Source: Squalus acanthias
Taxonomy: Eukaryota
NCBI GenBank assembly: GCA_030390025.1
Contig: CM059432.1
Coordinates: forward strand, 69,318,001 to 69,382,000
Length of the DNA stretch: 64,000 bases
Direction: 5' to 3'
The notes beneath the pieces are model-generated. The model was not told where the DNA came from. It ran no database searches and was given only the letters and a program-made list of their open reading frames with translations. Position numbers and translations under genes: made by a program. Below, in pieces: positions 1 through 64,000 of this stretch; the stretch's first letter is position 1, and every line of letters starts with the position of its first letter.

Positions 1-437
1 AAACAACAACAACTAGCATTTATAAAGTGCCTTTAATGTAGTAAAACATCCCAAGCGCTTCACAGGAGCGTAATCAGACAAAATTTGACACTAAGCCACA
101 TAAGGAGATACTAGGACAGGTGACAAAAAGCTTGCACAAAGAGGTATGTTTTAAGGTGCATCTTAAAGGAGGAGAGTGAGGTGGAGAGGCAGAGAGGTTT
201 ATGAATTCCAGAGGTTGGGGCCTAGACGGCTGAAGGTACAGCCACCAATGGTGGGATGAAAGAAATCGGGGATGCACAGGAGGTCAGAATTGGCAGAGTT
301 TTCGTAGAGTTGTAGGGATGGAGGAGGTTACAGAGATAGGGAGCGGCAAAGCCAGAGAGGGATTTGAACACAAGGATGAGAAATTTAAAATTGAGGCACT
401 ACTCAACTGGGAGCTAATGTAAGTCAGCGAACACATT
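1..437 (-). mobile_element. L2-type LINE 3' end (tail at window start)
   Basis: Reverse complement matches the 3' end and (GTT)n tail of the L2 copy at 29100-30570; L2 C-terminal-like peptide (..PQPLEF..SPPHSPP..). Confidence 0.8.
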
Positions 438-502
438 GTAAACAACAACAGAAAACGCTGGAAAAACTCAGCAGGCCAGGCAACATCCATGGAGAGAGAA
501 AC

Positions 503-540
503 AGAGTTAATGTTTCAGGTCGAAACCCTTCGTCAGAGCT
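503..540 (-). ncRNA. Minimal type I hammerhead ribozyme motif in pLTR (decayed stems)
   Basis: Minus strand agct-CTGACGA-agggtttcgacct-GAAA-catt-aact; core intact, stem III ACAT (probably from ACGT) and one stem I mismatch. Confidence 0.7.
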
Positions 541-800
541 GAGAAAGAAGCAGGAAATGAAACAGATAAAAAAGCAAGGGGGAGGCTGGGGGGAGGAATA
601 AAAGAACAAAAGGGGTGGTTTATGGTAAGTAGAGACATTAAGAAATGCTCAAGGCAAGATGAGATGGTAATAGGACAGGTTAAGAAACAAAAGGTGGCTA
701 GAAGTGTGAAGTGTGAAATGCTGGCAGAATGAGAGACAGCTGCCGTAGGGGGAGAGAGAGAAAAGAAAGGGAAAAGGCACAAACCAAAAGGGTGGATAAA

Positions 801-831
<31 letters not shown>

Positions 832-844
832 GTAGGGGCCGAGG

Positions 845-2557
845 TTATGATCTGAAATTGTTGAACTCGATATTGAATCCAGAAGGCTGTAAAGTGCCTA
901 ATCGGAAGATGAGGTGCTGTTCCTCGAGCTTACGTTGAGCTTCTGTGGAACAATGCACGAGGCCGAGGACGGTGAGGTCTGAGTGGGCGTGGAGAGGTGA
1001 ATTAAAATGACAAGCGACCGGAAGCTCGGGGTCACCCTTACAGACTGAACGGAGGTATTCCGCAAAGCGGTCACCCAATCTGCATTTGGTCTCCCCAGTG
1101 TAGAGGAGACCACACCGTGAGCAGCGAATACAGTATACTAGATTGGAAGAAGTACAAGTAAATCACTGTTTCACCTGGAAGGGGTGTTTGGGGCCCTGGA
1201 CAGTGGGAAGGGGGGAGGTATAAGGGCAGGTGTTGCATCTCCTGCGCTTGCACGGGAAGGTGCCGGGCGAGGGGGAAGGGGTGCTGGGGGTGATAGAGGA
1301 GTGGACTAGGGTGTCTCGGAGGGAGCGGTCCCTACGGAATGCTGAAAGGGGAGGTGAGGGGAAGATACGTTTGGTGGTGAGATCATGTTGGAGGTGGCGG
1401 AAATGGCGGAGGATGATCCGTTGAATGTGGAGTCAGGTTGGGTGAAAGGTGAGGACAAGGGGAACTCTAACGTGGTTCCGGGAGGGAGGGGCCGGGGTGA
1501 GGGCAGAAGTGCGGGAGATAGAACGGACACGGTCGAGGGCCGTGTCGATCACGGTAGAGGGGAATCCTCGGTTGAGGAAAAAGGAAGACATGTTGGAAGG
1601 TGGCATCGTCGGAGCAGATGCAGCGGAGACGGAGAAACTGGGAGAAGGGAATAGAGTCCTTACAGGAGGCGGGTGGGAGGAAGTGTAGTCCAGGTAGCTG
1701 TGGGAGTCAGTGGGCTTGTAGTGAATGTTGCTCAATAACCTATCCCCAGAGATGGAGACAGAGAAGTCGAGGAAGGGAAGGGAAGAGTCGGAGATGGACC
1801 ATGTGAAGGTGAGGGAAGGATGGAAATTGGAGGCAAAGTGAATGAAATTGTCTAGTTCAGGGCGAGAGCAGGAAACGGCACCGATACAGTCGTCAATGTA
1901 CCGGAAAAAGAGGTGAGGGAGGGGACCCGAGTAGGACTGGAACAAAGAGTGTTCCACATATCCCACGAAAAGGCAGGCATAGCTAGGACCCATGCGGGTA
2001 CCCATAGCAACACCTTTGATTTGAAGGAAATGAGTGGAGTCAAAGGAGAAGTTGTTCAATGTGAGAACAAGTTCAGCCAGGCGGAGGAGGGTGGCGGTGG
2101 ATGGGGACTGGTTGGGCCTCTGTTCAAGGAAGAAGCGGAGCGCCCTCAGGCCATCCTGGTGGGGGATGGAGGTGTAGAGGGATTGTATGTCCATGGTGAA
2201 AAGGAGGCGGTTGGGGCCAGGAAACTGGAAACTGTTAAAGTGGTGGAGGGCGTCAGAGGAATCGCGGATGTAGGTGGGAAGAGACTGGACAAGGGGAGAA
2301 AAAATAGAGTCGAGATAGGAAGAGATAAGTTCCGTGGGGCAAGAGCAGGCTGAAACGATGGGTCTACCAGGGCAGTCCTGTTTGTGGATCTTGGGAAGGA
2401 GGTAGAAGCGGGCTGTGCAGGGTTGGGGAACTATGAGGTTGGCGGCTGTGGGGGGAAGATCTCCAGAGGAGATGAGGTCAGTGACAATCTTGGAAACGGT
2501 GGCTTGATGTTCGGTAGTGGGGTCATGGTCCAAGTGGAGGTAGGAGGAGGTGTCGGA
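845..2557 (-). pseudogene. Penelope RT + GIY-YIG endonuclease ORF (frameshifted)
   Basis: RT motifs FYLLPKIHK..PGRPIVS, TMDIQSLYTSI, GVAMGTRMGP, FRYIDD; EN motif NLVYCIRCSRCGLLYTGETKCRLGDRFAEY..PVACHFN; C-terminus GTLQPSGFNIEF. Confidence 0.93.
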
Positions 2558-3197
2558 CTAAAATAAAATAAAATAAAATATAATAAAATAAGAACTGGGT
2601 GTTGCTCTGTGAGTGGGTATTACCAATGATAGTGATAGTGATAGAACACATTGAACACTGACTTCAAATGCTTTGGAACAGATGCGCTGTATAGAGATTC
2701 ACTTTACCTGTGTCACCCTGCATTTTTACTCTACCCAGTAGAGCAAATGGATGGATTTTTTGACTTATGTAAGACCAGGGAGAGAGTAGTATGACTTTGA
2801 AATCCTGATTCAAGGCACAAAGCTTCTGCTGCCCTGCTGAGTTCCTGATCTCAACTATGCTGCTGTGGGAAGGCACCAAGAGATGGCCATACATTTTCCC
2901 ACAGGAAGCAGTGCACGTTGAAGGAACAGCTATCATTGAGCTGACAGTCACATGTACCTCCTACTGGTTCGTTGTTGCAGCATTGGCAGAGGCCTGTGAA
3001 GAGATTGCCTCTCTGCCTGTCTTCACAATTGCTGGAAGAACATGGCTAAGGGAGACCAACAGGAACTAGTAGCAAGAAAGTATTAGAAGGTAGCACACCT
3101 AACAGAATAATAAACTAAAATAAACTAAAATAAAATATAATAAAATAAGAACTGGGTGTTGCTCTGTGAGTGGGTATTAACAATGATAGTGATAGTA
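2557..3197. repeat. ~83-bp direct repeat pair (2557-2640 and ~3114-3197)
   Basis: actaaaataaa...taagaactgggtgttgctctgtgagtgggtatta(c/a)caatgatagtgatagt occurs twice. Confidence 0.9.
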
Positions 3198-3929
3198 CTT
3201 AGAACTATCTTTCCATCAGAAATGTACCTTATTTCAGTGATGATCTCATCCAATCCTGCAGGTGTACATTTCCAATGTTGACAAAATAGTTGTTTGTAAA
3301 AGTCATTTTCAATAATTCAGTTAAAAGTGATCTTTTACAATTTAATTTTCTCCATCAAGATAAAATAATAACACAAATTCCCTCTCGTTCACTTTTGGAC
3401 CAATGGGAAATAGAAATAGTTGCAATTTCCATAGTCCATCTTATTATATGTAACATCACAAACATGTATAATATGATTTTTTTCTAACCAATGACAGAAA
3501 ACAAACAAAAATAAAAGTAAATATATGCAAGTTTGGGTATAGATAGCCCATATTCAGGAAGTTACCAAAAATATTCGGTATTGAAAGGGGTAAAGTTCCT
3601 TAAATAACATCAAGTCTAGATAAGCACATATTCAGTTCAAGCATACAATTCCACAGATAAATGTCCCATTTACTTCCATTGTGTAGAATGCTTGATCATA
3701 ATATAGCAGTTAAATGTAAAATGTTGCACAATGATCCTATTTTAACTCGCATGGAGCTAAGTACTATAAATCCCAATATATTAAATACCAAAGAACCTTC
3801 ATTATAATTTCTTTGGTTGATATCCACAGTAACTTCATAAACATATTCTTTTTGGATACATTTCATAGTAATTCTTAGCACAATTTATTACTAACTCTAA
3901 TATAACTTGTATTATTTATCAAGTCCTTT

Positions 3930-4350
3930 TACAGGACACCCCAATGTCTTCTACTCTCAGAAATATGTCACATTCCCTTTTAGTAGCGACAGTAGCGACT
4001 CCTTGCCCACTAATATGCTTCAATTTGTTTGTTCCAGCTTGTTCCAGAGGCAATGGTTCTCTGCAATAAAAGTACTTCCTAACATCTAACCTACCCTTTG
4101 CCTACAGCTTTTATATGCATAACCTCTAATCCCACCATCCCTATCCATCTCAAATAAACTATCCAACTAAATCTTCATCAGGAGTCCAAACACATCATCA
4201 TTTAAAAATCCTCAATAAAATCCTCTCTAAGTAAATAACCCTTACTCTTGGTGCCTATACCCATAAAAGACCTTAGATTAGGTTATCATTTTGGTTTCTG
4301 GTGGCTTGATATCCTTCATCATGTTTGGGGATCAAAACCCAACAGTGCAG
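3930..4350 (-). mobile_element. Old degenerate CR1 3' fragment
   Basis: Weak resemblance to CR1 3' end (aagtacttcctaacatctaacct; aaaatcctcaataaaatcctct). Confidence 0.45.
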
Positions 4351-4366
4351 ATGTACCAATTACAGA

Positions 4367-5130
4367 GGGCAAGTTTCTAGTTAGTTGTAATTATGAAGTG
4401 TTATGGGCTGCCTAGATCTCCTAGAGCTTGCTTGACTGCCTTAGGAGTCAGGTGGAATTTCCCAGATTTTTTCCTGAATTGTTTGTTTCTTTTTGGTTTT
4501 TTTGCTTCTCTCTTTTAGTAGCAACTGTAGCAACACCTTGCCCCACTGCAAAAAGAGCAAAGGAGAGGGTCTCAAACTTCACAGAATGTGATGTGGATCT
4601 ACTGCAGAGTGAAGTAAGGCAGAGAAGGGATGGCATTCTGGATTCTGGAGGCAAGAATCCTTCCAGTGCAGATTCTCATGTACTGTGGAAGTAGGTGGTG
4701 GTGGCAGTCAATGGAACCTCCATAACCCCAAGGAACCCTTACAATGTTGGAAGAAATGAAATAAGCTGTCACAAGCAGTAAAGGTAAGTAAACTTGTCAA
4801 CTAAGTGTCAGCACTGCCTGGTGAGACCCTCAGAAAGAAGTCATCACTCCCTGTCCTCAATGATTAGGAACTGCACTTTGGGGTTTCATAGAAAATAAAT
4901 AGCTCCATGCATCAGTGTACCTCTCATATGGATCTTCCCACAACAGCAACCCCAACATCCTGGCATGCATTTAACCATGTGAAGCTCTCATCCTATGTCC
5001 AAGTGTCAGTTCAGCTCTTTCCATTTCAATCATGCTTTGAAAACTAGCACTCATTAGTGATACACATCAAGACCGCTGCTGCCATATCATGTGTATGCGG
5101 GAAGTTAGCACACAATACTAACTTCCATCA
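4367..5130 (+). mobile_element. Harbinger derivative with Myb/SANT exon 1 remnant
   Basis: KRAKERVSNFTECDVDLLQSEVRQRRDGIL..LWK*V...QCWKK; donor AAG|gtaagt after 4783; TIR-like gggcaagtttc at 4367. Confidence 0.7.
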
Positions 5131-5133
5131 TAT

Positions 5134-5641
5134 ATAAGAACAAAAGAACATAAGAATTAGGAGCAGGAGTAGGCCATCCGGCCCTTTGAACCTGCTCCGC
5201 CATTCAATAAGATCATGGCTGATCTTTGACTTCAACTCCACTTTCCTGCCCGATCCCCATATCCCTTCATTCCCCTAGAGTCCAAAAATATATCTATTTC
5301 AGCCTTGAATATACTCAACGACTCAGCATCCACAGTCTTTTGGGGTAGAGAATTCCAAAGATTCACAACCCTCTAAGTGAAGAAATTCCTCCTCATCTCA
5401 GTCTTAAATGGCCTACCCCTTATCCTGAGACTATGCCCCCTAGTTCTAGACTCTCCAGCCAGGGGGAACAAACTCTCAGCATCTACCCTGTCAATCCCCC
5501 TCAGTATCTTATATGTTTCAATGAGATCACCTCTCATTCTTTAAACTTCAGAGAATATAGGCCCAATCTACTCAATCTCTCCTCATAGGACAACCCTCTT
5601 ATCCCAGGGATCAATTTAGTGAACCGCCTCTAAGGCAAGTA
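5134..5641 (-). mobile_element. CR1 LINE 3' end
   Basis: (aagaacat) tail plus taggagcaggagtaggcc hairpin; near-identical to 26468-26990. Confidence 0.92.
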
Positions 5642-5994
5642 TAATAGAATTATATAATATAAACAATGGGATAGCCATTGAGAACTACGTTTTTCTGCCT
5701 TCAGAGATTATGGCCTTGTTTTTTTAACATCTCTGCTCGCCCTTTTTTCAGCATGAATGGGGTGGTACCAAGACAAAATAGCATAAATAAACTTCCTGTG
5801 TTAGGCACACCCGCTGCTTAATTCAAGGCCTCAATTTAGGCAGCTAGCACTCCTGCTGGAAACAGGCAGACCTGCCACATTACTTCATTCAAGTCTGGGT
5901 CCCATTGACATAGTGAGGACCCCAGTGCTATTTTGGTCATCAGTAATATGGCTCCCGCTCAGGGGGTATCCCAGGACAAGTGTCAGTTAAATGG

Positions 5995-7975
5995 TAATAC
6001 AAAAGCAAAATACTGCGGAAACTGGAAATCTGAAATAAAAACAGAAAATGCTGGAAATACTCAGCAGGTCCGGCAGCATCTGTGAAGAGAGAAACAAAGT
6101 TAATGGGTTGGATTTTGCAGGGGATCAGTGGGCGTAATCGGTGGCGGGTCAGGTAGGAAAGCTTTTTTTCCCCCTGCGGGTCGGGACCCCGCTGTGAACC
6201 TGCCACCAATCACCTTTAACAAATGTTGGGTCTGTCAGCGTTGAGTAGACCTGACACGCAACGGCAGGGGAGGCAATTAAAATCATTAGTGTTTTGTTCC
6301 CCAGCTTTTTGGATTTGACAGATCGCCCACCAGTTTCTTGCTGTGCCTAGACCTCATCTGTGAAGCTGAGGCAGGAGGTCAGTGGCCATTGAATCAGCTG
6401 ATGAGTTGACAGCTTCAAATGTCAAGTCAATGCTCCCAGCTGATTAAGATATGTTCCCTTAACCATTAGCTTCTCTAAACTGCATTTCCACTACAGATTC
6501 AGGATGCTGCAAGTCTTTACCAAGTCTCCATCCAGTCTGACCTCATTACCTCTCCCACCCTTGACAGATCGCTTCTGTCATCTCTACTTCACCTGCCATC
6601 TATTCCATCAGCATGGGTGCCCTTGCAACTCTCTCACCTTGGTCCTCAGAATCCCACCACGATCAGCCCCAACACCAGCTTCACCAGGCACACCAGCAGC
6701 ACCAAGGACCAGCAACACCAACAACAACATCAACTTTCTCCACAATTAACTGATGCTGCACAGGACACAGGGCATCAACACCCGACCACATTGCTGCCCA
6801 GGAAGCCAGGGATGGCCTCACCATGGCCAGATTTACTTCACTTGTTGCTGTACACCCTGGCTGACACACGATGCGCCAGGTTGGCACCACCCCATACCAA
6901 CACCATAAAGCATCCTTACAATGCCCAAGCCATTCCTTTCACACTTATCACCATTGCGGTGGGTACCGTTATGTCTCACCAATCACTGAAACTCACTAAG
7001 CCACTTCCAAAGGTGCACAGAAATCTGTCCAAGAACGCAAAGTGTTGAAAATAAAGGTTTCAATGTTTGACACCACATTAACAGAAACTTTACATGAACA
7101 TTGGATAAAACACCCAAGTGCCTACCCTTGTGTGTTGTTAGTTGGTATGATTGCACTAGGATGAGGGTGAGTGTGAGGGGTGGCTAGTGAGATGGGGGAT
7201 GTGATAGTGTAGATGGAGAGGAATGGGTGGAGGTGCAAAGTAAGTTAGTGTAAGTAAGGATGTGCGGGAGTAGGGTAGGGAAGGCAGAGTGATGGGGATG
7301 TGATGAGAGGCACAGCAGGATGAGGTTGAGTGTGGCTTTGTACTAACGTTTTGTGATCTACTGAGATCATTGAAATGTTTGCGGCCATGCACCCAGGTCC
7401 TCCTGACCACATCCCTGCTTGTGCCCTCCTCTGCAATGTGCAACCAGGTTGCGTTGATCTCCTGGGGATGTCTCTTCTGCCCATGGGAAGGAAAGAGAAC
7501 CTCCCTGTGTGCTGTGACTCCCTCCATAAGCATATGGAAGGATTCATGGGAAAGCCTGGGTGCAGCCGTGCACCTCTGTGCAGTGATTGTCAGTGTTTGC
7601 AGCATCTCAATGCTGCAGAACACCGACAGCACAAATGTCAAGATAAAGTTGGCCATGGTCCCTTTAAGGAAACCGGCTGATGACAGGTCATCAAATGGTG
7701 TCACCAGACCCGCTTCCTCTAATTGGCCAGAAACGCATTGGGCGGGCTTAACAAGCCCAATCAATGGAAATTTATTTCAGAGGCCGGGATGGAGCCAGCA
7801 GCGGGGTCGGGACCCGCCACCGACATCGCCCGCCACGGACCCGTCGAGGTTCGTAAATCACGGCCAACGTTTCAAGTCGATGACCTTTCGACCTGAAACA
7901 TTAATTCTGTTTCTCTCTCCACAGATGCAGCCTGACCTGCTGAGTATTTCCAGCATTTTCTGTTTTTATTTCAGT
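5995..7975. mobile_element. Inverted pair of Penelope pLTR fragments (5995-6104, 7866-7975) split by a Harbinger derivative
   Basis: ctgaaataaaaacagaaaatgctggaaatactcagcagg.. and its reverse complement at 7900-7975; approximate TSD tcagttaaa(t/g)gg at 5983 and 7971. Confidence 0.8.
6105..7865. mobile_element. Internally deleted Harbinger (Myb exon on minus strand, transposase N-terminal remnant on plus strand)
   Basis: Diverged TIRs gggttggattttgc / cgtaaatcacggcc; 3-bp TSD aat/aac; Myb peptide AAPRLSHESFHMLMEGV..WLHIAEE..TWVHGRKHFNDL; Gln-rich segment at ~6700-6790 like the N-terminus of the transposase at 19916. Confidence 0.82.
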
Positions 7976-8438
7976 TAAAGGGATTGCTAGAAGCAGGTCT
8001 GGCAATGTTATACATTGATAGTTTTGGAAGTTTTGAGCCTTCAGCATATTAATTGTCCCCCTTATACCTTCTTCCAAGTCCTCAGCCCCTTTATTAATGC
8101 CTGCTATTGTAACGCCCCCCTCCCTTGATCTGCCCAGTCCTCCCCTTATCTCACTACTGCAGGCCCATGCTCTGTGGCTGCCCCACTGGAGTTCCCTCCC
8201 TCCTAAAACAGCAATCTGCCTATCGGAACTTGAAACACACAGGCAGTTTGCCAGTTGATTGTAAATGAAGCCTGACCATCAATATGAGCAGCAAATGGAC
8301 TGGGGGAATGTTAATGAGGCCCGGGAGTTAAAATAGCCTGGGCCTCAGTTCTGCAGCAGCGGGTGTGAGTTTCCAACTAACATCGCCATCCCCCATCCTC
8401 CACCTCCCTAAAATGAATCTGGAGCTAAAATCAGGGCC

Positions 8439-8735
8439 TATGTGTTAGCCCAGATAGGGAGTATCAAGGTGATTAACCATGGGGGGCATCACAATTGATC
8501 CTGCCATCCACACGTGTGCACTTTCTAACAAGTGGCATTGGATAACAATCAAGAGTGGGAACCCTGTCTGATTTTCCCCTCCCTAGCCCAGAGGCACTAA
8601 GGCTAATTATAGTGCTTCAATTACTGCCCAACAGAGATTAGCTGGCTCACCACGGATTGGGAATATATTGTGAGTCCTTCTGGTCTGTATGACTCAGTTA
8701 TGCATCAGCTTTACCAAATTAGCCATCAGGGATGC
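8439..8735 (-). mobile_element. Ancient tRNA-derived SINE, AmnSINE2-like
   Basis: Reverse complement contains ctgggctagggaggggaaaatcagacagggttcccactcttgattgttatccaatg; same family as 31318-32500. Confidence 0.65.
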
Positions 8736-9514
8736 ACTTCTAATTTTCAGAACACATTTGTGAATCTACTCGGCATGTCTTGAACCAGCTTTCTACAGAC
8801 CACGAGTACACAATGTTAGACTATTTCTTACTGTAACTATATTCCTCAGACTCTGCAGATGGAGATGTAAATCCTATTGAGCTTGGAGGATGATCTTGTG
8901 TGCCATACTGCTGGTGTAAGGTAATTTCTTAGTGATGGGTCTGATAACTGATAATCCTAAACACACATACAACAGATCATCCCTGCATTTTGGGTTAAGA
9001 AAAGTTAACAGTAATTGTTGAGAAATTACCACAAAACTGTATCCAGCTTCCATTAGTTCTGTTGTGTTTTGATAACTAAAGGCTCCATAATTATGGGCTC
9101 AAATCCCTTTCACACTTTCTGACTACTGTCCTCTGCTCATCTCTGTTAATTTCTATAATTGCATCTGGATAGAGGACAAATCCCTAAAGCAAATGATGAA
9201 GTTAGTTCATGCTGATGCATTTTAGGAGAAAACTGTTGCTCCCCAAAACTGTTAGTCCTACAGCCAATTAGATTCACTCCAACTGATAAGAGCAGCTGAT
9301 ACACATTCAATATACCCAAGGAAATTCAAATAAAATGGCAGCTGTAATGCTGTATCTATCACTCATATGCAACTGCAAGCAGTCAAAAATTTTTAATAAA
9401 CTTTTGAGCTTCACTATAATACCTTATAACACTAGCTGAACTCCTTTTAGTTCATCTTAATTCCTTTCCATCTCTCCAGTATTCTGAATGTGTTAGTCTT
9501 GGCTCAATGGAAGG

Positions 9515-9790
9515 ATAAGGGCAGCAGGCGCATGGGAACACCACCACCTCCAAGCTCCCCTCCAAGTCACACACCATCCTGACTTGGAAGTATATCGCCG
9601 ATCCTTCATCGTCGCTGGGTCAAAATCCTGGAACTCCCTACATAACAGTACTGTGGGAGTACCTTCACCACACAGACTGCAGCCGGTCAAGAAGGCGGCT
9701 CACCACCACCTTCTCAAGGGCAATTAGGGATGGGCAATAAATGCTGGCCTTGCCAGCGACACCCACATCCCATAAACAAATTAAAAAAAA
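9515..9790 (+). mobile_element. LINE 3' end (CR1/Jockey group), poly(A) tail
   Basis: Near-identical to 46670-46945; AATAAA followed by A-tail. Confidence 0.8.
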
Positions 9791-10375
9791 CTCACTTCTG
9801 AGTCAGAAGGCTGTGGGTTCAAGTCCCACTCATGAAACTTAAGCATGTGATCTAGGCTGACACTTGAGTGCTGCACTGAGGGAGTGCTGCACTGTCGGAG
9901 ATGCCGTCTTTCGGATGAGACGTTAAACTGATGCCCCGTCTGCTCTCTCAGGTGAATGTAAAAGATCCCATGGCACTATTTTGAAGAAGAGCAGGGGAGC
10001 TCTCCCCAGTGTCCTGGCCAATATTTATCCCTCAGCCAATATCACTAAAAAAACAAATGATCTAGTCATTATCACATTGCTGTTTGTGGGAGCTTGCTGT
10101 GTGCAAATTTGCTGCCACGTTTCCTACATTACAACAGTGACTAACTTCAAAAGTACTTAAATAACAACAGAAAATGCTGGAAAAATTCTGTTTCTCTCTC
10201 CACGGATGCTGCCTGGCCTGCTGAGTTTTTCCAGCGTTTTCTGTTGTTATTTCGGATTTCCAGCATCCACAGTATTTTGCTATCGTTCAAAAGTACTTAA
10301 TTGACTGTAAAACGCTTTGGGATGTCCTGAGGTCGTGAGAGGTGCACGTAAATGCAAGTCTATCTTTCTTTCTTT
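9791..10375 (+). mobile_element. Deu-domain SINE (SacSINE1-like) with L2-type tail, interrupted by a pLTR insert
   Basis: B-box gggttcaagtccc; Deu core gtctttcggatgagacgttaaac..aaagatcccatggcact..gtgtcctggccaa; tail aacgctttgggatgtcctgagg..aaatgcaagt. Confidence 0.85.
10161..10285. mobile_element. Penelope pLTR fragment with 5' inversion, 15-bp TSD
   Basis: TSD ttcaaaagtacttaa at 10146-10160 and 10286-10300; sequence matches pLTR at 441-505. Confidence 0.88.
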
Positions 10376-10574
10376 AATGCAAGATCATAAGTATTTTAAG
10401 AAACAGAAGATAGGTATTTGGCCCATGAGCCCATCCTTTCACATATATCCCACCAATTTACCTTCTCATTTTTGGGGTGAAATAGTATTCTCAGCCTATA
10501 AATGCTTACCACATTCAGATGAAATTTCTTTGCTTGCTATTTTAATGGAAGTACGAACTCATTTAAAATAAATT

Positions 10575-10759
10575 CGGGAAATTTTAACCTAATTAGCCTG
10601 ACGGGAATGGCACAGGTTTGGGTTGGATGCTCGTTTTGCACCCCACCCAATTTTACGCTCCATTGATGTCAATGGAGCATACAATCGGGCAGGGTGTAAA
10701 ACAGGCATTTGACCAGAACCCCCTGGTTCCTATCAGGTGGGTTAGATAAAAGTTTCCCC
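10575..10759. mobile_element. Palindromic MITE (Harbinger-type)
   Basis: Ends gggaaattttaacctaa / ttagataaaagtttcccc; central palindrome gctccattgatgtcaatggagc. Confidence 0.75.
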
Positions 10760-10869
10760 AATGGCTTAATGCTCCTTTTAAAATAACAGACAAAGGATGA
10801 TCGGACATGCATTAAGAACTCAAACATTGAATATTACACAATCGATTAATTCCTCACTCTCTTCTCTCT

Positions 10870-11290
10870 GAGAACCATATCTATTTGCCACTTCAACCTA
10901 CTTATACTGTTTGCTTTTCCCTAGTTATTAATTCTACAAGTCTATTACCTTTTGTGTAAAAATGTTCCATCTGACTTCCTTTCATACTCCAAATTTCTAA
11001 CTTTATAAAAGTGTCTTTTGGAATGTGAGCTCTTCATCCCAGTGAAGAATTTGCCTTAATCAGGTTTGCCAGTTCTCTCCATCATGTTAAAATCTGTAGT
11101 TCAGCCCTTTTCATCTTTCCTCTTTTGAAAGAGAACAAACAAAATTGCTCAAGCTTTCCTATAACTTAGGTTTCTGTGCCATCATAAATTGGTTATCTGC
11201 ATACCTTCTCAAGGGCAATGATATCCTTCCTGTGATGAGATGACCTAAACAGCAGATAGTACTCTAGATAAGGTCTAACCAACACCTCAT
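10870..11290 (-). mobile_element. Old CR1 3' fragment
   Basis: LYEVLVRPYLEYYLLFRSSHHRKDIIALEKVCR. Confidence 0.75.
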
Positions 11291-11394
11291 ATAATAACAA
11301 TGATTTGTATAGTACCTTTAACGTAGAAAATGTCCCAAGGCGCTTAACAAGTAGATGGCCAAGCATTAGTAGTTGACGAGATAATGGAGTAAGG

Positions 11395-11780
11395 AACACA
11401 AAAGATTTGCATTTATATAGCACCATATCATGTTGAATCGCTTCACACAAATTGTTTTTTGAAGTGCAGTCACTGTTGTATATAAGCAAAAACAAGTCAT
11501 TTTGCGCATAAGATTCGACAGACAGCAATGAACTAAGTAACTAGTTAAACTATTTTGGTGATGTTGGTTATAGAATGATTATTGGCAAGGACACCAACTG
11601 AACTGCCTGCTTTTCTTCGAATAGTATCAGCGCCAAGTTCTATTTTAACATCTCATCCAAAGGATGGCACCTCTAACAATTCAGTAATCCCTTAGTACTG
11701 CACTAAAGTGTTAGCCTAGATTATGTGCTCAAGTCCTAGAGTGGATCTGAGATGAGAATATTACCAAATGAGCTGAGCCA
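11395..11780 (-). mobile_element. Degenerate Deu-domain SINE
   Basis: Reverse complement of the 9791-10375 family (catctcatccaaaggatggcacctc; ttggcaaggacacc). Confidence 0.75.
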
Positions 11781-12979
11781 TCATTTAAAACTGACCAAAG
11801 ATAGAGGCCTAGAAATTGGATATGGCCTGAAAACGGGCGGTCGTGGCCCAGCGCTATTAACCTGCGTCGGGTGAAACTAGTCTAGGTAGCACGCAAAATT
11901 CGTGCTCAGTCCTCATTAACATGATTATAGTGCTGATCTCAGCGCTAAAACCGCTATTCATTGGCTTACCACTCAACAGGTGGGCCAATATTGGGTCTAG
12001 TCTAATTCCCAGTTGTGTTTGGCCTAGGCTTTATTCAGTACTTAAAGGGGAGGTGCACTGATGCAACAGCACCTCATTATCATTCCACTTTAAACGTCAC
12101 TTGCAAGCTGACGCTACTACAAAGAGATGGCTGAGCCTCAGCACAGGAAGAGAGCAAGAAGAATCTCAGACGTGGCTCTGGAGGCACTGGTGGTGGCCAT
12201 GGAGAGGAGGCGGGCTGTCCTCTTCCCACAAGCTGGCAGGAAGCCATTGGTCCATACATCCAGAAGGCTGTGGTGGCAGACAGCCGATTATGTGATGGCC
12301 ACCAGTGTGGTCCCCAGGTCCTCCATACAATGCCAGAAGAAGTTTAATGACCTCACACGGCACAGATCAAGGTGAGTGAAGGCTTCAGCAAATGACACAT
12401 CTCAACATCTGCACCACAAGCCTCACAAACTGCTCAATGCATCACAGCCCCAGCACTCACCTACCAACAGTCTCTACCTATCACCACTCAGACCTCATAA
12501 TCATAGCTTCACTTCACCCTCACAACCTTACCACTGCTGCAACACTCACACCCACATCTCACATCTCGCACACACTGACAGCTATTCAACTATGTAGGCA
12601 CATCACCCAAACACATTGCACCGCACTCACTCGCACACTTCATTTTCTCTTGCAGCCTAAGGTGGTACATAATCACCGGGAGCAGTGGCAGACAGGTGTG
12701 GGGGGGTGGTGGTGGGGGGGGGGGGGGGTGGCGTGTAGGGGTGGAGTGGGTAAGTTGCCATACAGGACCTGAGCCAACTGGAGGAGCGAGTGCTGGACAT
12801 CATTGGACGAGAAGTCATGGAGGCCGTGGCAACAGGCGAAGTTCAAGCACTTGGGGACAACAACGGTATGCTCATTTCGAATCCTTCTTCTCACATCCCA
12901 CTTCCCCCTCATCCCACAATCTCTGCTCACTTACAAGCTGCTGTATGCATGCATATCTTGCATCACCCCCCTCCACTCC

Positions 12980-14469
12980 TGTAATATACGTGGAGTAGGT
13001 TTTTAACTCTACTGTACTCTTTGTAAGTGGTACTTGATTAAAATTACTCTCATATGTGTCCTTACTCATGATAGAGCAGGCCGCTGCCGTGTCAATACAA
13101 ACATCAATATATTGCTCATTAATCAAAAGTTTTGTACAGAACTCTTTCTCACGACTGCTAGCATTGCCACTAGTGGCATAGATACTGTAGATGCCTAGTT
13201 CTTCCACATCAGGTGTGTTCACTTCAATATTGTGAACTCTTCCCTTTTGTTGTCGCTGCTTGGCATTGCCACTAGAATTGTTCTTACTTCCTGCTTTAGA
13301 TCTAGCTTTGCAAGCTGTTGAAATATGGCCTTGCTTCTAACAGTGAAAACACTTTGCATTTCTGTATTGGCAGAACTGTGGTGAGTAATTTCCATTGCAG
13401 TGATAACAATTCACTGAACTGCTCTCACCGACATGCATTTGACTTGGTCTCACAGCTTTAGGTTTGGCGGTGGCTTTGTGACTGTAGACCTCAGCTGCAC
13501 TAGTCACTTGAGTTGGACGGAGCTCCCTAGCATTCTTAGACACCATCTCCAGAGATAGGGCAATTTTACATGCTATGTCAAACGTTACGTTCGGAGTGTT
13601 GAGTAACTTGGATTGTGTGCGCTCTTCCACCAGTCCACACACAAACTTATATCGCAAAGCACGATCCAAAAATGTGCCGAAGTTACAATGCAAAGACAGG
13701 TTCTTAAGAGCTACAATGTACTCACTGATGGTTTAATTTTCTTTTTGGTTTCTGGTACCAAACTTATAGCTCTCTGCTATTTCTAACAGCTTTGGGTCGA
13801 AATGGTCCTCGATTTCTCAACAATGTCTTCAAACGACGCATCCTTCACTTTCCCTGGCACAAGTGGGTTTATCAATGTTCCGTAGACATCTGGCCCGATC
13901 TCTGTTAGAAAAATTGCTTTTTTCCATTAACGAATTACTTCATTTTAAGCTTGAACATTCTAATCTGCACCTTCGGTCTCAATGCTATTGGCCCTAAAAA
14001 ACATCTCCATCTGCTCATTGTAAGAACTGTATAGTTCGCGAGCTCGGTCATACATGCCGAGGCTTCCGATGACTCCCATAGGCATGGGATGATGGTCCCG
14101 ATCACGTCGAACAGTGGCTCAGTGCGCTATTTGTGTACATGTGAGAATCAACACCGCTGGTTCTGTGTATACATACATGCGAAGGCGAAGCACAAATGAT
14201 TCTGTACGAGCATTATCGGTAAAACATCGCAAAAATTCAGATTAGCTGTCACAAATTCACCTTAAACTGGTCCACTTGAAGGTTGAACACTGTGTCCTTC
14301 CATGATCCCTAAAAATGACTTTGGGATCCCATCCTCGTTGCCAAAATGTAATATACGTGGGTAGAACAAATGAAGGACAGATACGATGAGTTGCTAGTCC
14401 ATGAGCTTGTTTTATTAGGCCAGAACAAACTGAGCATGCTCATACCAAACCATGTGATAATACATTACA
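12980..14469 (-). mobile_element. Gypsy (Mag-like) LTR retrotransposon, internally deleted
   Basis: 5-bp TSD actcc (12975, 14470); 123-bp LTR 14347-14469 with TGTAAT..ATTACA ends; PBS; gag from ATG at 14085 with Cys/His knuckles; protease CIDTAAACSI; only 14 bp of the 3' LTR remain. Confidence 0.92.
14326..14343 (-). promoter_or_regulatory. Primer binding site, tRNA-Ser type
   Basis: TGGCAACGAGGATGGGAT begins 3 nt inside the LTR boundary; complementary (1 mismatch) to the tRNA-Ser(GCU) 3' end as recalled. Confidence 0.8.
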
Positions 14470-14665
14470 ACTCCCCTCACCATAACCCAACTCTTGTGCC
14501 TTTCTGCTTTCACATAATCAAGAACAAGCAGCAGCCCAGCCTGTCCCTGAGGCGATGGAGGAGAGCGAGGGGGGAGAAGAAGACACAGCATCACTACATT
14601 TGTCACTCACAGATACCAGCTCAGAAAATGGCACTGAACATAATTTAGAGGGTAGTGTAGATTGC

Positions 14666-15390
14666 ACAGGATTACATCGGATCTACGGCACAGAAACAGG
14701 CCATTCGGCCCAACCAGTCCATGCTGGCATTTATGCTCCACTTGAGCCTCCTCCCGTCTTTCCTAAATCTATCAGCATAACCCCCTATTCCCTTCTCCCT
14801 CATATGCTTATCTAGCCTCCCCTTAAATGCATCTATACTATTCACTTCAACCACTCCCTGTGGTAGCGAGTTCCACATTCTCACCACTCTCTGGGTAAAG
14901 AAGTTTCTTCTGAATTCCTTATTTGATTTCTCGGTGACTATCTTATATTGATGGCCTCTAGTTTTGCTCTTCCACAAAAGTGAAAACACTCTCTCAGTGT
15001 CGACTGTATCAAAACCTTTCATAATTTTAAAGACCTCAATTAGGTCACCTCTCAGCCTTCCTTTTCAAGAGAAAGAGACCCAGCCTGTTCATCTTTTTCT
15101 GATAAGTATAACCTGCAATTCTGGTATCATCCTTGTAAATCTTTTTTGCACCCTCTTCAGTGCCTCTATATTCTTTTTATAATATGGCAACCAGAATTCT
15201 ACACAATACTCCAAGTGTGGTCTAACCAAGGTTCGATACAAGTTTTTAGCATAACTTCCCTACTTTTCAATTCTATCCCTCTAGAAATAAACCCGAGTGC
15301 TTGGTTGGCTTTTTTATGGCCTTATTAACCTGTGTCACCCTCATATGCTTATCTCGCCTCCCATTAAATGCATTTATACTATTTGCTTCA
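14666..15390 (-). mobile_element. CR1 3' fragment inserted in Harbinger Myb exon 3
   Basis: MKGFDTVDTERVFSL..TRGHQYKI..FFTQRVVRMWNSLP; possible TSD gat(c)tgcacagg. Confidence 0.9.
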
Positions 15391-16541
15391 AGCGGATCTG
15401 CACAGGGTGAGGCACCGGGCACGAGTGGGCTGCAGCAAGGCCAGGGGGAAAGGGTAGCTCAGGGGCCAGCTCTCCGGAGGGCGAGTTTGTGCGTGAGTTC
15501 TGCTGCACACGACTGAGATGAGGACCTCGATGGGGCAGCCTTCAGAAGAAGGGTGTTGAGAATGCACACCGAATTACTAGGTGCAATGGAAAGCCTGCCA
15601 GATAGCTTCTTGGCAATGTCAAGGAGCATGGAGGAGTCCGCCTCCAACATTGGCCGGGGCTTTGTGCAGAGCTTGGAGCCCATGATTTCCAGGCTGGAAG
15701 TCTCCAGGAGAGCCTGTGTCGACCCAGACATGATGCTGCCTATGATGGGCGATGTCGTGGCTGCCATTACAGCACAGGCGGAAGTGAACCAACGTCTTAG
15801 TGCTGCAGCGGAAGCGCAGACTGCTGTCCTGTAGTCTCAGCTTGCTGCCACCCAAGCTCAGACTGCTGCCATTGTGGCTGGGTTTACCACTGTCAACCGG
15901 GACTTGCAGGGTGTCGCAGCAGGCCAGCAATCTGTGCTCCAACAGATTGCTAGGAATGCTGAGGCGCTACCCCGGGGGAGTGGCAGTGGGTCAGTGGATG
16001 ACAGCATTCCTACTCCCACCACTGCCTCTCTGCCATTGCCCTTGCCACTGCCTGTCAGCCAGCCAGCCCAAACTGCTGCCGCCCATGCCGAGATGGTGCA
16101 GTCTACAGCTGAGCCTTCTAGGTCCAGAGCTGCTTGAGGTCGTCTTTCGAGGCCATCTGAAGTCCTCCCACGGAAACTCAGCAGCCTTCCACCAGCCATG
16201 CTGCAGCCACTAGGGGAGCACTTCGTAGGAGCACTAGATCAGGAAAGGGCACCCGAACAACAGACACTAAGGCCGCGATTTTCCGAGTGGAGGTGGGTTG
16301 GAGATGGCTTTGATGTTCGGCGGGTTCCGGTCCCGCTGCCAGTTTAATCCGCCCTGAAATTACGATTTTTGCTTAAGTGGGCTGATTAAGCCCGTCCTGC
16401 GTGCTACCCGGCCCAATCAGTGGGTTCGGGTCTGCTGCTCGCCTCTGCTGACGTCTTTCAGCCAGCTGCTTTTAAGGGGCCCATGCAGCCTTGTTTTTGA
16501 TCAATCCTATTCTGCTGCTTCTCGGTGTGGCACATCTGAAA

Positions 16542-18425
16542 ATGACTGCTTCAAGACCAAAGGCATCTCCCAGATTTAATGATGACTCCCTCCATGCTCT
16601 TGTGGAGGGAGTGAGAGGATGCAAAGAGGTACCGTTCCCCTCAAATGGATGGAGGAAGCCTCCTCAACAAACCAAAGCAGCCTGGCTGCAAATTGCTGAA
16701 GAGGTGAGCACCAGGTCTTTGTGTGGTTGCATCTGGGTTCAGTGCAGGAAAGGTTCAAGGACCTGCTACGCACAGTAAAAGTGAGTATAACATCACACTT
16801 ACCTTCAATCTGCTCTCCATCTCCTCTCATCACCAGCACTCTGCATTGTCAACCTACTCCTGCACATCCCACTTTACCCTTACATCCCTTGCACCCTTAA
16901 CCATCCCTCTCTCTCTATGTACAGAATCACTTCACTATTCTACTATGCACCCCTCACACTCGCTATTACTGTTATGCGATGACAACAACTAACAACGCAC
17001 AGGGAGGGCCCTTGGTATTGGCATATCACTCCATTTTTGTCTCCCTCTAAGCATCTATGCTATGGATTCTCTACACTCATTCCAACATTCTCACTCCAAC
17101 TCCACTTGTGTCCCTCATTGCAGCAAAAGAGATCCCACAATAAGAGGGAGAGGGGCAGGACAGGAGGAGGGCCACCTTCCATTGCTCAGCTGGCCACCGC
17201 TGAGGAGGCTGCTCTAGACATCGTAGCAGATGCTGAGGATCTGGAAGTGGGGGACAGTCAGACGGGCGCAGTAGAGCAAGTTGGTGACAGAATAGATTTG
17301 CAGCCCTCTCATTTAGATTGCATGAGTGAATGATATGGCATCTGATGTTCATACAGATTGTCTGCTACGTTAATATCACATGTCTAACTCATGCCTTTAC
17401 TCCCCACAGGACCATCGAGAGCCCCCCTCCCCACTGTCCAGGAGGAAGAGCCGGAAGGCTCCTCAGAGGAAGCTGCAACCTCTGAGGGCGCAGTGTCAGT
17501 AGAATTGAGTGCACCCAGCACCAGCGCAGAGACACACACCTCGGTGGGTCATTCGCGAGATAGAGTAGTGTTGTCACCTGGTGTATCACAGCTCACAAGT
17601 GAGCATCAGCAGATGGTGGAGACAAAGACAGCAGTGGAGAGTCCTCATCGGAGGTCACAGGGCGCTCCTAGCTCTGCTCAGCTGCATGTGGACGCTGTGC
17701 CTCTGGGGCCATCCAGAAAGAGAGCGGTGCTGGAACTTCAGGAACAAGTGCAGGAGTCTCTGACTGGGTTTGCATCCAGGGTAACTGTGAGTGTGGAGAG
17801 AATGGAGGAGTCCATCTCAAACATAAGCAATGCCATGGTGGAGGCAATGGCGCATGAACGTGCCACCATGGAGAGGGTGGCAACATCCTTGGAGGACATA
17901 AGTCACCAGACTGAACAGAGCATGGTGACTCTTCTAAATAGATGGTCTACTATGGAGGATAGATGGGCATCTATTGAGGAGAGACACGAGAGGTACATGG
18001 ATGTCCCCGTTATGAGGACTGTCAGTGCTGAGATGGGTCCTTGTGGCAGCACTGAAGTGCAGCAGGTTGCTCTCCAGCTACTTGCTAGCAGTGAAGTGTG
18101 GGCAACCCATGAGGGGGATGTTGGTGGCAGTCAACAAGGAAGTGTGGGCTCCTCTCCAAGCACTTACACTCCCATGCCACTGCGGAGCCCTTGGTCAGAG
18201 CCCCAGATTCCTCACCCAACTGAGATGGCCGTCTCAGCCCCTGCACAGCCGCAGGAAGAGCAGACTGTTGCTGAGCCCTCCCAGGCTCCCAAACCCAGAG
18301 GACGCCCGCCAAAGGTGTCGAAGCATGAACAGCATGAAAGTGAGCAAGGTGCCTCCACATCTGCTGAAGCCACAGGGGAAGAACCACGTAAAAGCACGCG
18401 TAAGAGAAAGCTAACACACAAATAG
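16542..18425 (+). pseudogene. Harbinger Myb/SANT DNA-binding protein, 3 exons (16542-16780, 17124-17283, 17410-18425); one frameshift
   Basis: MTASRPKASPRFNDDSLHALVEGV..WLQIAEEV..WVQCRK; canonical GT/AG sites in phase; exon 2 KRSHNKRERGRTGGGPP; open exon 3 with coiled-coil-like region and basic C-terminus; 1-nt deletion at ~16750; AATAAA at 18495. Confidence 0.88.
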
Positions 18426-18688
18426 TCACAAGGGTAGTCACTTGGGTGTTTTGATGTAATACAAATTTAAGATTATCATCGTCATTTCAATTGTAATAAA
18501 GAAATGCAATGGCAAACATTCAAAGAGTTGGCCTATGTGTGCCCAGAAATGGAAGTGTCACAGTGAGGGGTCAGGGCGCCTTTCATCTGTAATGATGGTG
18601 GTGAGAGTGATAGGAACCCACAGTTTATTGTACAGATGGTGTATGGTGTGTTAAGAAGGTGGCAGCCACATGTATTTGCTTCTTAAAC

Positions 18689-19916
18689 TTAAGCGAATCT
18701 GGCATGGATTAGTGCATCCCTTGCATCACGGCCAGCAATGTGCTCGCGTTCTCGTGGAACTAGCACATCCGCCTCCGCAAAATTATTCCTCCTCCTTCTC
18801 CTCCTCCTCCGAGGAGGAGGAGGCTGTGCGCTGAGCCACTTGTTCCTCAGGCTGCGGTAAGCCATGCTGCTGTGCGATGTTGTGCAGTGCACAGCAGACC
18901 ACGATGATTCTGGAGACCCTGGCTGGTGAGTACTCTAGGGCTCCGCCTGATCTGTCGATGCACCTGAATCGCATTTTGAGCAAGCCGATGGTTTGCTCGA
19001 TGATGGCTCTGGTGGAAATGTGGCTGGCATTGTAGCGCTCCTCAGCTTCGTTAGCTGGCCTCCTGATCGGCGTCATTAGCCATGTCTTCAGGGGATAGCC
19101 CTTGTCTCCAAGTAGCCATCCGGAAAGTTGGGTTGGCAGATTGAAGAGCTGAGGCACAGTAGACTGCCGCAGGATGAAAGAGTCATGATAACTGCCAGGG
19201 AACTTGGCGCAAACATGCATAATGTTCTTCCTGTGGTTACACATCAGCTGGACGTTAAGGGAGTGGAAGCCCTTGCGGTTCACAATTGCAGCTGGGTTGT
19301 GATGGGGTGCCCTAATGGCCACATGTGTGCAGTCTACGACGCCTTGCACCCTTGGCAAGCCTGCCATATTTGCAAAGCCAACCGCATGCGCAGTTACACT
19401 TGCTTCATCTGTGGAGAAGTGGATGTAATTGTGCGCCTTTGCAAAGAGGGCATCGGTAACCTGCGTGATGCAAGTGTGTGCGGCCGACTGGGAGATGCCG
19501 CTGATGTCTGCTGATGATCCCTGGAAGGACCCTGAAGCAAAAATATTGAGGGCGGTGGTGACTTTGACAGCCACTGGTTAGGAGTGTCCACCTGCTCCTC
19601 TGGGCTCCAGGTGTTGGTGCAGCATTGCGCAGATGTCAGCGACTACCTCTCGCGAAAGTCTCAGCCTCCTTTGGCACTGCTGCTCAGTCATGTTGAGGAA
19701 GCTCATCCTCGGCCTGCAAACCCTGTGTTGGGGGTATCTCCTGCGGCGACGTGCAGCCCTGCGCTGACGCCCTCTGCCCTGTACAGCATCAGGTGGGTGA
19801 GGAAAAGGTTGGCGCTCCTGTTGTTGCTGCTGCTGTTGTGCCTGGTTCTGCTGCTGCCGCGGCTGCTCTTCCTCCGATTCTGAGGACCAGGATGAGAGGA
19901 TATAAATGGTTCCCAT
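18689..19916 (-). pseudogene. Harbinger DDE transposase (HARBI1-like family); one stop and one frameshift
   Basis: Motifs [46 protein letters not shown]; in-frame TAA at 19578-19580; frameshift in acidic repeat at ~18790 before ..ARDALIHARFA*; minus-strand AATAAA at 18624-18629. Confidence 0.95.
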
Positions 19917-20665
19917 TCCACTGGTATATATGTCAGTTGAGGAATAGATGTTATAAGCGCTCAGGCAATGTGGGGAGAGGGTTTTCCAAGGAGGTCACAG
20001 TGAATATGTATCTCAGCTTAACCACTTACAAGCTCAATAGACCTGCAAAAAGTGTTCCAACACCTCAAAAAACAAATTTCTGTCATCTGAAAGTCAGCCA
20101 TGTTACAGGTCCGCTTTTATGCTGCAGGTGCAGCTGTCAAAAATTCGCGAAGTTGCTGAACCCGGCACAATCAGCTGGCGTGTTTTGCGAATGGCGTGGA
20201 ACATGCTGAAAATGTCCTAAAATGGGAAGAGCCTGGTAAAATGGGATTATGTAGGCAGTTAACAAGCTGCTAACTGCCTTAAGTGCCTCTCCCGCCGCTT
20301 GGTGGCAGGTCTGATCGGGACTCCCAGAGCCAACACTTGGCAAAGTTGCGTGGAGGCGGGTTGACGGCGGGTTCGGAACCTGCTGTCAATCAAAACTATT
20401 TTAACCTCTGACCCGCCTCCAAACCCGCCCTCTGAGCGCTGGCAAAATCGCGGCCTAAGGGATTGCACAAGGGTGATTAGTTGATATAATATGTGTGAAT
20501 TGATTGTTGATAAATTTAATAATTTTTTTGGAATCTTTGTTTTGTGTAAGCTCTCATTTCAGTTTTGTGCCCAGGAGGATGCTGTGATATTCTGTGTCGG
20601 AGGGATGGTAAGGTGGGGATGAGGTTGATGAGGATGTGGTGAGCAACGGGGATCTGGGGTTTCAT

Positions 20666-21822
20666 TCACTGGAATCGGAGTCCGATGAGGCATTCCCAGA
20701 GAGCTCATGCTGAAGGGGGATTTTCTGCCTGCCTCCTCCCTTCCTCCTCATCCTCCTTGTACTCCTCCTCTTCCTCTTACTCTTCCTCCTCCTCCTCTCC
20801 TTCGTCCTCTTCCTGAGGTGGTCCCGTAATCTCTGCTGGCAAGGGCTGCACCCTCATGATGGCCAAGTTGTGAAGCATGCAGCACACCCGCTCCACTGAG
20901 TACTGGAGCGTTCCTCCCGAGTGGTTGAGGCAGCAGGACTATTGTTTCAGCAGCCCGATGGTCTGCTCGATAATGTTCTTGGTGGCAACATGGTTCTCAT
21001 TATATGAGTACTTGGCACAAGTGGTGGGTTTGAGGAGGGGAGTCATCAGCCAGGTGCAGAGCGGATCGCCCCTGTCTCTGAGCAGCCACTCTTGGGTTTG
21101 ATGTGGTGGCTGGCAGATTGCTGGCACACCGGACTGCGGCAGGATGAAAGCATCATGACCGCTGCTTGGATAGCGGGCATTGACCATCAGGAAGCACTGG
21201 ACGTGGTCGCACAACAACTGCACATTAAGTGAGTGGTAGCCTTTGCGGTTACGGAAGATCTCAGGATTGTTATGCAGTGCCCGCAAAGCCACATGGGTGT
21301 AGTCGATGGCGCCCTGCACCATGGGGAAGCCTGCTATCCTGGCAAAGCCACATGCGCACTCCTGCTGAGAAAGAAGAAAACCTAGTCCCTTCTCCTAGTG
21401 TGGAGAGCCGCTGTGACCTCCTGGATGCAGCGATGGATGGCGAACTGGGAGATGTTAGTTATGACTCTTGCTGCAGACTGGAAGGATCCGCTGGCGAAGA
21501 AATTGAGGGCCATGGTGACCTTGAGGGCTACTGGGAGAGCCGTGGTCACCCTGCTCTCAGGTTGCAGGTCTGGTTGCAGGAGCTGGCAGAGTTCTGTGGC
21601 CACCTCCTTGCTGAAGCAGAGCCTCCTAATACACTGCTCCTCGCTTAAGTGAATATAAGAGAAGTGCCCTCAGAAGACCCTAGGTGGGTAAGGCTTCCTG
21701 GTGAGAGCCCTCCTGGCCCGCCTCCTCCTCCCTCTGCACGCATCTTCTCCTCTTCTTCACTGCCTCCGCTCCCTCTCCCTAAGATACTTGAGCGTAAGGG
21801 GGACTGCCAATAGAGCCCCCAT
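20666..21822 (-). pseudogene. Outer Harbinger DDE transposase, degraded
   Basis: [59 protein letters not shown]; several frameshifts. Confidence 0.92.
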
Positions 21823-22329
21823 GACTGTAAGCAAGTGTTGTGAGCAGAAGCCTTTAAATAAGAATGAAGGCGTTCTCTTGCCCCAACACTCCCTGTTACC
21901 TTAGAACCTTGAAAGAAGTTAATAAAGCTACTGGAGTTGCAGAAAGCTCCACAGAGCCATTCAAGCTATAAAAACATGTCAGTTGCAAGTAGTTGCTGAT
22001 GATCCCTTTAAATACCGCTGCTGGAGCCTCCTTCCTGCTTGTCAATGTTGCTCAGCTGGTCGCACTTAAGGCATGCTGGTAAGTGGAGCGGTGAAGTTGA
22101 AAATGGCAGATCGGGCATCAAGTGAGCATTGCACACTCACTGACGTCATGATCTTCACTATCTACATAATTCTCGCGAGTGCGGACATTGGCTGGGCTGC
22201 CGCCCAGCTGAAAATGGTGGCCGCTGCGGGACCCCCCCCAGCAGCAGATGGAAATGCGGCGGCCGCTATTTTTTTCCCTGAATCGGGCGGTGACGGCTGG
22301 CACTAAACCCCCGAATTTTTAGCCCTCAC

Positions 22330-22790
22330 TCTAATAGTTTTTGGGAGTTTGTTGAAGGCAGAAAGATTTAGGGAGAGAGTTCCACAGTATAAGGCCAAGA
22401 CAGCTGAAAACTCTGCCACCAAAGGTGGAGGGGAGTGAGGGAAGAATGCATAGGAGGCCAAAGTTGCAACAGGGGATGGGGCAGGTTGGAAAGGTGGAGT
22501 AGGGCAAAGCCATGGATGAGCTTGTAAGTGATTTGATTTGTGAATTGAATATGTTGGGGCTTGGAAGCCAATGGAAGTCAGAAAGAATAGGGGTGGTAGC
22601 TGAGCAAGACTTAATCTGGGATGGGATACAGGCACTGGCGTTTTGGAAAGTTGGAGTTTTGTAGGGTGATGTTCATAAGGCCAGTGGGGAGAGCATTGAA
22701 GTGGTCGAGCCTTCAGATGATAAAGGCATGGTTAAATGTCAATGAAGGTGAGGTAAGTTGGGTGATGTTGCACAAGTAGAAATAGGCAAC
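22330..22790 (-). mobile_element. Old L2 3' fragment
   Basis: PSTFGGRVFSCLGLILWNSLP. Confidence 0.75.
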
Positions 22791-23214
22791 AATTGAGCGC
22801 AATTATTTGATTTCTATTTTGTCTCACTTTTGCAGCAACCAAGTACTGGGCTAATGGTTTCAAAGATGTATCCACAATAGATGTCTGTCCTGATCAACAC
22901 ACTGTATGATAATTCTATTTAACACATAATGACATGATTACAGAGCTAAAATCAAAAACTAGTTGGGAACTGGCATGTACTTGTACTTTTAACCAGTTGC
23001 TGTTTTTGTATCATTATTTAAAGTATCTTGAACAACCCAGGTTGTTTAAACCAGTGATGGATCTGTTTAATATCACCTACAGTGCTGCTAGGTATCAATG
23101 TCACCGTGTGAGATTGCTTAGAGCAAGAAAAGTGGCTACATAAATGAATTTTTTTTACATAGCACAATAAAACTTCAGACATGGTGCTATCTCTTGGTGC
23201 TGACAGTGATTGGG

Positions 23215-23380
23215 ACAATTACATCTGGCTGAAATTTTTTCCTCCCTAGTCTTGGTCACTAAGACCCAACTGCTGCTTTGGTTGAGATCAGTCAAATCAC
23301 TGCAGACAAGGATCAAATGTGGGACCTTCCTGGTCTTTCTGATTCAATGATACATTGGGCCACTAAGCCATTAGGAGATA
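23215..23380 (-). mobile_element. AmnSINE2-like SINE 5' fragment
   Basis: Reverse complement: gaccaggaaggtcccaca..gactgatctcaacc..ctagggaggaaaaaaatttcagccag. Confidence 0.55.
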
Positions 23381-24335
23381 ATTTGCTCTTCTACCTGAAT
23401 GTGAACATCACTATCTGATTAGGACTGGAAAGGAAAGTAGTCCCTAAAACAAAATGCATTTTTATTAAGCACTGTGAGATAGATGATCTATCAGGGCTAA
23501 ATACAGCAATTTTCACCTTGTAAGATACAAATTTCTCTTTGAAATTGATTCTTGGTGATGGTGGCTATGACATAGTTTCTATTTTTTTACTACATTGTAT
23601 TTGCTGACCTTGGGCTTTGGCCATTTGGTTATAATTATGTTTTATTTTATTGCTGGACATCTGACACTGAACATGTCTAATTATAAAAGAATGGGGTAAT
23701 ACAAACTTATCTAATTGAGGAAGATTCAGATGTTTGATAGCAAATGCCCTCTCCGAAACTAGGAAAAACACACACATTATGACGCTATAACTTGGGTACA
23801 GTTTACATGAAGTAGAATCTTCTCCTCAGACATGTGACACACTAAAGGCAGAATAAATTGTAGAACCTGTGTGACTCCAGGTCAGTAATTGCACCCCTCC
23901 AATGAGCAAGTTGCTTCTTTCATTAGCTGAGATCAATGTGTTCCAAAGGAACTGATTCTGAAATGTATTGGGCAGGAACATATTTGTGCATTTATTTTAG
24001 CGTTAACACTAAGGAGAAACTGTAGTGCCAGATTATTAAAAGATCTATTTTATTCGGCAGCACAATAACTGTTTATTTAATTTAAAATTTATAACTTGTT
24101 TTATTGTGCTTTGTACTGACATATTTTTCTTTAATTGTAGAAATTGACACAGAGGTCATTTGGACTTTTGCTTCATCGGGGTCAGGCTAATTTTTTATTA
24201 TTGTAGATTTGTATAAAATTCAACAATTCAAGTATAGTACAACATTCCAACACAGCAGCATAAACCACACTAGTAATGTCCTTATTTCTAAGTCTAGCCT
24301 GGGATATTAGTCTATCATGCAGTATTAACAACAAT

Positions 24336-24477
24336 GGGGTGAATTTTCATCTTCACCCGATGGGTGGTAATCTGGCGGAGCCAATCGCCCACCCATAATA
24401 GAACCCGCCCAATTTTCATTCCATTGCGATCCGTTTCGCCAGATTGCTGCCCATGCAGTGAAGACAAAAATTTACCC
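24336..24477. mobile_element. Palindromic MITE
   Basis: ggggtgaattttcatcttcac / gtgaagacaaaaatttaccc. Confidence 0.7.
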
Positions 24478-25230
24478 AAATAAAAAAGGTGACATCACTA
24501 AAGAAGCCCTGATATTTATTTTGGGACAAGTTTCATTTGGATTAAAGCAAAGTGCCACTGTTACCCCACCTGTGAATTGCAGTTATTGGAACAGTAGACC
24601 CAAGCTCCATTTTTATGAAGAAATGCAGTGGGAAATGTGTATGACCAATAACATTGAGTGTTAAAACAATGTTGGCAGAGGCCCAGAAGCAAGTTGCCTT
24701 CCCCCCTCTCAGCCTGGAATGGTATGTTGGGGGAGGGAGCGGGAATGCAATCTAAAAATATAAGGAGTCATATCCTTGACAAAGACTAAGTGTAGCTGAC
24801 AGCAGTACATTAATGGGGATTTACCTGTCCTCTAGTAATCCGATGCCTCCTCTAATAAGGAGATTAAAACGATGTTTGTACGGCGGTGAATAGTCTCAGC
24901 TCCACACATCACAGTGCTAATGCTATTTAGTGGCATTGCAACAGTGATTGTATTTTGCTTGTTGTCTTGATTCAAATGATACAGTATGGACTTATGATGT
25001 GAACGGGCATGTTTTATGTATATTCAGCCATAGTCACAACATTACCTACATAAATCTCCCCAGGTTACAGTGGAGAGAGGATGCAGGGTGTGACAGAACA
25101 TTTATCTCATTGACCATCTAACATATAACAGATCGCAGAATCAACAGTGCATCCTTTTCTGTTGTGAAAATATTTCTAGAATTTTATGTTACTTCTATAG
25201 CTTATGTGACTTTTGAATACTAGATCTATC

Positions 25231-26156
25231 GGGGGTTATTTTGGCCAAAGGGTGAAAACAAGCGCTAAATGGGTGCAGTGCTAATAAGACTATCTTCTTT
25301 GAAAGTCTGGATTTAGCACACAATTTTGGTTCTAATTACCATAATTTAAACTTGCCTGGAGGTGCTAAACCAGACTGCAGGTTTAGCACCAAAGTGCTGA
25401 TTAGACGCAATTTTCGTGGAGCAGTATATGTGAGCACCTCACACCCACTTCCACTGAAGGTGTGGTGTGCTCTGGTTGGCACACAGTGGCACATTGCAGG
25501 ATGGCTCAGGGACCAAGGAAGAATGCGCACAGGTTCTCAGATGCGGTACTGGAGGTCCTGGTGGAGGAGGTCCAGAGGAGGAGGAATGTTCTGTACTCGC
25601 AGGGGAGAAGGACGCCACCTCTCCCTCCTTGCCCTCCTGTCTCTCTCTCTCCTGCAGCTGGTGCTCGTCTGCCTGGCCTCATGTCCTCCCCCCATTTCTT
25701 GTCCAGATCAGAGAATTTCAGGAATAAATGTTGCTCGAGTGTTGGTGAAGTCTTGGCAAAGTGTCCCAGAACGTCTCCCGATGTGTTTCAGAGGTCCTCT
25801 TCACAGCTCCTGCAGCAATGTGTGAAATGGTGAGTTATCCTTTAAGTAGCATTTGAAATCAACATTAACGTTATGTTCACTCACAAACAGCTTGTTGCTG
25901 TTAAGAGAGGGCGTTAGTTGAAGCGCTAGCAACCAAAATGTCATGCTGCCTCTTTAATGAGCACCATCAGGCATTTTAAGTAGCAATCAGTTGTTTAGCA
26001 AGCCTCCAGATGGCCGTCCCTAGCGCTGACTTCAACTCCTTTAGCAAGATGGCGTCTTGCACTAAATGCGGGCTAAATCAGAGTTGCAGCTTAAGAGCCC
26101 ATCTTGGGCAACTCAAAGGCTCTTCAGCATTTAAAGTATTTGGCGAAAATCGCCCC
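25231..26156. mobile_element. Harbinger deletion derivative (Myb 5' end joined to antisense transposase 5' end)
   Basis: TIRs ggggttattttggcc / ggcgaaaatcgcccc; MAQGPRKNAHRFSDAVLEVLVEEVQRRRNVLY from 25501. Confidence 0.8.
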
Positions 26157-26289
26157 TATCAAGTCTTACTCATTTGGAGTGAGACTCACTCATTCAGGTT
26201 TAAATATACAAGTTATTTTCATGTATGTCACTGTGAAATGTAAACACCTTCTTATGTGTTGAAATGGGTTTGATGCAACTCCCAACATT

Positions 26290-26467
26290 TCCTCAGTGTT
26301 GACAGTTTTGATGAATAATGAAAGCACTCATACTGCGGAGTTTTGTCCACTGGAAGATGGACTTAGTTTGGCAGCATTCATTTCTCTTCAGATCTCTACA
26401 GAAATCAGGGAGAAAAAATTTCATCATATGAGCCTGAGCTAGATTCAAACTCTGTTTCTAAAAGTCA
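26290..26467 (-). mobile_element. Degenerate tRNA-derived SINE resembling LF-SINE
   Basis: Reverse complement: B-box gtttgaatctagctcagg ... gagaaatgaatg..agtccatcttccagtggaca..tccgca, collinear with recalled LF-SINE motifs. Confidence 0.45.
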
Positions 26468-29095
26468 GAACATAAGAACATATGAATTAGGAGCAGGAGG
26501 AGGCCATACAGCCCCTCAAGCCTGCTCTGCCATTTACTAAGATCATGGCTGATCTTCGACCTCAACTCCACTTTCCTGCCCGATCCCCATATCAATTGAT
26601 TCCCCTAGAGTCCAAAAATCTATCTCAGCCTTGAATACACTCAATGATTCAGCATTCACAGCATTTTGGGGTACAGAATTCCAAAGATTCACAACCCTCT
26701 GAGTGAAGAAATTCCTCCTCATCTCAGCCTTAAATAGCCAACCCCCTTAACCTGAGACTATGCCTCCTAGCTCTAATCTCTCCAGCCAAGGGAAAAAAAC
26801 CTCTCAGCATCTACCCTGTCAATCCCCCTCAGAATCTTATATGTTTCAATGAAATCACCTCTCATTCTTCTAAATTCCAGGGAGTATAGGCCCAATCTAC
26901 TTAATCTCTCCTCATAGGACAACCCTCTTATCCCAGGAATCTAATGAACCTTTGTTGCACCGACTCTAAGGCAAGTATATACTTCCTCAGATAAGGAGAC
27001 CAAAGCCCTGTATAATTGTAGCAAGACTTCCTTACTCTTGTACTCCAACCCACTTGCAATAAAGCCAACATGTCATTTGCCTTCCTAATTGCTTGCTGTA
27101 CCTGCAGCTAACTCTCTGTGTTTCCTGTATGAGGACACCTAAATCTCTCTGAACACCAACATTTAATAGTTTCTCACCATTTAAAAAATATTCTGTTTTT
27201 CCATTCTTCCTACCGAAGTGAATTACCTCACATTTCCCCACATTATACTCCATCTGCCACCTTATTGCCCACTGACTTAACCTGTCTATATCCCTTGGCA
27301 GGCATGTCCTCCTCCCTAGCTTTGTATCATCAGCAAACTTGGATACATTACACTCTGTCCCTTCATCTAAGTCAGCAATATAGATTCTAAATAGCTGAGG
27401 CCCAAGCACTGATCCTTGCAACACCCTACTAGTTACAGCCTGCCAACCAGAAAATGACCCGTTTATCCCTACTCTTGTTTTCTGTCCATTAACCGATCCT
27501 CTATCCACGGTAATATATTACCCCCAATCGCATGAGCCTTATCTTGCATAGCAACCTTTTATGTGGCACCTTATCAAATGCCTTTTGGAAATCCAAATAT
27601 ACTACATCCACTGGTTCCCCTTTACCTACCTTGCTAGTTACATCCTCAAAAAACTCTAATAAATTTGTTAAACACGATTTCCCTTTCATAAAACCATGTT
27701 GACTCTGCCTAATCATATTACGATTTTCTAAGTGCCGTGTTACCACTTCCTTAATAATGGATTCCAGCATTTTCCCGACAACTGATGTCAGGCTAACTGG
27801 CCTGTAGTTCCCTGTTTTCTCTCTCCCTCCTTTTTTGAATAGCGGGGTTACATTTTCTATCTTCCAATCCGCTGGGACCCTTCTAGAATGTAGAGAATTT
27901 TGGGAGATCACAACTGATGCATCCACTATCTCTGCAACCACCTCTTTTAAAACCCTAGAATGTAGGCCATCAGGTCATGGGGATTTGTTGGCTTTTAGTC
28001 CCATTAGTTTCTCAAGTACTTTATCTCTCCTGATCTTGATTACTTTAAGTTTCTCAATCTCATAAGCCCCTTGTTTCCCCATTATTTTTGGTATGATTTT
28101 TGTGTCTTCTACTGTGAAGACAGATGCAAGTTATTTGTTTAAAGTCTCTACCATTTCCTTATTCCCCATTATAATTTCACCTGTCTCAGCCTCTAAGGGA
28201 CCAACTCTTACTTTTGCTATTCTCTTCCTTTTTACATACTTGTAGAAGCTCTTACAATCTGTTTTTATATTTCTTACTAGTTTACTCTCATATTCCATTT
28301 TCTCCCTTTTTATCAATTTTTTGGTCATCCTTTGCTGGTTTCTAAAGCTCTCCCAATCCTCAGGCTTACTACTATTCTTCACAACATTATAAGCCTCTTC
28401 TTTTAATCTAATACTATCCTTAACTTCTTTAGTTAGTCACGGATGGATCACTTTTCCCGTGGAGTTTTTATTTCTCAATGGAATGTATATTCATTGAGAA
28501 TTTTGGAATATTTCTTTAAATATTTTCCACTGTTTATCTACCGTCATACCTTTTAATCTAATTTCCCAATCTACCTTAGCCAACTCTCCCCTCATACCTA
28601 TATAATTGGCTTTAATTAAGTATAAGACTCTAGTTTCCGACTTAAGTTTTTCACTCTCAAACTTAATGTAAATTTCTATCATATTATGATTACTCTTCCC
28701 CAGAGGATCCTTTATGATGAGATTACTAATTAACCTTGTCTCATGACACAATACAAATCTAAAATAGTCTGGTTGGTTCCACGATGTATTGTTCTGAAAC
28801 TGTCTCTAATACATTCCATGAACTTGTCCTCCAGACTACCTTTGCCAATTTGATTTGCCTAGTCTATATGAAGATTAAAGTCCCCCACGATTATTATATT
28901 ACCTTTGTTACAAGCTCCTATTATTTGTTGATTAATACTCTATCCAGCAGTATAGCTACTGTTAGTGGGCCTATAAACTACTCCCACCGGTATTTTCTGT
29001 CCCTTGTTATCTCTTATCTCCACCCATATTGATTCTACTTCCTGATCTTCTGAGCCAAGATCCTTTCTCACTACTGTTCTTATGTCATCCTTTAT
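26468..29095 (-). mobile_element. CR1 LINE, 5'-truncated (endonuclease C-terminus to 3' tail)
   Basis: NYRPVSLTSVVGKMLE, QHGFMKGKSCLTNL, YLDFQKAFDKVPH, FADDTK; (aagaacat) tail. Confidence 0.95.
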
Positions 29096-29099
29096 TATC

Positions 29100-30570
29100 A
29101 AATCTGCCATCGTTACTTCCCCTCCTCAGAAAGCTCACCTTTATCCACCTTTATCCCTCTGTCCTTGCAAATTACCACCCCTTCTCTAACCTCCCTTTCC
29201 TCTCCAAAGTGATTGAATGTGTAATCGCCTCCCAAATCCGTGTCTATCTTTAGTACAACTCCATGTTTGAACCCCTCCAATCAGGTTTCTGTCCCTGTCA
29301 CAGCACTGAAACAGCCCTAATCAAATTCATAAATGACCTTTTCTCTGACTGTGTCTGTGGTGCACTATCACTCCTCATCCTTCTCAACTTCTCTGCAGCC
29401 TTTGACATGGTTGACCGCTGCATCCTCCTCCAATGATACTCCTCTCTTTTCAAGCTGAATGGGACTGCTCTAGCCTGGTTCCACTCTTATCCAGTCTTTG
29501 CCAGAGAATCTACTGCTTTGCTTCCTACCCCTGCACCATTACATCTGGAGTCCCCCATGGATCAATCTTTGGCCCTCTCCTATTTCTCATCTACATGCTG
29601 TCTCTCGATGACATCATCCAAAGACATGGCATTATTGTTCCACATGTCGCTGACGACACTCAGCTCCACCTCACCATCACCTCTCTCAACCCCTCCACTG
29701 CCTCTGTGTTGTCAGACTGCTTGTCCGACATCAAGTCCTAGATGAGCTGCAATTTCCTCCAATTAAAGATTGGGAAGACTGAAGCCACTGTCTTTGGCAC
29801 CCACCATGAATTCCATTGCCTCGCCAATGATTCCATCCTCCTCCCTGGTCACTGTCTCTGGCTCAACCAAATTGTTTGCAAACTCAGCATCCCATGTGAC
29901 CCAAAATGAGCTTCCAACCATGTATCCTCTCCATCGCAAACTTCCACCTCCGTAACATCCCCCGTCTCTCCCCCTGCCTTAGCCCATCTGCTGCTGAAAC
30001 TCTTATCCATGCTTTTGTTACCTCCAATGTTCTCCTAGCCCATCTTCCACCCTCCATAAATTAGAGCTCATCCAAAACTTTGCTGCCCATATCCCAACCT
30101 GTACCAAGTCCCCTCACCTTTAACCCTGTCCTCGCTACTCTGGATCCTGGTCCATCAATGCCTTGATTTTATGTACTCATCCTCGTGTTCAATTCCCTCT
30201 GTGGCCTTGCCCCTCCCTATCTCTGTAACCTCCTCTAACCCTCCAAGAATTCTGCATGCCTCCAACTCTAGTCTCTTGTGCATCCCCCACTCCTTTTGCC
30301 CCAGCATTGGTGGCCGTGCCTTCAGCCATTTAGGCCGTAAGCTCTGGAATTCCCTCCCTAAACCTCTCCACCTCTCCCCCTCTCTCTCCTCCTTTAAGAC
30401 ACTCCTTAAAACCTACCTCTTTAAAGAAGCTTTTAGTCACCTGTCTTAATATCCTAATATCTCCTTCTTTGGCACTGTCTGAAATTTTGGCAGATTATGC
30501 TCCTGTGAAGCGCCTTGGAACGTTTTCCTACACTAAAGGTGCGATAGAAATGTTGTTGTTGTTGTTGTTA
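29100..30570 (+). mobile_element. L2 LINE RT-to-tail fragment
   Basis: LANYHPFSNLPFLSKVIE, GVPHGSIFGPLLFLIY, VADDTQL, IGGRAFSHLGRKLWNSLP; (GTT)n tail. Confidence 0.92.
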
Positions 30571-31317
30571 TTGTATGAAGCTAAGCAGTGGGCAAACTAT
30601 TTGACCATGGAGGACATCACAGTCAAGTCTAATTTTGTCCTCTGTTGATGAGCACCATTAGCTTGGGGGAATTAGTGTTTCTGTTCAGAATGTTTATTTA
30701 TTTATTGTTAATCTGCAGTTTAGGTTGACAAGCATCATTGTAAAAAAAAGTAAAAGAAACAGAAGAAAATCCCACAATCTGTGGCACCATTAATTTCACA
30801 AAACAATTATTAATTCTTTGGTGGAGAAGTCATTAATTTTAAAGATTGCAAAATCCCTGGCTGCAAGCCTTTGTTTTCCAATATATGCTTCCTGCTTGCG
30901 CCATGCCTCGCTGGAAGCATTGAATCAATGCTTGTAAGAAAAATAAAAGCAAAAAAGAGGATGAAGCCAAAATTCCTTGGTGGTTCTGGCAGACTCCTGC
31001 CATAATTCTGACAGCATTCTGCCTGAAATGCCACAAACTTCGCCGGGACCCGGATAAATCCCCTTACATCGCTGGCCTTGCAGAGGCAGTCAGAGGCTCC
31101 ACCCCCCACATAAGACCATTCTAGAAATTTTGCCCTGCAAACAGGACCACTGTGTCATCAATATAAGGTTAATGTACCCTGGTCCTGGCAAAGTTTGCAG
31201 CCATTCCTACAAAATTTGGCTTATTGAATCATGGGTGGCATCATAGTTTGTATTCTCATCTGATACCCACATAATTGTACTTTAAAGCAGAAGTCACTTG
31301 AACAGGATTGCAAACCT

Positions 31318-32500
31318 AGGCTCCCTCAGTGGCTCAGTGAGTTAATTCAGTGAGCAGCTGAGTCATACAGACAGGGAAGATCACAGGTCAATCCAAAGGA
31401 TGCATTACCTGATCTCAGCTAGGGCTGCTGAGAGACACTATGGGGGAGAAATTCAGTGGCGCCCCCGGTAGGGCAAAGCAACCTAATTTTAGCACCCTGA
31501 AAAAGTTAGCACCCCTGCGCCGTAAATTCAGTAGTAGCGCCCCAAGCAGGAAGCAGGACGCTACTGGAAGCGCTCCCCCTCCTTCTTGAGGCGCTACCAG
31601 TGAATTTTGCAGTGCTACGTGCAACAGCACCATGCGCATCAGCACGTAGCGCCGCGACATTGTAGGCCTCCCTCCCCTGATTAAAGGGGAGGGGCCTTGC
31701 GCTGCGCGCACCGAGGCCCTGCTGGACCACCGGGGAGCGGGGTGCGGGTAAACAGCCCAGTACTCAAGAGGAGTGCCTGGCTGAGCAATCGTGGTCGGCA
31801 GCCCGATGAAAAAAGGGGAAGGGGGCAGGTGATGGCAGTCAGCCAAAAGAAAATGGCCGCCTGACACCTGCCCTTTAAGTAGCGCCAACCCAGCTGCAAA
31901 AACGCCACCCTGACCCTGTCGGACGTATCGCCCGGCAATAGGTCGGGGGGCGCAACCCCAGTTTGCTGCCGGGGCGCGAGCGGGGCGCTGTGCACGGCGA
32001 TGACATCATTGGCGGCAGCGCAGTGTAGCACTAACGGCTACTGCCGCAGGTAACCTCCCGCTGAATTTCGCGGGAGGCATTAGCGGCGTCGCGCCTGGGT
32101 GCTAGGGGCTTTACATCCTGTCAGCCCCCCCCCCCCCACCGGGAGGCGCAAATCAGCCCAATTTTTCCCCCTATAATTGGTGTAAACGCCACCGAATCAG
32201 GAAGGGGAAAATCAACCAGGATTCCTGCTCCTGATCACAATCCAGTGAACTGCTGGAAAGTGCGCATGGGTATTGGGTGAGGAGAGGATTGGGCTTGGCT
32301 GTAACCTCCCACGCCGCTCTTTCCATCCTCATGGTGAATAGCCTTCTGGCACTCACTATAAAGGCACCCCCATGAATAATGGCTCCTTAGGCATAGTACT
32401 GAAGGGTAACTAGTGTCATTGAAGTATACCACAAGTGTCAATATGCATACTTACATGAAAGGAGGGAAAGGGAGAAAATTGGCAGAGAGAAAAAAAATGG
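31318..32500 (+). mobile_element. Near full-length AmnSINE2-like SINE interrupted by a MITE
   Basis: A-box-like tggctcagtgag; tgatctcagctaggg..actat|aattgg..ggaaggggaaaatcaaccaggattcctgctcctgatcacaatccagtga; ends gggagaaaattggcag plus A-tract. Confidence 0.65.
31442..32171. mobile_element. GC/CpG-rich Harbinger MITE
   Basis: TIR gggggagaaatt / aatttttccccc; TAT TSD on both sides. Confidence 0.88.
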
Positions 32501-34149
32501 ACAAAAAAACATGAGATATCCTAAACTGATTTTTTTTCCTTCTTCCTAGCTCAAGCTGGTTAAGACAATTAAAGCATAATTATTTCCACCCAGCTAAGTC
32601 AAGTAGGATGATAGCAGAATAAGATACTTTAGTTAAGGGGAGAGACTTGAGATACAGGAGGAGTTCTCTGCAGCCATTTTGCTCTCCTCCCTCTTACCCC
32701 TGATAACCCAGTCGAGATGGGAAACTCATCTCCTAATGTAGGGAAGACCAATGGAAAAATATGATTGGATTCAAATTCAGGTCTCCAAGGTGATTGAAGT
32801 CCACAACTCTGGCACTGTAGCTAACAATTAATGTATTCATTGAATCAGTCATTCTGAAACCATAACATATTATCCACCTGACCAACCAACCACATTCAGG
32901 TAAATTACATTATCAACTTGCTTATTTTCCTTCCAAATAGCAGTGAGCTGAGATGGATCTTTCAATTAACTACATGGTTTTATGATGAGCTAAAAATTCT
33001 ACCTCTCCCAGAAAGTGCGGTTGGAGTTATTGAGGAGAGATTGCCAGTCATGCGTCATTTTCTAAACTTTTCATAAGATTTTGATATACTTCTGTGAGTT
33101 TGCATTTGTTTCTCTATGTCCCTGTTCAATTTATTTGAAAAACTGAGATTTTGCTAAACATTATTAAAATATATCCAATAGTAATACTTAGAAGACGAAT
33201 GATTAAAGAGCTTTAAATATTTCCCATATACAGCAAGACAAAGCTCAAAGCTATTGTAATATTGGGTGTATTATTCAGTTAAATGCTGCAAGTCTATCAG
33301 CCTAGATATTATAAAGAGAATTCTAGTGCTGAGTATCGCCATGGAGGGCTATGCTATGTCCTGCTGTTAACAAAGATACTATAAACTGAATTTTCATCAC
33401 TATGTAGTAGCTCCTGTTGTAATCCCTTTTTCTACCTGGCCCTTGCTGTTAATACAGGCCACCTACTGTGGGGACTTATCCAGAACTCATGCACCCCACG
33501 TAGTCGGCAGAGACTGCTAATCCCAGCAGTAGGCCTTATTTAACCAAATCAGGATTTGTTGATCCTATCCCAGCTGGTGTAAATTGAGCATTTGCTGAGT
33601 TGTTGACAGCCCAGGGGCTGACAGGCTTCAGAGGTGGAATACCCAGCAGGATTAACATTAGTTTACTTCACTAATTAACACTGGTGAGGATGATCCAACA
33701 GTGGAGATATAATGACTGGCAAATCATGACTAACATCACAACTAAACTATAGTCTTTCTCAGACCTTTACAGTGACAGAAACACAACTATGTGTAAATAA
33801 TAGGGAAACGAGGCGTGTGACACAAGCCACACTCTACTATTAATAATAGGTCATAAAGGAGAAGGATTCAAAAGATAATTTAAATACGCATTATGAGTTC
33901 TGTAATAACTACAAAGAATGATCCTGAGAGGTACATCTGTGATTAGTATTTATTACATTATTACAGAGAAATCAAGGAAAGAATAGTGAGTGATGAGGAA
34001 AGCATTATGAGAGCTGCAGTACACTGCTATAGAGCATGCATTGAGACATTACTACCAAATTAGTCATTGAGATTTGTACTTCTTTAACTTCTTTACTAAT
34101 TACATGGAAACATGATTTAATGCTGCCAATTTCAAACCAAACTTGAGCA

Positions 34150-35676
34150 CCCCAACCACCAGACTGATTCCCCAGTGTTGGAGGTCTGAGTTATGGAGAA
34201 ACTTGAGGTCTTCTCTTGGAAAGGAGGCATCAAAGATAGAGGTATATAAATAGAATGGTATGGAAAAGGTAAATAAAGGTAAATCTGAAATATTACTTTA
34301 AAGAAAATTGTGAAAGTAAGAACGCAGGTTTAAATTAGTAGATGGCAAATTTAGGACTGATATTAGGAAATTCTTCTCACAGAAATATTGATCAATACAG
34401 GGAAGAGAAACCTGGAATTATTTAAGAAACAACTGGATGCAGAAATGGGGGGACTGTAGATACTTCTGTATGGATGAAGATAAGTTGATTAGTCTTCCTC
34501 ATCTGTAATTATCTTGTGAACTTATGACTAAGAGGAACTATGAAATTAAATTATTGAGGAACATAAAACAAAATAGTAAAATATTCTACAGGCACATAAA
34601 TAAAAAAAGGAAAGTCAGGTAGGGAATAGGGCCCACTAAGGGATGGACAGGATAAAATCACAGGCAGCGATAGAGAAATGGCAGAAATATTAAATAATTA
34701 CTTTGCTTCAGTATTTACCAGAGAGAGAGAACAGGTGGACATGACATCAAATGATGAGATTAGAAATGAGATAACCGCATTTAAAATAAAGAGGAGAAAT
34801 ATTAAATAAACTAATGAAACTCAAAGAGGATAAAAACCCTGCTCCAGACGGATTACATCCATGCAGTTTAAAAGAATCTAGGGAAGAGATAGCAGAGGCA
34901 CTACTGCACATATTTAATAATTCGTTAGAAAAAGGTCTAGTGCCAGAGGACTGGCGGATAGCTAACGTAATACCTAAATTTAAGAAGGGAGATAGAACAT
35001 GTCCAGGGAACTATAGACCAGTCAGCTTAACATTGGTGGTAGGAAAAATAATAAAATTCCTACTAAAGCAGAAAATAGAAGAACATCTAGAAACCAAAAA
35101 AGATAATAATGAATAGTCAGCATGGATTTCAAAAGGGAAAGTCTTGCTTGATCAACCTCATTGAATTTTATGAAAAGGTAACAGAGAGAGTAGACAAGGG
35201 TAATGTAGTAGATGTAATTTATCTAGATTTTCAAAAGGCCTTCGATAAGGTACCACAAAATAGACTAATGAATAAGGTCAGAGAATGCGGAGTCGGGGAC
35301 AAGTAGCAGAATGGATAGCTAGCTGGCTTCAAGACAGAAAGCAGCGAATGGAGTAGCTATTCAGAGTGGCAGAAGGTGGGAAGTGGTGTTCCACAAGGAT
35401 CAGTGCTGGGACCAATGTTTTCACAATTTATATTAATGATTTAGACTTTGGAATCAAAAACACAATTTTTAAATTTGCAGATGACATCAAATTGGGAGGG
35501 GGTTGTCAATACTGAGGAGGACTGCAACAAATTACAGGAAGACATTAATAAACTTGCAGAATGGGCATATAATTGGCAAATAAATTTCAACACAGGTAAA
35601 TGTGCGGTATTACATTTTGGTAAGCAAAATAGGGAGGTCACATATTACTTGGAAAATTAGCATCTAAATGGGGTAG
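34150..35676 (+). mobile_element. Older CR1 fragments (degenerate 3' end 34150-34520; RT region 34540-35676)
   Basis: DGLHPCSLKE..NYRPVSLT; QHGFQKGKSCL..YLDFQKAFDKVP. Confidence 0.85.
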
Positions 35677-37572
35677 GTGACTCAACCGTGGCTAACAAGG
35701 GAAATTAGGAATAGCATAAGATCCAAGGAGAGGACATATAAATTGGCCAGAAAAAGCAGCAAGCCTGAAGATTGGGAGCAGTTTAGGATTCAGCAAAGGA
35801 GGACAAAGGGATTAATTAAGAGGGGGAAAATAGAGTATGAGAGTAAGCTTGCAGAGAACATAAAAACTGATTGTAAAAGCTTCTGTAGATATGTGAAGAG
35901 AAAAAGATTGGTGAAGTCAAGCATAGGTCCCTTGCAGTCAGAATCAGGGGAATTTATAATGGGGAACAAAGAAATGGCAGACCAATTAAATACATACTTT
36001 GGTTCTGTCTTCACAAAGGAGGACACAAATAACCTCCCAGAGATGTCGGGGAACATTGGGTCTAATGAGAGGGAAGAACTGAATGAAATCAGTATTTGTA
36101 GGGAAATGGTGTTAGGGAAATTGACGGGTTTGAAGGCCGATAAATCCCCAGGGCTTGATAATCTACATCCTATGGTACTTAAGGAAGTGGCCCTAGAAAT
36201 AGTAGATGCATTGCTGATCATCTTCCAAAATTCTATAGACTCTGGAACAGTTCCCATGGATTGGAGGGTAGCTAATGTAACCCCACTATTTAAAAAAGGT
36301 GGTAGAGAGAAAACGGGGAATTATAGACCGGTAAGCCTGACATCGGTAGTGGGGAAAATGCTAAAGTCCATTATAAAAGATGTAATAGCAGAGCACTTGG
36401 AAAACAGTGACAGGATCGGACAAAGTCAACATGGATTTACAAAAGGTAAATCATGCTTGACTAATCTAATGGAATTTTTTGAGGATGTAACTGGTAGAAT
36501 AGATAAGGGAGAACCAGTGGATGTGGTGTATTTGGACTTTCAGAAGGCTTTCGATAAGGTCCCGCATAAGAGATTAGCATGCAAAGTTAAAGCGCGTGGG
36601 ATTGGGGGTAAGGTACGGACTTGGATAGAGAACTGGTTGGCAGACAGGAAGCAAAGAGTTGAACTAAAGGGTCTTTTTCCGAGTGTCAGGCAGTGACTAG
36701 TGGGGTACCTCAGGGATCGGTGCTAGGACCCCAGCTATTCACAATATATATTAATGATCTAGACGAGGGAACTAGATGTAATATCTCCAAGTTTGCAGAT
36801 GACACAAAGCTGGGTGGGCGTGTGTGCTGTGAGGAGGATGCAGAGAATTCCAGTATGATTTGGACAGGTTGGGTGATTGGGCAGATGCATGGCAGATGCA
36901 GTATAATGTGAATAAATGTGAGGTTATCCACTTTGGTGGCAAAAACAGGAAGACAGATTATTATCTGAACGGCAATAGATTGGGAAAAGGGGAAGTGCAA
37001 CGAGACCTGGGTGTCCTCGTGCACCAGTCGCTGAAGGTAAGCATGCAGGTGCAGCAAGCGGTTAAGAAGGCAAATGGTACGTTGGCCTTCATAGTGAGAG
37101 GATTCGAGTACAGGAGCAAGGATGTCTTGCTGCAGTTGTACTGGGCCTTGGTGAGACCACACCTTGAGTATTGTGTGCAGTTTTGGTCGCCTTATCTGAG
37201 GAAGGATGTTCTTGCCATGGAGGGAGTGCAGCGAAGATTCACCAGACTGATACCTGGGATGGCAGGAATGACGTATGAAGAGAGATTGGGTCGATTAGGC
37301 TTATATTCGCTAGAGTTTAGAAGAATGAGAGGGGATCTCATTGAAACTTATAAAATTCTAACAGGACTAGACAGAATAGATGCAGGAAGGATGTTCCTGA
37401 TGGCGGGGGAGTCCAGAACCAGGGGTCACAGTCCCTGTGGGGAATAGAGGGTTTTGCTGATAGAGTTAGATGAGGAAAGATGGGAGGAGGCTCAAATGGA
37501 GCATAAATGCTGGCATGGACTGGTTGGGCTGAAAGGCCTGTTTCAGTGCCGTATATCCTAGGTAATCCTATG
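35677..37572 (+). mobile_element. Younger CR1 ORF2 fragment (35677-37433) joined to a different CR1 3' tail (37434-37572)
   Basis: 339-aa open RT region, FADD motif, C-terminus to TRGHS; tail matches the family at 14666-14800. Confidence 0.92.
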
Positions 37573-37654
37573 GTGCCTTTCAGTAAAGGCACTGCATGAT
37601 GTGGTATTGAGTAATATAGAGCAGGAGGAGCCAACATCCAGTTCCTGGCATTCC

Positions 37655-37760
37655 TCCATCTTGGTGAAAGATCTACAACTGAAACATTTAGCTGCGTTTT
37701 CACTTTTCAGGTGCTTATGGGCCTGCTGTATATTTCTAACATTTTCTCCTTTTATTTCAA
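37655..37760 (+). mobile_element. Highly degenerate Penelope pLTR
   Basis: tgaaagatctacaactgaaacattta..gcctgctgtatatttctaacattttct..tttatttca. Confidence 0.5.
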
Positions 37761-38189
37761 TTCATGCTCTGTGCTGATCTTCATCAGAGCAATGATGGTA
37801 ACAGATGCCTGTCCCCAAGCAAAGAATGGGAAAATATTATAAATTGGGATGTTTCTGTTCCTGGACACCAGTCAGTGACCCCTCCATCGCCAGAAGTACT
37901 AGTGTGGATCCTGTGATGGAATAACTCACCGATATTTTCTTTCCAGGCTCAGGTTTAAAGAATGATCACTTCGGCGAATCACTGTGCTTCACATCATACT
38001 CCAACACGAATCTCACCTTCAAGAAAAAAGGGGTAAAGGGTTAAAATCATAGGGCAAACTGGAGAAAAAAAAACCTGAATGGAAGATTAGGTAGACTCTA
38101 GTCAGCAGGTGCACTGGTGTTATGATTTGCTGCATGTGCCTATCACAATCTCAACATTCCTTTCATGTGTAAGTCATTGAAGAAGTTAG

Positions 38190-39062
38190 AGATAGAAAGA
38201 GATTTGCATACATCTTTAAAGGTACATGAGCAATGCCGTGAAGCGATAGCTAGAGTAAATAGGGTGTTGGGGTGTATCTATAGGACAATTGAGTATAAGA
38301 CGAGGCATACTATTTTGTTCTTGTATAAGACCTTAGTCAGGCCGCACTTGGAATACTGTGTCCAGTTTTGGTCTCCTCACATGGTGGGTGATATTGAGGC
38401 TTTGGAAACGGTGCAGAGGTGCCACTAGATTAATTCCCAGTCTAAAGCATCTTAGTTATCAAGATAGGCTAAAAGAGTTGGGACTCCACACTTTAGAGAA
38501 ACGTAGACTTAAAGGTGATCTGATTGAGGTTTATAAGGTAATGAAGGGAATAGATTGTTTTCCAGTTGAGAGTTTGTTTCAATTAAATAGGTTAGGGAGG
38601 ACCAGGGGTCACAAATTTAAGTTGTATAAGGCCAGATCTAGGTTAGATGTCAGGAGGTGGCTCTTTTTCCAGAGAATAGTGAACCTTTGGAATAGGCTGC
38701 CGTCTCGTGCGGTGGATGCTGATTTGCTGAATTCCTTCAAGCGAGAACTGGGCCTGTTTCTGGCTGGGGTGGAGATCACCTCTTACAGAAAGTAGATACT
38801 GCAGGGAATTCAGGGCCAGAGTGATCTCCTGGACTAGTTTTGTTCGCCTAGATGGGTCGGAGAGCAATTTCCCAGAGCTTTTTCCCCAAATTGGCCTGGG
38901 ATTTTAATATGTTTTTGCCTCTCCCAGGAGATCTCATGGTTTCAGGTGGGGTGGAATGTATATATTGTGATACACAAGGTATCGCAATTGTGTGGGACAG
39001 GCTCGATGGACCAGAGGGTCTTTACCTGTCTGTCATTTTTCATATGTTTGCATGTTTGTATA
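38190..39062 (+). mobile_element. CR1 3' end with long 3' UTR
   Basis: LYKTLVRPHLEYCVQFWSP..LEKRRLKGDLIEVYK..RIVNLWNRLP; (atgtttg) tail. Confidence 0.9.
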
Positions 39063-39916
39063 CGGCAAGAGCCAAAACTAAATGTGTATGTCATGTTTTA
39101 ACTGAAGACAGCACTAGCATCAAAATAAAATCAGATCAATACAGAATTACTAATTACTTTATTAAATTCATAGTTCCAACTATATTGCAAATATGTGTTG
39201 TGCAGATTTTGGTTGCTACGTCATTTGTGAAATGTTATTTTTGCATTGCAATGTTTTTTATGAATGTTTTCCTAACAGACTTTGTGTTATGCTTGTTTTT
39301 AAATTTTGATATCTGCATATGCTGTCTGCAGAAGCTATCAGCTTGTTCTGAAGGTTGCCATGGCCACGGTAACCAGGAGGCTCAGTCAAAAAAGCAGAAG
39401 TTTGCAGTCAAATTAACTGAAAATGTATGAAAGCCATCTGTAGATTTTTCATGAGGTGTTAAATTAATGTGGGTAACCTGACAGGACATCTGTGGTCATT
39501 TTGATTTCATTCCCCTCCATAACATCAGTCAGTGAATCAGTAACTTTTTCTCTCTCCCATTTTTTATCTTCCATTCAGCAATTATTGAAAAAAAAATCCC
39601 ATCTATGGACTTAAGACAATTGATTGAAACTCTACATGAAATCAGGATCATGCTCTCCAGCCTCCAGCACTGATGTGTAAACAGAGACCATTCAGGGATT
39701 GCCAGGTTAAATCTATACTCTCATTTTTGTATTTATACCAGAGTTTTTTTTTAAATAATTTGAAATAATAATCAGATACTTCTAGTAAGGACTATAATAA
39801 AAGCATCAGCTGCTCCAATATTCCCCAGAATCATGTCAGGAGACTTTTACTCGTTCTCAGAGGTGTTTGACCGCAATGTTGAATATTGTGTAAGCAGGAG
39901 TAACCATTTAATAATT

Positions 39917-40020
39917 TGAAATAAGAATAGAAAATGTTGGAAATACTCAGCAGGTCAGGCAGCATCTGTGGAGAGAGAAACAGAGTTAACGTTTCAGGTT
40001 GATGACCTTTCATCAGAACT
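39917..40020 (-). ncRNA. Solo Penelope pLTR with intact minimal hammerhead (39984-40020)
   Basis: agtt-CTGATGA-a-aggt-catca-acct-GAAA-cgt-t-aact; stem I 4 bp, palindromic stem III ACGU, GUU cleavage triplet. Confidence 0.82.
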
Positions 40021-40199
40021 GACACTGATACAGCCCCAAATACAAATTAGTCAGAAAAAGGTAAAGGCATTTGTTCCTGTGATTGAATAGGACACGCACA
40101 AGTGGTTTTGGGTCTTTGTGATGAAAAGTAAATGTTGTATACAGATTTTGTAAAAGTTCCAGTCAGCAAGTTTCTCAATGAAAATTGTCAATAGTATAC

Positions 40200-41785
40200 T
40201 ATCATTTCCAGACTGGAAATCCTGGGCTCCATGCTCTGCATGCCCCGTGCAATGTTGGAGGCGGACTCCTCCACGCTCTTTGACGTTGCCGAGAGGCTCC
40301 CTGACAGCCTTGCCATTGCACCTATCATTTCCGTGTGCATGCCCATCACCCTTCTTGTGAACGCCTCCCCATCGATGTCCTCATCTGAGTACTGTGCTGC
40401 AGAACTCGCACGTGAAATCGCCCTCTGGGGAGCTGGCTCCCGAGTTACCCTTTCCCCCTGGCCTTGCTGCAGCCCACTCATGCCTGGTGCCTCACCCTGT
40501 ACAGATCCCGCTGCTATACTAGCCTTTAAAGAACGGGTAGCCCTAGTATCTGAGCTGGTGTCTGCGAGTAAGAGATGCAGTGCCACAGTGTCTTCTTCCT
40601 CCTCCTCTTCTCCTGCCTCGCTGTCAGTGGTGCCCTCGGGGACAGGCTGCTCGGGTGCATGCTGATTATCTGAAAGCATAAAGGCACAATAGTTGGGTTA
40701 TGGTGAGGGGAGGGGGGCGGGGAAGCCATAAATTCATGTATACAGCATGAGTAGCTTGAAAGTGAGAAAAGATTGTGGGCTGAGGGGGAAGTGGGATGTG
40801 AGAAGAAGAATTAGGAATGAACATACCGTTGTTGTCCCCAAGGGGGTCAACGTCGCTGGTGGCCATGGTGCCCACCACCTGGCACCCAATGATCTCCAGC
40901 ACTCGTGTCTCCAGCTGGCTCAGCTCTTCAATGTCCGCCTGGCCCCTGCCTGTCCGCACCTGCTTCTGGCGATTGTGAACGATCTTAGCTTCCAAGAGCA
41001 AGGGAAGAGTGTCAGTGTGTGGTGCAATGTGTTTGGGTGATGTGCCTGCCATTGTTAAATAGCTGTCATTGTGTGCAAGGTGTGAGATGTGGGTGTGAGT
41101 GTTGATAGGTAGAGATTGTTGGTGAGTGAGTGCTGGGCGTGTGGTGCATTGAGCAGTGTGTGAAGCTTGTGGTACAGATGGTGGTATGTAGCATTTGCTG
41201 AAGCCTTCAGTCATCCGGACCACTGGAATGAGGTCGTTAAACTTCTTCCTGCAATGGGTGTGGGTCCTGGGGACCACAGTGCTGCCCATGGCGTGGTCCG
41301 CTATCTCCCTCCACATAGTGCAGCAGGCTTGTGGTGAGGGCCTCCTGCCAGTTGGTGGGTAGAGGACTGCCCCACCTCTTCACTGCAAACACCAATGCCT
41401 GAAGAGCTTCATCAGAGAACCTACGGGCTCTCTCTCTCTCTCTCCGTCTCCGGTCTGCCATGGTTGCTACGGATGTCTTCTGACTGTTTGCTTTGCTGTT
41501 GGGGCAGCTGCAGACCCAACAAGCTGGTAATGAGGTGTTGCAGCATCAAATAACCTCCCCTTTAAATAGTGAAAAAAGCCTGTGCCATTTATGACTTGCA
41601 ATTAGACTGCCGCCGATATTGGTCCAGCTTTTCCGTGTAATGCCAATGAGCTTGAGTTTTTAGACTAGAATCATGACTACAATCATTTTAATGAGGAGTT
41701 AGTACGAATTTTGTGTGAATCCTAGACGATTTTCAGGTGGCGCAGCTTAACCTTTTTTAGTCTGAACACTGCCCATTTCTAGCCC
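40200..41785 (-). mobile_element. Truncated Harbinger: one TIR plus 3-exon Myb pseudogene, no transposase
   Basis: TIR gggctagaaatgg at 41785; MADRRRRERERARRFSDEALQALV; WREIADH..HCRKKFNDL; exons 2 and 3 homologous to 12656 and 14514. Confidence 0.87.
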
Positions 41786-42639
41786 ATGTCCCTAAATCAT
41801 AAGAAACACCGAAAAAAAGCAATATAAGGTTTTGGACCCTGGCTTAGACTCAGGAAATGCTTCTTCTCCTTACAGTCCAGGGTCTCTATGGCACCAACCT
41901 GATCGTGTTCAATCTGAAGGTCAGTTGGATACCACCAAAGGAAATGGACTGTGCCCCCAACCAATATTTCTTACCGAGTGCTTCTATGAGTTCTAAATTA
42001 AATGATAACTTTGCCCCTCACTCTCAGACCCTTCTAGATTTTGTAGCTATTCATAGCTTAACTATTAGGGGAAAGGTTTAATTAGTTTGTGTCCACATTA
42101 ACCCACCATTGGTAGGAATTCATTAGGAGCTCTTATACAGTTCATAGACATAAATGAACAAATTCTGTCTGGAATATTATATTTGCAGTCCTCTTGGTTA
42201 TACCATTTTGCAATGAAGAGGAGGAGGCAGAAGACACCGCGGCACTGCATCTCTTACTTGCAAACATGTTACTTAATTCTACAGTTTTCTTGTTTTGTAA
42301 ATTTAATGCTTATCAAGGTGAGGGCTGTTGATGTTGTGGAATGTGGTGCTTTTCATTTTGGATTATTCCATGTTAGTATTAATCACTCAGAGATCCCCAT
42401 TGCGCCAATGTAACATTTTTCTGTTTCACACACCAGTCATCATTTTGTCTTTCTGAGTAAGACAGCTAATTTAGTTTTGATTTTGAGCCAGTTATGTGCT
42501 CTGGGCCTAAACCCATTATGAAATTGATTAAGATTAAAAGGACTAATTTCATACACCCAGGAGAGGCAACTTTCATACCATTGATTTTAACCCATCTCCT
42601 GGAAAATTATGGCCAATATCTAATCTATGGTAACACCCA

Positions 42640-43380
42640 GTCCTGGAATTTTCATTCATCACCTTCAGGGGCCAGGAAGTTTTAACAGTATTTATTCATT
42701 TAAACACTAAAAAATGCAAAACGCGACCCCAACCCAACGCGTACGTGCCTGCCGCCATGTTTACGCCAGCGGGTAGCGCGTCATGTGAGTGTCCCTGTCT
42801 TGGAGAGGCGCGGTACTTCATTAACACATTTAAATCAGCCTCCCATAGTGCAATTAGGAGACTGATTTAAATTTAACTGCTGCCGTGCGGGTTTCCCAGA
42901 GCTCAGGAAACCAGGCAGTGAGAGAGAGAGACGGGAGCTGCCAGCTTCAGAAGGTGAGTGCATTTAATAGGATTCCTTGTAGGCCATTTGGAGCAAGAGT
43001 GTTCCCCCCCGGCCCCTCAAGGAAGCTTTCGGCTTCACTTCTGCCAATCGCAGCCTCTCTCTAGCCCCTGCCATGATCGGCTCCTCCCCCCTCTCCCTCC
43101 AGCCCCAATCTGTAAACCTGCCCCCCTCCTGATTACTGGGGACTGACTTCAAGGGTCTCCGGCTGCAGCCTCCTGCCACTGGTTTTCCCACTCTGTCAAT
43201 CTGGCCGGCTGCCGGGCAATGGAATAAAAAAAGGATAATGAGGTCCTGCCGTTAAATTCGGAGGATCTCAACATCCCTGACCTTGTTGAGTTCTTCAGAT
43301 GCTTTCGGCCTCTCCCGCTCTCTCCCCGACTCCCCGTAACTATCGGGCCCATTGTTTATGTCGAGAGGAAATTCCCAGCC
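42640..43380. mobile_element. Harbinger-type MITE(s), compound
   Basis: TIR-like ends tcctggaattttc, gtaactatcgggccc, gaaattcccagcc; internal similarity (reverse complement) to 60420-60960. Confidence 0.6.
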
Positions 43381-43891
43381 TATGCCTAAAAATAAACTAT
43401 GCATTCACATATAGCCAACTAATGAGTCTCCATGTCTAAATACTTAGCTAAAATAATTTTGAAAATCATAAAATACACTTGACATCATCTGACACATAAA
43501 ATGATTTGATTCAATTCATCCAGAAATTATCCATAAAAATTCAGAAACTCTATTTTGCTTTTATTATATACTGACTTTTATTTCCAACATCCACTGGAAC
43601 TTTACAAGTTCTTCATCTTCCTTGTTTAATTTATGTTAAGGATCCCAGTTGTATTGTTGAAGACCTGCTTGTTCTGTTGTTTGTACAGTTGTAATTGCTT
43701 CTGTTATGTAGTTTCTGTTGGTGTTAAGGATCTTGTTACTCTGCTGGAATTCCAGTAGCAGATGTTTGTGGTTCCCTGTTTTCTACTCATGTTAAGGGCT
43801 CTGTTTGTCCTGGTAGTTTTTCAGCTTCCATTGTTAATAATTTGCTTGTTTCTGTCTATGTTAAATGTTATATTCTTGCATTTCTAATAAA

Positions 43892-44747
43892 GGCCTAGAA
43901 ATTGGATAAGGCCCGAAAACGGGTGGGGGCACCACCCAGCGCTATTTGCCTGCGCCTGTTCAAAGTGGTGCAGGCAGCACGCAAAATTCATGCTGCCTGC
44001 TCATTTAGATGATTGCAGCGCTGATCTCAGCACTAAACCCACTGCTGATTGGCTTAGTGCTCAATGGGGCGGCCAATATCGGGTGCAGTCTACTGACCAA
44101 TAAAGTTTGGCCTAGGCTCTCTCCAGTACTTAAAGGGGGAGGTGCTTTGTTGCAGAAGCACCTCATTGTCAGGTGAAAGCAAGGCATGGCGCAACATCCG
44201 AGAGAAAGGGAAAACGATTTTTGGATGTGGCACTGGAGGCCTTGGTCCTGGGGGTCCAACGACGATGGGATGTCCTATACCGCATGGGGGCAACAGGCCT
44301 TCAAGGTTGACCACAAGAAGGATCTGGAGGAGATCACTCAATCCATCACTGCGATGAGTGTTGTCCCCAGGACCTGGATCCAGTGCCGCAAAAAGGTTAA
44401 TGACCTCACACGGCTGGTCTAAGTGAGTGAAGGCTTCAGCAAATGCCATATCTCACCATCTGCACCACTAGCCTCACACACTGCTCAATGCACCACACCC
44501 CCATCACTTACCTACCAACAATCTCTAGCTATCACCACTCATACCTTCCAATCATTGCTTCACTTCACCCTCACAGACTTACCAATGGTGCAACAGTCAC
44601 ACCCACATCTCACACCTTGCACACACTGCCAGCTATTCAACTATGGCAGGCACATCACCCAAACACATTGCACCACACTCACTCACTAACACACCTTTCT
44701 CTTGCAGACCAAGGTGGCACACAACTGGAGAGAGCAACAGCAGACGC
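43892..44747 (+). mobile_element. Harbinger left end with Myb exon 1, intron and start of exon 2 (same family as 11806)
   Basis: ggcctagaaattggataaggcc; alignable to 11806-12695; TWIQCRKKVNDLTRLV. Confidence 0.88.
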
Positions 44748-45189
44748 TGTTGTCCGCCCAAAGTTGTTGCATCCTTAGTGGCAAATATATAGATCAGGAT
44801 CTGATGCCATCATCTGGCCCCAACTGTGATTTTAACTCTGGCCTGTGCGGGGAAGCTATTGTTGCTTTCCTGCCAAGGTGAAGCAGATCTAAAAAAGATC
44901 AAGACATGAAGAGGCGCTGAAAGATAAGTTTTTTACATGTCTTTGTGGGACCAGGAGGATGTTCCTCCTGGGCCTCACAAGGAGAGTTTAGGCCTACCCT
45001 GCCCCGGACTCTCCCCCAATCCACCCCCTTCCCTCCCAAAGGACCCTCCTATCTTGCCTGCCCTTGTCAGGTCACTGAACTTCTTACTACACTGGTTTGC
45101 AGTTCTGAAGGTGAGAGAGGTGTCCCCTCCCTACACAAGACATTTTACTGAGGTTATCCCTCATGGCAGCTAACAGTCTTTCTGCATTT

Positions 45190-45318
45190 CATAGAATCAT
45201 ACAGCACAGAAGGAGGCCAATCAGCCCTTCGTGCCTCTACCGCTCTTTGAAAGAATTATCCAATTAGTCCCACGCCGCTGTTCTTTCCTCATAGCCCTGC
45301 AAATTTTTCCTTTTCAAG
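45190..45318 (-). mobile_element. CR1 3' tail fragment
   Basis: catagaatcatacagcacagaaggaggcc, as at 58595. Confidence 0.75.
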
Positions 45319-46539
45319 GAGTGTTTGAAGATTGGTCTCGTTGAAATTGTGTGGCCTTCTTTTCTACCTCTTTGCGATGCCCTGCTCCCTTTTTTTTGGG
45401 TGCCTCTGCCAAACACTCTCCTTCTGATCCGCTGCTCCCCCAGCTTACTGCTGCACTCTTCAGTCATTCTTAGCTTTTTAAAGGCTGCATTATTAATTCT
45501 CAAGTAAACCCAGTGCACTACCCCGATGTTATTCAGGAATTACACTATTGAAACACCAGTGGATATTTAAATTAACTGACCCCAACAATTTACGACAGGT
45601 CAGAGCTGGAGAGAAACGGCAATTGGAAGTCCTGCCTCCGTACCACAATACCAACGTAAATGGCTCTGTGAATTTTCAAGGCCAAACTTGGTACATATAA
45701 TAATAGCAGTGACATCGTGGCTCTGCCCTGTAATATAAGGGGCGTATCCATGATCCAGCTTTTCCAGCCAGGAGTGGTGCTGACAAGGAACACAAGTCGG
45801 AAAATAGTGGACCTGGAACCCGTGGTTTTTCGATCTATGGTCCATGAGACCGCCACTCCTTGCTGAGAGAGCCGGGTTGTGAAATCATTCCTATAATGAC
45901 ATCATAACATTTTGCGTGGAGCAGTGACTTCATAATTATATGTTCTAATACCATGACACCATAATAGAACATAGGAATACATAGGAGTAAAGCAACATCA
46001 TAGTATGCACAAGAATTCAGTGACCTAACACTGCAGGAATGCAGCAATATAATGCTGGACCGGAAAGCTGGGGTGGAGGAATAATGTTATAAATGGGTGT
46101 TATGATGGAGCTGTCATCAACGGGACTTAACGTAGCTGATACCTTTTGCGCTGAGGTTGCACTGTGCCATTTGTCTTTAAATTTCAGCAAGCTTCGTAAG
46201 TAAAACAGTTTATTTAATTTTCTAATTTAACGTCCACAATTCATTCTGCTGCAGTGTTTTTACAGTTGTTGGTTTACTTCCTTGCCTAATTAGCTTACAA
46301 TGCTTCCACAAAACTTGCTGAATGACTTGAATGTTAATGAACCAGCTGGCGTAAGGCTGCTTGTTGCACAGATATTTTTGGTCTTGTAATAATCACAGTT
46401 GCAAAACAAAGCCTTTCTGGTGGTTTCCGTAGAGTATATTGGAGAAATGATCACAGACCAGTAGCACAGTAACTATGTTGTCAACACAGGAAAAATTCAC
46501 TGCAATTTGTACACATAAGTTATAATTACATCACATTCA

Positions 46540-46945
46540 ACATTCACTCCCTCCACCACCGGCGTACCATGGCTGCAGTGTGTACCATCCATAAGATGCA
46601 CTGCAGCAACTCGCCAAAACTTCTTCAGCAGCACCTCCCAAACCCGTGACCTCTCCCACCTAGAAGAACAAGGGCAGCAGGCACATGGGAACACCATCAC
46701 CTGCAAGTTCCCCTCCAAGTTACACACCATCCTGACTTGGAAATATATCGCCGATCCTTCATTGTAACTGGGTCAAAATCCTGGAACTCCCTCCCTAACA
46801 GCATTGTGGGAGTACCTTCACCACAGGGACTGCAGCGGTTCAAGAAGGCGTCTCACCACCACCTTCTCAAGGGCAACTAGGGATGGGCAATAAATGCTGG
46901 CCTTGCCAGTGACGCCCACATCGCAGGAACGAATAAAAAATAATA
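46540..46945 (+). mobile_element. LINE 3' end (CR1/Jockey group)
   Basis: IHSLHHRRTMAAVCTIHKMHCSNSP; same family as 9515-9790. Confidence 0.82.
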
Positions 46946-47166
46946 ATTGCATCTCCAAACATTTGCGTAAGATTCATTTTTAAAAGAATGTTCTTTGCCT
47001 TTTATCTCTCCTTTTAGGTTTTCCACATTGCATTCCCTGACTAAGAGCAGGTAGGTAAGATGTGCCAGGCTGCCACCAGAGCTACCTTTCCTCTAAAAGG
47101 TGCATGTAAGTGCCTTGAGTTAAATCAGTTTCGAATGTTCCCTACGTTTCTTTGGCGAAACGCTGT

Positions 47167-47324
47167 GGGGGCAATTTTAACCAAACCCAACCAGAAGGAA
47201 ACTGACGGGATTGGGTGGACAGCTGGTTTTACGCCCCTCCTGTTTTTACTCTCCATTGAAGGAAAGGTATCTGGTACATGCTATCACTTGTTTTACACTA
47301 TCGCACAAAGTCAAAATTACCCCC
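47167..47324. mobile_element. Short MITE
   Basis: gggggcaattttaac / gtcaaaattaccccc. Confidence 0.7.
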
Positions 47325-49190
47325 AATGACTTTAGTTGATTTTTTTCACCTACCTGTGTCTAATATTCTCTGAGTTACTGAACTGGCCACACTAGCTATT
47401 CGCTCACTGCTCCTCTCATGACTGACTGAGATTTGATGGCTGCAGTTGAGAGACAGCAGGGAAGCTGTTGTTGTTTGTGAAAACTATTCTTGAAGCTTAC
47501 TGTGTTAAATTTGTCCCCCAAGTCCAACCTGAATGATTTGACTATCTTTATGATAGAGGAATGCTGGAAATATTTCACTGGATACATGTCAAAGTCATCT
47601 GACTCCTGTTAACTCTTAAAGAGTATTCTTTTTTCATCGCGCCACAGCCAGGTCAGGTGATTCAGTAGGCACTGACTTTGTGACATTTAAAAAAAAAAAT
47701 AAGCCCTATTTGTCGACAAAGTGTGCAGTACTGTTAAAAGAAGTAGTTTTAAGGTCAGTAATGGTGACCAGGAAGCTGTATTTCTGATACTCTGACAAGC
47801 AGTGATTTAAAACTTGAAAGGTCTACAAATCAATCACCATAGTGACTATTTTAAATTGATAGCGCCTCACAATCGCCAAACTTAGTTTAAAAATCTGATT
47901 TAATTGTAGGGTTTATTGTTTGTTGATATGTCAAAAACTGTAAGGTTCCTCTGTTCTCTTTCGGAAGAATTAAAACAAAAAGAATTTTCCAACCTTAGAC
48001 AACATTGTTGTTCTGAGACAGGAAGTAATTTGTTTTCTTGATCACAGAGCGGGGAATGCTGAATAGAATCTGTCAAATTATATCCTCAGGTCATTTGTAA
48101 ATGTGCAAAGTCATTTATCTATTTGAATAAGACCAGCTCTGGTTAAGATAGATCTATTAAGTGCGCACAAAAATGTGCATACAGTTTGCTACAGGTTTAC
48201 TGTTTGCACCTTATTTGTAAGCAGCGAAAAGTTGCCCTATAATAAGGCACTGATTGTACAGATAATGCAATGTGAAAACAGCCTGGAATATCAGGTTTAA
48301 AAAGATAACTCTGGCCTTGCTGTCCATCTGCTTTGTGTGGTGCTGACTGGATCAGCTATTGGGTATTGGGGAGCTCTGTCCTACTTAATTTTTTGTCTTT
48401 GCTCCAGTCTGGAGAAACTCGGCTAGTAACATTATAATTTCTCCTTCAACAGTTGATGCCGCTATTTCCTGCAGGGAAACATGACTCAGTGGTGGCTGGG
48501 TTTCCCAGAAAACAGGCCTCTGGTGGATCACCTTCTCTGGAGTATTAGCCCATGACACACAGTTCGAAAGTTTTATAGCAGCAATATTTTATGTGAGTAT
48601 GGGGATGATATTTCAGCTGGGATTACTAGCTTTCTGGGCACTAATAAGTCACACTTACCCTCCACGTTGCTAGAACAGGAAACAATGTCACTGATCATGT
48701 AGACAAAAAATTGCAAGGTTTCAAATTGAATTACTCCAAAACAAAACAGTATTCCAACACCACCACATGACAGGTGATGATGTGGGTGAGTGATCTATCA
48801 AAATTGCTAACTTTAAACAAAATAGGCATCGCGTTCTCTTCAGGTTTCTTTTCTATCCCCTATTCTCAAACCTTGTGTAAAAATAACATCATTTTTGGAC
48901 AGCATCTGCTTATATTTGAATGTTATAAATACATTGACCCTGACATAAAAGTTTTAGTTTAATTTTAAATTTGACACCACTTTAGTACTCCTTATTCACT
49001 GAGGCATTTTCACATTTTATATTAACAAATTTACCAAAAGCTCCTCGTTAAGCTTTTACAAAGCAAGCATTTAAATTACACCATGCTGCCTTTCTGAAGT
49101 GAACATTTTTCTATACCAATGTGCTTCCATTCATTGGGCACTAATCTTCTAAAACCCCATACAGAAAGTAATCATTCTTTGCTGACATAT

Positions 49191-49767
49191 GGGGGGAATT
49201 TTAACTCCCTGGCGGGAAAGCGGCCTAGTGAGCGGATAGCCTGCCTAGGAGCGGCAGCTGGAGGCCCAGCCGGCTTTAACGGCAGGGCCTTATTAACCTG
49301 CATTTATGGCCAAAACGACCAGGAAATCATCTATAAGTGTTGCCCAGCCATTCAAATTATTGTGGGGACGGGGGTTCCGGGGCTGTCAGCGGTTTGGGAA
49401 GGGGAGGCCTACATTTCCCTTGTGAGGCCTGGAGGAGTACTCCTGGTCCTCCTGGCCCAACTAATGAAAGAAATAACCGGAGGGGCCTCATCCTGCTGAT
49501 CCTCCTCCCGCTAGCTTCAGCCTGACAAGAAAGTCTCAGATAGTTCCCCACTCAGGCCAATGTTAAAGTGGCAATTGGGTCCCCATGACATCATCGGGAC
49601 CGTATCTGCATATTTAAAGAAGAACCCTGCCGGCTTTGAGTGGGTGTCCTTGGTGCCTGTAATTCAAAGTCGCAGCCGGCGGGTTCAGAGCTGAAGGTCA
49701 GCGGCTAAGTCTCCTGCTCCATCTTGACAATCCCCTGCTCAATATCCAAGGAGTTAAAATTCCCCAC
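49191..49767. mobile_element. Harbinger-type MITE
   Basis: 20-bp TIR ggggaattttaactccctgg / ccaaggagttaaaattcccc. Confidence 0.85.
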
Positions 49768-49804
49768 ACAGTTTTATCTTCTAAAATGAAAAAATGCAAA
49801 CAAT

Positions 49805-50645
49805 ACGACTACTTTCGTATGACAGGAAAAGCTTATAATGGGCTGTCTAGTGTGGCTATCCATTTGATGACCTCCTGAGATGCTGAGTGGAGAAATGAGG
49901 TGCCTCCCACAAGAAATCTTAGTGGGCAGGTTGATGTGATGTGTTCCATGGACTGGGACTCATGGCCATAGTCATACTTCAGGTCGTCCCTCATCTTCCA
50001 CTTGTGGAGCAGGTGGCCCCATCATTCATGCTCTGTGCAGATTCGGTTGAGTGCTGTCCACTGTCTTCGAGGGAGGTCGATGGCAGGGACCTCTGCTGTT
50101 GGGTCAGTGATGAGATGTTGATTCTTTATGTTGCATGCATCCATAATTCTGTTCATCTGGATAGTGGGTTGATACCAGCTGCATGAATATTGGCTGCTGT
50201 TTCCCAGAATGACCAGCATGAGTTTAAGTGCTTTCATGGTGGGTTTTTCAAGATTTCGTGAATGATTTTGTGAATGTTGCTCATGATTTTTTTCCATGTC
50301 ACAGAGCACGGTGGCATCGCAGTGACTGGCAGGTGGGGCAATGTGGGACAGCATCGGGAGCCACTCAGTTGGAGTGAACTTAAGCGTCCCTGACACCATC
50401 CTCATGGCGGCATTTAGCTGCACGTCCACGATCTTTGTGTGACAGCTGCAGGACCATGAGGCAGAGCAGTATTCTGCGGCAGAGTAGAGCAGGGCCACTA
50501 TTGCAGTGCGAAGTGTTCTGGCTGCGCTCCCCCATGATGTTTCAGTGAGTTTTCGGACCAGGTTCTCCCTGGTTTTTACTTTTTGGCAGGTGTTGGTGAG
50601 ATGAGACCGATAGGTGAAAGTCCTGTCCAGGGTGATGCCAATGTT
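49805..50645 (-). mobile_element. Vingi/Ingi-group LINE 3' fragment
   Basis: GITLDRTFTYRSHL..LVRKLTETSWGSAARTLRT..ALLYSAAEYCSASW..DLPRRQWTALNRICT; 3' end CATACG. Confidence 0.8.
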
Positions 50646-52959
50646 CCCTGTAATTCTTTTTGGGTGCGCGGCCCCTTTAAGGGGCTGCACAGACCATTCA
50701 AACTTCCGCGCAGGCGCAGATTTTCCATTGAGAAACTGGCAAGCAGCCTGCACGGGAGCTTCAGACAGCTGCGCGGCTGCATAGCTAAACAGGAATATTG
50801 GGTGACACCCAAGCATTTTGGCTGGGGTTCATGGGTAAGTCGCCTTCCGCAGAAGGAAACATTGAGTTCTTTCCCGGTGGCATTGAAGCAAACAATAAAT
50901 TAATTGTGATAAAACTTTAATCCCCATAAAGCTGTGCTCCTGTTTCAGGATCAGTTCAAACTCTATCATTCACATAGTTTAAATAATGGGAGCAATTTTT
51001 ATCTCACTATCACTCCGTCTATGTCTGAAATAGGATGTTAGTGGAACCAAAATTGGGAGTGAAATGGAACCGTCAATTTATTATTGGTTGTTCACCTATT
51101 CTGATTTTCAAGAGGACCTTAAATTAGGCAGCCAGAGCTTCTGCCAGACCCAGCCAGGCACCGAATGAATATATACAAGAAAGGGTCAAATGATATTGTC
51201 AACACCCTTGATGCCATTTTCGTCTCTGTCCACATTCTTATCACTAGTTTTTCATGCTGCCCACAAACCATGGGTACAAATTGGGAGGCGGACATTTCCA
51301 GCAATATTTAAAGCGATCCTCAGTTGCTCTCAAGTCAAATGCTGGAATGTTTTGGGAGACGTTTTGCTTGTATTACACTGTTGGTTTTGGCTGCTATGGG
51401 GTTTTAAAATTTTCGAGTGAGCTGACCCTGTGAGAGGCAGTCAGAATCAAGAGTAGGTCTTTGCAGGAAAAAAAAGCCAAAGGAAACACAGGTTTAAAAA
51501 TGTTTACAAGGTGCAGAAATCACTATATAAAGTTTGCAGACTGTTCAAGCTCACAATCTCCTCTCTTCTGCTTGATCAGGTGATCCTGGCAACTGCTGTG
51601 CCTCATAGGTCACTGTGTAAATTACCCAGAGTGCCCTGCAGAGCAATACTATTGGATATAGAAGCTCCATAAAAGTGTGGATTTTATTTGGGGAGAGATG
51701 TTTAAGATACTCACAGCTGAGAACTCTTTTAAAATTCAGGCATAGAGTTCATAGTGATTAGTTTATTCTCTTTTATAAATGCTAATGATGGTTGCAGATA
51801 TAAATGGGCATCTGTTTTATAAATGGGTGTGGTGAACAAACTGGAAAGGTGGCTCGTCTCTTGCTCTTTTTTCTGCTAATTTATCTGGAGAAAGCTGCCC
51901 ACCGTGATGTTACAGTAAGGGGATCCTGCTGACAGATGTCTGTATGGCATCAATCTTCTCTTCCTGAAATGGAACTGAGCTGTTGAACACACTCACACCC
52001 AGAAATTCTGTTGTGATTGATACTGAAGTGCATAATTAAAACTGAGGGATGGTCTATATAGTTATTTTGGTTCAGTGAAATTTATTATATGTTGTTTTTA
52101 CTCCACTGAAAGTTTCAAATAGTTTCTTTGCTATTTGCATGCTGGGGTGACAACATTTTACAGTGAACATTAGTCTATTGGATTGTTTTTTTACTCTTTT
52201 TCATAACTTTTCAAAGCAGTTAGTTCTGTCGTTGGATTTGTCGGGTCCAAACTTACCATTCTGGTGATTTGATCCATTATATTATTGTGCAACACAATAA
52301 CATGTTATTTTAAACAGCATTCACTGGCAATTAAGAACCAATGAATTACTATCTGATACCTACCTAACAAATCTAATTAAGTTATTCAATTCAAGCATAA
52401 CAATTATGGATACAGGAATAGATTGGATGATTTTCAAGACTTTATTAAATATTGTTCACAATCCTATTACAGAGGACTATGAACATTATTATGATATTTT
52501 ATTTATGAGTAGATCTAACAAAAAAATGACTTGTCATGGACATGGCTGGTTCCCTCACTTCATTATTTCTGGTCATGTATCTTTTTAGATAATATTGTTG
52601 TGTTTCTTCGTTGTAGAATGTTTTATATCGTCTGAAAACTTCCCTCAAACCACACCTTTCAGTTATTTCATGTTTTCTGCATCCCAAGTAAAGACAGCAA
52701 CTGGAATATCCTGGAATAGGGAAGAGCTTCCAAAAATCTTGGCAAAGCCCTGTTCCTAAAGGAGCACTACATATTCACGATACTAACACCTTACAAGAAG
52801 CACTTAAGTTTTCTAATTATTATACACTGTGATTACAGATTTCCACTAGGAAGCTTGAGAAATGTGGTCTTTGCTGCATCCGCAGGCCATTAAATGGGCA
52901 TCCATAAAGGAAACTTAGCTCTGTGTGTTTACTGATTCAGAAAAAAAATATTTCAATGG

Positions 52960-53650
52960 TGTTCCTCATGTAGAGAGACAGGCTCCAAAGTACTTTACAA
53001 GTTGGTGGACAAGGAGTGGACACAGAAAAGAAGGGAGAGGAAAGAGAGGGATTGGGGGTGGGGGGTGGGGGGAGAGGGTGGTGAAAGCTTAGTTGGAGAT
53101 AAGGGTATTTAGAAGCAATTATGAAAGTAGGGAGGGATTTCCAGAGGGTGAGCTGTTGAGGTTGAAGGAGAAGCTAATGATTGGTGTGGTGGAAGTGGGA
53201 AACAAGAAATAGATCATTGTTGGAAGTGGAGAGAGCAGGTGAGAAAACATACAACAGGAAATCACAGAGGCAGGGAGAAGCAAAGGATTTGAAAGTTGGG
53301 ACTTTATCTTCAAGTTAATTCTTTGGGATAAGGGAGGCAGTGGAACTTGGCAAGGAAGGAGGTGATGGGGATATGGGCTTTAGTGTGGGTGAGAATGCAG
53401 ATCACAGTGGTCTGGATGAGTTGTAGTTTATGGGGGGAGGAAGGCCGGCAAAGACAACAGTACAGAAATACAGCTTTTAGGTAATAAATATATGGATTGG
53501 GGGCAGAGAGGGAGAGGTAGAAGCGGATGTAGACAGTCTTTCAAAGGTGAAAGAAAGCGGTGTGGTTAATGACTTTGATGCAGGGAAGAACTGGAGCTTA
53601 GGATTGAGCAGATTGTCAAGTATCCACATCTCTGGGCTTAGCCTACACTG
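52960..53650 (-). mobile_element. Old L2 fragment
   Basis: Purine-rich plus strand typical of antisense L2; weak peptide similarity. Confidence 0.5.
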
Positions 53651-54552
53651 GAGGTAAAACACTGCTATGGAAAAATCATGATTTGAGATATATATAGAAA
53701 AATAGTTAATATATTTTCAGTAAAGTAAGAATTTTTTTTTAAATTACTTGGCACAAGAATTTCTATATAACTTTTAGTTTATTCTAATTTGTGGCTTAAA
53801 AAAAAGTCATCGAAGAATGTTGCTGCTTCAGCAAAACATGAACTTTTGGTCCTGAAAGGAAATTGCTGATTTATTTTCTTTAAGGAAGCAGAAATGCAAA
53901 TATTCTAAAAATATTCACACCTCTTTTGAAGATGCAGACAATGGATTTAACACATATGTTAGACAGAGAGCTTCCTGAAATAAAGCCTGCACTACAAAAA
54001 TTTATTTGGGAGTAGAGCAAATCAAAGCTGGTAACAGAAAATAAGTCTGTGTCACTTTAATTTACTGCTACCAGTTTGCAACATATACCACTAAGTGGTG
54101 CACTGGTGCATATGGTGAAGGATAAGGAAGAAAACAGGTATATACTGTCAATGTGAAAAATGAATCAAAGTTGTTCAGCAAAGCGCAGGAAAATTAAGTA
54201 ACAAATGTTTCCAAAAAAAGGCAAGCTAATATATTTAGACACAACATTATCTGTACAATTAAGGTTACTTCAGTTTATTCAGCCTACTTTCTGAAACTAT
54301 TATTAAAAATATTATTTGTCTTTGTTCAAATCTTTATCATGTAATACAATTATTTTTTAAAACACGGTTACAAATATTAAGTTATTCCAAACTATCTAAA
54401 GGTATTGTTTGAATCTTTTATGTTTGTGGTAGGGAAAGAAAGTATTCAAGTCATGATTGACTCCAGATTGATAAGGGAAAATTTTCTGAGGCTGCACTCA
54501 TGATAATGGGGAAAAAGGAAATGGCAGAGACATTAAACAAATACTTTGCATC

Positions 54553-55393
54553 AAAATCCACGACAAGGCCTTGGACAACGTTGACCACTTTCCATACCTC
54601 GGGAGCCTACTGTCAACAAGGGCAGACGTCGACGACGAAGTCCAACACTGCCTTCAGTGTGCCAGTGCAGCCTTCGGTCGCCTGAGGAAGAGAGTGTTTG
54701 AAGACCAGGACCTCAAACCTGGCACTAACCTCATCGTCTACAGAGCAGCAGTGATACCAGCCCTGCTGTATGCCTCAGAGACATGGACCATGTACAGCAG
54801 GCACCTCAAAGCACTGGAGAGGTACCACCAACGCTGCCTCCGCAAGATCCTGCAAATCCATTGGCAGGATAGGCGCACCAACGTCAATGTTCTTGCTCAG
54901 GCCAACATCCCCAGCATCGAAGCTTTGACCACGCTCGATCAGCTCCGATGGACGGGTCACATTGTCCGCCTGCCCGATACGAGACTCCCAAAACAAGCGC
55001 TCTACTCGGAGCTCTGGCACGGCAAGAGAGCCCCAGGTGGGCAGAGGAAACGCTTCAAGGACACCCTCAAAGCCTCCTTGAAAAAGTGTAACATCCCCAC
55101 CGACACCTGGGAATCCCTGGCCTAAGACCGCACAAAGTGGAGGAGAAGCATCTGGGAAGGCGCCGAACACCTCGAGTCTCTTCGCCGGGAGCAAGCGGAA
55201 GCCAAGCGCAGGCAGCGCAAGGAGCGCACGTCAACCCAAGCACCCCACCCACCTGCCCCTTCAACCACCATCTGCCCCACCTGTGACAGAGACTGTAGGT
55301 CCCGCATTGGACTCATCAGTCACCTGCGAACTCATTTTTAATGTGGAAGCAAGTCATCCTCGGTTCCGAGGGACTGCCTAAGAAGAAGAGAAG
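54553..55393 (+). mobile_element. RTE (BovB-group) LINE 3' end, 10-bp TSD
   Basis: VDHFPYLGS..LLYASETWT..LERYHQRCLRKIL..LRWTGHIVRLPDTRLPKQALY; C2H2 CPTCDRDCRSRIGLISHLRTH; (GAA)n tail; TSD actttgcatc at 54543 and 55394. Confidence 0.94.
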
Positions 55394-57022
55394 ACTTTGC
55401 ATCTGTCTTCAAGGAAGAAGACACAAAAAAATTCCCAAAATAGTGGGGAACCTAGAGTCTAGTGAGAATGAGGAACTTAAAGAAATTAGTATTAGTAAAG
55501 AAATAGTACTGGAGTGATTAATGGGACTTAAAGCCAATAAATCCCTTAGACCTGATGGCCTACATCTTAGGGTTTTAAAAGAAGTGTCTACAAGATACTG
55601 GATGCATTGGTTTTGATCTTCCAGAATTCCCCAGATTCTAGAACGGTCCCCACTGATTGAAAGGTATCAAATGTAACCCCGCTATTCAAAAAAGGAGGGA
55701 GAGAGAAAACAGGGAACTATAGACCAGTTAGCCTGACATCAGTAGTACGGAAAATGTTAGAATCTATTATTAGGGATGTAGTAACAGGGCACTTAGAAGT
55801 CAACACAGATTTATGAAAGGGAAATCATGTTTGACAAATCTGTTGAGTTTTTTGAGGTTGTAACTAACAGGGTAGATAAGGGGGAACCAGTGGATGTAGT
55901 GTATTTGGATTTTCAAAAAGCATTCGATAAGGTGCCACACAAGAGCTTCTTACACAAAATTAGAGCTCATGGGATTGGGGGTAATATATTAGCATTGATT
56001 GAGGATTGATTAACGGACAGAAAACAGAGAGTAGGTATAAATGGGTCATTTTCCGGTTGGCAGGCTGTAACTAGTGGGGTACCATAAGGAACAGTGCTTG
56101 GGCCTCAGCTATTTACAATCTATATCAATGACTTAGATGAGGGGATCAAGTGTAATGTATCCAAGTTTGCTGACGATACAAAGTTAGGTAGGAAAGTAAG
56201 TTCTGAGGAGGACTCACAGAGGCTGCAAAGGGATATAGACAGGTTAAGTGAGTGGGCAAGTACATGGCAGATGGAATCTAATGTGGAGAAATGTGAAGTT
56301 ATCCACTTTGGTAGGAAAAATAGAAAAGCAGAATATTTTTTAAATGGTGAGAGATTGGGAAATGTTGGTATTCAGAGGGACCTGGGTGTCCTTGTACACA
56401 AATCACTGAAAGTTAACATACAGGTACAGCAAGCAATTAGGAAAGCAATGGTATGTTAACCTTTATTGCAAAAGAATTGGAGTATAAGAGTAAAGAAGTC
56501 TTACTACAAATATATAGGGCTTTGATGAAACCACACCTGGAGTATTGTGTACAGTTTTGGTCTCCTTACCTAAGGAAGGATATACTTGCCTTAGAGATAG
56601 TGCAACAAAGGTTCACTGGACTGATTCCTGGGATGGGGGGTTGTCCTATGAGGAGAGATTGAGCAGACTAGGCCTATATTCCCATGAGTTATAAAAATGA
56701 GAGGGGATCTCATTGAAACGTATAAAATTCTTAAGGAGCTTGACAGGGTAGATGCTGGGAGGATGTTTCCCCTGGCTAGGGAGTCTAGAACTAGGGGTCA
56801 TAATCTCAGAATAAGGGGTCGGCAATTTAGGACTGAGATGAGGGGAAATTTCATCACTCATCGGGATGTGAAGTTTTGGAATTCTCTACCCCAGAGGGCT
56901 GTGGACGCCAGTCATTGAGTATATTCAAAGCAGAGATCGATAGAGTTTTGGATACTAAGGGAACCAAGGGATATGGGGATAGTGCGGGAAGGTGGAGTTG
57001 AGGTAGAAGATCAGCCATGATC

Positions 57023-57117
57023 CCGTCACTTCACCTGACGAAGGAGCAGCGCTCCGAAAGCTTGTGATTTCAAATAAAACTGTTGGACTATAACCTGGTG
57101 TTGTGCGACTTCTCACA
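57023..57117 (+). ncRNA. 95-bp pLTR mini-insertion containing an intact minimal hammerhead (57031-57067)
   Basis: tcac-CTGACGA-a-ggagc-agc-gctcc-GAAA-gc-tt-gtga; AATAAA at 57073; TSD atgatc at 57017 and 57118. Confidence 0.87.
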
Positions 57118-57429
57118 ATGATCTTATTGAATGGTGGAGCAGGCTCGAAGGGCCAAATGGCCTACTTCTGCTCCTATTTCTTATATGACATGGAGCCTCA
57201 CTGGCCAGGAGTGCAAAATCAGACACGGTGGCCTGAATGATGGATGCACAACGGACTGGGGTAAATAAGTTGATTCACTGTCTGGGCAGTAAACAATAGA
57301 ATAAAAATCAGGCAGGTTCTACAAAGGGCTTGCAAGCCTCTCTACCAGATTACCACCCAGGTGGTGGAGACAACAATTTAACCCACTATATTTTGCGGTG
57401 AAGAAATTTGCTGTTTATTTTGTTTCAAT

Positions 57430-58025
57430 GGAAACATTATAACTAGAGGACTAGAATACAAGGGGTTAGAAGTTATGCTACAGCTATACAAAGCCCTTGT
57501 TAGGCCACACCTGGAGTATTGTGTTCAGTTATGGGCACCCCACCTTAGGAAGGCCTTGGAGGGAGTGCAGAGTAGATTTACTAGAATGATACCTGGACTC
57601 CAATGGTTAAATTACTTGGAGAGATTACACAAACTAGGGTTATTTTCCCTGGAATTTAGAAAGGTAAGGGGTGATTTGATTGAAGTTTTCAAGATATTAA
57701 GGGGAACTGATAGGGTAGATAGAGAGAAACTATTTCCGCTGGTTGGAGAGTCTAGGACTAGGGGGCATAGTTGAAAAATTAGAGCCAGGCCTTTCAGGAG
57801 TGAAGTTAGGAAACACTTCTACACACAAAGGGTGGAACACTTCTGCAAATGGCAGTTAATGCTCGGTCAATTGTTCATTATACATATGAGAGTGATAGAT
57901 TTTTGTTAACCAAAGGTATTAAGGATATGGGGCAAAGATGGGTATATGAAGTTAGGTCACAGATCAGCCATTAAATGGCGGAACAGGCTCGAGGGGCTAA
58001 ATGGCCTACTCCTGTTCCTATTTAC
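57430..58025 (+). mobile_element. CR1 3' end
   Basis: MLQLYKALVRPHLEYCVQLWAP..ESRTRGHS; tail. Confidence 0.9.
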
Positions 58026-58132
58026 ATAGTTGGGCTCCTGCACATGAGAATAATAAAAGTGGTTTATACTGTTATTCAGGGGCACAAATGAATGTCTTCC
58101 CTTTTCGTTTATGGTGCTCAATCTGTAACTAT

Positions 58133-58268
58133 GGAGTAGATTTTGACTGTGTGATAGTGTAAAATGGGTTATTGAGTCGGCAGTCTGTTTTACATATCTC
58201 CTGATTTTTATTTCCATTGATTCACTATCACCCGTTTTACACTATTGCACAAAGTCAAGATCGACCCC
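58133..58268. mobile_element. Palindromic MITE
   Basis: attttgactgtgtgatagtgtaaaatggg / cccgttttacactattgcacaaagtcaagat. Confidence 0.7.
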
Positions 58269-58584
58269 AATCTGCTTATAGCCACTGCCAGTATTTTGTG
58301 GCATGCCGGTGGTAGTGGTCAGTATGACGTCGAGTTAAAGAGGTTTCTCCCCTCTTTTGCCTTTCATATATTAGAACTAAACGTAGAAAGACTTAACAAA
58401 AAACACGCAAGACCTTTCTGTATCAGAGTCAGGGAACCATAAGTGTCTTTTTGTTACTTTTATTTGTTATGCCATGACTTTTATTTGTTACGCCATGAAA
58501 GTAATGGTGCACCACAGCGCTCCCTCTGTCACAGTACTGTCAATGCTGCTGAGTTTAGGCCCACCCAACACTTCATTTAGTGAA

Positions 58585-59960
58585 TCGTAAAATCATAGAA
58601 ATTTACAGCACAGAAGGAGGCCATTCAGCCCATCTTGTCCGTGCCGGCCGACAAAGAGCTATCCACCCTAATCCCACTTTCCAGCACTTGGTCCGTAGCC
58701 TTGTAGGTTACGACACTTCAAGTGTATATCCAAGAAATGTTTAAATGTGATGAGCTTTTCTGCCTCTACCACCCTTTCAGGCAGTGAGTTCCAGACCCCC
58801 ACCCCCCTCTGGGTGAAAAAAATTCTCCTCAAGTCCCCTCTAAACTTCCTACCAATTACTTTAAATCTATGTCCCCTGGTTATTGACCCTTCTGCTAAGG
58901 GAAATAGGTCCTTCCTACCCACTCTATCTAGGTCCCTCATAATTTTATACACCTCAATTAGGTCTCCCCTCAGCCTCCTCTGTTCCAAAGAAAACAACCC
59001 CAGCCTATCCAATCTTTCCTCATAGGCAAAATTCCCCAGCCCAGGCAACATCCTCGTAAATCTCCTCTGCACCCTCTTTAGTGCAATCACATCCTTCCTG
59101 TAATGTGCTGACCAGAACTGCACGCAGTTCTGGTCATCTGCGGCCTAACTAGTGTTTTATACAGTTCAAGCATAACCTCCCTGCTCTTATATTCTATGCC
59201 TTGGCTAACAAAGGCAAGTATCCTGTATGCCTTCTTAGCCTCCTTATCTACCTGTCCTGCTACCTTCAGGGATCTGTGGACATACACTCCAAGGTCCCTC
59301 TGATCCTCTGCACTTCTCAGTGTCCTACCATTTATTGCGTATTCGCTTGCCTTATTAGCCCTCCCCAAATGCATTACCTCAAACTTCTCCAGATTGAATT
59401 CCATTTGCCACTGTTCTACCCACCAGACCAGTCCATTGATGTCTTCTTGCAGTCTACAGCTTTCTTCTTTATTATCAACCACACGGCCAATTTTTGTATC
59501 ATCTGCAAACTTCTTAATCATACTTCCTACATTCAAGTCCAAATCATTGATATATACCACAAAAAGCAAATGATCCAGTACTGAGCCCTGTGGAACCCCA
59601 CTGGAAACAGCCTTCCAGTCACAAAAACACCCTTCAACCATTACCCTTTGCTTCCTGCCTCTGAGCCAATTTTGGATCCAACTTGCCACTTTGCCCTGGA
59701 TCCCATGGGCTTTTACTTTCATGACCGGTCTGCCATGCGGGACCTTATCAAAAGCCCTGCTAAAATCCACATAGACTACATCAAACACACTACCCTCATC
59801 GACCCTCCTTGAGGAGGTATCCTCAAAAAATTCAATCAAGTTAGTCAGACACGACCTTCCTTAACAAATCCATGCTGACTGTCCCTGATTAATCCGTGTC
59901 TTTCTAAATGAAGATTTATCCTGTCCCTCAGAATTTTTTCCAATAATTTTCGTACCACCG
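58585..59960 (-). mobile_element. CR1 LINE RT-to-tail fragment
   Basis: [47 protein letters not shown]; (atagaa) tail. Confidence 0.93.
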
Positions 59961-60241
59961 AGAATATGGCTCCGATACTTATGGGGAGGCAGGGGAGGGT
60001 GAGGGGAAGGCCGGAAACGGCTGAAGAACCCAGCAAGGCCGGGGAAATGGATGTCCTGCCGATCATATCAACATAAAAATTAGGAGCAGGAGCAGGTTCG
60101 AGGGGCCGTATGGCCTACTCCTGCTCCTAATTGTTATGTTCTTACATTCTTATGATGCGGAGATGCCGGTGTTGGACTGGGGTGGACAAAAATGAGAAGT
60201 CGCACAACACCAGGTTATAGTCCAACAGTTTTATTTAAAAT

Positions 60242-60276
60242 TACGAGCTTTCGGAGCTCTGCTCCTTCTTCAGGTA
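60242..60276 (-). ncRNA. Minimal type I hammerhead ribozyme motif (inverted copy)
   Basis: Exact reverse complement of 60309-60343. Confidence 0.82.
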
Positions 60277-60308
60277 CAGTGAGGGATTGTATTCCCTCAC
60301 TGTACCTG

Positions 60309-60343
60309 TACCTGAAGAAGGAGCAGAGCTCCGAAAGCTCGTA
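60309..60343 (+). ncRNA. Minimal type I hammerhead ribozyme motif
   Basis: tac-CTGAAGA-a-ggagc-aga-gctcc-GAAA-gc-tc-gta. Confidence 0.82.
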
Positions 60344-61382
60344 ATTTTAAATAAAACTGTTGGACTATAACCTGGTGTTGTGCGACTTCTCATTTTTTAC
60401 ATTCTTATGACCTCATTAACATTTCTTAACTCTGTTTCCCACCCAGCAGCCAACCAAATAGACAGCCTGGCCGGTGGGCAGGAGGGAACACCAGAGGCAG
60501 GAGGCCGCAGCCAGATACCCTTTGAGATGGTCCCCGGCAATTGGGAGTTGGAGAGTCCGGGCAATCAGGGAGGGCTGGTTGGAGGTTGCCAGTTGGGGCT
60601 GGAGGGAGGTCAGCAATTAGAGCTGGGGCTTTGAAGGGAGGCTGGCGCTCAGGCCTGAGGGAGGCAGAAGGCTTCCTTGAGGGGCCGGGGGGAGCACTCC
60701 TGCTCTCCCTAGTGCTGAAAAAGGCCTTTACCTTGTGGAGTCAACAGCTCCCGCCTCTCTTTCACTGCTGAGTTTCCTGATCCCTGGGAAACTTGTGCAG
60801 CAGATCAATTTTAAATCGGGCTCCCAATTACACTGTGATTTAAATATATTAATTAAGTGTTCCTCCTCTCCACAGCCACCCCAATATCCACTGTGATAAA
60901 AAAGGTGACGGGCTCGTATGCAGTGTGTTGGGGTCGCGTTTCCCATATTTCATTTTTAACAGGCAGGAAAGGGTCGGGTGGGGGCAACTAGCGCGGCCTA
61001 TATATTTGTTGGCATTTGATGCATCACGTTCCTAGGGATTTCCTATTCTTTAAACCCATCCCACCATAATGGATGAGCATGGAAATGTACATCATGCTCA
61101 CAGTCTTAACTTTTATTCCTTCCTTTAGGTCCCATTGGACACGCACCAATTCCTCAAGAAGGCAGAGAGATGACCTGATGCCAGGACTCAGTCACTGCCA
61201 CTTTATGACCAGTTCTTCGAGAACTTCACTATTTTAGAACAAATTTGTCATAGTAAACATAATCTGAAATAAGAACCCTTTACTGATCTTTATTTTCTTC
61301 AATAGGTGACAGGGCAGCAGATCCAGAAATATACGCTTCTCAAAGTAACTTGCACTGAGCCTTGCCACGTGAGTGACATAAT

Positions 61383-62145
61383 GGCCCAGAAATTAAACAT
61401 GGATGGTTCCCGCGGGGGTAAGGATTCCCCGCGATATCGCACTCTGCGCCTACCTTTTTGCTCCGGGCCCACACGAACTTTAGTTTCAAAGGCCCTCTCT
61501 GTTGGAACCGTGCAGTGCTTGCGTGACCCAGAGGCGCAATTAGTTCGTGCGAGCTCTGGGATCACGTGATTCAGTTAGAGCCAATGGCAGCACACCATCT
61601 TTCATTCATAGTTTTGACGGCAAGCGCTGTCAAAGCTATGAATACTACACACCCCCAAAAGAACAGCTAAACCTCAATTAAATTTAAAAAAAGCCATCAC
61701 ATTAATAAAATAAGTATAGTTAAATAAATTAACCACTTTAAACAAAAAATAAAATTTTTGAAAAAATGTAAAATCTTTTTAAAAGTTGTAAAAATAAACT
61801 TACCTTTCTTTAAAGTCTCTAAAAAAGATAAACCTGTTGAAATTTTTTTTAAATAACACTTAATTAACTACTTACCTTGTTAAAAGGGGGTCCTATGCCT
61901 GCTTTCTTTGTGTATAAAATCTTCACCACTTACCTGCGCGTTCAAAGCTGAAAAAAAAACTAAGTGCACTGCGTGCGCACAGCCTGTAGTGCGCACGCGG
62001 TTCACTTAGGAACCGCCCCCTTTTCAATTCACGAAGTGCCGGTTTCCCGCGCATGCGCAGTGCATGCAGGAAACCGGCAATTCGGGATCTAATACGCGAG
62101 AGTACACAGTGCGTACTCTCGCGTATTAGGTTTAATTTTCGGGCC
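61383..62145. mobile_element. Harbinger-type MITE, copy 1
   Basis: TIR ggcccagaaattaaac / gtttaattttcgggcc; AAT TSD. Confidence 0.85.
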
Positions 62146-62656
62146 AATGATGCAAATTACAAATTGTGTTGAGTGAAAAAGGTGTCCAATCAGCATCACA
62201 AAATAACTAATTTGTTTCTGAAAATACTCTTTAATTATACAATAAATTCATAGAATCAAAACCACCTGCAATCTATTCTCAAATAATTAATGTCAGACAT
62301 CTTAATTAGCTTAATAATTTCCCCTTTGGTCACTTAAAATTTTCTAAATCCCTTCATTGCAATCATATGCAGAATTGTTCCATAAACACCACAAGATACA
62401 AGCTTGTTACACCTTCCAGTGAATCACTAAACTATTCTGCAACAATGTAATATCTCTCAGAGCTTTTATTTAACATTTTGGTGAATTTTGTGAGAAATGG
62501 AACTCTTTTTGTGTTAACATAGAGCATTCCCAGTGCTTTCAGAACCTTTCATTAATGTCATTTCACTGTTAACTGTGATAGCAATTGGCAATGGCACTGA
62601 AGTTTGAAGCAAAATAACATTGAATAATGGCTGTTGAAAAGAAACAAGAAGCTAAT

Positions 62657-63423
62657 GGGCCAGAAATTTGGTTTTCCGGCTTCCTGCGGGTGCAAGCATC
62701 GCGCACGTACTTACCTACCGAGCCTGCCGTTGTGTTTTGGGCCCATGAGAACTTCGGGTCCTGGGCCTCCTCCAGCTGCCGGCGCGCAGTGCTTGCGTGT
62801 CCCAGGGGCGCAGTTAGTTCGAAGTGTCCCCTGGGATCACGTGGGCCATGCATGGAGAGCCAATCCTAGCAGGCCATTTTCATTCATCGATTTGACAGGA
62901 AGACCTGTCAAATCTATGAATTGAAATCGGCCCCAAAACAACACCTAAACTTCAAATAAATTTAACAAAAAACATCACATTTTTAAAATAACTATAAGTT
63001 AAATAAATTAACTACTTTAAACAAAAATTTAAATTTTTGAAAAAATTGAAATACTTTTTAACGGTGCTAAAAATAAACTTACCTTTCTTTAAAGTATCTA
63101 AAAAAGATAAACCTGTTGAAAATTTTTTAAATTGTAATTAATTAACCACTTACCTTGTTAAAAACGGGTCTTGCGCCTTCTTTTTAAAAGCGCAGCTTCT
63201 TCCATACTTACCTTCCCGGAGAAATCTGAAAAAAAAATGAAGTTCGCTGCGTGCGCGCAGCCTCTCTCGCGCACGCGGTTCACCTCTGAACCCCTCCCTT
63301 CACGAGACCGGAAGTTCCGGTTTCCCGCGCATGCGCAGTGCATGCAGGAAACCGGCACTTCAAGTGGCCTTACGGGTGAGTACACAGCGCGTACTCACCC
63401 GACAAGCGCCAAATTTCTGGGCC
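62657..63423. mobile_element. Harbinger-type MITE, copy 2 (related subfamily, same orientation)
   Basis: TIR gggccagaaatttgg / ccaaatttctgggcc; collinear with 61383-62145. Confidence 0.85.
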
Positions 63424-63589
63424 ATATATGTGTTTACCATTTTAAGACCTGTTCCACAGTGTTCAACCTATTTAACCATAATGTTGATGAATTCATATTT
63501 TTTATTTCACATTTATACTTTATATGCATTATAAATCAGACGATGTGGAGTAGAATTTTAAAGTTATCTAATTAGAATGTTACAGCAAT

Positions 63590-63650
63590 GAAACAACAAC
63601 AATTTGCATTTATATGACATCTTTAACGTAGTAAAAATGTCCCAAGGGTA
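63590..63650 (-). mobile_element. L2-type 3' tail
   Basis: aacaacaacaatttgcatttatatg..tttaacgtagtaaaaatgtcccaagg. Confidence 0.65.
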
Positions 63651-64000
63651 GTTAAAATCAAGGCCAATAGCTTTAATCTTCTCAATGCTTAGGTAGAGGA
63701 AATCACTTGAATTAATTGAATACAAGCCTGTGTGTTTAAGAAATGGTAATAATATTACTTGATACTGCTACAGTCAGGAATGGATGGACAGCATGGCCCA
63801 GATTTAGGTCTGTTTTCATGATTTCTTGGCTGAAAGCGATCAGTTTGCTTCTCCAGGTGCAGCAATAATGCACAACCCCTTTCAAGAAAAGTACACCTCC
63901 TGCTGTCTAAACCACAGAACAGCCTCATCTTGTGGCTGTTGAAGGTTATTATAGAGATTAGCGTCTAGGCCTCATAGATGAATGAAATTGAGATATGGCA

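Follow-up and report, generated by a model that had tools for sequence, protein, structure and literature searches.

What made the insertion at 60142–60410, where two mirrored arms with a hammerhead motif on each strand lie between short TSDs, and can such a pair cut itself or move as a unit? An earlier note on this DNA had described a palindrome of about 240 bp with an intact hammerhead, and had left two options for its origin, a one-off integration product or a non-autonomous ribozyme retroelement. We analysed the locus within the window, by which we mean the whole 64-kb stretch of DNA. Our results point strongly to a young, heavily 5′-truncated insertion of an endonuclease-bearing PLE that consists of two head-to-head 3′ parts of the pLTR, with the inversion made at integration. 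The features of the locus are as follows.

60070–60155, plus strand: host repeat, a 65-bp CR1-type 3′ stub (60089–60155) whose 5′ side bears an inverted piece of 27 bp (60070–60096)
60142–60155, plus strand: left TSD, 14 bp, the end bases of the CR1-type 3′ tail
60156–60187, minus strand: 32-nt PLE "tail" extending the pLTR at its 3′ end, AC-rich in the sense orientation, found in the left arm alone and without a right-arm partner; its very high depth in all four read runs marks it as family sequence, and one-sided tails of 30–40 nt are described in PMC8557442 and PMC3846280
60188–60286, minus strand: left pLTR arm, sense on the minus strand
60242–60276, minus strand: minimal type I hammerhead motif whose core starts at 60273 and whose cut is predicted to follow 60245
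60230–60235, minus strand: AATAAA, mirror of that at 60350–60355
60271–60308, no strand: 38-bp junction palindrome (16 nt, 6-nt loop, 16 nt), found once in the window when up to 3 mismatches are allowed
60293–60397, plus strand: right pLTR arm with the plus strand as sense; its tail-less end boundary is shared by the copy at 57024–57117 and by 7 of 15 listed joints
60300–60311, plus strand: 6-nt tandem unit, twice in the right arm and once in the left; the right-arm version has high depth in the window's organism and begins two joints from other loci
60309–60343, plus strand: minimal type I hammerhead motif with a stem I of 3 bp, a stem II of 5 bp and a palindromic AGCU replacing stem III, predicted cut after C60340
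60350–60355, plus strand: AATAAA, a family feature also present in the 57024–57117 copy
60397–60410, plus strand: right TSD, 14 bp, sharing its first base with the arm end

An inverted-repeat search resolved the palindrome into outer arms of 92 nt (60188–60279 with 60306–60397) and inner arms of 16 nt (60271–60286 with 60293–60308), both 100% complementary, with a 6-nt loop at 60287–60292 between the inner ones. The outer pair, spanning 60188–60397, is by far the longest among the 21 inverted pairs (at least 18 nt, within 400 bp) of the 64-kb window. By alignment the left arm has 99 nt and the right arm 105 nt and they differ by one 6-nt tandem unit, so the search and the alignment agree with the earlier description of arms of about 99 bp that are complementary save for a 6-nt duplication. 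There were no mismatches among the 108 paired arm positions (95% upper bound 2.7%), and the insert at 60156–60396 looks like the youngest member of the local repeat nest. The claimed TSD of 14 bp is exact (60142–60155 and 60397–60410), with the match failing at 15, and 11 of its 14 bases are A or T. Without the TSDs the insert measures 241 bp. The arms are indeed perfect, but the palindromic part is 210 bp only (60188–60397); the remaining 32 bp (60156–60187) are an unpaired extension of the left arm that the figure of about 240 bp had overlooked. Stops occur in all six frames across the 241-bp insert and no long ORF was found in it, in line with the statement that it encodes no protein.

The insert sits at the extreme end of the CR1-type 3′ stub, of which the 64-kb window holds four more copies. 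A longer stub copy at 56700–57184 translates to a C-terminal stretch of ORF2, and from its motifs we take the LINE stub (60089–60155; 56700–57184) to be CR1. Placing the TSD in a CR1 tail microsatellite was thus partly right: the target is the end of a CR1-type 3′ stub, but the tail is short and degenerate and TRF listed no tandem array there. The stub at 60070–60140 is itself a hairpin, its 27-bp inverted piece being 93% complementary. An RT fragment (59090–59860) lies to the left of the stub and another dispersed repeat to the right, making the locus a nest of repeats, of kinds that suggest a cartilaginous fish. Elsewhere in the window we noted a cluster of short hairpins (61960–62129 and 63296–63376) with arms of 20–33 nt, one of them repeated 1.3 kb away, which are perhaps the ends of a DNA transposon. 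There are also ORFs resembling Myb/SANT and DDE_Tnp_4 (7159–7776, 18786–19577 and 20942–21394, minus strand), which would be consistent with pieces of Harbinger-type transposons.

This anatomy matches the published signature of PLEs point by point. PLE insertions described in PMC8557442 have an adjacent inverted 5′-truncated copy, a one-sided tail of 30–40 bp and a bias toward microsatellites. The head-to-head pLTRs described in PMC3846280 have junction palindromes of 18 and 38 bp, a 31-bp tail and TSDs of 8–10 bp. The identity is read here from the anatomy of the pLTR, in an insert that has no ORF and with no autonomous partner of this family seen, and on this basis we hold it to be very probable. 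The TSD, the one-sided tail, the junction palindrome and the core in each arm all bear out the proposal in the earlier note that these are inverted Penelope pLTRs with minimal type I hammerheads.

A second copy of the same family lies at 57024–57117, within a CR1-type 3′ end. It is a single arm without a tail, has a 6-bp TSD and is 92–94% identical. This copy and the arms at 60286 and 60293 begin, to within 1–2 nt, at the same point, which lies some 14 nt upstream of the core at a TCACT resembling an initiator. Such a start could mark a defined 5′ end of the RNA, although it is seen at two loci only and the listed joints show other 5′ ends; an initiator-like motif is noted in a rotifer pLTR in PMC3846280. 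Both family copies in the window are in CR1-type 3′ ends (60129–60155 and 57017–57022). Eight of the 15 listed joints in the read data described below link the pLTR to a 16-bp stretch of CR1 tail as compared to one that links it to a 260-bp LINE stretch, a count in which only targets inside the aligned stretch are visible. A target bias for CR1-type tails is possible, as a post hoc idea.

The window also provides an internal control in the form of a second pLTR family with six copies. The insertion at 10146–10300 has a 15-bp TSD, a tail-less inverted arm of 30 nt and a tailed sense arm that is truncated past the hammerhead. Its arms are separated by 34 nt and differ at 2 of 30 positions. This is the same layout in a copy lacking the hammerhead, and it follows that the inverted layout arises with variable truncation and does not need the ribozyme. 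On the minus strand, 441–2557 is a 5′-truncated PLE of the second family that comprises an RT ORF, a GIY-YIG-like stretch and, downstream of these, its pLTR (441–542). pLTRs of this build thus belong to PLEs. The parts of this element and the further copies are listed here.

1436–2557, minus strand: RT ORF (Pfam E 3.2e-6, 27.4 versus 29.6 bits, under the cut-off)
848–1162, minus strand: GIY-YIG-like stretch after an in-frame stop (Pfam E 0.0072, 17.0 versus 22.6 bits, under the cut-off)
7866–7970, 5995–6103, 37662–37790 and 39920–40022: further pLTR pieces of the second family

The PLE at 441–2557 has a Cys-rich linker resembling that described for the Neptune/Nematis clades, and its PLE-like RT had no match among solved structures. 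In the hammerhead at 536, stem III has lost its palindrome and stem I is mostly gone. The piece at 7866–7889 is a short inversion inside a second-family hammerhead, and the motif at 40016 (minus strand) is complete with a palindromic ACGU. A TSD search gave no convincing TSD for the copies at 441, 7866, 37662 and 39920.

We then considered the hammerhead motif. As the earlier note had reported, there is a motif followed by AATAAA on each strand, and we located the cores, the C17 residues and the AATAAA at mirrored positions. The cores start at 60312 (plus strand) and 60273 (minus strand) and point outward from the centre, with the predicted C17 at 60340 and 60245, respectively. In both, stem I has 3 bp, the first box is followed by an extra A, a G–C pair closes the 5 bp of stem II, a palindromic AGCU stands in for stem III and the cleavage site is a C. 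The core features of minimal hammerheads are present, namely the core boxes, the extra base after position 9, G10.1–C11.1, palindromic 15.1–16.1 and an H17 that is not G. A minimal-hammerhead descriptor, built from the features given in PMC4209133 but after the motif had been seen, matched three times in the 64-kb window compared to no matches in 200 of 200 dinucleotide shuffles. The core is invariant in all five aligned motifs. Stem I has a U–A pair in the 60142–60410 copy where the 57035 copy has C–G, which is one compensatory change among few independent copies. At least four read variants fall within the motif among those listed (N7, loop II, H17 and stem I 1.3), with 51 further variant rows besides.

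Calling the hammerhead intact holds for the catalytic core, but stem I has only 3 bp and the monomer has no stem III. The check with covariance models that the earlier note had proposed came out negative: the Rfam hammerhead models gave no match at E ≤ 10 in 59500–61000 (23 matches) or in the single arm (2 matches). A motif without stem III may simply lie outside these models. We also tried a microRNA precursor as a candidate and rejected it, the best Rfam matches (84/200 and 49.2/93 bits) being below the gathering score and arising from the hairpin shape only.

The earlier note had supposed that the RNA could either cleave itself or fold into a long hairpin. The hairpin on read-through stands, with a predicted MFE for the full insert of –189.0 kcal/mol on the plus strand and –180.7 kcal/mol on the minus strand. 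The choice does not, because the head-to-head arrangement means that read-through from either side makes the antisense arm before the ribozyme, and because forcing the hammerhead fold (–140.4 kcal/mol) costs about 49 kcal/mol relative to the hairpin. For each of four transcript lengths, the predicted equilibrium probability of stem II is about 4e-18. The right arm on its own also prefers other folds in the secondary-structure model, with a stem II probability of 0.003. Nor can the second motif serve as the dimer partner, since on that same RNA it is antisense. Folding also predicts a long-range stem that joins pLTR and tail, which does not reach significance (z –0.82 and –1.44; –0.73 and –2.17 in the second family).

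Read-through RNA would thus be expected to fold as a hairpin of about 100 bp with the ribozyme trapped in it. For cleavage, a transcript would have to be initiated at the centre, a second molecule would have to complete stem III at AGCU, and PLE protein would probably be needed as well. As a comparison, minimal hammerhead monomers are inactive and dimers weak in PMC4209133, cleavage is reported for 1 of 9 Xenopus dimer elements and none for the other 8 in bioRxiv 2026.07.22.740005, and in the assays described in PMC11167929 hammerhead cleavage was seen only with protein and was unnecessary for insertion. One hammerhead occurs in every pLTR, so an inverted pair has one per strand, and the two motifs would be passengers of the pLTR pair.

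These considerations also bear on whether the insertion is a functional RNA switch that toggles between self-cleavage and a Dicer/ADAR substrate, or a source of dsRNA that the host uses to seed silencing of the family. The perfect hairpin of about 100 bp that read-through from both sides is predicted to give would suit such a role, and rotifer PLEs yield antisense small RNAs (PMC3846280). However, neither the energies nor the order of synthesis gives a toggle, the monomers are inactive and most dimers uncut in the studies just cited, and this is a young insertion among nested repeats with no sign of conservation and with zero depth right of the loop in the run from another organism. We consider a functional role very unlikely. 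Formation of dsRNA by read-through is plausible from the folding model and, if perfect hairpins are common in the genome, they could be a source of dsRNA directed against the pLTR family.

To learn how the family behaves at other loci, we used read contigs from four of 24 listed runs, aligned to 59700–60335 at 85% likeness. Three runs (X1, X5 and X7) are from the window's organism (organism A) and one (X19) is from organism G. The aligned stretch takes in the left flank, the tail, the left arm and the centre; other copies of the family dominate the contigs, in which neither this locus as such nor an empty site appeared, and summed contig depth is not a copy number. In X1 the summed depth was up to 5.7 million over the arm and 15–22 in the flank where repetition is least. 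Clearly the arm is a highly abundant repeat, in the organism of X19 as well. At least nine arm variants, among those listed, occur at 10–51% of the depth in X1, showing that the family is polymorphic. The variants carried by the 60142–60410 copy (60237, 60242, 60245 and 60294–60335) are common in organism A and nearly absent in X19, which points to a young lineage-specific subfamily. In X7, presumed to be an RNA run, the locus-specific flank was uncovered and the run is uninformative on expression. A conserved 22-nt arm motif had no exact match in collections of metagenomes, viral genomes and prokaryotic genomes, where a repeat of vertebrates would not be expected. Literature searches, whose scope did not extend to repeat libraries, found no publication devoted to this pLTR family.

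The contigs contain 74 joints in all. Among the 15 listed, 7 join the tail-less boundary (60189–60193) to other flanks and 8 involve CR1-tail positions 60129–60144. Three of the 15 are inversions with other centres, each in one contig: the joint from 60213 to 60302 is unambiguously head-to-head, and those of 60228 with 60265 and 60187 with 60257 link opposite strands with the direction not given. Relative to the arm, the depth just left of the loop was 1.9% in X1, 0.35% in X5 and 0.2% in X7, an amount that is explained if the arm edge runs on for 5–9 of 22 positions. In the bin right of the loop, depth was 104k, 91k and 576 in these runs and zero in X19. The leader that includes the 6-nt tandem seems to mark a lineage-specific subfamily, and the listed joints from two other loci begin within it, at 60301 and 60302. 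The centre at 60271–60308 is at most a small minority form, where the depth bound still permits hundreds to thousands of copies.

These data do not favour the proposal of a non-autonomous ribozyme retroelement. The depth at the centre is at most 0.2–1.9% of arm depth in three runs and other copies have other junctions, which leaves room for a small subfamily sharing the centre; a one-off integration product is the favoured option of the two. If the palindrome itself were a mobile non-autonomous unit, or were copied whole from a master locus, its centre should recur at many loci. The clean TSD and young age fit with this, and the leader right of the loop, with a depth of about 1e5 in X1 and X5 and none in X19, shows that a lineage-specific subfamily shares at least that side. 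Moreover, pLTRs alone can be mobilised in trans (PMC3846280). Nonetheless, most leader-bearing contigs stop short of the mirror arm, as seen in X5 where depth is 26.8k left of the loop, under a third of the 91.1k to its right. The transcript would be a hairpin of about 100 bp and, by analogy with the Anolis RNA, which needs about 60 nt past the RT start site (PMC11167929), a copy that ends at the tail would be lacking a required part. We regard a mobile palindrome as improbable. A specific form of it, to which we give slightly less credence, is that a lineage-specific subfamily exists in which the exact 241-bp head-to-head unit is copied whole by PLE protein in trans, with the hairpin silencing both hammerheads until the protein or a centre-initiated transcript frees them. 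If true, the 241-bp palindromic unit would represent a class I element of MITE-like kind, separate from the tandem retrozymes.

The contigs raise one more possibility, an assembly or library artefact such as a fold-back chimera, since no listed contig spans the whole stretch or crosses both junctions. Against this, the mirror ends at element boundaries and is framed by the 14-bp TSD, the arms are asymmetric in the tail and the 6-nt unit, the loop of the central palindrome is non-palindromic, and a second family in the window has the same layout. An artefact is therefore extremely unlikely.

Returning to an insertion by a PLE, the route by which both arms were made can be outlined. The steps are inferred by analogy with an Anolis PLE studied in vitro, what is observed here being the anatomy and the family pattern. 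Acting on AT-rich DNA, the protein of that vertebrate PLE makes nicks in both strands and extends them, and the tail is delimited by two RT start sites (PMC11167929). At the present locus the GIY-YIG endonuclease of an autonomous partner would have cut the AT-rich end of the CR1 tail with a 14-nt stagger. Primed by the 3′ end of the top strand, reverse transcription would then have begun at the outer start site and produced the left arm together with its tail; the top strand at the left arm is antisense, as would be expected of a first cDNA. The mirror arm would have been made in the same event, ending at the inner, tail-less start site. An inversion inherited from the source copy is unlikely.

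For the mirror arm we slightly favour twin priming, at about even odds, in which the second nick would prime at the inner site and the two short cDNAs would be joined at their ends. This accounts for the asymmetry of the tail, for single-arm copies in which the tail-less end recurs and for an inherited 6-nt tandem on one arm. Against it, the arms are identical (108 of 108 pairs) in a polymorphic family and both stop at the same nucleotide around the 6-nt loop, which fits better with fold-back. In that case the tailed first cDNA would prime itself at its 3′ end and be copied to the tail boundary, and the endonuclease would resolve the hairpin, as in the self-priming model of PMC3846280, where junction palindromes are read in this way. 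Fold-back does not by itself explain why copying ended precisely at the tail boundary, an end also seen in the single-arm copy at 57024–57117. It also needs a later deletion in the left arm, given that the 6-nt tandem of the right arm seems to be inherited, judging from its depth in organism A and the joints at 60301 and 60302. If the stub is a PLE insertion, we tentatively give fold-back somewhat under an even chance.

Whichever route made the mirror arm, the stub is a clean fossil of PLE integration, and a tailed and a tail-less arm from one event are what priming at two sites on two strands would leave. If such young stubs were compared across the genome for arm identity, centre position and TSD length, twin priming could be told from fold-back, a point left open in what PMC11167929 describes. 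The stub itself was probably dead on arrival. It should be noted that pLTRs alone mobilised a host gene in trans in PMC3846280, so that a unit without an ORF need not be dead.

Compared with known systems, the 60142–60410 insertion is one more copy of a known PLE insertion pattern. It is similar to the EN+ PLE insertions Pen2a, Pen2 and Pen3a of Adineta vaga (PMC3846280; scheme in PMC8557442), which also have head-to-head pLTRs, a short TSD and an AT-rich simple-repeat target. The junction palindrome is 38 bp both here and in Pen3a, and the one-sided tail is 32 nt here and 31 in Pen2a (PMC3846280). Unlike the rotifer examples described in that study, the stub retains no ORF or second direct pLTR, its TSD is 14 bp rather than 8–10 bp, and its host is a vertebrate. 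The predicted motif shares with the metazoan PLE minimal hammerheads of PMC4209133 the type I core, the extra base between positions 9 and 10.1, G10.1–C11.1 and palindromic bases for stem III. Its stems II and I are 5 and 3 bp long, whereas those given for Schistosoma in PMC4209133 are 7–8 and 4–5 bp. Pairs of hammerheads on opposite strands were described in Schistosoma in 2014 (PMC4209133); these are 100–700 bp apart and the cores here are about 40 bp apart. Non-LTR retrozymes (bioRxiv 2026.07.22.740005) are likewise non-coding, derived from pLTRs and equipped with a type I hammerhead. However, they are described there as head-to-tail units of the same sense with a hammerhead in each, whereas the stub is a single head-to-head pair from which no unit can be released by two cuts on the same strand. 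We tried a non-LTR retrozyme as a candidate identity and ruled it out, there being no tandem array at the locus and the motifs being on opposite strands. Lastly, the Poseidon element PAc of Anolis carolinensis (PMC11167929), which we compared by anatomy, is autonomous and has been assayed, unlike the stub, but it too has two recurrent 3′ ends that delimit an AC-rich tail downstream of the hammerhead, and an AT-rich target.
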